From Candidatus Geohabitans tengchongensis (lineage in GTDB: Bacteria; Sysuimicrobiota; Sysuimicrobiia; Sysuimicrobiales; Humicultoraceae), in the NCBI GenBank assembly GCA_031459625.1, contig JAVKIH010000003.1:88669-152668 (forward strand): DNA of 64,000 nt, given 5' to 3'. Every line of letters begins with the position of its first letter. The stretch's first letter is position 1. The notes beneath the pieces were generated by a model, which was given only the letters and a program-made list of their open reading frames with translations, made no database searches and had not been told where the DNA came from. This document shows, piece by piece, positions 1-64,000 of the stretch. Made by a program: the position numbers and the translations under genes.

Positions 1-54
1 GCCACGCGCCACCCCTACGGCACGGTGACCCTCCTCTACCAGGTCATGCGGTAA
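1..54 (+). CDS. 3' end of an upstream gene (partial, unknown product)
   Basis: Frame 1 reads ATRHPYGTVTLLYQVMR then TAA at 52-54, with GC3-biased codons. Confidence 0.5.
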   Translation, partial: ATRHPYGTVTLLYQVMR

Positions 55-126
55 TTCACCGCCGGCCCACCACCCGGGTGACGGATGATGGGCCGGCCCG
101 GGCCAGCATCCCAGGTCAGGCGGCAA

Positions 127-155
127 TTGACCGCCGCCGGCCCGGCGCCTAGAGT
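127..155 (+). promoter_or_regulatory. sigma70-type promoter for the pdxST leader
   Basis: TTGACC (127-132), 17 bp spacer, TAGAGT (150-155), directly upstream of the riboswitch-like RNA. Confidence 0.7.
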
Positions 156-175
156 CAGGGTGACAGCACCGAAGG

Positions 176-350
176 CTCGCAGCCCTTCGGGGCAGGGTGA
201 GGCTTCACCCCTTGCGGGCGAGGCCAATTCCCGATCGGCGGTGACAGCCCGTGAGGTCCTGCCGGCTGTGGCGCAGGCCGGGCCGGTGGGACCGTGGCTC
301 GGTGGAATTCCGAGGCCGACGGTACAGTCCGTATGAGGCAGGGCTGCGAG
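176..350 (+). ncRNA. FMN riboswitch (RFN)-like element, variant
   Basis: CTTCGGGGCAGGGTGA...AATTCCCGATCGGCGGT..AGCCCGTGA...CTCGGTGGAATTCCGAGGCCGACGGTACAGTCCGTATGAG matches the RFN consensus; perfect 11-bp P1 (CTCGCAGCCCT 176-186 / AGGGCTGCGAG 340-350). Confidence 0.9.
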
Positions 351-428
351 ACCAGGCGCCTGCATGCCCCGGAGACGCCCGCGTTCGGGCGTCTCTCCTT
401 TTCCAGGCGTCGGGGGGAGGGATGTGTG

Positions 429-1331
429 ATGGTGGTGGACGCCGCCCCGGTGCGGCCGGGGACGGAGCGGGTGAAGCGGGGCCTCGCCCAGATGCTCAAG
501 GGCGGGGTGATCATGGACGTCACGACCGCCGAGCAGGCCCAGATCGCCGAGGAGGCGGGCGCGGTGGCGGTGATGGCGCTCGAACGGGTCCCCGCCGACA
601 TCCGGGCCGAAGGCGGCGTGGCGCGCATGGCCGACCCGCGGCGCATCCGGGAGATCATGGAGGCGGTGACCATCCCCGTGATGGCCAAGGTGCGCATCGG
701 CCACTTCGTCGAGGCCCAGATCCTGGAGGCGCTGGGCGTCGACTTCATCGACGAGAGCGAGGTGCTGACGCCGGCCGACGAGCACCACCACATCGACAAG
801 CGGGCGTTCACGGTCCCCTTCGTCTGCGGGGCACGCGACCTGGGCGAGGCCCTGCGCCGCATCGGGGAGGGCGCGGCGATGATCCGCACCAAGGGTGAGG
901 CGGGCTCGGGCAACGTGGTGGAGGCCGTCCGCCACATGCGCCTGGTGCTGGGCGGCATCCGGCGCCTGCAGGCCCTGGCCGACGAGGAGCTGATGACGGC
1001 GGCGAAGGAGCTCGGCGCCCCCTACGCGCTGGTCCTGGAGACCCGGCAGCTCGGCCGCCTCCCCGTGGTGAACTTCGCCGCCGGCGGCATCGCCACGCCC
1101 GCCGACGCCGCCCTGATGATGCAGCTCGGCGCCGACGGCGTCTTCGTCGGCTCCGGGATCTTCAAGTCCGCGGACCCCCGCCGCCGCGCCCGGGCCATCG
1201 TCGACGCGGTCGCGCACTACCGGGAGCCGGGGGTGCTCGCCGAGGTCTCGGCCGGGCTGGGCGAGCCCATGCGCGGGCTCGACCTGCGCCGCCTGCCCGA
1301 AGCGGAGCTGCTGCAGGTGCGGGGAGTGTGA
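429..1331 (+). CDS. pdxS: pyridoxal 5'-phosphate synthase lyase subunit
   Basis: [50 protein letters not shown] motifs; GGGAGG SD before ATG 429. Confidence 0.97.
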
Positions 1332-1912
1332 GGACGGTGCGCGTGGGCATCCTGGCGCTGCAGGGGGACGTCGCCGAACACGCCGCGGTGGTGCGGGCGT
1401 GCGGCGCCGAGAACCGGGAGGTGCGCCGGCCGGAAGACCTGGCGGGCGTGGAAGCGCTCATCATCCCCGGCGGCGAGTCCACCACCATCGGACGGCTGAT
1501 GGCCCGGGTCGGCCTCGACGAGGCCATCCGCGAGCGGGTCGAGCAGGGGCTGCCAGTGCTGGGGACGTGTGCGGGGGCCATCCTCCTGGCCCGCGAGGCC
1601 CGCGGGGGCCGGCCTCCGCTGCTGGAGGTGATGGACATCGCGGTGGCCCGCAACGCCTACGGTCGGCAGCGGGAGAGCTTCGAGGCGGACATCCACGTCC
1701 CGCCGCTCGGCTCCGCGCCGCTGCGGGTGGCGTTCATCCGGGCGCCGGTCATCGAGGCGGTGGGGCCGGCGGTCCAGGTGCTGGCCTCCTTTGGAGGGCA
1801 GCCGGTGCTGGTGCGCCAGGACCGCCTGCTGGCGGCCACCTTCCACCCCGAGGTGCTGGGGGAGACCGCCCTGCACCGGTACTTCCTCGAGACCGTCGTG
1901 CGGGCGGCCTGA
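1328..1912 (+). CDS. pdxT: PLP synthase glutaminase subunit
   Basis: [38 protein letters not shown] overlap with pdxS. Confidence 0.97.
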
Positions 1913-1923
1913 ACGTCCAGGCC

Positions 1924-2756
<833 letters not shown>

Positions 2757-2760
<4 letters not shown>

Positions 2761-3434
2761 GGCGCCGCACCTCCGCGGCGGGCCAGGGCGGCGTCCACCT
2801 GTGCCCGCAGCGCCCGCGCGGCTGCGGTGATGTCCGCCTGGCCGACGACGGCGCGGATCACCGCCACGCCCGCCGCCCCGGCGGTGATGACCGCCGCCGC
2901 AGTGCCGGCATCGATCCCGCCGATGGCCACCACGGGGATGCGCACCGCCTGCACCACCCGGCGCAGTCCCTCGAGGCCCACCACCGGGCCGGCGTCGGGC
3001 TTCGTCCGGGTGGGGAAGATCGGCCCCAGCGAGACATAGGTCGCCCCCTCCCGCTCCGCCTGTACCGCCTCCGCCACCGTGTCCACGGACCGCCCGATGA
3101 CGCGTTCGGGACCCAGGTGGGCCCGCGCCCGGGCCAGGTCACCGTCGGCCTGGCCGAGGTGCACCCCATCGGCGTCACAGGCGCTGGCGACCTCGGGTCG
3201 GTCGTTCACCAGGAAGAGCACCCCGGCCTCCCGGGTGAGGCGCCGCAGCCGCCGGCCGATGGCCACGAGGGCATCGGGCGGCAGGGACTTGTCCCGCAAC
3301 TGGACGGCCGTGGCTCCGCCGGCGATGGCCTGCGCCACCTGCTCCTCGTGGGAGCACCCGGCGAGGGCCCGGTCGGTAATCACGTAGAGCCTCAGGTCCA
3401 CAGCCAGCCCGGTCCGCCCCATCCCGGTCTGCAC
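2757..3434 (-). CDS. thiE: thiamine-phosphate synthase
   Basis: [36 protein letters not shown]. Confidence 0.95.
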
Positions 3435-3438
3435 GAAC

Positions 3439-4272
3439 TCACCCGCGATCGGTCAGACCTGCCGCCTCGCGGACCGCCGCGCCGTCGCGCACGCGCCCGG
3501 GATCGAGGCCAGCCAGCGCGTCCAGCAGGGCGGGACGGAAGCTCCCCGGTCCGCGTGCCCCCCTGGCGGCCTCCTCCGCGGCCAGCCCGAAAGCCACCAG
3601 CCCAGCCAGGGTGGCCACCACCGCGTCCGGCTCCACGGCGGCCACGGCGGCGACCACCGCCGTCACCATGTCCCCGCCCCCGGTGATGCGGGTGAGGAGC
3701 GGATGGCCGTGGACGACCGTCCAGGCCTGCGCCCCATCGCTCACGACGTCGTGCTCCCCGGTGGCGGCGACGACCGCCGCGCTCCGGTGCGCCAGCCGGC
3801 GTGCCGCTTCCAGCGGGTCGACCGGCGTCTCCCCGGATTCCACCCCGACCATGGTCGCCTCGAGACCGGCGAGCGTGGCGATCTCGGCCCGGTTGCCCCG
3901 GACGACCCGCACCCGCACCGCCTCCAACAGCCGGGCTGCGGCCGCGCGGCGGAAGCGGGTGGCGCCGCACCCCACCGGGTCGAGGATCACGGGGACGTCG
4001 TGGCGGTTGGCCGCCCGCCCGGCCGCCAGCAGCACGGCGAGCCGTTCCCGGGTGGGGGTGCCCAAGTTGAGGACCAGGGCCGCGGCCTGCGCCGCCACCT
4101 CCTCGACCTCCTCGCGCGCCTGGGCCATCACCGGCCGGGCGCCGCAGGCCAGGGTGACGTCCGCGACGTCGCCGGCCGTGACGACGTTCGTCAGGTGGTG
4201 GACCAGGGGGCGCCGCCGGCGCACAGCGGCCCAGGCCTCGGCCAGCCGCGTCCCCGAGACTACCGTGGCCAC
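3439..4272 (-). CDS. thiM: hydroxyethylthiazole kinase
   Basis: PLVHHLTNVV, LNLGT, LDPVGCGAT, RGNRAEI; start inferred at GTG 4272, overlapping the upstream stop. Confidence 0.92.
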   Translation of the reverse strand: MATVVSGTRLAEAWAAVRRRRPLVHHLTNVVTAGDVADVTLACGARPVMAQAREEVEEVAAQAAALVLNLGTPTRERLAVLLAAGRAANRHDVPVILDPVGCGATRFRRAAAARLLEAVRVRVVRGNRAEIATLAGLEATMVGVESGETPVDPLEAARRLAHRSAAVVAATGEHDVVSDGAQAWTVVHGHPLLTRITGGGDMVTAVVAAVAAVEPDAVVATLAGLVAFGLAAEEAARGARGPGSFRPALLDALAGLDPGRVRDGAAVREAAGLTDRG

Positions 4273-5654
4273 ACGCCGCGCAGGAGCGCGTACGCCACCA
4301 GGGCGGCCAGGAAGCCCGGCACCGAGCCGCCCAGCCAGGGGACGACATCCCGCAGCGGGAAGGGCAACCCCACCGCCGTGAAGGCCGCGCGCAGCGCCCC
4401 CTCCCACCCCGGGAGGGCGGTGGGGGCGATCCACTGGTAGACGAGGAAGCCCACGGCCCAGGCCACCAGACCGGGCAGGGAGACGCCGCGCCCCGCGCCC
4501 TCGGCGCGCCCCGCGCCGTCCGCAGCCGCCTGCGACAGGGGCGCGCGGGCTCGGCCGCCCGGCACGAAGTAGTCGGCCGCCAGTACGCCGAACAGCGGGA
4601 CGAAGACGGCGCCGATGAGGAAGAGGAAGGCCTCGTAGGCGACCAGGTTCACGTTCACCGCCACGACGAAGCACAGCGTCCCCACGAGGACGATGAGGAG
4701 GCGCTGGGGGGCGCGCGGCAGGATGTTCTGCAGGCTGAGCGCCGTGGAGTAGATGTTGGCGAAGGCGTTGTCGGTCTCGTCCACGAGCAGCAGGAGGAGG
4801 GCCAGCGCGCCACCGGCGACGCTCAGCACCGCCGGGATCACCTCCTGGGTCCGCAGCGCCAGCACGAAGAGGGCCCCGAGCGCGTAGAACCACACGTTGG
4901 CCAGGAAGTAGCCCAGGTACGTCCCCCAGAACGCCGCCGCCGGGCGCTGCGCGAAGCGGTTGTAGTCGGCCACGAGCGGCATCCAGGAGACCGGCATGGC
5001 CACCACCAGGTCCACGCCCAGCCAGAAGGGCAGCGCGCCCGTCCCCGGCCGGGCCAGCAAGGCCCGCAGGTCGTGGTGGGTGAGCAGGTAGCCGGTCAGG
5101 TAGAGGGTGGTGGCGTAGACGAGCCAGATGGCAAAGCGCTCCAGCCACCGGCGCACGACCACCAGCGGGCCGCCCAGCGCCAGCAGGGTGGCGATGGCGG
5201 CGAAGAGGAGCGCCCACAGCGCGGGGCGGTGCAGGCCAGTGAGCTGGCGGCTGATCGCATCGGCGGCCTGCGCCATGATGTAGACCTCGAAGGCCCCCCA
5301 CCCGACCAGCTGGACCACGTTCAACACCGTGGGCAGGTAGGACCCGCGCAGCCCGAGCACCGGGCGCAGGAGGACCATCGTGGGGAGCGCGGTGCGGCTG
5401 CCGACGAGGCCGGTGAGGGCGAGCAGCAGGTTCCCGATGAGCGTGCCCAGCACGATGGCGCCCAGCGCCGCCCGGGGGCTCATCCCTGGCACCAGCAGGC
5501 CGCCCGCGGCCAGGACCAGCAGGCCGACGCCCAGGCTCGACCACAGGGCGAAGAAGTCGAGGAAACCCAGGCGGCGGTACGCCGCCGGGACCGGCTCGAT
5601 GCCCCACGCCGGCGGGACCTGGAGGCGGGGACGAGGCAGGGTGAGGACGCCCAC
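4260..5654 (-). CDS. NCS1/cytosine-permease family transporter (CytX-like HMP transporter)
   Basis: Many TM helices, MPVSWMPLVADYNRF, DETDNAFANIYS; lies in the TPP-regulated operon; start inferred. Confidence 0.85.
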   Translation of the reverse strand: MGVLTLPRPRLQVPPAWGIEPVPAAYRRLGFLDFFALWSSLGVGLLVLAAGGLLVPGMSPRAALGAIVLGTLIGNLLLALTGLVGSRTALPTMVLLRPVLGLRGSYLPTVLNVVQLVGWGAFEVYIMAQAADAISRQLTGLHRPALWALLFAAIATLLALGGPLVVVRRWLERFAIWLVYATTLYLTGYLLTHHDLRALLARPGTGALPFWLGVDLVVAMPVSWMPLVADYNRFAQRPAAAFWGTYLGYFLANVWFYALGALFVLALRTQEVIPAVLSVAGGALALLLLLVDETDNAFANIYSTALSLQNILPRAPQRLLIVLVGTLCFVVAVNVNLVAYEAFLFLIGAVFVPLFGVLAADYFVPGGRARAPLSQAAADGAGRAEGAGRGVSLPGLVAWAVGFLVYQWIAPTALPGWEGALRAAFTAVGLPFPLRDVVPWLGGSVPGFLAALVAYALLRGVWPR

Positions 5655-5692
5655 GTCAAACCGTCCCCGGGTCGGCTGCCCCCACCACAGCC

Positions 5693-6193
5693 TCACCCCC
5701 GCGCTCCGGTGGGCGCGGTCACGCCCGCGCGCTCCAGGGCCTTGAGCAGGAGCGTCCCCACCGCCGCGCCGGGGATCGAGCTGGCCAGGAAGGCCACCAT
5801 GAGCGCCCCGAGCGGCAGCGCCTTGCCCATGAAGGCGGGCGCCACGATGAGGGCGCCGACGGTGGCGCCCACGGGACCGGTGCCGAGCGGCTCGAGCAGC
5901 CCCACCCACGGCCGGCGCCACAGGCGGTAGGCGAAGCCGACGACGAGCGCCCCGGCCATCCCCCCGGGAAAGGCGAGCGGCGTGCCCACGCCCAGGGCGT
6001 TGCGCACGATGGCGGCCACCGTGGCGGCCAGGGCCGCGTACCACGGCCCCAGGGTGATGCCGGCCACCACGTTCACCATGTGTTGCCAGGGCAGGACCTT
6101 GGCGCCGGCGACCGGGATGGCACCGGGGAAGAACGAGAGGACCACCGGCAGCGCCGCGAAGAGCGCCGCCAGGACCAGCGGTCGCGCCTGCAT
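5693..6193 (-). CDS. thiW: ECF S-component, thiazole transporter ThiW
   Basis: PWQHMVNVVAGITLGPWY, GTPLAFPGGM, EPLGTG; first gene after the TPP riboswitch. Confidence 0.88.
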   Translation of the reverse strand: MQARPLVLAALFAALPVVLSFFPGAIPVAGAKVLPWQHMVNVVAGITLGPWYAALAATVAAIVRNALGVGTPLAFPGGMAGALVVGFAYRLWRRPWVGLLEPLGTGPVGATVGALIVAPAFMGKALPLGALMVAFLASSIPGAAVGTLLLKALERAGVTAPTGARG

Positions 6194-6255
6194 CGAGCAT
6201 CCCCCCTCACGGGGGAAGCAAAAGCCGCCAGTCCACGCGCTACTGGCGGCCTGCC

Positions 6256-6350
6256 TCTCCCCACGCCAGCATTACCTGGATCGGGTGCAACGGGTCGGCG
6301 TTGTCATCGGAACGCCCTCTCAGCCCGCCTCGTCGAGCTCCCCGGATGGC
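6256..6350 (-). ncRNA. TPP riboswitch
   Basis: Minus strand GGGGAGC...GGCTGAGAG...GACCC...ACCCGATCCAGGTAATGCTGGCGTGGGGA, upstream of the thi genes. Confidence 0.93.
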
Positions 6351-6437
6351 TATGCAGTTGTCCCGTCCTTACGGTAGCAGTGCGCTGCGCTCCTGGCAAT
6401 CCTCCCGCCCCGGGACGCGCACGGGTCCGCGCCCGCG

Positions 6438-7430
6438 TCAGCCCTCGACGTCGCGCGGGGCCGCGACCTCGTAGTGGATGTTCCGGGCCTCGAAGAAGTT
6501 GACGATTTCCGGCACGTCCACCTCCGTGGCCATCCAGGGCGCAGGGTTGGGGGTGTGGAACGAGGCCGGCAGGCCCAGCTCCTCCAGCCGGCGGTCGGTG
6601 ATGTACTCCACATAGGCGTTCAGAACCTCCGCGCTGACCCCCAGGACAGGCCGCTGGAGCAGCGCCCGGTTGTAGTCCCGTTCGAGGTCCACCGCCGTCA
6701 GGATGAGGTGCAGGAGCTCCCGACCCAGCCCGGGCGTCATCAGGTCGGGGTCCTGGGCGAGGAGTTCCCCGATCAGGTGGATGCCGAAGCTCAGGTGCAG
6801 GCTCTCGTCCTTGAGGGTCCAGTCCACGATGGTGGCGAGCCCACGGAGGAGGTTGCGGCGACGGAAGGTGTAGGCGAACAGGAACCCGCCGTAGAAGAAG
6901 ACGCCCTCCAGGATGATGTAGTAGCCCACCAGGTTCCGCAGGAAGCTGCGCCGGTGGGAGACCCGGGACAAATCCAGCGGGTCCAGCATGGTCCGGGACA
7001 GGTCCACCAGGAACTCCTCCTTGGCCCGGACGGCCGGCTCGTTCCGGTGGGCGTTGAAGACCCGTTCGCGCTCTACGGGAAGGGTCTTGAGCACGTACTC
7101 GAAGGCCATGGTGTGGTTGGCCTCCTCCCAGATTTGCCGGGCCAGGTACAGACGCGCTTCGGGAGCGGTGACGTGGCGGTAGATGGCGAGGACGAGGTTG
7201 TGGGTCACCAGGGACTCCATGGGGTTGAAGAAGCCCAGGAGGAGCTCCACGGCGCGCTGTTCGTCCGGGGACAGACGGGTCTCCCAGTCGCGGACATCCT
7301 CGGCCAGGGGGACCTCCTCGGGAAACCAGGTGTTGCGCTTGCCCTGCTGGGCGTGCGCGTACGCCCAGGGGTAGCTGAGGGGCACGAGCTGGACAGGCTC
7401 GAGGGGATTCCCGCCAACCAGAGGCCGCAT
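6438..7430 (-). CDS. nrdB: ribonucleotide reductase beta subunit (class Ic-type signatures)
   Basis: WFPEEVPL, GFFNPMESLV, EEANHTMAF, LEGVFFYGGF, DESLH, VNFFE..Y. Confidence 0.93.
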   Translation of the reverse strand: MRPLVGGNPLEPVQLVPLSYPWAYAHAQQGKRNTWFPEEVPLAEDVRDWETRLSPDEQRAVELLLGFFNPMESLVTHNLVLAIYRHVTAPEARLYLARQIWEEANHTMAFEYVLKTLPVERERVFNAHRNEPAVRAKEEFLVDLSRTMLDPLDLSRVSHRRSFLRNLVGYYIILEGVFFYGGFLFAYTFRRRNLLRGLATIVDWTLKDESLHLSFGIHLIGELLAQDPDLMTPGLGRELLHLILTAVDLERDYNRALLQRPVLGVSAEVLNAYVEYITDRRLEELGLPASFHTPNPAPWMATEVDVPEIVNFFEARNIHYEVAAPRDVEG

Positions 7431-7441
7431 GGTCCACCTGC

Positions 7442-9790
7442 TCAGCCGGCACAGGACTCACAGCCCGGTGCGCAGCTGATCGCGTGTTCGGGAAGTTCCA
7501 GGTTCCAGCGGAGCCGCTCGCGGGCCTTGTTGACGTGGACGGTACTGGGCTCCGCGTACATGCGGGGAGCGGTGAACAGGTAGTAGGTGGACTTGAGGCC
7601 GGCCCGCCACGCTTCCAGGTACAGGCGCGCCATGGCGTCCAGGGAGCGATCCCGCACGAACAGGTTGCGGCTGACTCCCTGGTCCACCCACTTCTGGGCC
7701 AGGGCGGCGACCCGGACGAAGTCCTCGGGAGGGATCTGGTAAGCGGTGCGGTGAACGTGGCGCAGGGCCTGCGGGATCTGCTCGATGCGCTCCAGATCCC
7801 CCCGCTCCTCGACCAGCTGCGCGCGCACCCGATCCCACAGACCCAGCGACTGCAACTGCTCCACGAGCACGCGGTTGAATTCCAGGAACTTCCCGGACAG
7901 CGTCTGGCGGGCGAAGAGGTTCGCGTAGCAGGGATCGATGCCAGGGGTGGTCCCGGCGACCAGGCTGATGGTGGCGGTGGGCGCGATGGCGAGGACCGTC
8001 CCGTTCCGGATGCCCTGACGCACCCGGTGGCGGAGGGCGTCCCAGTGCAGACGCCCCGAGCGATCCACGACAGGTCCGCCACGGAGTTCGGCCAGCTCCT
8101 GAAGGGTGTCGATGGGCACCTCACCCCGGGCCCAGCGGCTGTCGGGGAACGAGGGGAAGGGCCCGCGTGCTGTGGCCAGCTGGCAGCTGGCCTCGATGGC
8201 GCAGAAGCTCAGGAACTCCACTGCGCGGTCGGTGCACTCGCAGGAGGCTTCGTCACCGTAGCGCATGCCCAGCCGTGCGAAGACCTCCGCGAGCCCCATC
8301 AGGCCCAGTCCCACGGGCCGGTGGCGCAGGTTCCCGCGGGATGCGCGTGCTGTGGGGTAGAGGTTCAGGTCGATCACGTTGTCCAGGCCCCGGATGGCGA
8401 GCCGCACGGTGCGGCGGAGGCGATGCCAATCCAGCCCCCCGGAGGTCACGTGACGTGCCAGGTTGACGCTGGCGAGGTTGCACACAGCCATCTCTTCCTC
8501 GCTGGTCGGCAGGTGGATCTCGGTGCAGAGGTTGCTGGAGTGGATCACCCCCGGCAGCATGCTGCGTACGTTGCTGGCGTCCTTGAAGGCGACCCAGGGG
8601 TGGCTGGTCTCCTGCAGTGTGGCCAGGATCTCCCGGAACAGGGACCGGGCGCTCTCGACGCGGAATGCGCGCGGCGGGATGCGGCCGGCCCGGGCTTCCT
8701 CGATTCGGCAGCGGTAGGCCCGGGAGAAGGCCTCGCCCCACAGGTCGGGGAGCTCCGGCGTGTACGCAGGGTCGAAGAGGTACCACTCGTCGTCCCGCTC
8801 CACCCGGAGGAGGAATTCGTCCGGGACCCACAGCGCGGTGTTCAGGCTGTGGGCCCGCAGGTACGGGTCGCCGGCGTTCCGCTTGAGGTCCAGGAAGGCC
8901 CGGATCTCGAGGTGCCAGGGCTCCAGGTACACGGCGAGGGTGCCGCGGCGACGCCCTCCCTGGCTGACGGCTCTGATGAGCGAGTCGAAGAGGTGGATGA
9001 AGGGAATGATGCCGGAGCTGGTGCCGTTGATGCCGCGGACCGGAGCACCCGCGGCGCGCAGTTTGGTGACGGAGGCCCCGAGGCCGCCGGCGTACTTGGC
9101 GACCTTCCCGAACTCCTCGCAGGACTGGAGGATGTGGTGCATGCTGTCCAGCACATCCGACACGTAGCAGCTGCTGAGCTGGTGGTGAGGAGTGCCCGCG
9201 TTGAACAGGGTGGGGGTGCTGGGCAGATAGTCCAGTCGACTCATGGCGTCGTAGAAGGCCTCCGCCCATGTCGCGGGATCGCGCTCAACGAGGCTCATCC
9301 CCATGGCGACTCGCATGAACAGGAACTGCGGGACTTCCAGCAGCCTGCGGGTTTCGGGGTCCCGGACGAGGTACCGGTCCGCAAGGGTAGACACCCCGAT
9401 CAGGGGCAGCCACAGGTCCCGTTCGGGCCGCAGGACCCGGCTCAGGCCCTGGAGGTCGAACCGGAGCAGTCGTTCGTCCAGGGCCCCGGCGCTCGCGGCC
9501 TGCGGCACGTACCGGCAGAAACCGGCGCGGTAGGCGTCAGGGTCGGGTTCGGGGGTCCCCAGGGCTTCCCGGTACAGCCGGCGCAGCATCAACCTTGCCG
9601 CGAGGCGCTCGTAACCGGGGTCCTGGTGAATCCGGCCCTGGCTGGCCTGAAGCAGGGCCAGTTCGAGCTCACTTTCCCCGCTGCCGCGGACCGCGGGGTC
9701 GTCACGGAGGCTGTTCAGCAGACGCGTGCCGCCGGGGATTGGGCGGGCAAGCCGTTCCAGCCAGTGCGGCAAACCAACCAGGGTCGCCAC
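7442..9790 (-). CDS. nrdA: ribonucleotide reductase alpha subunit
   Basis: PSTPTLFNAG, LSSCY, SSNLCTEI, VCNLAS, APTATIS, KSTYY, C-terminal CxxC; start inferred at GTG 9790 after GGAGGT. Confidence 0.93.
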   Translation of the reverse strand: MATLVGLPHWLERLARPIPGGTRLLNSLRDDPAVRGSGESELELALLQASQGRIHQDPGYERLAARLMLRRLYREALGTPEPDPDAYRAGFCRYVPQAASAGALDERLLRFDLQGLSRVLRPERDLWLPLIGVSTLADRYLVRDPETRRLLEVPQFLFMRVAMGMSLVERDPATWAEAFYDAMSRLDYLPSTPTLFNAGTPHHQLSSCYVSDVLDSMHHILQSCEEFGKVAKYAGGLGASVTKLRAAGAPVRGINGTSSGIIPFIHLFDSLIRAVSQGGRRRGTLAVYLEPWHLEIRAFLDLKRNAGDPYLRAHSLNTALWVPDEFLLRVERDDEWYLFDPAYTPELPDLWGEAFSRAYRCRIEEARAGRIPPRAFRVESARSLFREILATLQETSHPWVAFKDASNVRSMLPGVIHSSNLCTEIHLPTSEEEMAVCNLASVNLARHVTSGGLDWHRLRRTVRLAIRGLDNVIDLNLYPTARASRGNLRHRPVGLGLMGLAEVFARLGMRYGDEASCECTDRAVEFLSFCAIEASCQLATARGPFPSFPDSRWARGEVPIDTLQELAELRGGPVVDRSGRLHWDALRHRVRQGIRNGTVLAIAPTATISLVAGTTPGIDPCYANLFARQTLSGKFLEFNRVLVEQLQSLGLWDRVRAQLVEERGDLERIEQIPQALRHVHRTAYQIPPEDFVRVAALAQKWVDQGVSRNLFVRDRSLDAMARLYLEAWRAGLKSTYYLFTAPRMYAEPSTVHVNKARERLRWNLELPEHAISCAPGCESCAG

Positions 9791-9909
9791 TTCGGCCACC
9801 TCCGTCCTCAACCACGGCCCTGCGTGCGATAGACGGAGGCGGCCCCAGGACGGCCTGGGAACCTGTCTCCGCTCCGCCCCACTCCACGAGGGCACGCGGA
9901 TTGTTCACA

Positions 9910-10080
9910 GGCCGGCAGGTCTTCGGACTCGGGTTCCTCCGGACCGGACGCCTTCCCGGGCCAGTTCGCCCAGTGGCCCCGATCTCCGATCCGTCCCCCT
10001 TACCGCGGCGGGCCCGTCCCGGACTCGCGCAGAGCAGGAGCGCTACACCGGGTTCCCTTTTCACCCCTTAGGGGACCGGC
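9910..10080 (-). ncRNA. cobalamin riboswitch
   Basis: Minus strand GGTCCCC..GGGG TGAAAAGGGAACCCGGTG...CCCGCCGCGGTAAG...GCCACTGGG...CCGGGAAGGC...GAGTCCGAAGACCTGCC (B12 box). Confidence 0.92.
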
Positions 10081-10083
10081 CTG

Positions 10084-10139
10084 CATCTACATCTTGTGTC
10101 CGCAGAGACTTCCTATCACAAGATGTAGCACCATGTCAA
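10084..10139 (-). promoter_or_regulatory. tandem NrdR boxes overlapping the nrdAB promoter
   Basis: CATCTACATCTTGTGT (10084-10099) and TCACAAGATGTAGCAC (10116-10131), 32 bp apart; minus-strand TTGACA at 10134-10139. Confidence 0.85.
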
Positions 10140-10196
10140 GCATGCGCGTTGTGCGGTTGACGGGGCTCTGGGAAGATCAGGCGGGCCGGATGACGG

Positions 10197-10430
10197 TCAG
10201 GGCTGGCGGGTGACCCCCTCCTCCACCACCTCGACCTCGGCCGCCCGCACCAGGCGCTCGGCTTTGCCGGCCTTGGCCCCGTCGACGATCACCGCCACCA
10301 GCGCGTAGCGGTCCCCCCGGTACCCGGGGATGACGCGCCGGACCTCGCCCTCCTGGGCCGTATCGTCCAGGACCCGCACCCGGACCCCGGGCCGGATCAC
10401 CCGGCCCCTGCGGTCGTGCACCTGCTCCAT
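10197..10430 (-). CDS. small hypothetical protein, SH3/KOW-like beta barrel
   Basis: GAGGAGG SD; IRPGVRVRVLD..GEVRRV pattern; good codon bias. Confidence 0.65.
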   Translation of the reverse strand: MEQVHDRRGRVIRPGVRVRVLDDTAQEGEVRRVIPGYRGDRYALVAVIVDGAKAGKAERLVRAAEVEVVEEGVTRQP

Positions 10431-10477
10431 CGCCCGCCTCCTCGTCACGGTCCTCGATCCGCCGGGGGGCCCGACCC

Positions 10478-11683
10478 CTACCGCGGCAGCCGCTCGATCA
10501 CCAGCGCGATCCCCTGCCCCACGCCGATGCACATCGTGGCCAGGCCGTAGCGCCCCTCCCGCCGCTCCAGCTCGTACAGGAGGGTCGTGAGGATGCGCGC
10601 GCCGCTGCAGCCGATGGGGTGCCCGAGCGCAATCGCCCCACCGTTGGGGTTGAGCCGGTCCAGCGGCAGCCCCAGCTCGCGCACGCAGGCCAGCACCTGG
10701 GCCGCGAAGGCCTCGTTGAGCTCGATGACGTCCAGGTCCTCCACCCGCAGCCCAGCGCGCTGCAGCGCCTTGCGCGTGGCCGGCACCGGGCCGAGGCCCA
10801 TCGTGGCCGGATCCACGCCAGCCACCGCACTGGCGACGACGCGGGCGCGGGGGACGTGCCCGTGGGACTCGGCGTAGGTCCGCGAGGTCACCAACAGGGC
10901 CGCCGCGCCGTCGTTGATCCCGGAGCTGTTGCCGGCCGTCACGGTGCCGCCCGGCTTGAAGGCCGGGGGGAGCTTTGCCAGCGCCTCCAGGGTCGTTGCC
11001 GGCCTGGGGTGCTCGTCGGTGTCCACCACCACAGGCTCGCCCCGCGGCCGGGGGATCACCACGGGGACGATCTCGTCCCGAAAGCGCCCGCTGGCGATGG
11101 CCGCCGCCGCGCGGCGCTGGCTCTCCAGGGCGAAGGCGTCCTGCTCCTCTCGGGTGATGCCCCAGCGTTCGGCCACGATCTCGGCGGTCTCGCCCATGCT
11201 GTAGGGCGGGTACACCTCGGCGAGGCGCGGGTTGACGAAGCGCCAGCCCAGCGTGGTGTCGTAGAGCTCGACGTTGCCGCGGGGAAACCCCTGCGCGGGC
11301 TTGGGCATCACCCAGGGCGCCCGCGTCATCGACTCGACGCCCCCGGCGATGAAGACGTCCCCCTCTCCGGCGGTCACGGCATGCGCCGCCGTGACCACCG
11401 CCTGCAGCCCCGAGCCGCAGAGCCGGTTGACCGTCTGGCCGGCCACCTCCACCGGCAGCCCGGCCAGCAGGACGGCCATGCGGGCGACGTTGCGGTTGTC
11501 CTCCCCCGCCTGGTTGCTGCAGCCGAAGATGATGTCCTCGATGTCCGCGGGCGGCAGGTGGTTGCGGCGCACCAGCTCGCGGATGACCAGCGCGGCCAGG
11601 TCGTCGGGGCGGACGTCCTTGAGGACGCCCCCGTGCCGACCCACCGGCGTGCGCACCGCGTCGACGATCACGGCGTCAGGCAT
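10478..11683 (-). CDS. acetyl-CoA C-acyltransferase (PaaJ/PcaF-type thiolase)
   Basis: [43 protein letters not shown]. Confidence 0.93.
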
Positions 11684-11703
11684 CGACGTCCCCTCCGGCC
11701 TCA

Positions 11704-13362
11704 TCATAGCCGCGGGCCCGCATCGGGGGCAGGTCGGCGCCCCGCCCCCTCAAGGACGCCGCGGCCGGCCGCCACCACGCGCCGCAGCAGCGGGGCCGCC
11801 CGGTAGCGGTCTTCCCCCAGGTCGGCGTGCAGCCCATCCAGGACGGCCAGCACGAGGGGCGGCCCCACGCTGTCCGCCAGGGCGAGCGGCCCCGCAGGGA
11901 AGTTCATCCCCAACCGCATGGCCGTGTCGATGGCCTCCGCGGTGGCCACGCCCTCGCCCAGGGCGAAGAGCGCCTCGTTCACCAGCATGGCCGCGATGCG
12001 CGGGAAGACCCCGGCGACCCCGTCGCGCACCAGGGCGGTCTCCTTGCCCAGGCGGGCCAGCAGAGCCAGGGCCGCCTCCACCGCGGCGGGGGCGCTCTGC
12101 AGCGCCGGGAGCACCTCCACGAGCGGGCGCGCCTCCCACGGCGGGAGCGTGGCGAAGCCCACAACCCGGTGCGGCGCCGCCGAGCGCGCGGCCATGGCGG
12201 TGGCCGAAGTCGCCAGGGCCAGGGTGAGCCGCAGCGGGTCGCCGGCCCGGTCCGCCGCCGCCATCACCGCCGCCTTGGCCGCTGGCGCCACCTCCACGTC
12301 CACCACCGCGTCCAGGGGGCCCTCCGCCGGCACCCCGCGCGCCACCACCAGGCCGGCGCCTTCGGCGGCCCGGACGATCGCCTCGGCGAGCGCGCCCTCC
12401 CCGGCCACCGCGATACGGCGCATCGCCGCGGCCTGCCGCTCCACCGCCGCCGGCAGCGCCGGGACCCCCGCCTCGCCACCTCCGCCGCTCTCCGCCCCCT
12501 CGCCGTACGTGTAGAAGCCCCGCCCCGTCTTGCGTCCTAGCAGCCCCGCGTCCACCATGCGCTGCTGGATGGGGTGGGGCCGGAAGCGCGGCTCGTGGAA
12601 GGTCGCCTCGTACAGCGAGCGCGTCACCGCCAGGTTCACGTCCAGGCCGATGAGGTCGAGCAGCTCGAAGGGGCCCATGCGGAAACCCCCGGCGCGGCGC
12701 ATGATCCGGTCGATCACCGCCACCGGCGCGGTCTGCTCCGCCAGCAGGCGCACGGCCTCCACGTAGAAGGGGCGGGCGATGCGGTTGACGATGAAGCCGG
12801 GCGTATCCTGGACCTCCACCGGCGTCTTGCCCAGCGCCGCGACGGCCTGCCGCGCCCGCGCCACGACCGCCGGGTCGGTGGTACGGCCCGGCACCACCTC
12901 GACCAGCGCCATGACCGGCGCGGGGTTGAAGAAGTGCAGTCCCAGGACGCGCTGGGGGTGGGTGGTGGCGCCGGCGAGGGCGGTGATGGAGAGCGAGGAG
13001 GTGTTGGAGGCCAGGATCGCCGGAGGCGGCACGACGGCATCGAGGCGGGTGAAGAGCTCGCGCTTCAGGGCCAGGTCCTCGGGGACCGCCTCGACGACCA
13101 GGTCGCACGCCGCCAGGTCGGCCAGGTCGACGGTGACGGTGAGGCGCTGGAGCGCCGCCTCCGCGTCGGCCCGCGTGAGCCGCCCCCGCTCGACGTCCCG
13201 GTCCAGGGCGGCCTGGAGGCGGTCGCGGGCGCGTTGCAGGATCGGTGCTGCCACGTCGCAGAGCACCGTGGGGATCCCGCGGCGCACCCCGACCTCGGCG
13301 ATCCCCGCTCCCATGGTGCCGGCGCCGACGACGCCCAGGCGCCGCACCACCGTCCCGTCCAT
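11704..13362 (-). CDS. 3-hydroxyacyl-CoA dehydrogenase (PaaH-like, two-domain)
   Basis: [30 protein letters not shown], duplicated C-terminal domain. Confidence 0.9.
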
Positions 13363-13394
13363 GGCGGCCGAAGCTCCCCGGCGTGGCCGCCCGG

Positions 13395-14186
13395 TCAGGC
13401 GCCAGTGTAGCGGGGCGGCCGCTTCTCCAGGAAGGCCGCCACGCCCTCGCGGTGATCGGCGGTGCGCCCGGCGACCTCCTGGAGGTAGGCTTCGTACTCG
13501 AGCGCCTGCTCCAGCGGCGCGGTCTGCGCAAAGCGCAGGCCGCGCTTGGCCAGGGCGTAGGCCCGGGTGGGACCCCTCGCCAGCCGGCGCGCCCACGCCA
13601 GGGTTTCCGGCAGCAACGCCTCGTGGGGCACCACCCGGTTCACTAGCCCCAGCCGCAGCGCCTCCTGGGCGTCCAGCGGCTCCGCCAGGTAGGCCAGCTC
13701 GAAGGCCTTGCCCAGCCCGACGAGCCGCGGCAGGAACCAGGTGCCGCCGGAGTCGGGGATGAGGCCGACGCGGGCGAAGACCTCGATGAACGCGGCGCGC
13801 TCGCTGGCCACGCGCAGGTCGCACGCCAGGGCCAGGTTGCACCCGGCCCCCGCCGCGACCCCGTTCACGGCGGCGATGGTGGGCTTCTCCATGGTGGCCA
13901 GGCGCACCACGATCGGGTTGTAGCGCCGGCGCAGCGAGTCGCCGTAGGAGACCTCCCCCACCCCCCGCCGGTCCCGCAGGTCCTGTCCCGAGCAGAAGCC
14001 GCGACCGGCGCCGGTGAGCACCACGCAGCGCACCGCCGCGTCCCGCTCGGCCCGCCGCAGCACCTCGTGCAGCTCCTCGCTCATGCGGTCGTTCACGGCG
14101 TTCAGCACGTCGGGGCGGTTCAGCGTGCAGAGGAGGATCCCCTCCTCCACCGTCACCTGCACCGTCTCGTATGCGGGCTCGGCCAT
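13395..14186 (-). CDS. enoyl-CoA hydratase/isomerase (PaaG-like)
   Basis: GRGFCSGQDL, GVAAGAGCNLALACD, GLIPDSGGTW. Confidence 0.88.
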   Translation of the reverse strand: MAEPAYETVQVTVEEGILLCTLNRPDVLNAVNDRMSEELHEVLRRAERDAAVRCVVLTGAGRGFCSGQDLRDRRGVGEVSYGDSLRRRYNPIVVRLATMEKPTIAAVNGVAAGAGCNLALACDLRVASERAAFIEVFARVGLIPDSGGTWFLPRLVGLGKAFELAYLAEPLDAQEALRLGLVNRVVPHEALLPETLAWARRLARGPTRAYALAKRGLRFAQTAPLEQALEYEAYLQEVAGRTADHREGVAAFLEKRPPRYTGA

Positions 14187-14250
14187 ACCGCTCACCTCCA
14201 CGGACCCGACGGGCTCAGCCCGACGCGCCGCCGCTCCGGCGGCGATCCGG

Positions 14251-15030
14251 CTACCGCCCCTGGAACTGCGGCGGGCGCTTCTGCAGGAAGGCCGCCACCC
14301 CCTCGCGGTGGTCCTCGGTGGCGAAGAGCAGGTAGAAGCACTTGCGCTCGTAGTCCAGCCCGCCCTCCAGGTGGGTGTCGAAGGCCTTGAGCACCGCCGC
14401 CTTGGCCAGGCGCACCGCCACCGGGGCTTTGCCGGCGATCTCCCGGGCCAGGCGCAGCGCCTCGTCCAGCACCAGCTCGTCCGGGACCACCCGCGTCACC
14501 AGGCCCGCCGCCTCCGCCTCCCGGGCGGTGAGGTGGCGCCCGGTGAGGACGAGCTCCATCGCCCGCGCCTTCCCGACGGCGCGGGTGAGCCGCTGCGTCC
14601 CCCCGGCGCCCGGCATCAGCCCCAGGTTGATCTCCGGCTGGCCGAAGCGGGCGCCCTCCCCGGCGATGATCATGTCGCACAGCATCGCCAGCTCGTTGCC
14701 GCCCCCCAGCGCAAACCCCTGCACCGCGGCGATGAGGGGCTTGCTGACCTGGCGGATGCGCTCCCACTGCTGGAAGCGGTAGCCCTGCAGCATCGTCACC
14801 GGGGTGGCGCCCTCGAACTCGCGGATGTCGGCCCCGGCGGCGAACGCCCGCGGGCCGCCGGTGAGGACGATGCAGCGTACGGCCTCGTCCCGGTCGAGGG
14901 CCTCCAGGGCGGCGACAAGCTCGTCCATCACCGCCTGGCTGAGGGCGTTGAGGACGTCGGGCCGGTTGAGCCGCACGACGGCCACGGCGTCCTCGCGCGT
15001 GACGATGAGGTGCTGGAACTCCATCGGCAC
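14251..15030 (-). CDS. enoyl-CoA hydratase (PaaF-like)
   Basis: AFAAGADI, GGGNELA, GQPEINLG; both catalytic Glu present. Confidence 0.9.
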   Translation of the reverse strand: MPMEFQHLIVTREDAVAVVRLNRPDVLNALSQAVMDELVAALEALDRDEAVRCIVLTGGPRAFAAGADIREFEGATPVTMLQGYRFQQWERIRQVSKPLIAAVQGFALGGGNELAMLCDMIIAGEGARFGQPEINLGLMPGAGGTQRLTRAVGKARAMELVLTGRHLTAREAEAAGLVTRVVPDELVLDEALRLAREIAGKAPVAVRLAKAAVLKAFDTHLEGGLDYERKCFYLLFATEDHREGVAAFLQKRPPQFQGR

Positions 15031-15075
15031 CCTCCTCCCGTGTACGGGTGATGTGCGCCCCGAAGGGCCCGGGGA

Positions 15076-16182
15076 TCAGGCAGGCGGGCTGGCCGGGCCC
15101 GGAGGTGCGCCGCCCGCCCACCCCGCCCCGGGCGGGCCTCCGGGCGATCCCGCTCCGGGCAGGCCTCCCGCCGATCCCGCCCCGGGCGGGCCCCCCGCGG
15201 ACCCCGCGCCCGTGCCGGACCCCTCACCGGGCGGCGGCAGGGGGTGCCCGCACCGGCCGCAGTAGGCGAACCCCTGCGGGAGGCGCGCAGCGCCGCAGTG
15301 GGGGCAGGTGCGGGTGGCCGGGCCCCAGGGGTACTCCGTGGACGCCCCCGCGGCCAGACGCCGGCGGATGGCGGCGTAGTCGGGCGGCCGCTTGGCGCGG
15401 AAGGCCTCCAGGCCCTCCTGCGTCTCCGGTGCGCCCGCGTGCAGCGTCAGCCAGTCGCGGGCGTGCCCCACCGTGAGGTGCCAGGAGAGGTCGCGCCAGA
15501 AGTTGAGCTGCTGCTTCGTGTAGCGGGTGACCTCCGGGAGCTTGGCCAGCAGCTTGGCGATGAGCGCGTCGACGGCGGCGTCCAGCTCCGCCCGCGGGAC
15601 GACCTGGTTCACCCACCCCCAGGCCAGCGCCTGCTGCGCCGTGTACGGCTCGCACAGGAAGAGCACCTCCCGGGCGCGCCGGTCCCCCACCAGCAGCGGC
15701 ATCCACTGGGTCGCCCCCGCCGCCGGGACGCTGCCGCGCGCCGGCCCCACGTGCTGCAGGAGGATGTCGTCGGCGGCCACGGCCAGGTCGCAGGCCAGGT
15801 TGAACTCGTTGCCGCCGCCGACGACCATGCCGTTGAGGCGGGCGATGGTGGGCTTGCCCAGGTTGCGCAGCCGCTCGTTGGCCTCGATGAAGGCGCCCAT
15901 CCACTTCCAGTAATCGCGCGGCCGCTCCAGGAAGCGCTCCTGCTCCCGCAGGTCCGCGCCCGTGCAGAAGGCGCGGTCTCCTGCCCCGGTGAGGACGAGC
16001 ACCCCCACGGCGTCGTCCCAGGAGGCGTCCTGGAAGGCCGTGGCCATCTCGGTGAGCGTCTGGAAGTCCAGCGCGTTGAGGACCTCGGGGCGATTGATGG
16101 TGACGCGGGCCCACCCCGGCCCCTTGGTGTAGAGGATCTTCTCGAAGCCGAAGCGCTCGGGCGACTGGGGGCGGGGGTACAC
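15076..16182 (-). CDS. crotonase-family hydrolase (Oah/BamA-like) with C-terminal zinc ribbon
   Basis: FCTGADL, GMVVGGGNE, GPARGSVPAAGATQW, LCEPYTA; C-terminal CPHC...CGRC. Confidence 0.8.
   Translation of the reverse strand: MYPRPQSPERFGFEKILYTKGPGWARVTINRPEVLNALDFQTLTEMATAFQDASWDDAVGVLVLTGAGDRAFCTGADLREQERFLERPRDYWKWMGAFIEANERLRNLGKPTIARLNGMVVGGGNEFNLACDLAVAADDILLQHVGPARGSVPAAGATQWMPLLVGDRRAREVLFLCEPYTAQQALAWGWVNQVVPRAELDAAVDALIAKLLAKLPEVTRYTKQQLNFWRDLSWHLTVGHARDWLTLHAGAPETQEGLEAFRAKRPPDYAAIRRRLAAGASTEYPWGPATRTCPHCGAARLPQGFAYCGRCGHPLPPPGEGSGTGAGSAGGPPGAGSAGGLPGAGSPGGPPGAGWAGGAPPGPASPPA
15103..15210 (-). repeat. 4 x 27-bp coding tandem repeat (GAGSAGGPP-like)
   Basis: Translates as [36 protein letters not shown]. 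Confidence 0.8.
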
Positions 16183-16191
16183 GCGCCGGCG

Positions 16192-16746
16192 CTACTGGCG
16201 GACGATGATGATCTCGTACCCGACCGCACGCAACCGCTCGGCCAGCCGCTCGGCGTTGGCGCGGTCGGTGAAGGCGCCCACCTGCACCTTGTAGAGGTTC
16301 TCCGCGCGGAGGATGTAGGCGTCGAAGCCAGCGGCGCGCAGTTGCGCCGCGCGCTCCTCGGCGTTCTCCCGCCGCAGGAAGGCACCCGCCTGGACGCGGT
16401 AGAGCCCCGTCCCCGGAGCGGGCGGGCGCTCCGGCGCGGCCGCCGTCACGGTGGGGCGGGGGGTCGAGCGGCGCGCGGGGGGCGGCGCGGTGTGGGGCGG
16501 GGCGGGCGGCGTCACCGGCCGAGGCTCCCTCGCCGGCGCCGGCGAGGGACTCGGCGGCAAGGCGGGGCGGGGCACCACCGGCTCCGGCGTGGACGCCACG
16601 GCCGGGGGCGGCAGCGGCGTGACCGCGGGAGCTGGCGTCCGGGCCTCCGGCCGCAGGAAGACCTCGCCCGCCACATACCCGAGGGCCAGCGAGAGGAAGA
16701 AGAGACCGACGAGCGCGATGGTCACGACGACGGTATTGGGTCGCAC
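16192..16746 (-). CDS. SPOR-domain membrane-anchored protein
   Basis: N-terminal TM helix, Pro-rich linker, two YRVQAGAF/YKVQVGAF SPOR repeats. Confidence 0.9.
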   Translation of the reverse strand: MRPNTVVVTIALVGLFFLSLALGYVAGEVFLRPEARTPAPAVTPLPPPAVASTPEPVVPRPALPPSPSPAPAREPRPVTPPAPPHTAPPPARRSTPRPTVTAAAPERPPAPGTGLYRVQAGAFLRRENAEERAAQLRAAGFDAYILRAENLYKVQVGAFTDRANAERLAERLRAVGYEIIIVRQ

Positions 16747-16808
16747 GGGCGTCCCCCCTCACAGGTCGCGCCACGGTGGTGTTCGGGAGGATGCGGCGGT
16801 TTCCTGCG

Positions 16809-16880
16809 GCCGCGCACATGCTGGCCGCGTACACCGGTGCAGCCGCGTACACCGCTGCGGCCACGCACACCGGCGCGGCC
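16809..16880. repeat. intergenic ~18-bp tandem repeat
   Basis: GCCGCGTACACCGGTGCA / GCCGCGTACACCGCTGCG / GCCACGCACACCGGCGCG plus a shorter first copy. Confidence 0.7.
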
Positions 16881-16887
16881 GCCCGGC

Positions 16888-19590
16888 TCACCCCTGCAGC
16901 GCCGCCAGGTGACCTTCCAGGACGCGCGACCGCTCGCGCAGCGCCTCCCGCCGCGCGGTCTCCGCCTCCACCACCGGTTGCGGCGCACGCGCCTGGAAGT
17001 CCGCACTGCGCAGGCGGCCCTCCACCCGCTGCAGCTCCGCGCTGACTCGGGCGAGCTCCTGCGCCAGGCGCGCGCGGATGCGGTCGCGGTCGGCCGGCGC
17101 CACCGGGAGCAACACCTCCACGCCGTCGGCCAGCAGCCCCGCCGTCCCCGCCGGCCGCGCCGCCGCCAGGTCCTCCACGGTGAGCGGGTCGGAGCGGGCG
17201 AGGGCGGCGATGTAGGGACGCAGGGCCCCCAGCGTCGGGTGCAGCTCCGCCGGGGCGCGCAGCACGGCGGGGACCCGCGTCCCCGGCGGGACGCCGAGGT
17301 CGGCGCGCAGCGAGCGGATGGCGCGCACCACCGCCACCAGGCGGTCGCCCGTGGCCTCCACCTCCGGGTCCACCCAGCTCTCCGGCACCTCGGGCCACGG
17401 CGCCACCATGATGCTCTCGCCGCGGTGGGGGAGGCGCTGCCACACCTCCTCGGTGATGAAGGGCATGATCGGGTGGAGCAGCCGCAGGCTCCCTTCCAGC
17501 ACCGTCCACAGCGTCCAGCGGACCGCCCGGCGCCGCTCCTCGCGGGCCGGCCCGCCGTCGGGCGCGTAGAGGTCCACCTTGGCCAGCTCCACGTACCAGT
17601 CGGCGTAGGTGGACCAGAGGAAGTCGTAGCAGGCCCGGGCCGCCTTGTCGAACTCGAACCCCTCCAGGTCGTCGGTGACCTCCTGGACGGTGCGGGCGTA
17701 GCGGCTCAGCACCCAGAGGTCGAGCGGGGAGAGGCCCACCGGGGGCGCCGTGCCCTCGGACGGCCCGAAGCCGGCGAGGTGCAGCTGCACGAAGCGGGCG
17801 ATGTTCCAGATCTTCGTGGTGAAGGTGCGCACGTCGTCGAGCATCTTGGCGCTGAAGCGCAGGTCCTGCTGCTGCTGGGAGCAGCGCACCACCAGGGCGA
17901 AGCGGAGGACGTCGGCGCCGTAGCCCTGCTGCTCGACGTAGTCGATAGGGTCGAGACCCGTCCCCAGCGACTTGCTCATCCGCTGCCCCTGCAGGTTGAG
18001 CACCGTGGGGTTGATGTAGACGTCGGTGAAGGGCACCTCCCCGAGGAACTCCAGGCCCATCATGATCATACGGGCCACCCAGAGGTGAATGATGTCCCGC
18101 CCCGTCACCAGCACGTCGCCGGGGTAGAAGTAGCGCAGCTCGGGCGTGGTCTGCGGCCACCCCAGGGTGGCGAAGGGCCACAGCGCGCTGCTGAACCAGG
18201 TGTCGAGGATCTGCTCCTCCTGCTCCAGGTCCGCACCGCCGCAGGCCGGACAGCGCGCCGGCCGCTCCCGCTGGGCCACCATCTCGCGGCACGCCCGGCA
18301 GTGCCACACCGGGATGCGGTGCCCCCACCACAGCCGCCGGGAGATGTTCCAGTCGCGGATGTGCTCCATCCAGTCCAGGTAGACCCGCGCCCATCGCTCC
18401 GGGTGGAAGCGCACCTTCCCCTCGCGCACCACCCGGATCGCCGGGGCGGCCAGCGCCTCCATGCGCACGAACCACTGGTCGGTGATGTAGGGCTCCAGCA
18501 CCGTCTTGCACCGGTCGCACACGCCCACCGTGGTCGTGTAGGGCTCCTCCCGCTCCAGCAGGCCCTGGCGGCGCAGCGCCTCCACCACCGCGGTGCGGGC
18601 GGCGAAGCGGTCCATCCCCGCAAACGCGCTCGCCGCCTCGCCCGCCATCCGCCCTGCCTCGTCCAGGACCACCAGGGTGGGCAGCCCGTGGTCGGCGCCG
18701 ATCTCGTAGTCGAGGGGATCGTGGCCGGGCGTGATCTTCACCGCTCCCGTGCCGAAGTCCGGCTCCACCCGCCGGTCGGCGATCACCGGCACGCGCCGCT
18801 CGGCCAGCGGCACGATGACCTCCCGGCCTACCAGCGCGGCGTAGCGGGAGTCCTCCGGGTGCACGGCCACCGCCACATCCGCCAGGATCGTCTCGGGGCG
18901 CTGGGTGGCGATGACCACCCCCGGGCCGCCGTCGGCGCCCCGGTAGCGCACGTGGTAGAGCGTCCCCTGCACCTCGCGGTGCTCCACCTCCAGGTCGGAG
19001 ACGCTGGTGAGGTCGTGGGGGCACCAGTTGACCATGCGCTTGCCGTAGTAGATGTAGCCCTTCCGGTAGAGGCGCAGGAACGCCTCCAGGACCGCGTCGC
19101 TGTAGGCCGGGTCCATGGTGAAGGTGGCCCGCGCCCAGTCGCAGGAGAAGCCCAGCCGACGCAGCTGGCTGTAGATGATCTGCTGGTACTTCTCCTTCCA
19201 GCTCCAGGCGAACGCCAGGAAGGCCTCGCGCCCGAGGTCGAAGCGCGTCTTCCCCTCCTTGGCCAGCTCCCGCTCCATCACCACGTGGGTGCCGATGCTG
19301 GCGTGGTCCGTGCCCGGCATCCACAGGACGTTGTAGCCCTGCATGCGCCGCCAGCGGATGAGGACGTCCTGCAAGGTGTTGTTCAGGGCGTGGCCCATGT
19401 GCAGGTCGCCGGTGATGTTGGGCAGCGGCATCATGATGACGTAGGGCTGGCGGGCGGGATCCACCGGGGCGTGGAAGTAGCCGCGGGACATCCAGACCGC
19501 GTACCAGCGCGGCTCCACCGCGGCCGGGTCGTACACCTTGGGCATGGCCTCGGCCGTCCCCGCCTCCGGCGTCCTCGGGTCCTCTCCCAT
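16888..19590 (-). CDS. valS: valine--tRNA ligase
   Basis: PNITGDLHMGH, PGTDHA, DWNISR.LWWGHRIP, LDTWFSS, RMSKS, C-terminal coiled coil. Confidence 0.97.
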   Translation of the reverse strand: MGEDPRTPEAGTAEAMPKVYDPAAVEPRWYAVWMSRGYFHAPVDPARQPYVIMMPLPNITGDLHMGHALNNTLQDVLIRWRRMQGYNVLWMPGTDHASIGTHVVMERELAKEGKTRFDLGREAFLAFAWSWKEKYQQIIYSQLRRLGFSCDWARATFTMDPAYSDAVLEAFLRLYRKGYIYYGKRMVNWCPHDLTSVSDLEVEHREVQGTLYHVRYRGADGGPGVVIATQRPETILADVAVAVHPEDSRYAALVGREVIVPLAERRVPVIADRRVEPDFGTGAVKITPGHDPLDYEIGADHGLPTLVVLDEAGRMAGEAASAFAGMDRFAARTAVVEALRRQGLLEREEPYTTTVGVCDRCKTVLEPYITDQWFVRMEALAAPAIRVVREGKVRFHPERWARVYLDWMEHIRDWNISRRLWWGHRIPVWHCRACREMVAQRERPARCPACGGADLEQEEQILDTWFSSALWPFATLGWPQTTPELRYFYPGDVLVTGRDIIHLWVARMIMMGLEFLGEVPFTDVYINPTVLNLQGQRMSKSLGTGLDPIDYVEQQGYGADVLRFALVVRCSQQQQDLRFSAKMLDDVRTFTTKIWNIARFVQLHLAGFGPSEGTAPPVGLSPLDLWVLSRYARTVQEVTDDLEGFEFDKAARACYDFLWSTYADWYVELAKVDLYAPDGGPAREERRRAVRWTLWTVLEGSLRLLHPIMPFITEEVWQRLPHRGESIMVAPWPEVPESWVDPEVEATGDRLVAVVRAIRSLRADLGVPPGTRVPAVLRAPAELHPTLGALRPYIAALARSDPLTVEDLAAARPAGTAGLLADGVEVLLPVAPADRDRIRARLAQELARVSAELQRVEGRLRSADFQARAPQPVVEAETARREALRERSRVLEGHLAALQG

Positions 19591-19644
19591 CGTCCACCTC
19601 GCTGTGCGTCGGTCCCGTCCCACCCCGTCGTCGGCGCCGACCAA

Positions 19645-19885
19645 CGACAAACGCCGCCCGCCCCAAGGGCGAAGCGGCGCTCCGCGGTACCACCCTGGTC
19701 ACCGACCCGGGCGCCCGGGCCGGCAGCTCGACGCGCGATCACGGGCGCACCCGGCGGCGGCGCCCGCGAGGCGCGCCTCCGCAGGTCCTCGAGGCGACGT
19801 TCAGGCCGTCCGTCGCCGGGAAACCTTGCACCCGGTGGGTCTCCCTCGCTCCGGCCGGTGGCGGCCCTACTCCTCCTCGAGTTAC
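19645..19885 (-). ncRNA. T-box riboswitch (Val specifier)
   Basis: Minus strand AGGGTGGTACCGCG T-box; stem I with AGTA, GAGGGAGA, GGTGCAA; GAAC-GTC specifier; hairpin GCCGCTTCGCCC/GGGCGGGCGGC followed by GTTTGT. Confidence 0.88.
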
Positions 19886-19890
19886 CGCCC

Positions 19891-19919
19891 AGTATAGGGA
19901 GGTCCCCGGCCCGCCGCAA
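19891..19919 (-). promoter_or_regulatory. promoter of T-box-valS
   Basis: Minus strand TTGCGG, 17 bp spacer, TATACT. Confidence 0.7.
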
Positions 19920-19946
19920 CGGGTCACGCCGCTCCAGCGTTCGGCG

Positions 19947-20633
19947 TCAAGGCCCGGGGAGGAGCCACCCCGCTTCGCGGCCCTCCTGACGCAGGCTGGC
20001 CACGTGCTCGCGCAGGGCCGCCTCGGCCCGGTCCGGGTCCCGTGAGCGGATCGCCGCGGTAAGCCGGGCCAGCTCACGGAAGGATCGGGTCGTGCGTCCG
20101 CGGTTCTGCAGGAGGCGCGCGAGCAGCGGCCGCAGACGCCCCCGGACCCGCTCGACCGCCCGGGCCAGGATGGGGTTGCCGGCAGCGGAGCCCACCGCGG
20201 CGTGGATCGCCTCCTCGGCCGCGGCGAAGAAGGCCGCGTCGCCGCCCCGCGCCGCCACGCTCACCGTCTTGATGAGCGTGCTGAGCTGTGCCCGGACCTC
20301 GGGGGTCGCGCGCTCGGCCGCCCGCCTCGCGGCCATGCCCCCGACGGCCTCCCACAGGTCGAGGAGCCCGGCGGCGGTCTGTGGGGTCAGGGCCGCCACG
20401 ACCACCCCTCGCCCCCGCCGTCCCTCCACCAGTCCCTCGGCCAGGAGGCGGCGGAGAGCGTCGCGCACCGGTGTGCGGCTCACTCCCCAGGCGGCCGCCA
20501 CTGCCGACTCGCGCACCACCTCCCCCTCCTGCAGGCGACCGGAAAGGATGGCCTCGCGTAGACGGCGGTAGACCGTCTCCGCGGCGGTTTCCCGCGGGGG
20601 GATCGGGCCACCCAGCTCCACGAGATTCGGCAT
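19947..20633 (-). CDS. GntR family (FCD) transcriptional regulator
   Basis: VYRRLREAILSG..GVSRTPVRDAL wHTH plus FCD domain; ATG 20633 lies just downstream of TTGCAG-17bp-TATTCT. Confidence 0.88.
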   Translation of the reverse strand: MPNLVELGGPIPPRETAAETVYRRLREAILSGRLQEGEVVRESAVAAAWGVSRTPVRDALRRLLAEGLVEGRRGRGVVVAALTPQTAAGLLDLWEAVGGMAARRAAERATPEVRAQLSTLIKTVSVAARGGDAAFFAAAEEAIHAAVGSAAGNPILARAVERVRGRLRPLLARLLQNRGRTTRSFRELARLTAAIRSRDPDRAEAALREHVASLRQEGREAGWLLPGP

Positions 20634-20763
20634 TCGGTATCCAGAATACAGTACACATGATCCGCCTGCAAGATCCCCGTTGAAATGGGTTGTCAACGGC
20701 CCTTGAGCTCCGTTATTGTGGTCTTGAGAGAGCTTCTGACAGCATTTATTCCGGAGGTGCGGG

Positions 20764-21132
20764 ATGACCTACATCATCGCCGAGCCCTGTATCGGGACCA
20801 AGGACCGGTCCTGCGTGGAGGTCTGTCCGGTCGACTGCATCTACGAGTACGTCGAGGAGGTCGGCGGCTACGTCGTTCCGGACCCGGCCACGGGGGCCGG
20901 CCCCGACAAGCAGGTCATCCCCCGGGGGGAGGCCGTTCATGTCCCGCCCGACGACTTCCCCAAGGAGACCGCCCTCCAGCAGCTCTGGATCCACCCGGAG
21001 GAGTGCATCGACTGCGGGGCGTGCGAGTCCGTCTGCCCGGTGACGGCCATCTTCGCGGAGGCGGACGTCCCCGAGCAGTGGCGCCACTTCATCCCCCTGC
21101 AGTACCAGGCCTTCGGCCTGCAGCCGAAGTAG
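20764..21132 (+). CDS. 7Fe-type (FdxA-like) ferredoxin with large insertion
   Basis: MTYIIAEPC...CVEVCPVDCI...CIDCGACESVCP; GGAGGT SD. Confidence 0.9.
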   Translation: MTYIIAEPCIGTKDRSCVEVCPVDCIYEYVEEVGGYVVPDPATGAGPDKQVIPRGEAVHVPPDDFPKETALQQLWIHPEECIDCGACESVCPVTAIFAEADVPEQWRHFIPLQYQAFGLQPK

Positions 21133-21141
21133 CGTAGTCGG

Positions 21142-23580
21142 TCAGCTCACCGGGGGCGGCTCGGGTTGCCGGATCGCCTCCGGCTGCGGGATGGGCCGGT
21201 AGGCCGCCGCAGGGATCGTCGTCATCCCAGGCACCTGGGCCTGCGCCGGAGCCGGGGCGAAGGCCTCGGCCAGCACCTGGTCCATGTGGTCCACCAGCAC
21301 GATGCGCAGGGCCCGGCGGACGTTGGCCGGGATCTCGTGCAGGTCCTTCTCGTTCTCCTTCGGGAGGATGACGGTGCGGATGCCCGCCCGGTGGGCGGCC
21401 AGAACCTTCTCCTTGACCCCGCCGATGGGCAGGACCCGCCCGCGCAGGGTGATCTCCCCGGTCATGGCCACGTCTCGCCGCACCGGCCGGCCGGTGAGCG
21501 CCGAGGCCAGCGCCGTGGCCATGGTGATCCCGGCCGACGGCCCCTCCTTGGGCTGCGCCCCGGCCGGGACGTGGATGTGCACGTCCAGCTTGCGGTAGAA
21601 GTCCTCCGGCAGGCCCAGCCGCCGCGCCCGTGAGCGGACGTAGGAGAGCGCCGCCTGGCCGGACTCCTTCATCACCTCGCCCAGCTGCCCGGTGAGGATG
21701 AGCTTCCCCTCCCCCGGCATCAGCGTGGCCTCGACGCTGGTGACGTCCCCGCCCATCTCCGTGTAGACGAGCCCGGTGGCCACCCCGACCTCGTCCTCCT
21801 TCTCCAGGCTCCCGAAGCGGAAGCGCGGCGGCCCCAGGAACTTGTGCAGGGTGGCCACGGTGACGCGGACCTGGCGGGTGGACCCGCGGGCCACCTCGGT
21901 GGCCACCTTCCGGCAGATCGTCCCGATCTCCCGCTCCAGGTTGCGGACCCCGGCCTCCCGCGTGTACTCCCGGACGATGCGCCGCAGCGCCGCCTCGGTG
22001 AACTGCACGTGCTGCTCGGTCAGCCCCGTGGCCTTGCGCTGCTTGGGAATGAGGAACTGCTCGGCGATGCGGACCTTCTCCTCCTCGGTGTAGCCGGGGA
22101 AGCGGATGACCTCCATCCGGTCGCGCAGCGCCGGCGGCACCGTGTCCAGGATGTTGGCCGTGGTGATCCACATGACCTCGCTGAGGTCCAGGGCCAGCTC
22201 CAGGTAGTGGTCGCTGAAGGCGTGGTTCTGCTCCGGGTCGAGCGCCTCCAGCAGCGCCGCCGAGGGGTCCCCGCGGAAGTCCACGCCGAGCTTGTCGATC
22301 TCGTCCAGCATGAAGACGGGGTTGCGGCTGCCGGCCTGCTTCAGCCCCTGGACGATCCGCCCCGGCAGCGCCCCCACGTAGGTACGCCGGTGGCCGCGGA
22401 TCTCCGCCTCGTCCCGCACGCCGCCGAGCGAGACCCGCACGAACTTCCGCCCCAGCGCCCGGGCGATGGACTTGCCCAGCGAGGTCTTCCCCACGCCGGG
22501 CGGGCCGACGAAGCACAGGATGGGGCCCTTGCTCTCCCGGGCCAGCTTGCGCACGGCCAGGTACTCGATGACCCGCTCCTTGGCCTTGGTCAGGCCGTAG
22601 TGGTCCTCGTCCAGGATCCGCCGCGCCTCGTCGATGTCCAGGCGGTCCTCGGTGGTCACCGACCAGGGGATGGCCAGGATCCAGTCGAGGTAGGTGCGGA
22701 CCACCACCGCCTCGGCCACCATGGGCGGCATCTTCTCCAGCCGGGCCAGCTCCTCCAGGGCCTTCTCCTTGACGTGGGCGGGGAGGTTGGCCGCCTCGAT
22801 CTTCTTGCGGTACTCGGCCGCCTCAGCCTGGCGCTCGTCGCTCTCCCCCAGCTCCTGCTGGATGGCCTTCATCTGCTCCTTGAGGAAGTACTCCCGCTGG
22901 GACTTCTCCATCTGCTTGCGGACGCGGTTCTGGATCTTCCGCTCCAGCTCGAGGATGGAGATCTCCCGCGAGAGCAACTGCCCCAGCTTCTCCAGGCGCT
23001 CCTGGGGCGGCGCCTCGAGCAGCTCCTGGCGCTCCTCCAGCTTGAGGTTGAGGTGCTGCGCCACCAGGTCGGCCAGCCGGCCCGGCTCCTCCGCCTGCAT
23101 GATGGTGACGAACTGGTCGGGCGGCACCGCCCGGGACAGCCGGGCGAAGCGCTCGAAGGAGGCGGAGAGCCCGCGCACCAGGGCCTCCACCTCCAGGCTC
23201 CGCTCCACCACGTCGGGTCGGGCGGCGATGCGCACCGCGAAGTAGGGCTCGGTGTGGAGGTACTCCAGGATCTCGGCCCGGACCACGCCCTCCACGATCA
23301 CCTGCAGGACGCCGTCCGGCTGCTTGCCCACCTGCAGGATGCGGCACACCGTCCCCACCCGGTGGATGTCGTCGGGGGTGGGATCCTCGATGTCGTCCTG
23401 CCGCTGGGCGACCAGGAGGATGAGCTTCTCCCCCTCCGCCCCCAGCGCCGCCTCCAGGGCCCGCAGCGACTTGGGCCGCCCCACCCCCAGGCCCTGGGCC
23501 TGGTGGGGGAAGACGATGGTGCCCTTCAGCGGCAGGAGCGGCAGGGTCTCCCGGGCCACGGCCGTCATCTCCGTGCTCAT
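21142..23580 (-). CDS. lon: ATP-dependent Lon protease
   Basis: [35 protein letters not shown]. Confidence 0.97.
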
Positions 23581-23755
23581 CCAGCCTCCTCTACCCGATC
23601 TGTGCCCATAAAGAGAAAACGGGGCGCCCCCCGCCCCCTGTTCCCTGCCTCTGGCGCTACTTCCAGGATACCAGGGCGGCCGGCAGCCCGCCAGATCGGC
23701 GCGGGGCCCCGGGCCGGCCGGACCATCCCGCAGCGGCCCGGCGCCGCGACGGCCC

Positions 23756-25024
23756 TCAGGAGGCCGGCTTCTCCTTGGCCAGGCGGCGCAGGTCGGCCGA
23801 GGTGAGCAGGATGGGGTCGCGCCGCCGCAGCACCGCCTCCTCCGTGACGACGCAGCGCTTCACGTCGGTGCGGGAGGGGATGTCGTACATGATGTTGAGC
23901 ATGATCTCCTCGATGATGGTGCGCAGCCCGCGTGCCCCCGTGTTGCGGGCCATGGCCTCGCGCGCGATGGCCCGCAGGGCGTCGTCGGTGAAGATCAGCT
24001 CCACCCCGTCCATGTCGAGGATCTTCTGGTACTGCCGCACCAGGGCGTTGCGCGGCTCCACCAGGATGCGGATGAGGTCGGCCTCCTCCAGGGGGTCGAG
24101 GGGGACGATGATGGGCAACCGGCCGACGAACTCCGGGATCATGCCGTAGCGCAGCAGGTCCTGGGGCATGACCTTGCTGAGCGTTTCCCCCAGCCGCCGC
24201 TTGGCCCGGGACTCCACGTGCGCACCGAAGCCCATGCTGCTCTGGCGCACGCGCGTCTCGATGATCCGCTCCAGCCCGTCGAAGGCCCCGCCGCAGATGA
24301 AGAGGATGTTCGTCGTGTCGATCTGGATGAACTCCTGGTGGGGGTGCTTCCGTCCGCCCTGCGGCGGGACGTTGGCCACCGTCCCCTCCAGGATCTTCAG
24401 CAGCGCCTGCTGCACCCCCTCGCCGGAGACGTCACGGGTGATGGAGGGGTTCTCGCTCTTGCGGGCGATCTTGTCGACCTCGTCGATGTAGATGATGCCG
24501 CGCTCGGCCTTCTTGATGTCGTAGTCGGCCGCCTGGATCAGGCGCAGGAGGATGTTCTCCACGTCCTCGCCCACGTAGCCGGCCTCGGTGAGCGAGGTGG
24601 CGTCGGCGATGGCGAAGGGGACGTCGAGGATGCGGGCCAGGGTCTGGGCCAGCAGCGTCTTGCCGCACCCGGTGGGGCCGATGAGCAGGATGTTGGACTT
24701 CTGCAGCTCCACGTCGTTGGGGCGGCGGGAGCCGATGCGCTTGTAGTGGTTGTAGACGGCCACCGCCAGGGCCTTCTTGGCCCGGTCCTGGCCGACGACG
24801 TACTGGCAGAGGGTGTCGTAGATCTCCCGGGGCTTGGGAGTGGTGCGGACGGGGCCGGGGGCCTCCTCGGCGGAGAACTCCTCCTCGATGATCTCGTTGC
24901 ACAGCTCGATGCACTCGTCGCAGATGTACACCCCCGGCCCGGCCACGAGCTTGCGCACCTGCTCCTGGGACTTGCCGCAGAAGGAGCACTTGAGCCGCTC
25001 GCGCTCGTCGCCGAACCGGAACAT
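23756..25024 (-). CDS. clpX: ATP-dependent Clp protease ATP-binding subunit
   Basis: CSFCGK zinc-binding domain, [29 protein letters not shown] loop. Confidence 0.97.
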
Positions 25025-25059
25025 CCCGTCCACGGGCACGTCGCCCCCGCCCGTCCCGC

Positions 25060-25662
25060 CTACTTCACCGCCACGGCCTTGCGCGGGACGATGATCTCGT
25101 CGATGATGCCGTACTCCTTGGCCTGCTCGGCGCTCATCCAGAAGTTGCGGTCGGTGTCGCGCTCGATGCGCTCCAGGGGCTGCCCGGTGTGGCGCGCCAG
25201 GATCTCGTTCATGAGCTGGCGCAGCCGGATGACCTCCCGGGCCTGGATGTCGATGTCCACGGCCTGACCCTGCGCCCCTCCCCAGGGCTGGTGGATCATG
25301 ATGCGGGAGTACGGCAGGGAGGAGCGCTTGCCCTTCGTCCCCCCGGCCAGGACCAGCGCGCCGCCGCTGGCGGCCAGCCCTACGCACACCGTCTGCACGT
25401 CCGGACGGACGTACTGCATCGTGTCGTAGATGGCCAGCGAGGAGATCAGGTCCCCCCCCGGGCTGTTCACGTACATGATGATGTCCTTGTCGGGGTCGTC
25501 CCCCTCCAGGAAGAGCAGCTGGGCGATGACCAGGTTGGCGACGTCGTCGTCGATGGGCCCGCCCAGGAAGACAATGCGCTCCTTCAGCAGACGGGAGTAG
25601 ATGTCGTAGCCGCGCTCGCCGCGCGGCGTGGACTCGATGACGTACGGGATCAGCGGTGGCAT
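25060..25662 (-). CDS. clpP: Clp protease proteolytic subunit
   Basis: [34 protein letters not shown] at the catalytic Asp position. Confidence 0.95.
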
Positions 25663-25665
25663 GTC

Positions 25666-26961
25666 TCAGGCATCCTCCTCGCGCGTCTCCGTCGGTGGGG
25701 GCGCAGGCGCCTCGGCGGCGGCCAGCCCCAGGAGGAACTGCACGGTCTTGCGGCGCCGGAGCGAGGCCGCCAGCGCGTCGCGGCGCCCTTCCCGGGCGAG
25801 CCACTCGCGCACGCGTGACGCGTCCTGCCCGAGACTCTGCGCAAGGTTCTCTACCTCCGCAGCCATCTCCTCCTCCGTGGGCTCGAGCCCCTCGCGGCGC
25901 GCGATGGCGTCCAGGACGAGCCGGGTGCGCAGGCGCCCCTCCGCCGCCGCGGTCAGGTCCGCCTCCACCTCTTCCATACTCTTCTCGGCCGCCCGGCGGT
26001 AGGTTTCCAGGGTCAGGCCCCGCCGCCGCAGCGACGCCTCCAGGTCCTCCCGCAGGTGCGCCACCTCGTGCGCCACCATCGAGCGCGGCAGGTCCACGGT
26101 GCCCCGGCGGAGCACCTCGCGCAGCACGGCCTCCGCGTAGGCCTCCTCGGCCCGGCGGGCGGCGTCGGCGGCCAGCCGGCTCTCCACCTGGGCTCGCAGC
26201 GCCGCCAGGCTCTCCGCCCCCTCCAGCCTGGCCAGCGCGTCGTCCAGGGGCGGGAGCTCGCGGCGCTTCACGTCACTCACCAGAACCACGAGGACCTCGT
26301 CGCTATTCCCCCGGGGCAGGCGGCGCTCCTCGCCGGGGCGGGCGCCCACCAGCCCCTGCTCCAGGGCCTCCGGGTAGGTGCCGCTGCCGATCTCCACTAG
26401 GTACTCTTTGCCCGCCTGCAGCCGCCCCGCCCCCGCCGGACCCTCCAGGACCCGGATCAGGACGAAGTCCCCGGGCGCGGCCGGCTCCCCCGAGGCGACC
26501 AGCGTGGCATGGCGCAGGCGCAGGTCCTCCAGCGCGCGGTCCACCACCCCCTCCTCGAGCGTCTGCGCGGGGCGCGGGACGCGCACCTCCCGGTAGGGGC
26601 CGGGGTCGACCTCGGGTGCCACCTCCACGGTGGCGGTGAAGCGCAGCGGGGCGTCGGGCGAGACCTGCCGCTCGTCCACGTCGATCTCGGGGCGGCTGAT
26701 CGGTTCCAGCCCCACCTGCTCCATCGCCTGGAAGACGGTACGGGGCAGGAGGAGCTTGAGGGTCTCATCCACGACCCCGTCGCGGCCGACGTAGCGCTCG
26801 ACCAGGGCGGCCGGCGCACGACCGCGGCGGAAGCCGGGGATGTTCACCCGGTGGGCCAGGCGGCGGTGCGCCTCGCGCATCGCCTCGGCCACCGCTTCCG
26901 CCGGGAGCTCCACCTCCAGGACCGCCCGGCTCTGGGGTTCCCGCCGCACTTCGACCTTCAT
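25666..26961 (-). CDS. tig: trigger factor
   Basis: [10 protein letters not shown] ribosome-binding motif; tig-clpP-clpX-lon synteny; start may be GTG 26973. Confidence 0.92.
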
Positions 26962-27148
26962 CGCCTCGGCCACTTCGGCTCCTCCCCGCGGGCCCTTCGC
27001 CACCGCACGGCCTGCGTCGCGCGCCCGCTCCGCTCCGGGCTTGGGACGTCCCTGACCAACACGGACCCCGACGGCCCGGAACGAAAGAGCGGCCCGGGGC
27101 ACCGCCCCGACGGCCGCCTCCGGCGTCCAGCCGCCCTCCGCGCCGCAC

Positions 27149-27236
27149 TGGTGCGGGCGGAGGGATTCGAACCCCCACCGGCTCGCGCCGACCAGATCCT
27201 AAGTCTGGCGCCTGTACCTGATTCGGCTACGCCCGC
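27149..27236 (-). tRNA. tRNA-Leu(TAG)
   Basis: Anticodon arm CCAGA-CTTAGGA-TCTGG, long variable arm, GGTTCGAATCC, CCA. Confidence 0.95.
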
Positions 27237-27248
27237 GCCACGTCACCC

Positions 27249-27324
27249 TGGAGGGCCGTGAGGGACTCGAACCCCCAACACGAGGCTTAAGAGGCCCCTG
27301 CTCTGCCTGTTGAGCTAACGGCCC
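27249..27324 (-). tRNA. tRNA-Lys(CTT)
   Basis: GGGGC-CTCTTAA-GCCTC anticodon arm, GGTTCGAGTCC, CCA; TATAAT at 27340-27345 upstream. Confidence 0.95.
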
Positions 27325-27374
27325 TCACACCAACCTCTCATTATAGCGGGGGCGGGTCGGCGCTCAACCCGGAG

Positions 27375-27698
27375 CTACCCGGGCAGGACCACGTGCTCCT
27401 CCAGGACCACCGTCCCCGAGGCGCGGGTGAAGCGGCCCAGGTCGGCCAGGATCTCCCGCACCTCGGGCGAACGGACGTCGGCGTCGAACTCCTCGCGGGA
27501 GGCCCACGTGAGCTCGGCCAGGCCGTCGAAGGGGGCCTCGCCGCGGGGGAGCGTGCCCACCACCCGCCGCACGACGTAACGCTGCAGCCGGGTGTAGACG
27601 CGCCGGACCAGCGTCGCGTGCGGGCCCAGCCAGTAGGCCAGGAACGCCTCGTCGCTCATCCCTTCCGCCTTGCACACCCAGGTGGCGATGGTGAACAT
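27375..27698 (-). CDS. EthD-family dimeric alpha/beta-barrel protein
   Basis: GMSDEAFLAYWLGPHA...FDGLAELTW...ILADLGRF. Confidence 0.8.
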   Translation of the reverse strand: MFTIATWVCKAEGMSDEAFLAYWLGPHATLVRRVYTRLQRYVVRRVVGTLPRGEAPFDGLAELTWASREEFDADVRSPEVREILADLGRFTRASGTVVLEEHVVLPG

Positions 27699-27767
27699 GG
27701 CGCGTCCTTCCCCGCACGACCCCTCTCCTCCTCCCCGCCGACCGGCCCGGTCTGGTACACTGGGCGA

Positions 27768-27845
27768 GGGCCCGTAGCTCAGCTGGACAGCAGCGACGCC
27801 CTTCGAAGGCGTAGGTCGGGGGTTCGAGTCCCTCCGGGCCCGCCA
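27768..27845 (+). tRNA. tRNA-Arg(TCG)
   Basis: ACGCC-CTTCGAA-GGCGT anticodon arm, GGTTCGAGTCC, GCCA end. Confidence 0.92.
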
Positions 27846-27967
27846 CCCTCCCGTGGTCGACTGCTCCTTCCCCCCGCTCGTCGCCTCACTTTTCAGAAGA
27901 CTGATTGGACGGCCTCATCCCCCGGGTACCTACGTTTCTGACACCCGTGCGGATCCGTCCGCCATCC

Positions 27968-29191
27968 ATGTCTGCGGGCCCCGACCACGTGCGTCTCCTG
28001 CTGAGCCGCCTGGTGCTCTTCGGCCTGGTCGGCACGAGCGGGGTGCTGGTCAACGTGGCGATCTTCTCGACGCTCACGGCGCTGGGGGTCGGCTACCTGC
28101 CGGCGGGCGTGGCCGCCGCCGTCGGGGCGATGGCGTGGAACTTCCTGGGGAACGACGCGGTCACCTTCGACGACGGGGGGCGCCACCTCTGCCGCCGGCA
28201 CCGGGCGGCGCGCTTCGGCCTCGTCTACGGCCTGGGCCTGCTGGTGGCCGCCTCGCGGCCTGGCCGCCCGTGGCGCGAGGCCCACCTCCAGGGAGGGCTC
28301 GTCTGGGACCCCCTGCGTGCCGCCTCGGGACGTGGGGTGTTGGCTCGGATGACCGGGCTCTACGACGTAGAGATCCCCGACAGCACCGAGCTCTCACTGG
28401 TGAACCTGGAGTTCCGGAACCGCAACCCGCGGCACGCCTCAGGCTCGCTCTTCTACGGGATCCGGATCATCACCGAAGCGGACGGGATCGACGGGGCTGC
28501 GGGGATCGCCGTCGGGAACCGCGGCCGGGGCGACTACATCTACCTGGACGTCGCCGGGAAGGCCGGTCCCGCCCCGCGCAACAGTCCCACCGGTATTGGC
28601 ATCGACCTCAACCGCCAGGGGATGGGGGAGAATTCCTCCACCCACAGCGGGTACGGCATCCAGATCTGGGACTGGAGTTTGACGGACGGCGGGGCGAACG
28701 GACCGACGGCGTTGCGGCTGCGCAAGCACCGCAATGCCAACACCGGTCATCTCCTCCTGTCGTTGGAGGGCAACCGGCACCTGATCCGGCTCTCCACCCC
28801 GGAAGGGCCCCAGTTTGACCCCGCCGCTCCCGTCGTGGAGCTCCGGGGGGCCAACGGCGCCTCCCGATGGACGGTCCACGCCGGTGGCCAGCAGACCTTC
28901 GGCCCGGAGGTCAGCCTGATCTTCACGCTCCCCGGTGGCCCCCCGGCCTCCATGCGGGCGGCTGACGGCTACCTGGAGGTGCGGGGCGGGGCGAGCGGCG
29001 TGCGTGTCGTGTCAGGCGCCGGGGGGCCAAACAGCGTACTCGTCCAGTTCAGCGACGGGGACCTCGCCGCCGACGAAACCGTGTTGCTGGTGCGGAGCCG
29101 CACCGGTGGCACCGTCACGGTCAAGCGGGTCACGCTCGGCCCTCCGGACAGCTGCGGACAGGGGTATCGCTGTCTTCGCGTCACAAATTGA
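27968..29191 (+). CDS. chimeric protein: truncated GtrA-like N-terminus fused to a beta-rich tailspike-like region
   Basis: FGLVGTSGVLVN...WNFLGNDAVTF GtrA motif; C-terminal KRVTLGPPDSCGQGYRCLRVTN. Confidence 0.6.
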   Translation: MSAGPDHVRLLLSRLVLFGLVGTSGVLVNVAIFSTLTALGVGYLPAGVAAAVGAMAWNFLGNDAVTFDDGGRHLCRRHRAARFGLVYGLGLLVAASRPGRPWREAHLQGGLVWDPLRAASGRGVLARMTGLYDVEIPDSTELSLVNLEFRNRNPRHASGSLFYGIRIITEADGIDGAAGIAVGNRGRGDYIYLDVAGKAGPAPRNSPTGIGIDLNRQGMGENSSTHSGYGIQIWDWSLTDGGANGPTALRLRKHRNANTGHLLLSLEGNRHLIRLSTPEGPQFDPAAPVVELRGANGASRWTVHAGGQQTFGPEVSLIFTLPGGPPASMRAADGYLEVRGGASGVRVVSGAGGPNSVLVQFSDGDLAADETVLLVRSRTGGTVTVKRVTLGPPDSCGQGYRCLRVTN

Positions 29192-29403
29192 CCGCGGGCA
29201 CACCGTCCGCGTACCTGCGCGTGCATGCGGGCCGGAGCCACGGTGGCGGCGATTCCTCTTGACGCCTGGTTCCCCCACCAGTTATCGGGGTATCCTGCCG
29301 ATTCCCTCTTTTGTAGACCCTTGCAGGCCCCTTGCGACGCCTTACCCACCCGGCACGTGGTGGAGAGCTCCCTGCCACTGGAGACCCCTCCGCGCCGGAT
29401 CTC

Positions 29404-29428
29404 TCACAACGAAATATCTTCGTTGTGA
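29404..29428. repeat. 25-bp palindrome, copy A
   Basis: TCACAACGAA-ATATC-TTCGTTGTGA with perfect 10-bp arms. Confidence 0.8.
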
Positions 29429-29440
29429 AGGGACCCCGTA

Positions 29441-30532
29441 ATGTTTGGGGAGGCGGCCGATGTCTGGGGTGTGAAGTGGACAACTGTCCCGTGCAGACCG
29501 CCACAACGGTGGGATAAGCGTCGCTGGGCCCGACCGTTAGGTCATGTCACCCGGCTGCGGATCCTCCTGCGACTCCATCGAAGGTCACACGCGGTGACGG
29601 CCCTGGCCGTCGCCCTTGGCCTGGAGCAACCGCGAATCTCCCACCACCTCAAGATTCTGCGCCGCGCCGGACTCGTCACCGGGACGCGGCAGGGTCGGCT
29701 ACGGGTCTACGCCCTCGTTCCGCATCGGGCACCGGACCGGCACGTCCTGCTGGAGGCCCTCCTTAACTCCTACCGCTCGCGTGTGGGACGCCTGCGGGCC
29801 AGCCGGGCGGCGCGGCCGCCAGGTGCGGCCGTGCCCGACCTCCGGCACGCCCGCACCTGCTTCGATCACCTGGGAGGACTCGCCGGAGTCGCGCTCCTGG
29901 CGGAGCTGGTCCACCGGGGATGGCTGGTCGAGCGTTCCGCCAGTCCAGCAGCCAGCGGGCCCGGGCCCATCCCTCCTGCATATGCGCTGACGACCCGAGG
30001 CATCACCCGGCTGCGCCGCCTGGGTGTGCACGTGCTGCGCGCCACCGTCGCTCTGCGGCGCTCCGTCGTCTATATCTGTCCGGATTGGGGAGCGGACCGC
30101 CCGCATCTTGGAGGGACGCTGGGGGCGGAGATCCTCATCGCCCTCTTGCAGGCAGGGGTCGTGCGCCGGGTGGCTACTGCGCGCGGTCTGGTCCTCCGCC
30201 GCTCCATCGCCGCCTGGCTCGATGAGGGGGAGCGCCCGCCCCGGCGACCGCCCTCGGCGCGCAGACCCCGGCAGCGGCCGCCGATGCCTGGGCACCGGAG
30301 CCCTCAGCCCTGGAGAGCACCGTTACGCCGAGAGCGGCGCGGCAGCTTTCCTAGCCGTTCCCCTATGGGGATGGCTACAGCGCGGCCGCTGGCGGGTAGC
30401 CGACGATGGCCAGGGCCTCCCGCAGGCGCTCCTCGGAGACCTGCGCGGGGTCGAACACGACGTCGACTTCCCGGCTCTCCGCCCGCCCTTCCACGCGGGT
30501 CACGCCCGGGAGGCGCTGCAGAGTCGCTGTGA
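29441..30532 (+). pseudogene. ArsR/SmtB-family regulator, probably degenerate
   Basis: TRLRIL...QPRISHHLKILRRAGLV HTH plus ARTCFDHLGG / CPDW..RPHLGG domain; aberrant N-terminus and a tail running antisense into copZ. Confidence 0.6.
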
Positions 30533-30587
30533 CCGTCGCCACGCACCCCTCACAGTGGATCCGAGGGATCTTGAACGTCCGCTTCAT
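30375..30587 (-). CDS. copZ: copper chaperone (HMA domain)
   Basis: IHCEGC HMA motif, 70 aa, translationally coupled to copA. Confidence 0.88.
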
Positions 30588-33304
30588 GAATCCTCCCTCC
30601 TTTCGGCTCTCCAGTGCGACTGCACGTCTCTCCCGTTACTCCGGTGGCTCCCCCTCCGCTGGCTCTCTCCACGTGGGCCTGGCTGCCGTGTGGCACCACC
30701 CCGCGCGCCCCCCGGCAGGGGCAAGGAGGGGGACGGGAGCGGGGCCGGCCGCCACCGCCGCAGCCGCAGGCTGTTGGTCACCACGGTGACGGAGCTCGAT
30801 GCCATCGCCAGGGCCGCCAGGGCGGGGTTGAGCTGCCATCCCGTGAGCGGGAAGAGTGCGCCCGCGGCCACCGGGATGAGGGCGACGTTGTAGACGAACG
30901 CCCAGAACAGGTTCTGCCGGATGGTCCGCACCGTCGCGCGCCCGAGGTCCAAGGCGGTGAGCACCCCGCGCAGGTCGCTGCCGACCAGGACCACCTCGGC
31001 CGCCTCGATGGCCACGTCGGTGCCCGCGCCGATGGCGATGCCTACGTCGGCCTGGGCGAGCGCGGGGGCGTCGTTGATGCCGTCGCCCACCATGGCCACG
31101 CGCCGTCCCTCCGCCTGGAGCCGCCGCACCTCCGCAGCTTTGTCGGCCGGCCGCACCTCAGCCAGGATGCGGGCGATGCCGACGCGACGGGCCATGGCCT
31201 CGGCGACCTGGCGCAGATCGCCGGTGAGCAGCACCACCTCGAGCCCGCGGCGGCGCAGTGCCGTGACGACCGCGGCGGCTTCGGGCTTGGGCGTATCGGC
31301 GACCGCCAGCAGGCCAAGGAGGCGGCCGTCGGCGGCCACGTACACGGGCGTCTTGCCCTCGTCGGCGAGGCGCTCGGCCCAGGCCGCCACGGGCGCCGGT
31401 CTCAGGGGGAGACCCTCGCGCTCGAGCAGGGCGCGGGTGCCGGCCACGATGCGGCGGCCCTCGACCAGGGCGCGGAGGCCGGCACCGGGCACCGCCTCGA
31501 AGTCGTCGGGCTCCGGGACGGCGAGGCCCTCCTCTCGGGCGCGAGCGACGATGGCCTCGGCCAGCGGGTGCTCGGAGACCCGCTCGGCCACCGCGGCCAG
31601 GCGCAGGAGCTCCCGGAGGTCGACGCCGTCCACCGGGAGGACGTCCGTCACGACCGGAGTCCCGCGCGTGACCGTCCCCGTCTTGTCGAGGACCACGGTG
31701 TCCACCAGGCGCAGGCGCTCCAGGGCCTCCGCCGTGCGGATGAGCACACCCGCCTCCGCCGCGCGGCCGATCCCCACCATGAGGGCGGTCGGTGTGGCCA
31801 GGCCCATGGCGCACGGGCAGGCCACGATGAGGACGGCCACGACGGCCAGCAGCGCGTGCGTGATCGCCGGCGGCGGGCCGGCGGCCAGCCAGGCCACGCT
31901 GGCCAGCAGGGCCACCACGAGGACGGCCGGGACGAAGACGGCCGCCACCCGGTCGACCAGGGCCTGGATGGGAGCCTTGCTCCCCTGCGCCGCTTCCACG
32001 AGCCGGATGATCTGGGCGAGCGCGGTCTCGGCGCCCACCTTCGTGGCCCGGAAGCGAAACGCGCCGGTGCGGTTGACCGTCCCGCCGATCACCTCGTCCC
32101 CCGGCCCCTTCTCCACGGGGAGGGATTCGCCGGTCAACATCGACTCGTCGACGGCGGAGCGGCCCTCCAGGACCACGCCGTCGACGGGGATGCGCTCGCC
32201 CGGGCGGACGACCACCACGTCGCCCACCTGCACCTCGTCGGCGGGGACCTCCCGCTCCTCCCCATCCCGCAGGACCCGGGCCGTGCGGGGGCGCAGGTCC
32301 ATGAGGCGTCGGATCGCCTCGGAGGTGCGGCCCCGGGCGAGGGCCTCCAGGTACCGGCCCAGTAGGATGAAGACGATGATGACCGCCGCTGTCTCGTAGT
32401 AGACCGCGGGCGGGATCCCGGCCGCGGTGAAGACACCGGGGGCCAGGGTGGCGGCCAGGCTGTAGCCGTAGGCGGCCGAGGTGCCCAGGGCGATGAGGGT
32501 GTTCATGTCCGCGCGGCGGTGGCGCGCCGCGGCCCAGGCGCCGCGGTAGAACCGCCAGCCGGCCCAGAACTGGATGGGCGCCGCCAGCAGGGCTTGCACC
32601 CGCCAGTCGGTCAGTAGCGGAGGGACCCAGATGGCGAGCCCCATGTGGTGGGCGCTGCCCCAGAGCACGGGGATGGCCAGCACCGCCGCCACGACTAGCC
32701 GCCGGCGCAGGTCCCGGAGCTCGCGACGGCGACGGCGGGCCTCGCGGTCGGCGTCGCGCGGCGCCTCGACCGGGGCGCGTAGCCGCGCCTCGACCGGGGC
32801 GGCGAGCGGCGGCGCCTCCGGCTCGTAGCCCGCCGCGCGGATCGCCCGACGGAGGTCATCGGCCGTGACCACGCCGGAGATGCAGGTGACGACGACCTCC
32901 TCGCTGGCCAGATTCACGGCGACGTCGCGCACGCCCTGGACCGCGCGCAGGGCCCGCTCGAGTGGCTCGCCCGAGGCCGCCAGCGCCAGGTCGCGCACCG
33001 GGAGGACGACACGCTCGACCGGCACCTGGTAGCCGGTCCGCTCCACGGCGCGGATGAGGTCCTCCAGCCCGGCCTGCGCGGGGTCGAAGAGCACGGCGGC
33101 CCGCTCGGCGGCCAGGTTGACGGCGGCATCGACCACCCCGGGGACCTGGCGCAACCCGCCCTCGACCGCCGCCACGCAGGAGGCGCAGCTCATCCCCTCG
33201 ACCGGCAGCTCGATCCGCCGGCGGCCGGCGGGAGCGCCACCGTCCGGTCGGGGGCCGCTCGCAGGCGGCGCCGTGGGGGTGTGGGCTGGCGGTGGCGTCG
33301 TCAT
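30584..33304 (-). CDS. copA: copper-translocating P1B-type ATPase
   Basis: [41 protein letters not shown] and MASSS. Confidence 0.95.
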
Positions 33305-33312
33305 CCCCGGAC

Positions 33313-33624
33313 CTACCGCCTGCCGCTGTAGGCGAAGACGTCCATGATCTCCTGGATGGTCCGCCGCCGCTCGGCGGGATCGCTCGACTGCATCGCCCGG
33401 CTGGCGCAGGTCTGCAGGTGGTCTTCCAGGAGCAGCGCGTTCACGCGGTCGAGCGCCCGCTGGACGGCGAGGGTCTGCCGCACGATATCGATGCAGTAGG
33501 CGCCCTCTTCGACCATGCGCTCGATCCCCCGCAGGTGGCCGACGATGCTGCGCAGGCGGACGAGGGCCTGCCGCCGCTGCTCGGGAGAGCCGTGCCCGCT
33601 GGATGGCGCGCGCGTCTCGGTCAT
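33313..33624 (-). CDS. csoR: copper-sensing repressor CsoR family
   Basis: [22 protein letters not shown] (C-H-C ligands); upstream of copA. Confidence 0.9.
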
Positions 33625-33642
33625 CGCGTCCTCCTCGCCTAT

Positions 33643-33661
33643 CCCTCCCCCCGGGGGAGGG
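33643..33661. promoter_or_regulatory. C/G-tract palindrome, possible CsoR operator
   Basis: CCCTCCCCCCGGGGGAGGG just upstream of csoR. Confidence 0.35.
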
Positions 33662-33790
33662 GCTCCTCCCCATCTTCCCCCTCCGGGGAGGTCTCGTCAA
33701 CGGCGCTCTGGGGCACATCGGGGGTGAAGGAGTTCGTCGAGCCGCCCCGAAGGAACACAACGGCTCGACGTCAAGCAAATAGCACGGGCA

Positions 33791-33870
33791 CCCGCGAAAT
33801 GGCACCCCGCCTGCGAGGGCGGTCCGCAAAGCCACGGGACTGGTGACAGTCAGCCGGGCTGCCGAACGGG
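33791..33870 (+). ncRNA. c-di-GMP-I (GEMM) riboswitch
   Basis: CCCGCG-AAAT-GGCAC-CCCGCCT-GCGA-GGGCGG-TCCGCAAAGCCACGGGACT...AGTCAGCCGGGCTGCCGAACGGG. Confidence 0.85.
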
Positions 33871-33879
33871 AAGGCGCCG

Positions 33880-33910
33880 ACGCCTTCTCCGCGGGAAGGC
33901 GTTTTTGCTT
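33880..33910 (+). terminator. intrinsic terminator (riboswitch expression platform)
   Basis: ACGCCTTCTC-CGC-GGGAAGGCGT followed by TTTTGCTT; competing arm GGGAAGGCG at 33868-33876. Confidence 0.8.
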
Positions 33911-33968
33911 TCCCCGCTTTCCCGCGGAGGCGAGGCTGCGGCGGGCCGGGTGCTCCGGGAGCCCGACG

Positions 33969-34232
33969 ATGCAGGGGCTCTTGTCGACATGGGAGTTCTG
34001 GGCGGGCGTCCTCCTCGCCGGGCTGGCGAGCCTGGGGACCCTGCTGCGGTGGACACTGTTGGGCGACGGTCGCACTCCGACTCCAACACGGCTCTCCTCG
34101 ATCCAGTCCCCCCCTCACTTCCGGCAACCGCCACTGGCTCACGCGCATCCTGACGCGGCCGTCGCCCGACTCTTCTCCGACCCGCTTCCCGAGGCAGTCC
34201 CTCCCACCGACTCCACCGTCGCCTCCCCCTGA
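33969..34232 (+). CDS. small hypothetical protein, single TM helix plus Pro-rich tail
   Basis: First ORF after the riboswitch; [21 protein letters not shown] hydrophobic segment. Confidence 0.5.
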
Positions 34233-34429
34233 CCGGCTCACCTCCGCCGGCCGATCGGTCCGGCCCCGGCCTCCCCGGACGCGCCCACGGCGGGACCGTC
34301 GCTACGAGGTTGAAGCAGGCGTCCCGGCCCCGACGACACGGGGGCGCGACACCCTGGGTAAGAGAGAGGCGAACCCCGCGGGGGGAGGCGCGGGACGGGG
34401 AGGCGTCCCGGTCCCGAGGTGATGGTGAG

Positions 34430-35374
34430 GTGTCGACATCCTTCCAGTTCCTGCGCCCCGACGTCCTGTGGGGTCTGCTGGTCGTTCCGGCCCTGCTCGC
34501 CCTGGCGGTGTGGCGGAGCCGCCACCCTGCAGCGACCATCCGGTTCCCGGGGACGGCAGCGGTCGGGGTGGCCGTCCGCCACGCCCACCCGTGGCGCCGT
34601 CACCTGCCCCTGGCCGCCTTCAGCCTGACGCTGGTCGCCCTGCTACTGGGTCTCGCCCGGCCGACCGTCGCCGTGCCGGTCCGCAGCCCACGCCTGAACG
34701 TGGTCCTCGTCCTGGACGTCAGCAGCAGCATGGACGCCACCGACCTGGCCCCCTCGCACCTGGACGCGGCCAGGGCGGCCGCCCACGCCTTCCTGCAGGC
34801 TGTGCACCCGCGCGTCCGCGTGGGGCTCGTGGCCTTCAGCACCACCGCCGCGCCCGTGGTGCCGTTGACCCGCGACCGGGGGCGCCTGCGCTCGGCCGTG
34901 AACCGGCTGGCCACAGAGAGCGAGACGGCGATGGGAGAGGGCGTGCTCGAGGCGTTGCGCCTGCTGCTCGGGGGAGCGGATCCCCTGGCCGCCCCGCCTC
35001 GGCCTGCCGAGCCGGGGCGGCGGGTCATCATCCTCATCTCCGATGGGCTCAACAATGCCGGGCGCGACCCCCTGGTGGCCGCCGACGCCGCCAGGCGGCA
35101 CGGCGTGACAGTCCACACGGTCGGGGTGGGGACCAAGCGTGGCCCGGGGGGCGTGGACGAGGAGACGCTCCACGCCGTGGCCGAGCTCAGCGGCGGGACC
35201 TACCACCACGCCCCGACCGGCCGGCGGCTCTTCGAGCTCTACGAGCGGCTGGGACGTCGCCTGGGATGGGAGCGGCAGGTCGAGGAAGTCAGCGCGGTGC
35301 TGGCCGGTCTCGCCGCAGCGCTCCTCGTCGCCGCGGTGGCCGTCTCCCGGGTGCTGGCTCCGCTGGAGGTCTGA
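34430..35374 (+). CDS. BatA-like vWA-domain membrane protein
   Basis: FLRP..LWGLL BatA N-terminus, LARP, DVSSSM MIDAS, LISDG, C-terminal TM. Confidence 0.88.
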   Translation: MSTSFQFLRPDVLWGLLVVPALLALAVWRSRHPAATIRFPGTAAVGVAVRHAHPWRRHLPLAAFSLTLVALLLGLARPTVAVPVRSPRLNVVLVLDVSSSMDATDLAPSHLDAARAAAHAFLQAVHPRVRVGLVAFSTTAAPVVPLTRDRGRLRSAVNRLATESETAMGEGVLEALRLLLGGADPLAAPPRPAEPGRRVIILISDGLNNAGRDPLVAADAARRHGVTVHTVGVGTKRGPGGVDEETLHAVAELSGGTYHHAPTGRRLFELYERLGRRLGWERQVEEVSAVLAGLAAALLVAAVAVSRVLAPLEV

Positions 35375-35481
35375 GCGTCCTTCCACGGGAGAGCTATGGG
35401 AACGCCCGGCGAGCCCTCCCGGCCGTACTGTCTTCAGACTTTTCAGAGGTCTAGCCCGTCTAGAGTTTTCTCCCTCCGGGC

Positions 35482-38400
35482 ATGCTCCCGTGGATGATCC
35501 TCCAGAAGCCCTTTTCGTCTCTGCGGAGCTGGATTGCCGCAGTCACCGCCCTGGCGTTCCTCCCGGGGACCGCCCTGTTCCTCCTCGCGACAGCCGACCA
35601 GCAACGCCAGCTGATCCGTCACGCCCACCGGGAGGTCCAGGTCCTCACCGAGCATGCCGCCGGGGAAGTCCTCAACGTCCTCTATGCCACGCGGCAGCTC
35701 CTGGTCGACCTGGCTGCGGAGCTACAGACGATCAGGGCGCCTGCCGGCGAGTGCTCCACCCTGCTCGCCCGGCGCCTGGCCGCTTCCGCCGTCTACGTGA
35801 ACCTGGGCGTGACCGCGCTCGACGGGCCCGTCCGCTGTCTTGCGCGTTCCGGTGACGGACGCGCCCCGGTGGATGCGGAGGCCATTCGCCGTGCCGTCGC
35901 ACACCACGGCCTGGCCGTCGGACGCTATCAGGCGCCCCAGGCCGGGCGCCCCCCGGTCATCACGGTCGCCTACCCGCTCCCGGGCGGCTCCTCCCAGGTG
36001 GGCAGGCGGACCGCCCCGGCTGCGGTCTTCGCCCTCGTCGACCTGTGGTGGCTGAACGAGGTGGCGGCCGGGGTCCCCTTGCCGCCCGGAAGCGTCCTCA
36101 CGCTCCTGGACCGCCAGCACACCGTGCTGGCGCGGTCACAGGAGCCGGGGGCCTGGATGGGCCGTCGGGCCCCCGACCCCGGCGTCCTGCAGGCGGTCGC
36201 GCAGGGACGACCCCAGGTCACCGTCCAGGGCGAGGACCAGGGCGGCCGGAGCGTCTTCGTGGGTCATCGCGCCCTGCGTGGTCCGACCGGCGACACCGAA
36301 CTTGTCGTGGCGGTCACGGTTCCGCGCGACGCTCTGCTGGCGGAACTGCGCAGCCACCTGGTGCGCTCCGCCTTCGGGCTGCTGGCGGCCGCCCTCCTGA
36401 CCCTGACCGCGGCGTGGCGGACGGCCCGCCGGGTGCTCGTCGTGCCGGTGGAGCGCATCGCCGGGGTGACGCGGCGCCTGACCACGGGTGACCTGGACGC
36501 CCGCACCGGCGGCGTGGCGGGGCCACGTGAGCTCACGGTGCTCGCTCAGGCCGTCGACGAGATGGCTCGCGCGCTGCAGCGCCGGGCCGACGAAGCCGAG
36601 CAGGCCGCGGAGGCGGCCCACGCCGCGGCGGAGCAAGCTCAGGCGCTGGCCCACACGGCCCAGCGCCTCAACGCCCAGCTGGACCTGCCCACCGTCCTGC
36701 GCGCTGTCGTCGAGGAGACCGCGCGGGCGCTTCGGGCGCCCGCGGCCAGCATCGCGCTCTACGACGAGGCCACTGACCGCATCGCCATCGCCGCCACGTA
36801 CGGGCTCCCCCACGACTACGCCGCCCGGGCCGCGCCCCAACCGCGCGCCGTCCTCGACCGGCTGGTGGCGGAGAGCCACCAGGACCTGCTCCTTGTTCCC
36901 GAGGCCCTGGACCGCCAGGACCTGCCCAACACGGCGCTGCACCGCGAAGCGGGCGTGCGCACCATCGTGGGGGCACCCCTGCGCCGCGACGGCCACCTGG
37001 TCGGCCTGCTCACCGTCTACGCGCTCGGCATGCCGCGGCGCTTCCACCTCGAGGAGCTGGCCCTGCTGCGGGCGCTGGGTGATCTGGCGGTGCAGGCGAT
37101 CGCCAACGCCACCCTCTACACCGACCACGTACGACAGCTCGAGACCCTCAGCGCCCTCTACGCCAGCGCGCAGAAGCTCGGGATCAGCCTCGACCTCCAG
37201 GAGGTGGCGCGCAGCATCACCCGCACCTGCGTGGAGGTCTTCGGCGTGCGCCTGGCCTGGATCGGCCGCGCCGAGCCGGACGGGAGCGTCAGGCTCGTCA
37301 CCTCCTATCCGATCAGCAACGACTACCCCACGCGCCTGCGGATCCGCTGGGACGAGTCCCCGGAGGGCCGGGGGCCGACCGGCCAGGCCCTGCGTACGGG
37401 CTTCCCGCAGGTGTTCAACGACGTGGCCCGGGAGCCGCCGGAGCGGGCCTGGCGGGACCGGGTGCTGGCGCAGGGGTTTCGGGCGGCCGCGGCCTTCCCG
37501 CTGCTCAGCCGGGAGCGACCGTTCGGCGTCCTGCTCCTCTACAGCGACCAGGCGGGGTTCTTCACCGATGAGCGGGTGGGCCTCTTCCAGGCCCTGGCCC
37601 ACCAGGCCGGCGCGGCGCTCGAGAACGCCCGCCTCTTCGCCCAGGCGGAGCAGCGCCTGCAACACCTCCAGGCCCTCCACGCGGTGGGCCTGGCCATCGG
37701 CAGCAGCGTCGACCTGGACGTCACCCTGGACGTCGTGCTCTCACAGGCCGTGGCGCAGCTGCGCGTGGACGCCGCCGCCATCCTCCTCTACCACCCCGAA
37801 CGGCAGGTGCTGGAGTACGCCGCGAGGCGGGGGCTCCGGCCGGACCACCTCGTGGCCCCCATCGGGCTCGGGGAAGGGCTGGTGGGCACCGTGGCCGCCA
37901 ACCACCGGGCGGTCTTCGTCGACGACCTCGGCCACCCCGACGCGCCGGTGCACCCCATCGCCGCCGTGGAGGGGCTGGTCGGGTATGCGGCGGTGCCGCT
38001 CGTGGCCAAGGGGGTGGTGCAGGGCGTGCTCGAGGTCTTCCGGCGCACGCCGCTCGTCACCGACGAAGAGTGGCGGGCCCTGCTGCAGGCTCTCGGAGAC
38101 CAGGCCGCCATCGCCATCGACAACGCTCGGCTCTTCGACGCGCTGCAGCGGTCGCACCGCGACCTCCAGGAGGCATACGAGGCCACGCTGGAAGGCTGGG
38201 TCCAGGCCCTGGACCTTCGCGACCAGGAGACCCACGGGCACACCCAGCGGGTCACGGAGATGACGGTGCGCCTGGCCCGGGCCATGGGGATCGACGAGCC
38301 GCAGCTGGTCCACATCCGGCGCGGCGCGCTCCTCCACGACATCGGGAAGATCGGCATCCCCGACACCATCCTGCGCAAGCCGGGCCCGCTGACCGAGGAG

Positions 38401-39180
38401 GAGTGGGCGGTGGTGCGCCGCCACCCCCTCTACGCCCACCAGCTCCTCTTCCCCATCCCCTACCTGCGACCGGCGCTGGACATCCCCTACGCCCACCACG
38501 AGCGGTGGGACGGCAGCGGCTACCCCCAGGGCCTGCGCGGTGAAGCGATTCCGCTCGCCGCGCGCATCTTCGCCGTGGTGGACGTCTGGGACGCGCTGCG
38601 CTCCGACCGCCCCTACCGGCCGGCCTGGCCGGAGGACCGGGTGATCGCCTACCTCAGGGAGCAGAGCGGCAAGGCCTTCGACCCGCGGGTCGTCGAGGTC
38701 TTCCTTCGCCTCCTGGAGCAGCCCGGCCCGCGCTCCCTCGCCACCGGCGGCGGGGACGGAGGCGGCCACACCACGGGCGGAACCGGGAGCGGGGCACTGC
38801 CCGCGCCGTCACCCGCCGGCGCGGACGGCCGGGCCAGCGCTGAGGGGTCAGCCGCCGGTCAGTGCTCACGCACCGACCAGATCCAGGCGCCGAAGAGCAG
38901 GTTCACGATAATGGGAACGACGGCGGTCCGGGCGTCCAGGACGCCTTCCAGCCACCCGTCCAGGATGTATCCGGCCAGGGCGATGGCCCACACGGCGAAG
39001 ACCCAGGCCAGCGTGCGCAGCCCCTCCAGGCGCCAGGCCGTGGCCAGCGCGGCCACACCCACGACGACCAGGCTCGTCCCCCAGGCCGAGAGGAAGACCG
39101 GGTGGGGGACGTACAGGGGGAGGACGGCCCGCGCCAGCGGCGAGGAGAGGAGCAGGAGGACCCCGGCGCTGATCGTGTAG
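35482..39180 (+). CDS. Cache-HAMP-3xGAF-HD-GYP c-di-GMP phosphodiesterase
   Basis: Periplasmic sensor, HAMP, three GAF repeats, ETHGHTQRV, LHDIGK, HHERWDGSGYP; the tail after ~38720 is uncertain. Confidence 0.9.
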   Translation: MLPWMILQKPFSSLRSWIAAVTALAFLPGTALFLLATADQQRQLIRHAHREVQVLTEHAAGEVLNVLYATRQLLVDLAAELQTIRAPAGECSTLLARRLAASAVYVNLGVTALDGPVRCLARSGDGRAPVDAEAIRRAVAHHGLAVGRYQAPQAGRPPVITVAYPLPGGSSQVGRRTAPAAVFALVDLWWLNEVAAGVPLPPGSVLTLLDRQHTVLARSQEPGAWMGRRAPDPGVLQAVAQGRPQVTVQGEDQGGRSVFVGHRALRGPTGDTELVVAVTVPRDALLAELRSHLVRSAFGLLAAALLTLTAAWRTARRVLVVPVERIAGVTRRLTTGDLDARTGGVAGPRELTVLAQAVDEMARALQRRADEAEQAAEAAHAAAEQAQALAHTAQRLNAQLDLPTVLRAVVEETARALRAPAASIALYDEATDRIAIAATYGLPHDYAARAAPQPRAVLDRLVAESHQDLLLVPEALDRQDLPNTALHREAGVRTIVGAPLRRDGHLVGLLTVYALGMPRRFHLEELALLRALGDLAVQAIANATLYTDHVRQLETLSALYASAQKLGISLDLQEVARSITRTCVEVFGVRLAWIGRAEPDGSVRLVTSYPISNDYPTRLRIRWDESPEGRGPTGQALRTGFPQVFNDVAREPPERAWRDRVLAQGFRAAAAFPLLSRERPFGVLLLYSDQAGFFTDERVGLFQALAHQAGAALENARLFAQAEQRLQHLQALHAVGLAIGSSVDLDVTLDVVLSQAVAQLRVDAAAILLYHPERQVLEYAARRGLRPDHLVAPIGLGEGLVGTVAANHRAVFVDDLGHPDAPVHPIAAVEGLVGYAAVPLVAKGVVQGVLEVFRRTPLVTDEEWRALLQALGDQAAIAIDNARLFDALQRSHRDLQEAYEATLEGWVQALDLRDQETHGHTQRVTEMTVRLARAMGIDEPQLVHIRRGALLHDIGKIGIPDTILRKPGPLTEEEWAVVRRHPLYAHQLLFPIPYLRPALDIPYAHHERWDGSGYPQGLRGEAIPLAARIFAVVDVWDALRSDRPYRPAWPEDRVIAYLREQSGKAFDPRVVEVFLRLLEQPGPRSLATGGGDGGGHTTGGTGSGALPAPSPAGADGRASAEGSAAGQCSRTDQIQAPKSRFTIMGTTAVRASRTPSSHPSRMYPARAMAHTAKTQASVRSPSRRQAVASAATPTTTRLVPQAERKTGWGTYRGRTARASGEERSRRTPALIV

Positions 39181-39230
39181 AGCGCCCACAGGACGAGGGC
39201 CGGGCGCAGGCCCACCGTCTGCCGCACCAT
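38859..39230 (-). CDS. hypothetical 4-TM membrane protein
   Basis: GGAGGG SD, TGATG coupling to the upstream gene, four hydrophobic segments. Confidence 0.65.
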   Translation of the reverse strand: MVRQTVGLRPALVLWALYTISAGVLLLLSSPLARAVLPLYVPHPVFLSAWGTSLVVVGVAALATAWRLEGLRTLAWVFAVWAIALAGYILDGWLEGVLDARTAVVPIIVNLLFGAWIWSVREH

Positions 39231-40306
39231 CACTCCCTCCCTGCCCCGCCCGCCGCGCCCATAGACGCGGGCCGGCGCCTGCCCATCGCCTCGGCCAGGG
39301 CACGCACGATGCGCGCCTCCCACTGCGTCCCCGCCCCGGCCTCGAGAATGGCCCACGTCTCCTCCTCGGTGCGGGCCGGGCGGTAGGGCCGGTCGTGCGT
39401 CATCGCGTCGAAGGCGTCGGCCACGGCCACAATCCGCGCCGCCAGCGGGATGGCCTCGCCGGCCAGGCCGTCGGGGTAGCCCCGGCCGTCCCACCGTTCA
39501 TGGTGGGAGCGGGCGATCTCGGCGGCCAGCTGGAGCAGCGGCGAGCGGTGGCCGGCCAGGATGGCCGCCCCGATGGTGGTGTGCCGCCGCATCTGGGTCC
39601 ACTCGTCCGGCGTGAGGGAGCCGGGTTTGAGCAGGACCTGGTCGGGGATGCCGATCTTCCCCACGTCGTGCAGGGGCGCGGCGCGCACGAGCAGCTCCAC
39701 GGTGGCGGCCCCCAGGCCAAGGGCCTCGCCGATCCGCCCGGCCAGCACGCCCACGCGCTGGGTGTGCTCCCCGGTGTCGTCGTCCCGGAATTCGGCCGCG
39801 CGGGCCAGCACCTCGAGCGCCTCCAGCCGCGCTTCGTCCAGCTCCCGGGTGCGCTCCCACACCCGCGCCTCCAGCGTGCGGTTGTGCTCGCGCAACCGCT
39901 CGTGGAGGGTGCGGGTCTCCAGGAGGTTGCGGATGCGCAGCAGCACCTCGGTCGGGTCGAAAGGCTTGGTGAGGAAGTCCCGCGCGCCCCGGCCGAGGGC
40001 CTGGCGCTTGGCCTCGGCGGTGACGTCGGCGGTGAGGACCAGCACCGGCAGGTAGGTCTCGGGAGGGACGGACTCCAGGAGCTGCCCCAGCAGCGTGAGG
40101 CCGTCCACGTGGGGCATGTGCAGGTCGAGCAGCACCAAGTCCGGCTGGAACGCGGTGAAGAGGCCGGAGGCCTCGCGCGCGTCGGTCGTGCTGCGGACTT
40201 CCGTGGCCGGCGCCCCGCGGCGCAGGATCGCCTCGAGCAGCCGGACGTTGGCCTCCTGGTCGTCGACGATGAGGATGCGGGCGCCGTCAGGAAGGGAGGC
40301 CGACAT
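39230..40306 (-). CDS. REC-HD-GYP response regulator (RpfG-like)
   Basis: ILIVDD, DLHMP, KPF; DTGEHTQRV, LHDVGK, HHERWDGRGYP. Confidence 0.92.
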   Translation of the reverse strand: MSASLPDGARILIVDDQEANVRLLEAILRRGAPATEVRSTTDAREASGLFTAFQPDLVLLDLHMPHVDGLTLLGQLLESVPPETYLPVLVLTADVTAEAKRQALGRGARDFLTKPFDPTEVLLRIRNLLETRTLHERLREHNRTLEARVWERTRELDEARLEALEVLARAAEFRDDDTGEHTQRVGVLAGRIGEALGLGAATVELLVRAAPLHDVGKIGIPDQVLLKPGSLTPDEWTQMRRHTTIGAAILAGHRSPLLQLAAEIARSHHERWDGRGYPDGLAGEAIPLAARIVAVADAFDAMTHDRPYRPARTEEETWAILEAGAGTQWEARIVRALAEAMGRRRPASMGAAGGAGRE

Positions 40307-42968
40307 GGCGGCCCTCGCGCCGTTCCAGTGCCCGGTCGAGGAGCTCCAGCAGGCGGCGGACGTCCAGCGGTTTGGTCAGGTACTCCTGCGCGCCCATGGC
40401 GCGCAGCCGCTCGATCTGGTGGGGGGTGGCGTCGGCGCTGATCACCACCACGGGGATCTCCCGGGTCTGGGGCTGAGCCTGCAGGCGGCGCAGGACCTCG
40501 TCCCCGGGCATGTCCGGCAGGTGCAGGTCGAGCAGCACCAGGTCGGGACGGTGCTCGCGGATGAGGTCGAGGCCCAGCCGCCCCTGGATCGCCGGCAGCA
40601 GCTCCACCTCGGGCCGATGGGCCAGGACGCGCTGGAGGAGTTTCAGGTTGGAGAGGTTGTCCTCGATGTAGACGATGCGGGCGCGCCGGGCGCCCGCGGG
40701 GCGGGCGGCTCCGACAGCAGACGGTTCCAGGGCTGGTTCCTCCGCCTCCGGCAGTTCCACCCAGAAGGTACTGCCCTGCCCCACCGTGCTCTCCACGCCC
40801 AGCGTCCCGCCCATCGCCTCCACCAGCCGGCGGGAGAGGGCCAGGCCGAGCCCCGTACCCTCGATGGCGGTCTGCTCCGCCCCGAGCCGCTCGAAGGGGA
40901 CGAAGAGGCGGGCCATCCGGTCGGGGGGGATCCCGGGGCCGGTGTCGGTGACCTTGAGGCGCAGCCGCGCCGGAGGGGCGGGCTCGACGGAGAGGGTGAC
41001 CAGGCCTCCGGCGCGGTTGTACTTCACGGCGTTGGCGAGCAGGTTGAGCAGGACCTGCTTGAGGCGTTGGCGGTCGGCGATGACGTGGCGGCGGGACGCC
41101 GTCACCGCCTCGGCCTCGACGCGCACGCCGTGCTCGGCGCACAGCGGGGCGATGAGCGCCAGCGCCTCTGCGGCGACCTCCCGCAGCGGCACCGGTTCCG
41201 GCGAGAGGGCCAGCCGCCCGGCCTCGATGCGGGCGATGTCCAGCACCTCGTTGATGAGGTCGAGCAGGTGGCGTCCGGCCTTCAGGATGTCGGCCACGCT
41301 CTCCCGCTGCTCCGGGGAGAGGTTGTCCATCTCCAGCAGCTGCGCGAACCCCAGGATGGCGTTGAGCGGGGTGCGCAGCTCGTGGCTCATGCGGGAGAGG
41401 AACTCGCTCTTGGCCTGGTTGGCCTGCTCGGCCACCCGCTGCCCCTCCTCAGCCACCCGGCGGGCCTCCTCGGCCCGGCGGCGCTCCTCCTCGGCCTGAC
41501 GGCGCGCGGTGATGTCGCGCACCACGCCGGTGAAGAGGCGCCGGCCTGCGGCCTGCGACTCGCTGAGGGAGATCTCCAGGACCACCTCGCGGCCGTCCCG
41601 GCGCAGGCCGGGCAGCTCGATGCCGCTCCACGCCAGCCGCCGCTCACCGGTCTGCACGTACCGGGCGAACCCGGCGCGGTGCGCCTCGCGCAGGCGCTCC
41701 GGCATGAGGTCGGTGAGGGGCCGGCCGACAAGCTCCTGAGGCGCGTAGCCGAAGATCTCCCCGGCGGCGGGGTTGGCGAAGAGGATGCGGTGCTCTTCGT
41801 CCACGGTCAGCAGGCCGTCGCGGATGGAGTCGGTGATCAGGCGCAGCTCCCGCTCGCGCTCGGCCAGGGCCGCCGCCGCCTGCATCGCCTCGGCCTGCCG
41901 CCGCTCCAGAGCGGCGGCCATCTCGTCGAAGGCGCGGGCGAGCTCGGCCAGCTTTCCGCGGCCCTGTGCGCCGGCGCGCGCGCTCAGGTCCCCGGCACTG
42001 AGCCGCCGGGCCGCCGCTACCAGCGCCCCCACACGGCGCACCACCAGGCGGTCACCGGCCACCCAGGCTGCCGCCAAGCCCAAGGCGGCTACCAGGATCA
42101 GCCCGGCCAGGTGCTGGAGCATAATGCGGGTCACGGCGGCGGTGGGTGTGGCCGGGCGACCGAGGAGCAGGTAGAGGCGGCCGGTGACGATCCCCGGCTG
42201 GGTGAAGGCATAGAGGTATGTGGTCCCGTCTGCAGCCGACACACGGACCGTCCCCTCGCCGCGCTCCACCAGGGCCCTCCGCAGCACCCCGTCGGGGAGG
42301 CGCTGGCCCACGCGCAGCCCGTCGGGAGGCCAGGAGGCCAGGACCACTCCAGCTCGATCGAGGACCGTGAGGGTGGTCTGTGCCGGCAGACCGACCGCGG
42401 CGATGGACCGGCCGAGTTGCCTCAGGGCCACCGCACCGAAGGCCACCCCCAGCACCTCGCCCGACGGGCCGAGCACCGGGGTACCGAAGTTGAGCGACGG
42501 CTGGCCCGTGATCCGTCCCACCTGGTACTCCCCGACGGCAAAGGCCCGGGTGGCCATGGCCGTCTGGAAGTAGAGGCGGTCGGCGATCCGCACGCCGGCA
42601 AAGCCGGGTAGCGCGCTGCAGAAGACCGACCCGTCGGCCCGGGCCACCCCCAGGTTCAGGTAGAGCGGCTGAGCCCGCAGCACGCCGGCGAGCACGCGCG
42701 AGCAGCCGGCACCGTCACCCTGCTGGACCTCGGGGAGGTTGGCCACCACCAGCAGTAAGTTCCGCACGCCCTCCAGGAGCTGTTCCTGGTGGGCTGTGGC
42801 CAGGCGCATGAGGTGGAGAGTCTCCTGCTCGGCGGCGGCGACCGTGAGGCGGCGCTGCTCCAGGTCGGCGTAGAGGGCCAGCACCAGCGCAGGCACGACC
42901 GCCAGGAGCACGAGGAGGAAGAGAGTCAGGCGGAGAGTGAGAAACCGATTTCGCAACCGCTGGGGCAT
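40287..42968 (-). CDS. hybrid sensor histidine kinase (Cache-HAMP-PAS-HisKA-HATPase-REC)
   Basis: FLSRMSHELRTPLN, NLLANAVKYN, DTGPGI, GTGLGL, C-terminal IEDN...DLHLPD. Confidence 0.93.
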   Translation of the reverse strand: MPQRLRNRFLTLRLTLFLLVLLAVVPALVLALYADLEQRRLTVAAAEQETLHLMRLATAHQEQLLEGVRNLLLVVANLPEVQQGDGAGCSRVLAGVLRAQPLYLNLGVARADGSVFCSALPGFAGVRIADRLYFQTAMATRAFAVGEYQVGRITGQPSLNFGTPVLGPSGEVLGVAFGAVALRQLGRSIAAVGLPAQTTLTVLDRAGVVLASWPPDGLRVGQRLPDGVLRRALVERGEGTVRVSAADGTTYLYAFTQPGIVTGRLYLLLGRPATPTAAVTRIMLQHLAGLILVAALGLAAAWVAGDRLVVRRVGALVAAARRLSAGDLSARAGAQGRGKLAELARAFDEMAAALERRQAEAMQAAAALAERERELRLITDSIRDGLLTVDEEHRILFANPAAGEIFGYAPQELVGRPLTDLMPERLREAHRAGFARYVQTGERRLAWSGIELPGLRRDGREVVLEISLSESQAAGRRLFTGVVRDITARRQAEEERRRAEEARRVAEEGQRVAEQANQAKSEFLSRMSHELRTPLNAILGFAQLLEMDNLSPEQRESVADILKAGRHLLDLINEVLDIARIEAGRLALSPEPVPLREVAAEALALIAPLCAEHGVRVEAEAVTASRRHVIADRQRLKQVLLNLLANAVKYNRAGGLVTLSVEPAPPARLRLKVTDTGPGIPPDRMARLFVPFERLGAEQTAIEGTGLGLALSRRLVEAMGGTLGVESTVGQGSTFWVELPEAEEPALEPSAVGAARPAGARRARIVYIEDNLSNLKLLQRVLAHRPEVELLPAIQGRLGLDLIREHRPDLVLLDLHLPDMPGDEVLRRLQAQPQTREIPVVVISADATPHQIERLRAMGAQEYLTKPLDVRRLLELLDRALERREGRHVGLPS

Positions 42969-43346
42969 AGATACGGGTCTCCCCGGCCGGGAGGCGAAGA
43001 CCCGCCACGGTCATCCCGCCCGGTCGTTCGACGCTCCGGGCCTGTTGGGTCGACTCCTCCTGGGACTATGCCCAGCGGTTCTCCCCTGTAGGCTTCTGTG
43101 GGGCTAGACAAACGCACGGGCCATCCCCTGCCCGGGGGGTGGCCGAAGCCATCCCGTCATGCTGTTCCGTGCGATGTTCGTCGTTCATCCGACCTACGTC
43201 GGATGAACTTTGCCCGGACCCAGTTTTGTTCGGTATCGCCAGCCCGGCGCGGTCAGATCAGGTACCCGGCCGGCTCAGTCCCCGGATGGCTCGCTGGTGC
43301 TCTTCACATCCGGTGCTGGAATCAGGCAGGACAGCGGGTTTCGAGG

Positions 43347-43423
43347 TGGTCGGGCCGCCGGGATTTGAACCCGGGACCTCTTGAACCCCATTCAAGCGCG
43401 CTACCAGGCTGCGCCACGGCCCG
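43347..43423 (-). tRNA. tRNA-Pro(GGG)
   Basis: CTTGA-ATGGGGT-TCAAG anticodon arm, GGTTCAAATCC, CCA. Confidence 0.95.
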
Positions 43424-43464
43424 ACGCCGTGCGGACACACCCAGTCTAGCACGGCCGTCCTCGG

Positions 43465-44505
43465 CTAGCACACCGGGCGGTGGGCCTCGCCGCGCAGCAG
43501 CGGCAAGAGCGCCTCCCGCAGGGCCCGGCGCGTCTGTGCCCACGTCGGCAGCGCCGCCCCCCGGGCGGCCGCCTCGTGTGAGAGCCGCGCGCGCAGGTCG
43601 GAGTCGCGGGTCACCCGCTCCAGCGCCGCCGTGAGCGCGGTCACGTCGTCCGGGGGGACCAGGATCCCGCCGCGCCCCTGGCCGACCAGGTCGCGCAGCC
43701 CCGGGACGTCGCAGCCCACCACCGGCAGGCCGAAGGCGAGCGCCTCCGCCACCGCGACACCGTAGGACTCGTAGGCCGAGGGCAACACGAAGACGTCCGC
43801 GGCTGCGTAGCGGCGGGCCAGGTCGCTCCCGGCGAGAGGGCCGTGGACGTGAACGCGCCGCGCCACGCCCAGCGCCACGATGGCCGCACGGAGGCGCGCG
43901 GCGTAGTCCGGGTCGAGCACGGCCCCGACGAGGTCCAGCGTCACGACGTTCGGGAGGCGGGCCAGCGCCTCGAGCAGGAGGTGGATGCGCTTCACCGGGG
44001 ACCAGTTGGCCACGCACAGCAGCCGCAGGGGACCGCGGCGCTCACGTCGGGGCGCAGCGGCGTGCACGCCGGGAGCGTCCTTCCCCGGGGGGATCACCCT
44101 GAGGCGGTCGGGTGAGGCGACCAGGTCGAGCAGTGCGCGGCCCTCGCTGGCGCCGACGGCGATGACCAGGTCGGCCCTGGGCAGCACAGCCGCCTCGGCG
44201 CGGCGCCACAGCGCCGCGCGCTCGGGGTCGGCGGCGCTGGGCTGGAAGAGCATCAGGGCCACCACCCGCGCCGGCGGCTCTGTGGCGTCGCCCCTCCTCG
44301 CCGCCACCCACGCCGCCGCACGGTCCAGCACCAGGCTGTCCACCAGGAGCATCCGCGGCAGGGCACCGGCCGGGGGCGCCGCCGTCAACCGCACCGGGAC
44401 GCCCGCCTCCTCCAACGCCTGGATCAGGTGACGCAGGTACAGGTTGCCGCCGGTGGTGGTGCTCAGGTCCGCGGAGGTCCAGAGGGCGACCGCGTCATCC
44501 TTCAT
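43465..44505 (-). CDS. GT4 family glycosyltransferase
   Basis: TGGNLY N-terminus, ADVFVLPSAYESYGVAVAEALAFGLPVV. Confidence 0.88.
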   Translation of the reverse strand: MKDDAVALWTSADLSTTTGGNLYLRHLIQALEEAGVPVRLTAAPPAGALPRMLLVDSLVLDRAAAWVAARRGDATEPPARVVALMLFQPSAADPERAALWRRAEAAVLPRADLVIAVGASEGRALLDLVASPDRLRVIPPGKDAPGVHAAAPRRERRGPLRLLCVANWSPVKRIHLLLEALARLPNVVTLDLVGAVLDPDYAARLRAAIVALGVARRVHVHGPLAGSDLARRYAAADVFVLPSAYESYGVAVAEALAFGLPVVGCDVPGLRDLVGQGRGGILVPPDDVTALTAALERVTRDSDLRARLSHEAAARGAALPTWAQTRRALREALLPLLRGEAHRPVC

Positions 44506-44544
44506 TCGACCGGACCGCGTCGTCCGCCACCCGAGCGGATCGCG

Positions 44545-44937
44545 TCACCCCTCATTGGAGCGGATCGCCGCCTCGTAGGCGGCAAAGACGTCCGGAGACT
44601 CCCACACCGTCACCCGCAGCCGGTCCACACCGCGCACGCTGGCCAGTCCGGCCTGGAGGACGGCAAAGATGCGCCGGGCCACCACCTCGGCCGTGGTGTT
44701 CTGGCCCTGGAAGGCGGCGACCTCGTCGAGGTCCCGGTAGTGGAACTCCCCCACGGCAGCGTTCAGGAGCCCGCGCAGGGTGCCGACGTCGATGAGGGTC
44801 CCGCCCTCGCTCAGCGCCGGCCCGCGCACGACCGCCTCGACCACGTAGGTGTGCCCGTGCAGCCGCGTGGCCGGGCCGAAGTCACCGCGCAGCCGGTGGG
44901 CGGCCTCGAACCGGGCGCGCACCCCCACCTCGAACAT
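44545..44937 (-). CDS. 6-pyruvoyl-tetrahydropterin synthase family (PTPS-IV-like)
   Basis: AAHRLRGDFGPATRLHGHTY, NTTAE, VWES. Confidence 0.85.
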   Translation of the reverse strand: MFEVGVRARFEAAHRLRGDFGPATRLHGHTYVVEAVVRGPALSEGGTLIDVGTLRGLLNAAVGEFHYRDLDEVAAFQGQNTTAEVVARRIFAVLQAGLASVRGVDRLRVTVWESPDVFAAYEAAIRSNEG

Positions 44938-44950
44938 CACCGTGCACCCC

Positions 44951-46018
44951 TCATCCGCCGTTGCCCGTCGCCGGCCCGTCGGCGCCGGTCGCCCCTCCAT
45001 CGTAGGTGAGGACGACCTGGACCGTCTCCTCCGGATGCCGGTCCACCAGGGCGTAGGCCTCCGCCGCCCGGTCGAACGGGATGCGGTGCGTGATGAGCGG
45101 GGCGAGGCGCAGGTCGCCTTCGCCCAAGAGCGCGCGCGCCACCTGCAGGCGGCGGGCGCGATCCCACCGCGCCGAGACCTCCGCAGGCAGGTGCCCGACC
45201 TGGGAGGCGACGAGCCGCAGCCGCCGCCGGTGGAACGCCCCGCCCAGGTCGAGGGTCACCGGCTTCTGCCCGTACCAGCTCAGCACCACCACCCGTCCCT
45301 CGAGACCGGCCAGCTCCAGCGCGCTCTGCAGCGCGGCCGGGGCGCCGCTCGCCTCCACCACCAGGTCGGCCCCGCGTCCGCCGGTCAGCGTCCGGACCAC
45401 AGCCGCCACGTCGTTCTGGGCCGGGTTGAGGACGGTGGGGATGCCCACGGTGCGGCTCACCGCGCGGCGCCGCGCCAGCGGCTCGACCGCCACCACCGCC
45501 ACGCCCGGGATCCGCCGGAGGAGTTGGGCGACCAGCAGGCCGACCGTCCCCTGCCCCAGGACGACCGCGCACTCCCCGACGCGCGGAGTCGCGTCGAGCA
45601 TGGCGGTGAGCGCCGTCTCCAGGTTGGCCAGCAGCACCGCCTGCTCCGGGGGACAGCCCGGCGGCAGCGGGACGGCCTGTCCGGCGGGCAGGGTGAACGC
45701 GGTCTGGTGCGGGTGGTGAGCGAAGACCAGGTCGCCGGGCCCGAGCCCGGTCACTCCCGGGCCGGTGACGGCGACGCGCCCCACGCAGGCGTAGCCGTAC
45801 TTGATCGGGAAGGCGAACCCGCCGCGCAGGGCCGGCAGGTCGAGCGGCAGGCGCGGGTCGACCTCGCCGCGGTAGACGAGCATCTCGGTGCCGTGGCTGA
45901 CGGCCGAGCAGACGGTCTGGACGAGGACCTCGCCCGCGCCGGGGGGCGGGAGGTCTTCCTCGCGGATCTCGACGGCACGCGGCTCGCGGAACCAGACCGC
46001 CCGGGCCCGCATAGGCAT
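44951..46018 (-). CDS. MDR-family (zinc-binding type) dehydrogenase
   Basis: SAVSHGTE, FPIKYGY, HPHQ, ANLETAL, GQGTVG, SWYG. Confidence 0.85.
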   Translation of the reverse strand: MPMRARAVWFREPRAVEIREEDLPPPGAGEVLVQTVCSAVSHGTEMLVYRGEVDPRLPLDLPALRGGFAFPIKYGYACVGRVAVTGPGVTGLGPGDLVFAHHPHQTAFTLPAGQAVPLPPGCPPEQAVLLANLETALTAMLDATPRVGECAVVLGQGTVGLLVAQLLRRIPGVAVVAVEPLARRRAVSRTVGIPTVLNPAQNDVAAVVRTLTGGRGADLVVEASGAPAALQSALELAGLEGRVVVLSWYGQKPVTLDLGGAFHRRRLRLVASQVGHLPAEVSARWDRARRLQVARALLGEGDLRLAPLITHRIPFDRAAEAYALVDRHPEETVQVVLTYDGGATGADGPATGNGG

Positions 46019-46116
46019 GGAGTTGTGCGGGGGCGGGCCTGCTCCTGCCAGGGCCCGGGCCGCTGCGCTCCTGCCTCAGGGCTCGGGCGCTGCGGTGGCG
46101 GAGGCAGGCGCGAGCG

Positions 46117-46554
46117 CTAGCGGCGACCCTCGGGGCGGACCGGCGGCGTCAGCTCCTGCTGCAGCTCGGTCATGCGCAGCACATCCTCGACGCGCGCCCG
46201 CAGCAGCCGCAGCTCCTGGTCGACCGTGTCCAGGCGCGTCCGGAGGTCCGTGGTCAACCCGCGGTCGCGGTCGTACACCTCCGCCTTCACCGCGGCGAGC
46301 TCCCGGTCGCGGTCGGCCACCAGGCGCTGGAGCCGCGCGCGCTCTGCCTGGTAGCTCAGCATGTCGAAGAGCCCGCCGAGCAGCATCAGCACCCATCCCC
46401 CCGCCGCCACGAGCAGCAGGTCGCGCAGGCGCACGCTCAGCGCCGTCCCCGCCAGGGTCAGCGTCACCGCCTGCTGCAGCACCGCCGGGTTCTGCAGCAT
46501 GACCACGGCGAGCCCGGCGGCCAGCACGAGCAGGAAGACCAGTTGCCAGACCAT
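46117..46554 (-). CDS. LapA-like membrane protein with coiled coil
   Basis: TM-QN-TM followed by heptad repeats. Confidence 0.65.
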   Translation of the reverse strand: MVWQLVFLLVLAAGLAVVMLQNPAVLQQAVTLTLAGTALSVRLRDLLLVAAGGWVLMLLGGLFDMLSYQAERARLQRLVADRDRELAAVKAEVYDRDRGLTTDLRTRLDTVDQELRLLRARVEDVLRMTELQQELTPPVRPEGRR

Positions 46555-46605
46555 GACCCTCACATCCTCTCCCGACACCACACCGGCTGCAGGGTGTCGT
46601 CCCTC

Positions 46606-48057
46606 TCATTTTCCCCCGCCCGGGGCCGACAGCGCGCCCGTCCGGCGCGGAGCGGGATCGGACGCCGGGCCCGGGGCGGCCAGGAGCGTCCGGAGCCGGA
46701 AGATGCGGAACGTGCGCAGCGGGCGCCCGTGGAAGTGGACCACCTCGGGTGGGGCCTCCTCCACGTGCCCGGCGTGGCGCTCCCAGGCCACGTGCGGCGT
46801 CCAGCGGGCGTCCACCACCGCCACCGCGTCGCGCCCGGCCAGCGCGGCCGGCGGCGTCCAGATGGAGGCCGGGTTGGGTTCGGGCAGGAGCGTGACCGGC
46901 ACCTGCCACCGCGTGTAGTAGGCCAGCTGGGCGGCCACCTGGTAGCGGTCGGCGGCGATGACGGCCCCCGGCGGGAGGGCGGCCAGCTCGGCCTGCACCC
47001 TCGCCGCCGCCTGGGGCCAGCCGTACAGGTCCTCCGCCCCGGGCAGCGGCGGCAGGGCGGGCACGACGGCCACCGCGAAGCCGTAGGCAAGGATCGCCCC
47101 GCTGAGCGCCGCGAGCGCGGCCGTCGTCCGGGTCCACAGCGCCCCCAGCACCACCGCCAGCCCCAGGTAGGCCGGCCCCAGCCAGTTGCCGTGGGGCGCC
47201 CCGCTCACCCAGGCGGCGGCCGCCGGCATCGCCACCGCCGGCAGCGCCGTCCAGAAGAGGAAGGCGAAGCGCGCGTCCCGCCGCCGGCGCCAGGCCGCCG
47301 CCAGCGCCCAGGCAAACGCCGGGACGAGCAGCAGGGCGAAGGCGAACTGCTGCGTGAGCAACTGGACGACGCCGAGCCACCCCGTCGCCGTGCCCGGGAC
47401 GCGCTCGAAGAGGACGAACCGCACTGCGGCCCACCGGTGGGTCAGGTTCCACCAGAGCACGGGCAGAGCGCCCGCGGCCGCAACGGCCGCGCCCAGCCAG
47501 GGTCCCGGGCCCCGCACCACCCGCCACCGGCCCGCCGCCACCACCACCGCGCCCAGCGGCAGCAGGACGATGGCGAACTTGCTGAGGACGCCCAGCCCTG
47601 TCGCCAGGCCCGCGGCCAGCCACGCTCCGACGGGCGCCGGGGCCGGTCCGCCGAAGATCCGCCATAGCGCCCGCATGGCCACCACCCAGGCCAGGAAGAG
47701 TGGCGCGTCGGGCGTGGCCAGGAGCCCCGCCCCGGCCAGCACCGGGGTGAGCTGGAAGAGCAGCGCGGCGAACACCCCGGCGCGCGGGCCGAAGAGGTCC
47801 CGCCCCAGCAGGAAGAGCGCGTACGTGGTGAGGAACCCCAGGACCAGCGCCGGGAGGCGGACCCACACCGGCCCGTCGGCCAGGGCCGTCCCCGCGGCGA
47901 TGAGGTAGGCGATCATGGGCGGGTGGTCGAGGTAGCTCCAGTCGAGCCGCTGGGCCCACAGCCAGTAGTAGGCTTCGTCGTCGATGAGCGGCACCGTCCC
48001 GGCGGCGACCAGGCGCAGGGCCGCCAGGACGCCCACGGCCAGCAGGGCGGCCCGCAT
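46606..48057 (-). CDS. GT-C fold glycosyltransferase (GT39/ArnT-like)
   Basis: DEAYYW, YLDHPP, TPDAP, many TM helices; coupled to der. Confidence 0.88.
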   Translation of the reverse strand: MRAALLAVGVLAALRLVAAGTVPLIDDEAYYWLWAQRLDWSYLDHPPMIAYLIAAGTALADGPVWVRLPALVLGFLTTYALFLLGRDLFGPRAGVFAALLFQLTPVLAGAGLLATPDAPLFLAWVVAMRALWRIFGGPAPAPVGAWLAAGLATGLGVLSKFAIVLLPLGAVVVAAGRWRVVRGPGPWLGAAVAAAGALPVLWWNLTHRWAAVRFVLFERVPGTATGWLGVVQLLTQQFAFALLLVPAFAWALAAAWRRRRDARFAFLFWTALPAVAMPAAAAWVSGAPHGNWLGPAYLGLAVVLGALWTRTTAALAALSGAILAYGFAVAVVPALPPLPGAEDLYGWPQAAARVQAELAALPPGAVIAADRYQVAAQLAYYTRWQVPVTLLPEPNPASIWTPPAALAGRDAVAVVDARWTPHVAWERHAGHVEEAPPEVVHFHGRPLRTFRIFRLRTLLAAPGPASDPAPRRTGALSAPGGGK

Positions 48058-49403
48058 CAGGCCGGGGCGGGCTTGCGGGTGCGGGCGCGCAGCTCGAAGC
48101 GGATGGGCGCTCCCGGGAAGGGGAAGCTGTCCCGCACGGCACGCTCGAGGTACTGCAGGTAGCTCTCGGGGAGGAGCGTCGGGTCGTTCACGAAGAGGAC
48201 GACCGTGGGCGGCCTGGCGTGGGGCTGCGTGGCATAGAGGATCTTGGCGCGCCGCCCGCGGTGGTCGGCCGGCGGCGGGGCGGCGGCCTCGGCCGCTTCG
48301 ATCACCCGGTTGAGCGGCCCCGTGGGGACGCGCGTGGCGTAGGCCTCGGCGACGCGCCCGAGGGCCTCCAGGAGGGCGTCCAGGCCCGTGCGGGCGGTGG
48401 CGGAGACCGGCACCTGCGGCGCATAGGCGACGAAGCGCAGGGCGTGCGCCGCCGCGCACCGCACCTCCGCGGCGCGCTCCCGGTTGCCGGCGACCAGGTC
48501 CCACTTGTTCAGCACCACCACGAGGCCGCGCTCCGATGCGGCGATCTGTCGGGCGATGCGCTGGTCCTGGTCGGTCACCCCCTCGGCCGCATCCACCACC
48601 AGCACGGCCACGTCCGCCCGCTCGAGCGCCCGGCGGGTGCGGCTGACGCTGTACCGCTCCACCGGCGCCCCCACCCGGGCCGGGCGGCGCAGCCCGGCCG
48701 TGTCGACGAGGACGTACGGCGCGCCCCCGATCTGCACGACAGTGTCCACCGCGTCGCGCGTCGTGCCGGGCTCGGGAGCCACCACGACGCGCTCCTCCCC
48801 CAGCACCGCGTTCACCAGGGAGGACTTGCCGACGTTGGGCCGTCCCACGACGGCCACGCGGGTGGGGGCTGCCGCCTCCTCGGCCTCGTCGGTCGGCGGC
48901 AGCAGCGCCACCACCTCGTCGAGGAGGTCCCCGGCCCCGCGCCCGTGCAGCGCCGAGACGGGCAGTGGCGCGCCCAGCCCGAGCGCATGGAACTCGTGGA
49001 CCGCCGCCTCCTGCTCCGGGCCGTCAACCTTGTTGGCCACGAGCAGCACCGGCTTGCGGGCCTGGCGCAGGAGGTGCGCCACCTCGGCGTCCTCCGGGAG
49101 CAATCCGCTCTGCGCGTCCACGACGAAGAGGAGCACGGCCGCCTCCTCGACCGCCCGCAGCGTCTGCTCCCGCACCGCCCGCGCGACGGCGTCGACGGCG
49201 CCCCGCTCCTCGCCGGCGCGCAACCCCCCGGTGTCCACGAGGAGGAAGGAGCGGCCGCTCCACTCCACGGGGGCGTAGAGCCGGTCGCGGGTGAGTCCCG
49301 GCGTCTCCTCGACGATGGCCTGGCGGCGGCCGATCAGGCGGTTGAAGAGCGCGGACTTGCCCACGTTGGGCCGCCCGACGATGGCCACGACGGGGCGCGC
49401 CAC
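48057..49403 (-). CDS. der: ribosome biogenesis GTPase Der
   Basis: Two GRPNVGKS G-domains, DTGG/DTAG, NKVD/NKWD, KH-like C-terminus. Confidence 0.96.
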   Translation of the reverse strand: MARPVVAIVGRPNVGKSALFNRLIGRRQAIVEETPGLTRDRLYAPVEWSGRSFLLVDTGGLRAGEERGAVDAVARAVREQTLRAVEEAAVLLFVVDAQSGLLPEDAEVAHLLRQARKPVLLVANKVDGPEQEAAVHEFHALGLGAPLPVSALHGRGAGDLLDEVVALLPPTDEAEEAAAPTRVAVVGRPNVGKSSLVNAVLGEERVVVAPEPGTTRDAVDTVVQIGGAPYVLVDTAGLRRPARVGAPVERYSVSRTRRALERADVAVLVVDAAEGVTDQDQRIARQIAASERGLVVVLNKWDLVAGNRERAAEVRCAAAHALRFVAYAPQVPVSATARTGLDALLEALGRVAEAYATRVPTGPLNRVIEAAEAAAPPPADHRGRRAKILYATQPHARPPTVVLFVNDPTLLPESYLQYLERAVRDSFPFPGAPIRFELRARTRKPAPA

Positions 49404-49415
49404 GGCGACTCCGGG

Positions 49416-50288
49416 TCAGGTGGCGGAGGGAGCGGGTGATGGGGGCGCGCCCCGGCTGATCTCCTCGAGGCGGTGGAGGACCTGCGCGATGATCCAGTCC
49501 GGGGTGGAGGCCCCCGACATCACGGCCACCTTCTCCACCCCCTGGAACCACGCGGGGTCGAGCTCGTCGGGGACCTCGATGTGGTAGGTGGGCAGCCCGC
49601 GGGCGCGGCCGATCTCCGCCAGGCGCGTGGTGTTGCTGCTGCCGTGGCCGCCCACGACGACCAGGGCCTGGACCTCCTCCACCAGCCGCTCGGCCTCCTC
49701 CTGGCGCACCGTGATGGCCGGACAGAGGGTGTTGAGGACCTTCAGCTCCTTCACCCGCACTGCCAGGTCGGCCACGATCTGCTTGAAGTTCTCCAGCGAC
49801 TGCGTCGTCTGGGAGAGCACCCCCACCCGCCCGCGCACCTTCACCTGTCGGGCTTCCTCCAGCGTGTGGACGATGGTGACGCGGTCCCCCAGGACCTCCT
49901 TGAGCGTGACCATCTCCGGGTGGCCGTGGTCGCCCACGACGATGAGGGTGTAGCCCTCCTCGGCCAGCTTGAAGGCCAGCTCGTGGGCCCGGATGACCAC
50001 CGGGCAGGTGGCGTCCACGATGCGCATCCCGCGGGCGCGGGCCTGGTCGAGGACGGCGTGCTCCACCCCGTAGGCGGAGACGACGAAGGCCTCGCCGTCC
50101 AGTTCGTCCAGGTGCTCGGCCACACGCACGCCGGCTTCCTCGAGGCGGCCCACCACCTGCGGGTTGTGGATGAGGGGACCCCAGGTGAAGACGGGGCCGG
50201 CGCTCTGCTCGGCGGTCGAGCGGGCCATCTCCACGGCCCGCCGGACCCCGCCGCAGAAGCCCATGTGTCTGGCGACGATGATCTCCAC
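49416..50288 (-). CDS. ispH: 4-hydroxy-3-methylbut-2-enyl diphosphate reductase
   Basis: GFCGGVRRA, LIHN, DATCP, HPE, TLC, SSNT, GASTP. Confidence 0.95.
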   Translation of the reverse strand: MEIIVARHMGFCGGVRRAVEMARSTAEQSAGPVFTWGPLIHNPQVVGRLEEAGVRVAEHLDELDGEAFVVSAYGVEHAVLDQARARGMRIVDATCPVVIRAHELAFKLAEEGYTLIVVGDHGHPEMVTLKEVLGDRVTIVHTLEEARQVKVRGRVGVLSQTTQSLENFKQIVADLAVRVKELKVLNTLCPAITVRQEEAERLVEEVQALVVVGGHGSSNTTRLAEIGRARGLPTYHIEVPDELDPAWFQGVEKVAVMSGASTPDWIIAQVLHRLEEISRGAPPSPAPSAT

Positions 50289-50436
50289 GGTCCCTCCGCG
50301 CGCCAGCCAGCTAGAGACCTGCGGTTCGCTGACGTGCCCCGGCCGCGGTCCCCGCCTACTCTACCACCTGCCCCTTCCGGCCATCCACCGACCCAACTCG
50401 GCCACCCCATGGGCCGGGGGTCCCGTGAGCCGACCG

Positions 50437-50461
50437 TCACAACGGAGATATGTCGTTGTCA
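50437..50461. repeat. 25-bp palindrome, copy B
   Basis: TCACAACGGAGATATGTCGTTGTCA; 22/25 identical to the reverse complement of 29404-29428. Confidence 0.75.
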
Positions 50462-50530
50462 CGCCGAGCGGGGGGACAGAAGGGCTGCTCTCTTCTTTCC
50501 TGCGGCAGGGGGCCTGGGACCAGGCAGCCA

Positions 50531-52408
50531 TCAGGAGGAGGACGTCTCCGGTTCAGGTGCAGGACGGGCAGCCGTGCGGGCGGCGGCCTGCCGCGCCGTC
50601 AGCAGCCCGCACAGCGCCAGCCCCCCGAGCGAGGCCGCCCAGGAGGGATGGAAGAGCAGTGCGGCCCCCGCCACCAGGACCAGGCGCTCCAGTGGCCGGA
50701 GGGGGCGCAGGAGGAAACCCATGGCCCCGGCCGAGAGGAAGACCACCCCCACCGCCGCCGTGGTGACGTGCAGCAGGATGTCCAGGGGATCGCCGCGCAG
50801 CAGCAGGGTGGGGATGACGACGAAGCCAAACGGCACCAGGTAGCCGGAGAGCGTCATCTTCATCCCGGCGAGCCCCGTCTCCATCCAGTTGGAGCCGGCG
50901 ATGGCCGAGGCGGTGAAGAGCGCCATCCCCTCCGGCGGCGTGATGGTGGCCAGCACCGAGTAGTAGAAGATGAAGAGGTGCGCCGCCAGCGGCGGGATCC
51001 CCACCTGCTCCAGCGCGGGCGCGACCGTGGCGGCGGCGATGAGGTAGGAGGCGGTGGTAGGCAAGGCGAGGCCCAGCAGCAGCGTGGCCAGGACGACCAG
51101 GGCAAGCAGGACGAGGACGTTGCCACCGGCGGCCTGGACCGCCAGCGTCGAGAACTTCACGCCGATGCCGGTGAAGACAATCATGGAGAAGATCAGCGCC
51201 GAGGCGGCGGTACCCATCGCCGCCTCCAGCGTGCGCACGCCGCCGTCCGCCAGCGCACCGGCGAGGCCCCGCAGTCCCAGGCGTGTGGCCGGGTGGAGGG
51301 CGGCGACCAGCGCGGTCACCACCACGGCCACCGCCGCCGCCCGGGGCGCGTACCACCCCGTCAACACCAGGTAGACCAGCACGACGAGCGGCAGCAGCAG
51401 GTGACCGCGGCGGGCCAGGGCCTGGCGCACGGGCAGGAAGCCCTGGTCGAGTTCCGACCGGCTCAGGCCACGCAGCCCGAGCGCCCCGGCCACGAAGTAG
51501 ACGGAAGCGCCGACCCCCAGGTAGTAGAGCAGAGCGGGGAGGAGGGCCGCCGAGGCCACGTCAACGTAGCGCACCCGCAGCAGCTCGACGATGAGGAAGG
51601 CTGCGGCCCCCATCACCGGCGGCATGAGCTGGCCGCCGGCCGAGGAGGCCAGCTCGATACCGGCAGCTAGCGGCGGGGGGAAGCCGTAGCGCTTCATCAG
51701 CGGGATGGTGACGGCGCCGTCAATGGCCACGTTGGCCGGCGCCGAGCCGGAGACCATCCCGAAGCCCAGGCTGCCGAGCACCGAGACCTGCGCCGGGCCC
51801 CCGCGCACACGGCCAGCCACCCGCATCGCCAGCGTGCTCAGCAGGTCGGCGATCCCCGCCCGGGCGACGAACTCCCCCAGCACCACGAAGGTGATGATAT
51901 AGGTGGCCGCCACGCCCAGCGGCAGGCTCCACAGCCCGTCGGGCGTCAGGTAGAGGTAGCCCAGCACGTTGGCCAGGCTGAAGCCGGCGTGCCCCCAGTT
52001 GCCGGGGATGGCCCGCCCGAAGAGGGCATAGGCCACCATGAGGAGGACGAGGGCTGGCAGGACCCAGCCGATGAGCCGCCGGGTGGCCTCGAGCACCACC
52101 AGCACGAGCAGGGCCGCCAGCACAAGCTGCCCGCGCGTGGCGATCCCGGCCTGGTAGGCGATCCGTTCGTGGGCCAGGATGACGTAGCCCGTCCCCACGA
52201 CCGCGAGCAGCGCCAGTACCGTCTCCGCGGGGCGCAGCCGCCCCGCCCGCGCCATGGGCCCGAGGAAGACCAGCAGGAGGGCGAAGAGCAGGAAGAGCCC
52301 GCGCTGGACGAAGAGGTCCATCCCGCCCCGCCAGGCGGCGGCCAGGAAGACCAGGGCAAAGGCGAGCGCCGTCCCCCGGCAGGCGAGGGCGAGGAGACGG
52401 GACATCAT
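50531..52408 (-). CDS. TRAP transporter fused permease (4TM/12TM, TAXI-type)
   Basis: GGPAQ, GMVSGSAPANV, ASSAGGQLMPPVMGAAAF, LPTTASY, ITPP. Confidence 0.92.
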   Translation of the reverse strand: MMSRLLALACRGTALAFALVFLAAAWRGGMDLFVQRGLFLLFALLLVFLGPMARAGRLRPAETVLALLAVVGTGYVILAHERIAYQAGIATRGQLVLAALLVLVVLEATRRLIGWVLPALVLLMVAYALFGRAIPGNWGHAGFSLANVLGYLYLTPDGLWSLPLGVAATYIITFVVLGEFVARAGIADLLSTLAMRVAGRVRGGPAQVSVLGSLGFGMVSGSAPANVAIDGAVTIPLMKRYGFPPPLAAGIELASSAGGQLMPPVMGAAAFLIVELLRVRYVDVASAALLPALLYYLGVGASVYFVAGALGLRGLSRSELDQGFLPVRQALARRGHLLLPLVVLVYLVLTGWYAPRAAAVAVVVTALVAALHPATRLGLRGLAGALADGGVRTLEAAMGTAASALIFSMIVFTGIGVKFSTLAVQAAGGNVLVLLALVVLATLLLGLALPTTASYLIAAATVAPALEQVGIPPLAAHLFIFYYSVLATITPPEGMALFTASAIAGSNWMETGLAGMKMTLSGYLVPFGFVVIPTLLLRGDPLDILLHVTTAAVGVVFLSAGAMGFLLRPLRPLERLVLVAGAALLFHPSWAASLGGLALCGLLTARQAAARTAARPAPEPETSSS

Positions 52409-52497
52409 CGGCCCGCCCTCACGACGGCCCACGCCCGGGCAGTGGCGCGCGGGCCCGCACCGGTGCCCCGCGCCCGTGGGTGACCATCACCAGCCCC

Positions 52498-53526
52498 CTA
52501 CCGCGGCAGGCCGGCCGGCGGCTGCATGGAGGCCGGGACGCGCACCCCCACCTCGCGGTAGTAGCGCAGCGCGCCGGGGTGGAGCGGGTAGCCGGTCTCC
52601 AGCACCGTGCGCGGCGTGAGGCCCTCGGCCGGCTTGTAGATGCTCACCACCGTGGCGAAGTTGTCGAAGACCGCCTTGGTGATGCGGTAGACCAGGTCGG
52701 CCTCCAGGTCATGCCGCGCCGCCATCACCGCCCAGGGGGCCAGCACCCGCGCCCGGCCGGCGCCCCGGTAGGCCTCGCTGAAGTCGGCCTCCGCCACCGG
52801 GACCTGCGGCAGACGCTCCCGCACCAGCGCCACCTCCTCGTCGGTGAGGGACAGCACGCGCAACGGCTCGCGCAGTCCCACCTCGCCGTAGGGCGGCGCA
52901 ATCCCGCCGGCCACGACGGCGTCGATGTCTCCGCTCTGCAGCCCCGCCGCGGCCTCGCTGTGCGGGAAGTGGTAGAGGCGGGAGGGACGGATGCGCAGGA
53001 CCTCGAGCAGCCGCGTCCCCACCGCCTCGGCCAGGGAGCCGCGGGTGAGCACGTTGATACGTTTCCCGTTCAGGTCGGCGAAGCCACGGATGCCGCTGGC
53101 CTGCTTGGCGATGAAGTGGACGTAGAGCGGCGGATTGGTCGGGTACATCTGCAGCGGGAACTTCCGCGCGTCGGTGTACGGTGGCCGGCGCTCCAGCACC
53201 TGGAAGCCGTCCACCGTCACCACCACGGCGATGTCGCCCAGCCCCTGGGCCAGGCGTTGCGCGTTGGCGCCGTATCCCGGGGTCCCCTGCACCGTTGGCA
53301 CGGCCACCCCGCGCAGGTGGTCGAGGATCACCTGGTGGAGGCCGACCGCCTGCTGGTACCCGGCGCCGCCCACCACGCCGCCCAGGATGGTGAGGCGGAC
53401 CTGCGCCGCCGCCGGCCCGACGACCGCAAGCAGGAGCGTCAGGACGGCGGGGAGCACCGGGCCGCCCCAGCCCCGCGAGCGTGCGCCCCCGCTCACCTCA
53501 GCATACCGCCACCTGCCGTGCCTCAT
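52498..53526 (-). CDS. TAXI-family TRAP solute-binding protein
   Basis: Signal peptide, GGVVGGAGY, DLNGKRI, VYRITKAVF, PLHPGALRYY. Confidence 0.9.
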   Translation of the reverse strand: MRHGRWRYAEVSGGARSRGWGGPVLPAVLTLLLAVVGPAAAQVRLTILGGVVGGAGYQQAVGLHQVILDHLRGVAVPTVQGTPGYGANAQRLAQGLGDIAVVVTVDGFQVLERRPPYTDARKFPLQMYPTNPPLYVHFIAKQASGIRGFADLNGKRINVLTRGSLAEAVGTRLLEVLRIRPSRLYHFPHSEAAAGLQSGDIDAVVAGGIAPPYGEVGLREPLRVLSLTDEEVALVRERLPQVPVAEADFSEAYRGAGRARVLAPWAVMAARHDLEADLVYRITKAVFDNFATVVSIYKPAEGLTPRTVLETGYPLHPGALRYYREVGVRVPASMQPPAGLPR

Positions 53527-53549
53527 GCGCTCCCCCCTCTCCACACCGC

Positions 53550-54581
53550 TCATCCTGACCCCGCCCCGCGCGTCGCCATGGCCCGCGACGGAGGCGCGGT
53601 ACTCTCCCGGACGATCAGGCGCGGACGCAGCACCACACCGCGGCCCGCGCCACCATCTCGCAGCTGCAGCAGCAACTCCAGGGCGCGCCGCCCCAGCTCG
53701 TCCATCGGGATGTGCACCGAGGTGAGGGCCGGCACGGTCACCGCGGCCAGCGGGGTGTCGTCGAACCCCACGACCGACACGTCCCCCGGGACGCCCACGC
53801 CGCGTTCGTACAGCGCGCGGATGGCGCCCACTGCCGCCTGGTCGTTGGGGGCCACGAGGGCCGTCGGTGGCGGCCCCTGTGCCCACAGCCGCTCCACCCC
53901 GCGGCGGCCGCCCGCCGGGGTGAAGTCGGCCGGCACGACGTAGCGGGACGCCACGCGCACGCCGGCGTGGCGCAGCGCCCGGCGGTAGCCGGTGAGGCGG
54001 TCGCGTGCCGAGGTCGAGCCCGCCGGGCCGACCAGGCAGGCGATGCGCCGGTGCCCCAGCGCCAGGAGGTGGCGCGTGGCCAGGGCGCCCGCCGCGACGT
54101 TGTCCACGCGCACCGACGGCACCCGCGCCGGATGCCGCCCGATGGCCACGACCGGCAGCCGGCCCCCCAGCACGGTCAGGTCGGCCGGACCGAAGGCCCC
54201 GCCGGCTACGACCAGGCCGTCCACGCGCCGCTCCGCCAGCATCTGCAGGGCTGCGCGCTGCCGCTCCGGCCGACGGTCGGTGTTGCACAGGATGACGGCC
54301 AGCCCACGCTGCCAGGCCGCGTCCTCGATCCCGCGGAGGATGACGGCGTAGTACGGGTTGCTCACGTCGGGGACGAGCAGGCCCACGGCGCTCGTGGCCC
54401 GGCGGAGGAGGCTGCGCGCCACCATGTTGGGCAGGTAGCCCAGCCCGCGCGCCGCCTGCAGCACCCGTGCCCGCACCTCCGGCCGCACCGGGTGCGGCGT
54501 CCCGTTGAGCACGCGGGAAACCGTGGCCGGCGAGACCCCGGCGCGGGCGGCCACGTCGACGATGGTGGCGGGGCGGGTCAT
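53550..54581 (-). CDS. LacI family transcriptional regulator
   Basis: TIVDVAARAGVSPATVSRVLN, VSVVGFDD. Confidence 0.93.
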   Translation of the reverse strand: MTRPATIVDVAARAGVSPATVSRVLNGTPHPVRPEVRARVLQAARGLGYLPNMVARSLLRRATSAVGLLVPDVSNPYYAVILRGIEDAAWQRGLAVILCNTDRRPERQRAALQMLAERRVDGLVVAGGAFGPADLTVLGGRLPVVAIGRHPARVPSVRVDNVAAGALATRHLLALGHRRIACLVGPAGSTSARDRLTGYRRALRHAGVRVASRYVVPADFTPAGGRRGVERLWAQGPPPTALVAPNDQAAVGAIRALYERGVGVPGDVSVVGFDDTPLAAVTVPALTSVHIPMDELGRRALELLLQLRDGGAGRGVVLRPRLIVRESTAPPSRAMATRGAGSG

Positions 54582-54591
54582 CGCTGCGGGT

Positions 54592-55695
54592 CTAGACCGT
54601 GACGACCACCTTGATGGCGTCGTCCAGCCGCCGGGCCGCCGTCTCCAGCGCCTGCGGCAGCTGGTCGAGGGGGAAACGGTGGGTGATGAAAGGGCGTCCG
54701 GAGATCTTGCCCTGGGCCATGAGCGCCAGCCCCCGCCTGACCGCGCCGCGCCCCTCCCCGCGGATCCCGTAGAGGGTGATGTTGTGCCGCACCAGGTGAG
54801 CGGTGTCCACCGGGACGGGATCGCGGCTGAAGGCGGCCAGGCAGATGCGCCCGCCCCGCTTCGTGGCGTAGAGTGCCTCGTTCACAGCGTTGGGGGCGCC
54901 CGCGCACTCCAGCACCAGATCCACCCCCAGCCCGTCGGTGAGGCGCCGGACCTCCTGCACCACGTCGGCCTCGCGCACGTTGATCGTGTGGTCCGCCCCG
55001 AGCTCCCGTCCCAACCGCAGGCGGTTCTCCCGCGTGCCGGTGAGGATGACCTCGGCCCCGAGCGCCTTCCCGCAGGCCACGCCCATGAGCCCGATCGGCC
55101 CCGGCCCCGTGACCAGCAGCGTCTCCCCGGCGACCGGCCCGCCCAGCGTGTCCAGGCCGTACAGGGCCGTCCCGGCGGTGACGATGAGCGTCGCCTCGTC
55201 GAACGGGAGGTGGTCGGGCAGACGGAAGAGGGTGTTCACGCGGTTCACCGCGTACTCGGCGAAGCCGCCGTCGGTGGTGAAGCCGTTGGCGCGGTGGCCG
55301 CGGCCGCGGAAGGAGTAGTTCAGGCAGGCCGTGTACATGCCGTGGCGGCAGCGCTCGCACCGCCCGCACCCGGCGTGGACCTCGACGACCACCCGGTCGC
55401 CCACGCGGAACTCGTCGACGTCCGGCCCGAGCGCCGCCACCGTGCCCACGTACTCGTGCCCCAGCACGTGCCCCTTGTGGAAGGGGAGCTCCCCCTCGAT
55501 GAGGGCGGGGAGGCCGTGGTGGAGGATCTCCAGGTCGGTGGCGCAGACCGCCACAGCCGCCACCTTGACCAGCACCTCCGCAGGCCCCGGCCGCGGGACC
55601 GGCTTCGTCACCCGCTGCAGTTCCCCGGGACCTCCGAGGGCCCAGGCCGTCATCGTCTCGGGGATGCGCCCCACGTCAGCCGTCCGCGCCTGCAT
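54592..55695 (-). CDS. zinc-dependent alcohol/polyol dehydrogenase
   Basis: CATD, GHE, CGRCERC...C, GPGPIG. Confidence 0.9.
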   Translation of the reverse strand: MQARTADVGRIPETMTAWALGGPGELQRVTKPVPRPGPAEVLVKVAAVAVCATDLEILHHGLPALIEGELPFHKGHVLGHEYVGTVAALGPDVDEFRVGDRVVVEVHAGCGRCERCRHGMYTACLNYSFRGRGHRANGFTTDGGFAEYAVNRVNTLFRLPDHLPFDEATLIVTAGTALYGLDTLGGPVAGETLLVTGPGPIGLMGVACGKALGAEVILTGTRENRLRLGRELGADHTINVREADVVQEVRRLTDGLGVDLVLECAGAPNAVNEALYATKRGGRICLAAFSRDPVPVDTAHLVRHNITLYGIRGEGRGAVRRGLALMAQGKISGRPFITHRFPLDQLPQALETAARRLDDAIKVVVTV

Positions 55696-55727
55696 CGCCC
55701 GTCCCTCCCGCTCTCCCCCACCCGCGC

Positions 55728-56969
55728 TCACGTCGAGCTGGCAGCCGCTGATCCGCCGACCCGATGGCCCTCCAGGAAGTCGAGGAGGAGCCCGACGGCC
55801 GCGTCGGCGTAGCGCGGGTCGTTGAGGTCGGCGTCGAGCTCCACGTACCGCACGTCCTCCCCGCACGCCTCCCGGACGGCCCGCCGCAGGTGCTCGTTGG
55901 CGTCGGGATCGTGCAGGGCCCCACCCGGACTCCCCACTTCCGACCACCCCCGCAGCGGGTAGAGGAAGGCTGTGGGCCCGCGAGCCGCGTTCAGCCGCTC
56001 CGCCAGCAGCCCGCCGACGCGCGCCAGCTCCTCCCCCGTGGTCCGCACGTTGGTGTTGTACGGGTTGTGGCGGTGTGTGGGGCGCCCGCGGCAGCGCGCC
56101 GGGACCGTCTCTGGAGGCCCGAAAACGAAGTAATCCAGCCCACCGGGTCCCACGACCTGGGGGAGACCGGTGCGGCCGGCGGCCACCAGGCGCGGCCGGA
56201 GCGGCGCGTAGATGTCGTCCGCCCACACCTCGCCGAGCAGCTCGTGCGTCGTCAGGTCGAGGACACCGGCGAAGAGCCCGCGCTCGAGGAGGGTCTCCAT
56301 GGCGCTCCCGCCGCACCCGGAGGCGTGGAAGGGCACCGGCTCGTACCCGCGCCGGCGAAGCCAGTCCATGGCCCGCTCCACCGCGCGCTGGGTGTTGCCG
56401 AGCGCGGTGAGCGCCACCGCCGGGGCCCACTCCTCCAGCGGCGGCCGGCCGGGCGGGGCAGGGAGGATCATGCCGGCCATCATCCCCGCCGCCCGTTCGA
56501 GGAGCGGACGGGTCAGGCGGTTCGGCCCGCCCAGCAGGTCGGCCACCGCCGGCAGCACGGCGATGTCGCTGCTGCCGAGGTAAGGGCGCAGGTTGCCCGA
56601 GGCCACCGTGGAGACGAGGAGCTTGGGCAGGCCGAGGGGCAGGTCGCGCATGGCCATGGCACCCGCGGTCGTGCCCTGGTTGCCGCCCAGCCCGACGACA
56701 CCTGCCAGGTCCCCGGCCGCGTGCCAGGCCGCCAGCAGGCGCGCCGCCTCGCGCCCCACCACCGCCAGGGCCTCGTCCCGCCGCCCGGGCAGGCGCGCGG
56801 AGGCGGCGCGCACGACATCCACCTCACCGTCGTGGCGCGGCGTGGGGCGCAGCCCCACGTCCACCAGGCGCGGCACCAGGCCGCGCACCCGCAGGCGGTC
56901 GGCCAGGTAGCGGGCCTCCTCCCCCTTCGTGTCCAGCGTGGCCACGACGGCCACGACCGGCGCGCTCAC
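55728..56969 (-). CDS. Tm-1-like ATP-binding domain protein (UPF0261)
   Basis: ATLDTKGEE, LPLGLPKLLVST, FHASGCGG, DLTTHEL, HNP. Confidence 0.88.
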   Translation of the reverse strand: MSAPVVAVVATLDTKGEEARYLADRLRVRGLVPRLVDVGLRPTPRHDGEVDVVRAASARLPGRRDEALAVVGREAARLLAAWHAAGDLAGVVGLGGNQGTTAGAMAMRDLPLGLPKLLVSTVASGNLRPYLGSSDIAVLPAVADLLGGPNRLTRPLLERAAGMMAGMILPAPPGRPPLEEWAPAVALTALGNTQRAVERAMDWLRRRGYEPVPFHASGCGGSAMETLLERGLFAGVLDLTTHELLGEVWADDIYAPLRPRLVAAGRTGLPQVVGPGGLDYFVFGPPETVPARCRGRPTHRHNPYNTNVRTTGEELARVGGLLAERLNAARGPTAFLYPLRGWSEVGSPGGALHDPDANEHLRRAVREACGEDVRYVELDADLNDPRYADAAVGLLLDFLEGHRVGGSAAASST

Positions 56970-57598
56970 CGCTCCACCACCCACCGCCGCGCCGCGTCCG
57001 CCAGGAGGGCGGTGCGGGCGGCGTCCTCCAGGTACTGGGCCAGGTAGAAGGCGCTGCGCAGCGTGGGGCCCACCGTCACCGTGCCGTGCTCCGCCAGGAT
57101 GGCCGCGGTGATGGCCGGGTCGGCGAACGCACGCCCCACCGCGTCGGCCAGCTCCTGCGACCCCGAGGGCGCGGGCGGGACGAGCGCCAGCTTGCCCCCC
57201 AGAAACGCCCGCGCCGCTCCGGTAAGGAGCGGCGGCAGGGCGTGCACGGCGGCGAAGGCCACCGTGTGCGGCGGGTGGAGGTGGGCGATGGCCCCCACGT
57301 CGGGTCGCCGGCGGTAGATGGCCAGGTGGAAGTGGCGCTCCTTGCTGGGGGCGCGGTCGCTGGCCTCCAGGACGTGGCCCTCCAGGTCCAGCAGGAGGAC
57401 GTCCTCGACGGTCATGTCCCCCATGGCCAGCCCGGTGGCCTTGATGAGGATGCGGTCGGTGCCGGGGACGCGCACGCTCAGGTTGCCGCTGATGCCGGGG
57501 ACGAGGCCCATAGCGTAGGCGCGGTGCGCCACCGCCACCAGCTCCTCGCGCAGGCCGGCGACGGGGTCCACGGCCACGGGATCGGTCAGGGGCTCCAC
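56966..57598 (-). CDS. class II aldolase/adducin family protein
   Basis: SGNLS, PSKERHFH, HLHP, LAEHG. Confidence 0.88.
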   Translation of the reverse strand: MEPLTDPVAVDPVAGLREELVAVAHRAYAMGLVPGISGNLSVRVPGTDRILIKATGLAMGDMTVEDVLLLDLEGHVLEASDRAPSKERHFHLAIYRRRPDVGAIAHLHPPHTVAFAAVHALPPLLTGAARAFLGGKLALVPPAPSGSQELADAVGRAFADPAITAAILAEHGTVTVGPTLRSAFYLAQYLEDAARTALLADAARRWVVER

Positions 57599-57915
57599 GC
57601 CCGCTCGGGAAAGTCGCGCCGGGTGATCTCCACCGGGAAGGTGCGCACCTCCTGGACGAAGTCGGCGAGGTGGCGGGCCATGCGGCGGAAGATCTCCTGC
57701 CCTTTCTCCGCCGTGGCCCGAAAGGGGTTGCCGATGGTGGCGGTGTCCGAGTACTCGTGGTGCTCCATGGGCACCCAGATGTTCTCGGAGTCCTGGAAGA
57801 TCACCGTCCCCGTCCCGTCCTTCTTGCTGAAGGCCGGGCCCATCCAGCGCGGGGCGTGGGCCCGGTCGGCGACGGCCACGGCCATGTTCACCAGCGCCGG
57901 GTGGACGGCCATGAT
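57586..57915 (-). pseudogene. 3' fragment of a creatininase-family amidohydrolase
   Basis: MAVHPALVNM...IGNPFRATAEKG resembles the creatininase C-terminus; the 5' portion is absent. Confidence 0.65.
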
Positions 57916-58234
57916 GAACACGGAGACCTTCGACCAGGTCGCTGTGGAGCGAGCCCGGCTGGGCCGGGCGGCGGCCTTCCTCACCGAGGGGATGGTCCTG
58001 CCGGTGGAGTTTCACGAGGGCCGGCCGATCGGCGTGGTCTTCCCTGACATCGTCGAGGTGCGGGTGGTCGAGACCGCGGCCCCCGCCCACGGGGCGGGCC
58101 CCGACACCGTCTGGAAGGAGGCGAAGCTGGAGAACGGGCTCACTGTCCAGGTCCCGCCGTTCATCGCTGCCGGCGAGTGGATTCGCGTGGAGGTGGAGAC
58201 CGGGGCCTACGTCGAGCGGGCCAAGCGCAGGTAG
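57911..58234 (+). pseudogene. efp: 3' fragment of elongation factor P(-like)
   Basis: MNTETFDQV...FLTEG...KEAKLENGLTVQVPPFI..GEWIRVEVETGAYVERA; N-terminal KOW domain missing. Confidence 0.8.
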
Positions 58235-58433
58235 CCGCCTGGCGGTTCGGCTGCGCGGCCCGGCCCGGTCCGGCCTTGGTACCCTCCGCCATCGATGCCG
58301 CGGCGCGCGCCGGAGCTGTCGTCATTGCGTCATCCGGGGCCGCCAGTGCACGCGGGTGACTGCGGTGGGCTCGCTCATCGCGGCTCCCCTCTGCGTTGCC
58401 CAAGCTCGCACGCCGTAACCGCCAAGATGGCCT

Positions 58434-59669
58434 TCACGGCCGCGCTGGCGGGATGGGCGCCGGCGGCGCCCCCGCTCCAGGGGACAGGAGCGGCACTGTC
58501 CTGAAGAGCGCCCACAGCGTCAGGTCGTAGACGGCCTTCAGCCCGCCGGCCAGCACGAACGGGAGACCGCCCGCCGCCGCCTGCAGGGCGAGGCCGGAGA
58601 GCAGCGGGGCCACGCTCGCCGCTGTGGGGCGCACGGCGTTGGTGATCCCCGCCGCGGCGGTCCGCTCCTCCGGCGCCACGAGGGCCAGGGTGTAGGCCTG
58701 GCGCGTGGGCACGTCCATCTGCGAGAGGGCGTGACGGAGCAGCAGTACGCCCGCGGCGGCCGGCCAGGTGGGCATGAGCGGCACCAGGGCGAGGAGCACA
58801 TTGGAGGGAAGGTGGGTGAAGACCATCGTGTTCAGCAGCCCGATGCGCCGGCTCAGGCGGGCCGCGGCCAGGTAGGAGAGCGCGGAGAGGAGGTTCGTCC
58901 CGAAGAAGAGCGGGCCGAGCTCCGCCAGGTCCACGCCGAAGCGCTGGTGGAACCAGAAGGCCACCAGGCTCTGGACCACCAGCCCGCCGGCCAGCGCGTC
59001 CAGCCCGAAGAGCCCGGTGAGGCGCAGGACGATGCGGCGGGAGCGGCGCAGCCCTCCCCCACCCCCGCCGGCGACCGGCGCCTCCACCCGGTCCGAGAGG
59101 CGCCCGTACAGCGCGGCCAGCACGAGCCCCGTGGCGGCGAAGGCCCAGACCAGTCCCCGCTGGGCCCCGGCGTCCGGCACGCCGAGGAGGGCGAGGACAG
59201 ACGGGACGGCGCCCGCCGCCAGCGCGCCCAGGGCCACGGCCACCGTCCCCACCAGGTTGTACCAGGCGAAGAGCCCTACCTCAGGGGCCCCGCGGCTCAC
59301 CTCCGGGAGCGCCGCCTGCTCCAGGGGGAAGAAGGGGCCGACCTCGTAGCCGCTCGGGCTGATCGTCCCCGCCAGCGCCGCCAGCAGCAGCAGCCAGGGC
59401 GGCGCGCCCAGGGCGTAGACGGCCCCGCTCACTGCCATCAGCAGGGCGAAGCGGCGCAGGACCCCGCGGCGGCCCCACCGCCCGGCCAGGGTGCCGACCG
59501 CGCCCGTGGTGACCGCGCCCCCGAGCAGCGCCGCCGTGAAGAGTCCCCCCACCTGCGCCGGGGTGAGTCCGAGGTCGCTGAGGTAGAGGGCCAGGACGAC
59601 GGAGAGGAAGCCGTAGGCAAACATGCGCAGCGCCCGCGCGGCGAAGAGCAGACCGGCGTCGGACGTCAC
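58434..59669 (-). CDS. MFS transporter
   Basis: GRWGRR motif A, EVGPF..LEQA, SQMDVPTRQAY; GTGA coupling to the upstream gene. Confidence 0.88.
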   Translation of the reverse strand: MTSDAGLLFAARALRMFAYGFLSVVLALYLSDLGLTPAQVGGLFTAALLGGAVTTGAVGTLAGRWGRRGVLRRFALLMAVSGAVYALGAPPWLLLLAALAGTISPSGYEVGPFFPLEQAALPEVSRGAPEVGLFAWYNLVGTVAVALGALAAGAVPSVLALLGVPDAGAQRGLVWAFAATGLVLAALYGRLSDRVEAPVAGGGGGGLRRSRRIVLRLTGLFGLDALAGGLVVQSLVAFWFHQRFGVDLAELGPLFFGTNLLSALSYLAAARLSRRIGLLNTMVFTHLPSNVLLALVPLMPTWPAAAGVLLLRHALSQMDVPTRQAYTLALVAPEERTAAAGITNAVRPTAASVAPLLSGLALQAAAGGLPFVLAGGLKAVYDLTLWALFRTVPLLSPGAGAPPAPIPPARP

Positions 59670-60106
59670 CGTGCCGAGGCGACGCGTTTCTGACACCAGC
59701 GGTACAGGGCGTCGTACAGTGGCATCTCCAGCTGCAGCTTGGTCTGGTCGTCCGCCCCATGGAGGAGGGCGAAGCCGTGGGCGATGGCGCGGAGGCCAGG
59801 CGCTTCCGGCTCGATCGCCAGGTCCTGGGGGATGTCCGCCCCGTGCACGATGCGGCCGAGCAACTGCAAGGCCGGGTCGGTGAGCCCGTACCGCCGCAGG
59901 ATGGACTCAAAGCTGCACCGGCCCTCCACGTGCCCCAGCTCGACACCAGGCACGTCGAACGGCACGGCGCCTTCCCGGTGGGCTGTGGGCAGGACGGCTT
60001 CGTCCGGGACGAAGAGGAACTCCGCCTGCGGGTCGATGAAGCGGCGGATCAGCCAGGGACAGGCGATGCGGTCGACCTTGGCGTGCTGGCGTGTCACCCA
60101 GCGCAT
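59666..60106 (-). CDS. stand-alone ChrB C-terminal domain protein (ChrF-like)
   Basis: MRWVTRQHAKVDRIACPWLIRRFID, CSFE, IVHGAD, LYDALY. Confidence 0.88.
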   Translation of the reverse strand: MRWVTRQHAKVDRIACPWLIRRFIDPQAEFLFVPDEAVLPTAHREGAVPFDVPGVELGHVEGRCSFESILRRYGLTDPALQLLGRIVHGADIPQDLAIEPEAPGLRAIAHGFALLHGADDQTKLQLEMPLYDALYRWCQKRVASAR

Positions 60107-60131
60107 GGGGCACTCCTCCAGGAAGCATTGA

Positions 60132-60170
60132 TGCAACTTAGGTTGCAATTTCCTTGTAACAGATGATACA
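60132..60170. promoter_or_regulatory. tandem inverted repeats in the divergent chr promoter
   Basis: TGCAAC-TTAG-GTTGCA (60132-60147) and TGTAAC-AGAT-GATACA (60155-60170) in an AT-rich spacer. Confidence 0.6.
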
Positions 60171-60220
60171 AAATGACTGGTCCTGGATGACCGATCCCGT
60201 TTCCCCTGGCGAACCGCGCG

Positions 60221-61204
60221 ATGGCCTGGCTGACCTTCTCCTCCTCGCTGGCAGGGCGCCGCCGCTCCAGCGACCGGGTCCGGCTGTGGCGACGGCTCCG
60301 CCGCCTCGGGGCAGTGACCGGGCCGACCGGCGTCACCGTGCTGCCGGACCGTCCGGAGACCCGGGAGGCCTTCGCCTGGCTGGCCCAGGAGGTCCGCCGG
60401 TCGGGCGGTGAGGCCCTGGTGCTGCACGTCCGGAGCTTCAACGGCCTCCAGGACCGGGACCTCGTCCGGCTGTTCCAGGAGGCCCGGCGGCAGGACTACC
60501 GGGCGCTGGAGCGGGAGCTGCGGCGCCTGGAAGCGGGCCTGCACAGCCGGAGCGACGACCCGGCACGGCGACGGGCGGCCGCGGCCCGGCTGGCCCGGCT
60601 GCGGCAGCGGCAACGGGAGATCCGCCGCATCGACTTCTTCCCCGTCACCGAGGGGCGTCGCGTCGAGGCACACCTGGCCCGCCTCGAACGGCGCCTGACC
60701 CGCGTCACGGCCCCGGGCGAGCCGCGTATCCCGCGCCGGCGTCCGGAGGCCTTCCGGGGCCGACGGTGGGTCACCCGCCCCCGGCCCTACGTCGACCGGC
60801 TGGCCTGCATCTGGTTCATCCGCCGCTTCATCGACCCGAACGCGCGCGTCCGGTATGCCGACCGTCCGCGCCGCGGCGAGGTGGCCTTCGACATGGAGGG
60901 CGGGGAGTTCACCCACGTCGGCCCGCTCTGCACCTTCGAGGTCATGGTCCGCGCGTTCGGCTTGAGCGACGAGGCGCTCACGGCCATCGGCGAGATCGTC
61001 CACGAACTCGACCTCCAGGACCGCCGCTTCGTCCGGGCTGAGCTCGCGGGCGTGGACGCCGTGCTCCGCGGGTGGCACGCGGCGGGCTGGTCGGACCGCG
61101 TGCTGGAGGCCTGCGGCGTGGCCCTCTTCGACGGGCTTTACCGGAGCCTCTCGGCGCGCACGGCCGCGCGCCGTCGCGCCCGCACCCGGCGGCCCGGCGG
61201 ATGA
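60221..61204 (+). CDS. chrB: chromate-responsive regulator ChrB (N + C domains)
   Basis: RVRLWRRL, IDFFP, WVTRPRPYVDRLACIWFIRRFID, CTFE. Confidence 0.85.
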   Translation: MAWLTFSSSLAGRRRSSDRVRLWRRLRRLGAVTGPTGVTVLPDRPETREAFAWLAQEVRRSGGEALVLHVRSFNGLQDRDLVRLFQEARRQDYRALERELRRLEAGLHSRSDDPARRRAAAARLARLRQRQREIRRIDFFPVTEGRRVEAHLARLERRLTRVTAPGEPRIPRRRPEAFRGRRWVTRPRPYVDRLACIWFIRRFIDPNARVRYADRPRRGEVAFDMEGGEFTHVGPLCTFEVMVRAFGLSDEALTAIGEIVHELDLQDRRFVRAELAGVDAVLRGWHAAGWSDRVLEACGVALFDGLYRSLSARTAARRRARTRRPGG

Positions 61205-62445
61205 GCGGCGCACCACGGTCACAGCCTCCAGGACCCGGGATCCCACCGGAGCCCTGGGGGCGGCTCTTCCTGCGGTTCCTGCGGTTCGGCCTCCTGGCCT
61301 GGGGCGGGCCGGTGGCCCAGATCGCCATGATCCGCCAGGAACTCGTCGAGGAGGCGCGCTGGGTCTCCCGCGAGCGCTTCAACCGCGTCCTCGCCGTCTA
61401 CCAGGTGCTGCCCGGGCCCGAAGCGCACGAGCTCTGCGTCTACTTCGGAATGCTCGCCCGCGGGCGACTGGGGGGTCTGCTGGCCGGCCTGGGGTTCATG
61501 CTGCCCGGGTTCCTCCTGATGTTCGGCCTCTCCGCCCTGTACGCGGCGGGCGTCCGCGCGCCCCTGTGGCAGGCGGTCTTCCTGGGCATGCAGCCTGCCG
61601 TCGTTGCCCTCGTCGTCCGGGCGGTGCACCGCATCGGGAGGCACGTGCTCACCGATCCCTGGGCGTGGGCCGTCGCCGCCGCGACGGCGCTGGGCGAGAC
61701 CCTGGGCCATCCCTTCTGGGTCACTCTGCCGACGGCCGGCCTCGCGGCGCTGCTGGCGCGTCGGCCCGGGCTCCGGATCGCCGCGGGGCTGCTCCTGATG
61801 GTAGTGCTCCTCGCGGGCCTGGTGCAGGTCGGGGAGACGCGCCGGCCCCGGTTGGAAGTACCCCGATGGGGCCTGCCCCACAGCACCGTCCCGCCATTGC
61901 CCGGTGAGGCCGTCGGAGAGCCTGCCATCGGGCGGCTGTTCCTCTCCGGGCTGCGGGCCGGCCTGCTCACTTTCGGCGGGGCCTACACCGTCCTCCCCTT
62001 CCTGCGCCGCGACGCCGTCGAGGTGGGCCGGTGGATGACCGATGCCCAGTTCCTCGACGGGGTGGCGCTCTCCGGCATCCTCCCCGCCCCGTTCATCATC
62101 TTCAGCACCTTCGTGGGCTTCCTCGGCGGCGGCCCGCTTGGCGCACTCGCCCTCACCGTGGGCATCTTCCTCCCGGCCTTTGCCATCACCCTCACCGGGC
62201 ACGGGGCGCTGGAACGCCTGGTCGACGTAGCGGGCGTGCGGACGTTCCTGGACGGGGTGAGCGCGGGGGTGGTGGGGCTGATCGCGACTACCGCCCTTGA
62301 CCTCTTCGTCACGGGCGTGCGCGACCTCGCCGGCGGGATGCTCTTCGCCGTGGCGCTCGTCACGCTGCTCCTCTGGCAGGCCAGGGCAGGGGTGGCCGCG
62401 GTCGTCGCGGCCGCCGGTGCGGCAGGGCTGCTCCTCTTCCGCTAG
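61201..62445 (+). CDS. chrA: chromate efflux transporter
   Basis: WGGPVAQI, LPGPEA, TFGGAY; two CHR domains. Confidence 0.9.
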   Translation: MSGAPRSQPPGPGIPPEPWGRLFLRFLRFGLLAWGGPVAQIAMIRQELVEEARWVSRERFNRVLAVYQVLPGPEAHELCVYFGMLARGRLGGLLAGLGFMLPGFLLMFGLSALYAAGVRAPLWQAVFLGMQPAVVALVVRAVHRIGRHVLTDPWAWAVAAATALGETLGHPFWVTLPTAGLAALLARRPGLRIAAGLLLMVVLLAGLVQVGETRRPRLEVPRWGLPHSTVPPLPGEAVGEPAIGRLFLSGLRAGLLTFGGAYTVLPFLRRDAVEVGRWMTDAQFLDGVALSGILPAPFIIFSTFVGFLGGGPLGALALTVGIFLPAFAITLTGHGALERLVDVAGVRTFLDGVSAGVVGLIATTALDLFVTGVRDLAGGMLFAVALVTLLLWQARAGVAAVVAAAGAAGLLLFR

Positions 62446-62490
62446 GGGGCACGTGGGGGCGTGTCGCCCCCGACAGCACCGCCGCTCCGC

Positions 62491-62868
62491 TCAGCCGGGC
62501 GCGGGCGGCCGGTGCCCCGCGCGGGCCAGGGCGGCCTCGATGCGCTGTGCCAGCGCCTCCAGGTCCCAACCCGTGTAGCGGTCCCGGCCGTCGATGAGGA
62601 AGGTGGGGAAGCGGCGGATGCGGTGGCGCAGCACCCTGAGCACCCACTGGGGGGAGAGCGGGTCGACGAGGTAGAGGACGATGCGGTCGCGGAAGCGCGC
62701 CGCCACCGCGTCGAGCAGCAGCCACAGGCGGTAGGCCTCCTCGCGGGCGTGCACCCAGCGGCGCCTCCGCCCGAAGCCGGGGGGCGCCAGCAGCGGGGCC
62801 AGGACCTCCACCGGCATCGGCGCCGGGGCTGGGACGTCTTCACGGGGTCTCCGGAACACGCCGCGCAT
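62491..62868 (-). CDS. hypothetical protein, thioredoxin-like C-terminal pattern
   Basis: LVDPLSP...RHRIRRFPTFLIDG; start uncertain. Confidence 0.55.
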   Translation of the reverse strand: MRGVFRRPREDVPAPAPMPVEVLAPLLAPPGFGRRRRWVHAREEAYRLWLLLDAVAARFRDRIVLYLVDPLSPQWVLRVLRHRIRRFPTFLIDGRDRYTGWDLEALAQRIEAALARAGHRPPAPG

Positions 62869-63007
62869 CCGGCACCATCGTACGCACAGGACAGCCCTCC
62901 GTCTGCGCCGTATAATGCCTGGGTAGTCGGTCTGAGGGGACCGTGGCGCGCCGCGTGCGGCGGCGCGGCGGCGGGCCACCGCCGGGCGCAGACGACAGGG
63001 TGAGACG

Positions 63008-63958
63008 GTGACGAGACCAGGTACGCGCGCTGGCATCCGGGGCGTCATCCGCATCTTCCCCGACCTGGAGGAGGACCTGCTCCTCAACCTCTTCCACAAG
63101 GCGGCGAAGGTGCAGTGGACCTCCCGCGACCTCGACTGGGGGCAGTCCCTCCAGATGACGGAGCGGCAGCGCCAGGCCCTGGCGCGCATGCTCACGCCCG
63201 TCTACCTGGGGGAGCAGACCGCCATGGTGGGCGCCAGCGCCATCCTCCCCCAGCTCATGGACGCCGGGGAGACCACCGCCCAGCTCTACCTGGCCTCCTT
63301 CATCATGGACGAGGCCCGCCACTTCGAGGCGCTCACGCGCCTGTACCGGCGGCTGGAGTACCACCCCATCGGGCTGCGCGAGCTGCCGGAGATGCTGCGC
63401 TACCACCACCGCCTGCGGCAGGGCGACCGGGCCGACTGGGTCTGGGGCATCCTCATCAGCGACCTCTTCGCCAAGCACTTCTACCGCTGGTTCGCCGAAG
63501 CCCAGCCGGAGGCGCTCTTCGGCCGCATGTCGGCGAAGATCCTGGTGGACGAGTCGCGGCACCAGGCCTTCGCCGAGCACTACCTGCGCCGCAACATCCC
63601 GCGCATGGAGCCGGCCCGCCGCGCCGCGCTGGTGGCCATGCGCGACGAGCTCTACCGCATCATGCACGCCATGAACGACCGGCTGCGCGCCGACTGCGAG
63701 GCGCTGGCCTTCGACGGCGACGCCTTCCTGGCCCGGCTGTGGGACGACATCGAGTACTTCACCCGGCGCATCGGCCTCACCGACGGCACCCCGCCGCCGC
63801 CCGACCCGGCCCGCCTCGGCCCCGACGCGCCCGTGGAGGAGGAAGCAGAGGACCGGCCGCGCCCCACCCTCCACCTGGCCGGGCTCCCCCTGCCGCGCTG
63901 CTTCGGGTGCGTCCTGGCCCTGCTCTGCCACCCGCGGGCGCAGCCCGCTCCGGCGTGA
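63008..63958 (+). CDS. ferritin-like diiron-carboxylate protein
   Basis: GEQTA, DEARH, DESRH motifs; TATAAT at 62911-62916 upstream. Confidence 0.8.
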   Translation: MTRPGTRAGIRGVIRIFPDLEEDLLLNLFHKAAKVQWTSRDLDWGQSLQMTERQRQALARMLTPVYLGEQTAMVGASAILPQLMDAGETTAQLYLASFIMDEARHFEALTRLYRRLEYHPIGLRELPEMLRYHHRLRQGDRADWVWGILISDLFAKHFYRWFAEAQPEALFGRMSAKILVDESRHQAFAEHYLRRNIPRMEPARRAALVAMRDELYRIMHAMNDRLRADCEALAFDGDAFLARLWDDIEYFTRRIGLTDGTPPPPDPARLGPDAPVEEEAEDRPRPTLHLAGLPLPRCFGCVLALLCHPRAQPAPA

Positions 63959-64000
63959 GGGCCCCGCCCACCCGCCGGTCTCCCTGGCCGCGCCGCAACA

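Follow-up and report, generated by a model that had tools for sequence, protein, structure and literature searches.

Variant FMN riboswitch RNAs from C. difficile and Atopobium have been described as two subtypes, 1 and 2, in which guanines of the phosphate side are replaced by A while positions 48, 85 and 99 are kept, and which precede genes for EmrB/NorM efflux or COG3601 transporters (Atilho, Perkins and Breaker 2019, PMC6298564). In Thermaerobacter marianensis, yaaDE (pdxST) was noted to follow an "FMN riboswitch" with "no obvious role" (Gutierrez-Preciado et al. 2015, PMC4418817), the sole mention of a Thermaerobacter FMN riboswitch that we found in the mainly open-access literature. The genes of vitamin B6 supply are better known as targets of the protein PdxR, whose regulons are reported to consist mainly of pdxST, pdxK and pdxU (PMC5320631). 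Two reviews from 2022 list pyridoxal phosphate (PLP) among the near-universal coenzymes without a validated riboswitch, and one of them gives a non-RNA origin of PLP as a possible reason (PMC10043782, PMC9971707). Searching the mainly open-access literature, we found no earlier report of the B6-linked FMN variant described below. A systematic search for riboswitch variants was reportedly made before, by Weinberg et al. in PNAS in 2017.

The locus compared here lies in the window, the whole 64-kb stretch of DNA that was analysed. RF00050 matches it at 204–348 (57.9 bits, E 1.5e-12). The family demands 66.2 bits as its gathering score, which is why the element is absent from the whole-window scan. 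Infernal misplaced the 5′ end because of the long P2 insertion; folding and alignment give the P1 listed in Table 1 and agree with the boundaries drawn in the initial annotation of this DNA. The six-stem RFN-type element which that annotation claimed is recovered by RF00050, by the fold and by the alignment, complete with the conserved loop motifs, and the bases it named are all as stated (U235, U252, G297, U332, A319, A333 and the guanines at 190, 191, 237, 296 and 318). Its promoter-like site is the only one in positions 1–2500 (shuffle mean 0.1), and a similar site lies 5′ of 58 of the 65 subtype-A elements with enough flank, by a loose pattern run without shuffle control. It also held correctly that no riboflavin gene is nearby: the ribD of the genome has its own ordinary FMN switch (98.4 bits) and is on a different contig. 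In its layout the RNA is like a riboswitch: it occupies the leader, with the promoter on one side and the genes on the other, and includes an expression platform. Read by eye, leader positions 169–174 can pair with 185–190 as an alternative to P1.

Table 1. Features of the pdxST leader and genes, in window positions
Feature	Position	Strand	Basis or remark
Sigma70-type promoter	127..155	+	-35 at 127-132, 17-nt spacer, -10 at 150-155
5′ leader, partly conserved	165..175	+	subtype-A alignments
FMN-fold aptamer, subtype A	176..350	+	RF00050; model R1 131.6 bits; covariation
Aptamer stem P1	176/178-186 with 340-348/350	+	
Aptamer stem P2, long insert	201-226	+	
Aptamer stem P3	238-241 with 249-252	+	opens with G33.U46 wobble
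Aptamer stem P4, long	255-293	+	
Aptamer stem P5	298-314	+	
Aptamer stem P6	320-331	+	
J1/2 guanines G9-G12, kept, phosphate side of pocket	189..192	+	GGGG in 66/66 subtype A with readable 5′ end
U46 (ordinary: C46)	252..252	+	U 68/68 subtype A vs C 56/57 ordinary
J4/5: U61, G62, G63 (ordinary A63)	295..297	+	G63 in 67/71 subtype A
J6/1: U98 (ordinary G98), A99 kept, A102, G104, C105	332..339	+	
Anti-aptamer strand	365..374	+	exact complement of 185-194; GCCCC core conserved
Intrinsic-terminator-like hairpin 371-396 and imperfect U tract	371..404	+	MFE and centroid folds
pdxS, PLP synthase lyase subunit	429..1331	+	NF003215 517 bits, cut-off 395
pdxT, PLP synthase glutaminase subunit	1328..1912	+	TIGR03800 216 bits, cut-off 105.55

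The window holds further riboswitches. A TPP riboswitch (6241–6354, minus strand, 67.7 bits) heads a thiamine salvage operon (1924–6200, minus strand) that converges on pdxST, with thiE and thiD assigned by NCBIfam and thiM-like, permease-like and ECF-like ORFs assigned by eye. A Cobalamin riboswitch (9897–10095, minus strand, 109.4 bits) lies directly 5′ of ORFs 7442–9895 and 6438–7430, which by eye resemble class I ribonucleotide reductase subunits, and a c-di-GMP-I riboswitch (53.2 bits) is found at 33791–33866 on the plus strand.

Searching 61 related genomes with RF00050 gave 87 matches that were examined: 57 ordinary FMN switches, 29 elements of the window's type, here called subtype A, and one broken copy. 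Two unpublished genomes (G008 and G018) are left out of the element counts and included in the denominators 61 and 94. A U98 pattern search of 185,579 species genomes returned 37 stretches, namely 24 duplicates, two left out, one ordinary switch (L124) and ten subtype A, one of which (L102) is the other half of a split copy; the resulting genome set of 39 subtype-A loci includes one with an unreadable 5′ end (L112). The same pattern matched 50 metagenome sequences, 49 variants and one chance match. It is blind to elements that differ elsewhere, and would miss 22 of the 57 ordinary relatives. A model made from 35 aptamers scored complete subtype-A elements at 131 bits or more and ordinary switches at 112.6 or less across 94 genomes of the class, a sample that is identical whether drawn at class or phylum level, and placed subtype A only in families f1 and f2. 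Since these are two families of one phylum, the members are not independent. The genomes are labelled Armatimonadota, Ca. Fervidifonticultor, Ca. Calidihabitans, Ca. Nitrosymbiomonas or unclassified bacterium, and we take the phylum to be CSP1-3 of GTDB. RF00050 scores of the other subtype-A copies range from 26.6 to 74.6 bits. One copy without its 5′ half (L036; G002:C4:82815–82916, minus strand) still lies 5′ of a binding-protein gene, six (L112, L122, L206, L212, L242 and L246) carry long imperfect palindromic insertions in P2a or P4 resembling dispersed hairpin repeats, and G066:C68:25522–25835 (minus strand) has two overlapping FMN-like model matches, possibly a tandem aptamer.

Pocket positions are numbered after the F. 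nucleatum aptamer, 8, 63, 82, 102 and 105 being assigned by counting along that numbering. The anchors for 9–12, 30–33, 46–48, 61–62, 83–85, 93, 98, 99 and 104 come from published accounts (PMC6298564, PMC12219259, PMC7573352, PMC10809319, PMC3201879, bioRxiv 10.1101/389148). Compared with the 57 ordinary FMN switches of related genomes, the 72 unique subtype-A sequences have U instead of G at position 98 (72/72 vs G in 57/57), U instead of C at 46 (68/68 vs C in 56/57), A at 102 (72/72 vs 4/57), G at 104 (60/72, with A in only 9, vs A in 54/57), a pyrimidine at 105 (70/72 vs G in 54/57) and U at 82 (63/72 vs C in 57/57). Position 63 is G in 67 of 71 and A in all 54 parsed ordinary switches, three being unparsed. 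The G98U (nt 332) and C46U (nt 252) changes singled out in the initial annotation are therefore fixed, and the altered J6/1 that it described is borne out at 102, 104 and 105. Its A63G (nt 297) is typical of the group and had to be given up as an invariant marker, A being kept in four of 71, and C30U (nt 235) is to be dropped as diagnostic, since U30, present in all subtype-A variants, also occurs in 31 of the 57 ordinary switches. The bases that it listed as kept, A48, A85, A99 and the phosphate guanines G10, G11, G32, G62 and G84, are indeed invariant, as part of a set comprising G9–G12, C31–G33, G47, A48, G62, G84, A85 and A99.

Three of the changed positions (98, 46 and 104) take part in pocket pairs seen in the solved structure, and the G98–A85, G33–C46 and G9 with A104 pairs of ordinary switches are altered in subtype A. 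G98 pairs with A85 directly beneath the flavin ring (bioRxiv 10.1101/389148), C46 with G33, whose N7 holds Mg2+ beside the phosphate (PMC10809319, PMC3201879), and A104 with G9 at the top of P1 (PMC10809319). U46 and U98 might have turned out to be common in ordinary rib-associated elements and are rare there. U46 is present in two ordinary Bacillota switches, and a Lachnospiraceae switch (L124:2104–2324), ordinary save for U98 and 5′ of a complete-looking rib operon with ribD, is the only G98U case before a rib operon and a natural single-change control. P1, P2a and P4 covary, with two-sided changes in 19 of 36 pairs and 97.7% of cells paired; none of 500 shuffles reached as high and slid controls were much lower. 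The 16 core pairs are invariant and hence uninformative about the structure. Four sequences have A41 together with U82, which would fit a tertiary 41–82 pair. Conservation upstream of pdxS (seven genomes and 13 metagenome contigs) and the covariation rule out a decaying relic, a doubt that the initial annotation had raised.

The genes behind subtype A are of few kinds. The 29 elements from the 61 genomes lie 5′ of pdxS (7), a PF07155 ECF S-component gene (7, one of these loci being split by a contig break and completed by L102) or a PF13531 binding-protein gene (15), and the further genome loci add nine PF07155 genes and one probable pdxS start, judged from translations. The 49 metagenome variants precede PF07155 (28), pdxS (13) or binding-protein (5) genes or are cut or broken (3), and two of these last begin like the same genes as the other variants. 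By comparison, the 56 first ORFs scanned behind the 57 ordinary switches are RibD (43) and PF12822 (13). No rib gene was found 3′ of any of the 39 genome or 49 metagenome copies, and the proposed co-occurrence of the substitutions with genes of B6 type is borne out, subtype A standing only before pdxST, PF07155 or PF13531 genes.

PF07155 holds transporters of several substrates. The ECF protein has a sole PDB match, 4HZU chain S (E 2.8e-20), which we take to be the HmpT/PdxU2 entry, and replaces His84 of HmpT by Lys. HmpT was first named for hydroxymethylpyrimidine, and its substrate is given as pyridoxamine (PMC4860826); three prokaryotic B6 transporters are said to belong to PF07155 and PF13531 (PMC9997740). 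The best PDB match of the binding protein is P5PA (E 5.7e-15), to which the likeness is distant, with AfuA close behind (E 3.2e-12). The P5PA ring-contact residues Tyr103 and His203 (PMC8427247) are absent and the phosphate motif alone is kept, and we rejected the protein as a P5PA orthologue because the ring residues are not kept. All 15 of its orthologues at 68% identity or more lie behind the variant (one unpublished genome left out). The variant-controlled gene L071:805–1935 has no permease beside it. A paralogue at 55–59% identity (L157–L165) sits in a full ABC operon with glycerol-phosphate-like neighbours. That operon also has a HAD-IIA phosphatase, matched best, at a score below cut-off, by the model of the phosphoglycolate/pyridoxal phosphate family.

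Behind subtype A the PF07155 gene is usually followed by a gene of the AIRS fold. This AIRS/PurM-fold gene (L075:1117–2133, L058:1104–2090, L130:2067–3071) stays together with the PF07155 transporter and pdxST whichever regulator is in place, the RNA or the protein considered below, and is a candidate B6 salvage kinase; it gives weak HypE, ThiL and SelD scores, ThiL reaching 103–110 bits, below cut-off. In the window's genome it lies apart (G000:C7:53773–54768). A thiamine transporter gene follows the ECF–AIRS pair in several loci, with its own TPP riboswitch in eight of 20 loci scanned and in seven of eight loci of family f5; thiamine co-regulation through this downstream thiT/thiW gene was rejected because of that switch, and no thiamine synthesis gene lies 3′ of any variant. 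In G024 pdxT is followed by a membrane protein (L057:3–434, minus strand) without a Pfam or NCBIfam match, which, to judge from a motif, may be similar to ECF components of the NiaX type.

Of the 61 genomes, 25 have a pdxS locus, with the RNA in seven, an adjacent MocR regulator gene in 17, neither in one (G012) and both in none; these 25 loci represent a few evolutionary events and are not independent observations. In family f5 (8/8) the same ECF gene stands in one operon with the AIRS gene, pdxS and pdxT without the RNA, beside a divergent MocR gene, one genome being split over two contigs. Family f4 (8/8) has an HD-domain gene, pdxS, pdxT and a divergent MocR gene, and family f7 (1/1) a MocR gene directly 5′ of pdxS. 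The f7 protein, the one full-length regulator tested, scores 372 against an NCBIfam PdxR cut-off of 320, and PdxR is the best match of two partial MocR proteins. The effector of PdxR is PLP. Scans with Rfam (18 loci) and with model R1 (25 loci, best 11.9 bits) found no FMN-like element before the PdxR-type operons and ruled out a diverged copy of the aptamer there. In the window's genome a MocR query gave aminotransferase-domain matches only, and in three other variant-bearing genomes (G013, G026 and G028) a full-length MocR gene is found on contigs other than that of the variant. The f4 HD-domain gene, between the PdxR-type regulator and pdxS in all eight genomes (L139–L146), is a candidate B6 phosphatase.

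Following the published mention of Thermaerobacter marianensis (PMC4418817), we sampled 400 genomes of the phylum of L124, the Bacillota. One of the best 30 pdxS loci of this sample had an FMN-like leader, and five genomes picked for follow-up gave two more. RF00050 matched 76 times in 40 relatives of G152 (66 matches examined, the other ten being among the highest-scoring), which supplied 24 of 25 elements with a different signature, subtype B, the remaining one coming from G484. A subtype-B pattern then matched 22 of 401 genomes, against three control matches, and yielded 15 new elements that served as an out-of-sample test: PF07155 in eight, pdxS in four, a class V aminotransferase in two and a contig end in one. 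All 40 elements together precede PF07155 (22), pdxS (14), a class V aminotransferase (2) or a contig end (2), and none a rib gene. The T. marianensis element is probably of this subtype.

Subtype B has C47 in 40 of 40 (pattern-selected in the last 15) and G62, A63 and G84 in 40 of 40. Position 98 is A in 35, G in four and C in one, and A is kept at 85 in 26 (other bases in 14) and at 99, which pairs with the flavin edge in the published FMN aptamer, in 25 (other bases in 15); A85 and G98 occur together in none of the 40. G9–G12 is intact in 32, with G10 lost in four, G9 changed in two and two unread. The 44 ordinary switches of the same genomes have A85, G98 and A99 in 43, one being unparsed, and the 38 that were typed precede ribD or PF12822 (37) or an EamA transporter gene (1). 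The RF00050 cut-off is passed by 14 of the 20 subtype-B copies scanned. The score of model R2 was rejected as a separator, the ordinary switch L288 scoring 136; the pocket bases do separate the two. When the model of one subtype is run on the other, the scores fall below those of most ordinary switches, which suggests, as far as sequence models can tell, that A and B had separate origins. The aminotransferases behind subtype B (L358:1588–2817, L359:1655–2815) have as best PDB match 2Z9U (E 8e-59, next 2e-53), deposited as an aspartate aminotransferase and, we assume, a pyridoxamine-pyruvate aminotransferase. About 680 nt separate one element from its transporter gene (L314:470–1135), with no long ORF picked and no Rfam match, and another, drifting element precedes a pdxS broken by frameshifts with a still readable pdxT (L335:540–1340, minus strand).

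A hairpin with at least five T in the next 10 nt follows 69 of 70 subtype-A aptamers. A consensus terminator scan of the window did not call hairpin 371–396. Strand 365–374 overlaps the first 4 nt of the terminator 5′ arm, and its pairing with 185–194 forms when the 3′ arm is blocked (-110.7 vs -127.8 kcal/mol). The terminated fold being about 17 kcal/mol more stable in silico, switching would have to be kinetic. Whole-leader MFE folds are inconsistent between members and fix no single antiterminator, so that this detail is tentative. Public RNA runs offered contigs only, with flat cover.

The comparative evidence supports a repurposing of the FMN aptamer for B6, and from the same evidence we infer that B6 vitamers are what it senses. 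The best reading, which we consider probable, is that subtype A senses a phosphorylated form of B6 (PLP or PMP) and works as an OFF-switch by means of an intrinsic terminator. The kept phosphate guanines point to a phosphorylated ligand, the ring side, loosened most in subtype B, speaks against a flavin, and the gene set and exchange with PdxR speak for B6. The FMN-derived aptamer would then have changed its ligand, most likely to PLP and otherwise to PMP or PNP; we give PLP itself close to an even chance, and PMP or PNP together a distinctly smaller one. Guanines 10, 11, 32, 62 and 84 would still grip the phosphate with Mg2+, while the rebuilt pairs 33–46, 85–98 and 9–104 and the open P1 closing pair would give the pocket a shape to suit a small pyridine ring. 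Once bound, the ligand would lock J1/2 and P1, hairpin 371–396 would form and transcription would stop before pdxS; with no ligand, 185–194 would pair with 365–374, the hairpin would be delayed and polymerase would read through. Such an OFF-switch would provide feedback control of B6 synthesis and uptake, the task of PdxR in the sister families.

Subtype A keeps A48, A85, A99 and the five phosphate guanines without exception and so may still bind FMN. It could thus be a flavin riboswitch with tuned affinity that ties B6 supply to flavin status, as the initial annotation also allowed. Some single pocket changes spare FMN binding, as in natural G84A aptamers (PMC12219259), and G98U occurs once before ribD, in L124. 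We hold this improbable, given that no rib gene stands behind any element of either subtype, that ordinary switches of the same genomes work without these changes, that positions 85, 98 and 99 are relaxed in subtype B, and that the RNA occupies the place of a PdxR-type regulator. There is also no clear logic by which high FMN should repress PdxST, which is not a flavoenzyme, and B6 uptake.

Another phosphorylated metabolite might be sensed instead, such as the thiamine precursors HMP-P or HMP-PP, one of the sugar phosphates that PdxS uses, or a B6 product that has been damaged. The original naming of HmpT, the ThiL scores of the AIRS-fold gene, the thiamine transporter genes after the ECF–AIRS pair, the phosphate motif kept alone in the binding protein and the thiamine operon converging on pdxST in the window all speak for this; yet the thiamine transporter often has its own TPP switch, no variant precedes a thiamine synthesis gene, the HmpT substrate was identified as pyridoxamine (PMC4860826) and the ECF gene shares an operon with pdxST in loci that have a PdxR-type regulator, and we rate such ligands as improbable, too. 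Dominance of the terminated fold in silico, the truncated copy L036 and the subtype-B copy before a broken pdxS (L335) would suit a borrowed leader that senses no small molecule and acts as a fixed attenuator or protein binder. However, the pocket nucleotides do not vary among the 72 unique sequences, whereas the peripheral stems covary, as selection on a ligand pocket would have it, and we regard such a leader as very improbable. Returning to B6 sensing, we lean slightly towards a broader proposal, namely that these are the first natural B6 (PLP or PMP) riboswitches, arisen twice from the FMN aptamer (A in this phylum, B in Bacillota), with the phosphate grip kept, the ring side remodelled differently and PdxR replaced.

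The elements offer more than 100 natural candidates whose pocket changes are defined and for which ordinary FMN switches of the same genomes can serve as controls. If the proposal is true, a large aptamer has exchanged the three rings of a flavin for the one ring of a pyridine as its ligand, perhaps on two occasions, many Rfam "FMN" calls would be corrected, and an RNA sensor for B6 strain engineering would be at hand. The regulons would also point out uncharacterised B6 transport and salvage genes, among them those of a B6 binding protein not known before, a salvage enzyme with the PurM fold and an aminotransferase acting on pyridoxamine.

Set beside the FMN riboswitch (RF00050, F. nucleatum 3F2Q), subtype A shares the six stems, T-loop motifs, phosphate guanines, A48, A85 and A99 as well as the position between promoter and terminator, and is changed at G33–C46, A85.G98, G9.A104 and the P1 closing pair; subtype B is changed at G47, 85, 98 and 99. 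The FMN riboswitch precedes riboflavin genes, whereas these elements precede B6 genes. The C. difficile and Atopobium variants (PMC6298564) are likewise hidden in RF00050 with an altered pocket and altered gene links, but as described they alter the phosphate side, in contrast to the ring side here. Subtype A falls outside their subtypes, keeping the guanines and having no EmrB/NorM or COG3601 genes 3′ of it. The T. marianensis element has the same pdxST link and is mentioned in a passage of PMC4418817 without sequence comparison, subtype or ligand proposal. PdxR (PMC5320631) is described as controlling pdxST and pdxU-type transporters, and it adjoins the orthologous operon in the sister families; it is a DNA-acting protein, whereas the elements described here are RNAs in the mRNA leader that fill the same slot. 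They are an altered form of the known FMN fold and, by their ligand, probably a new riboswitch class.
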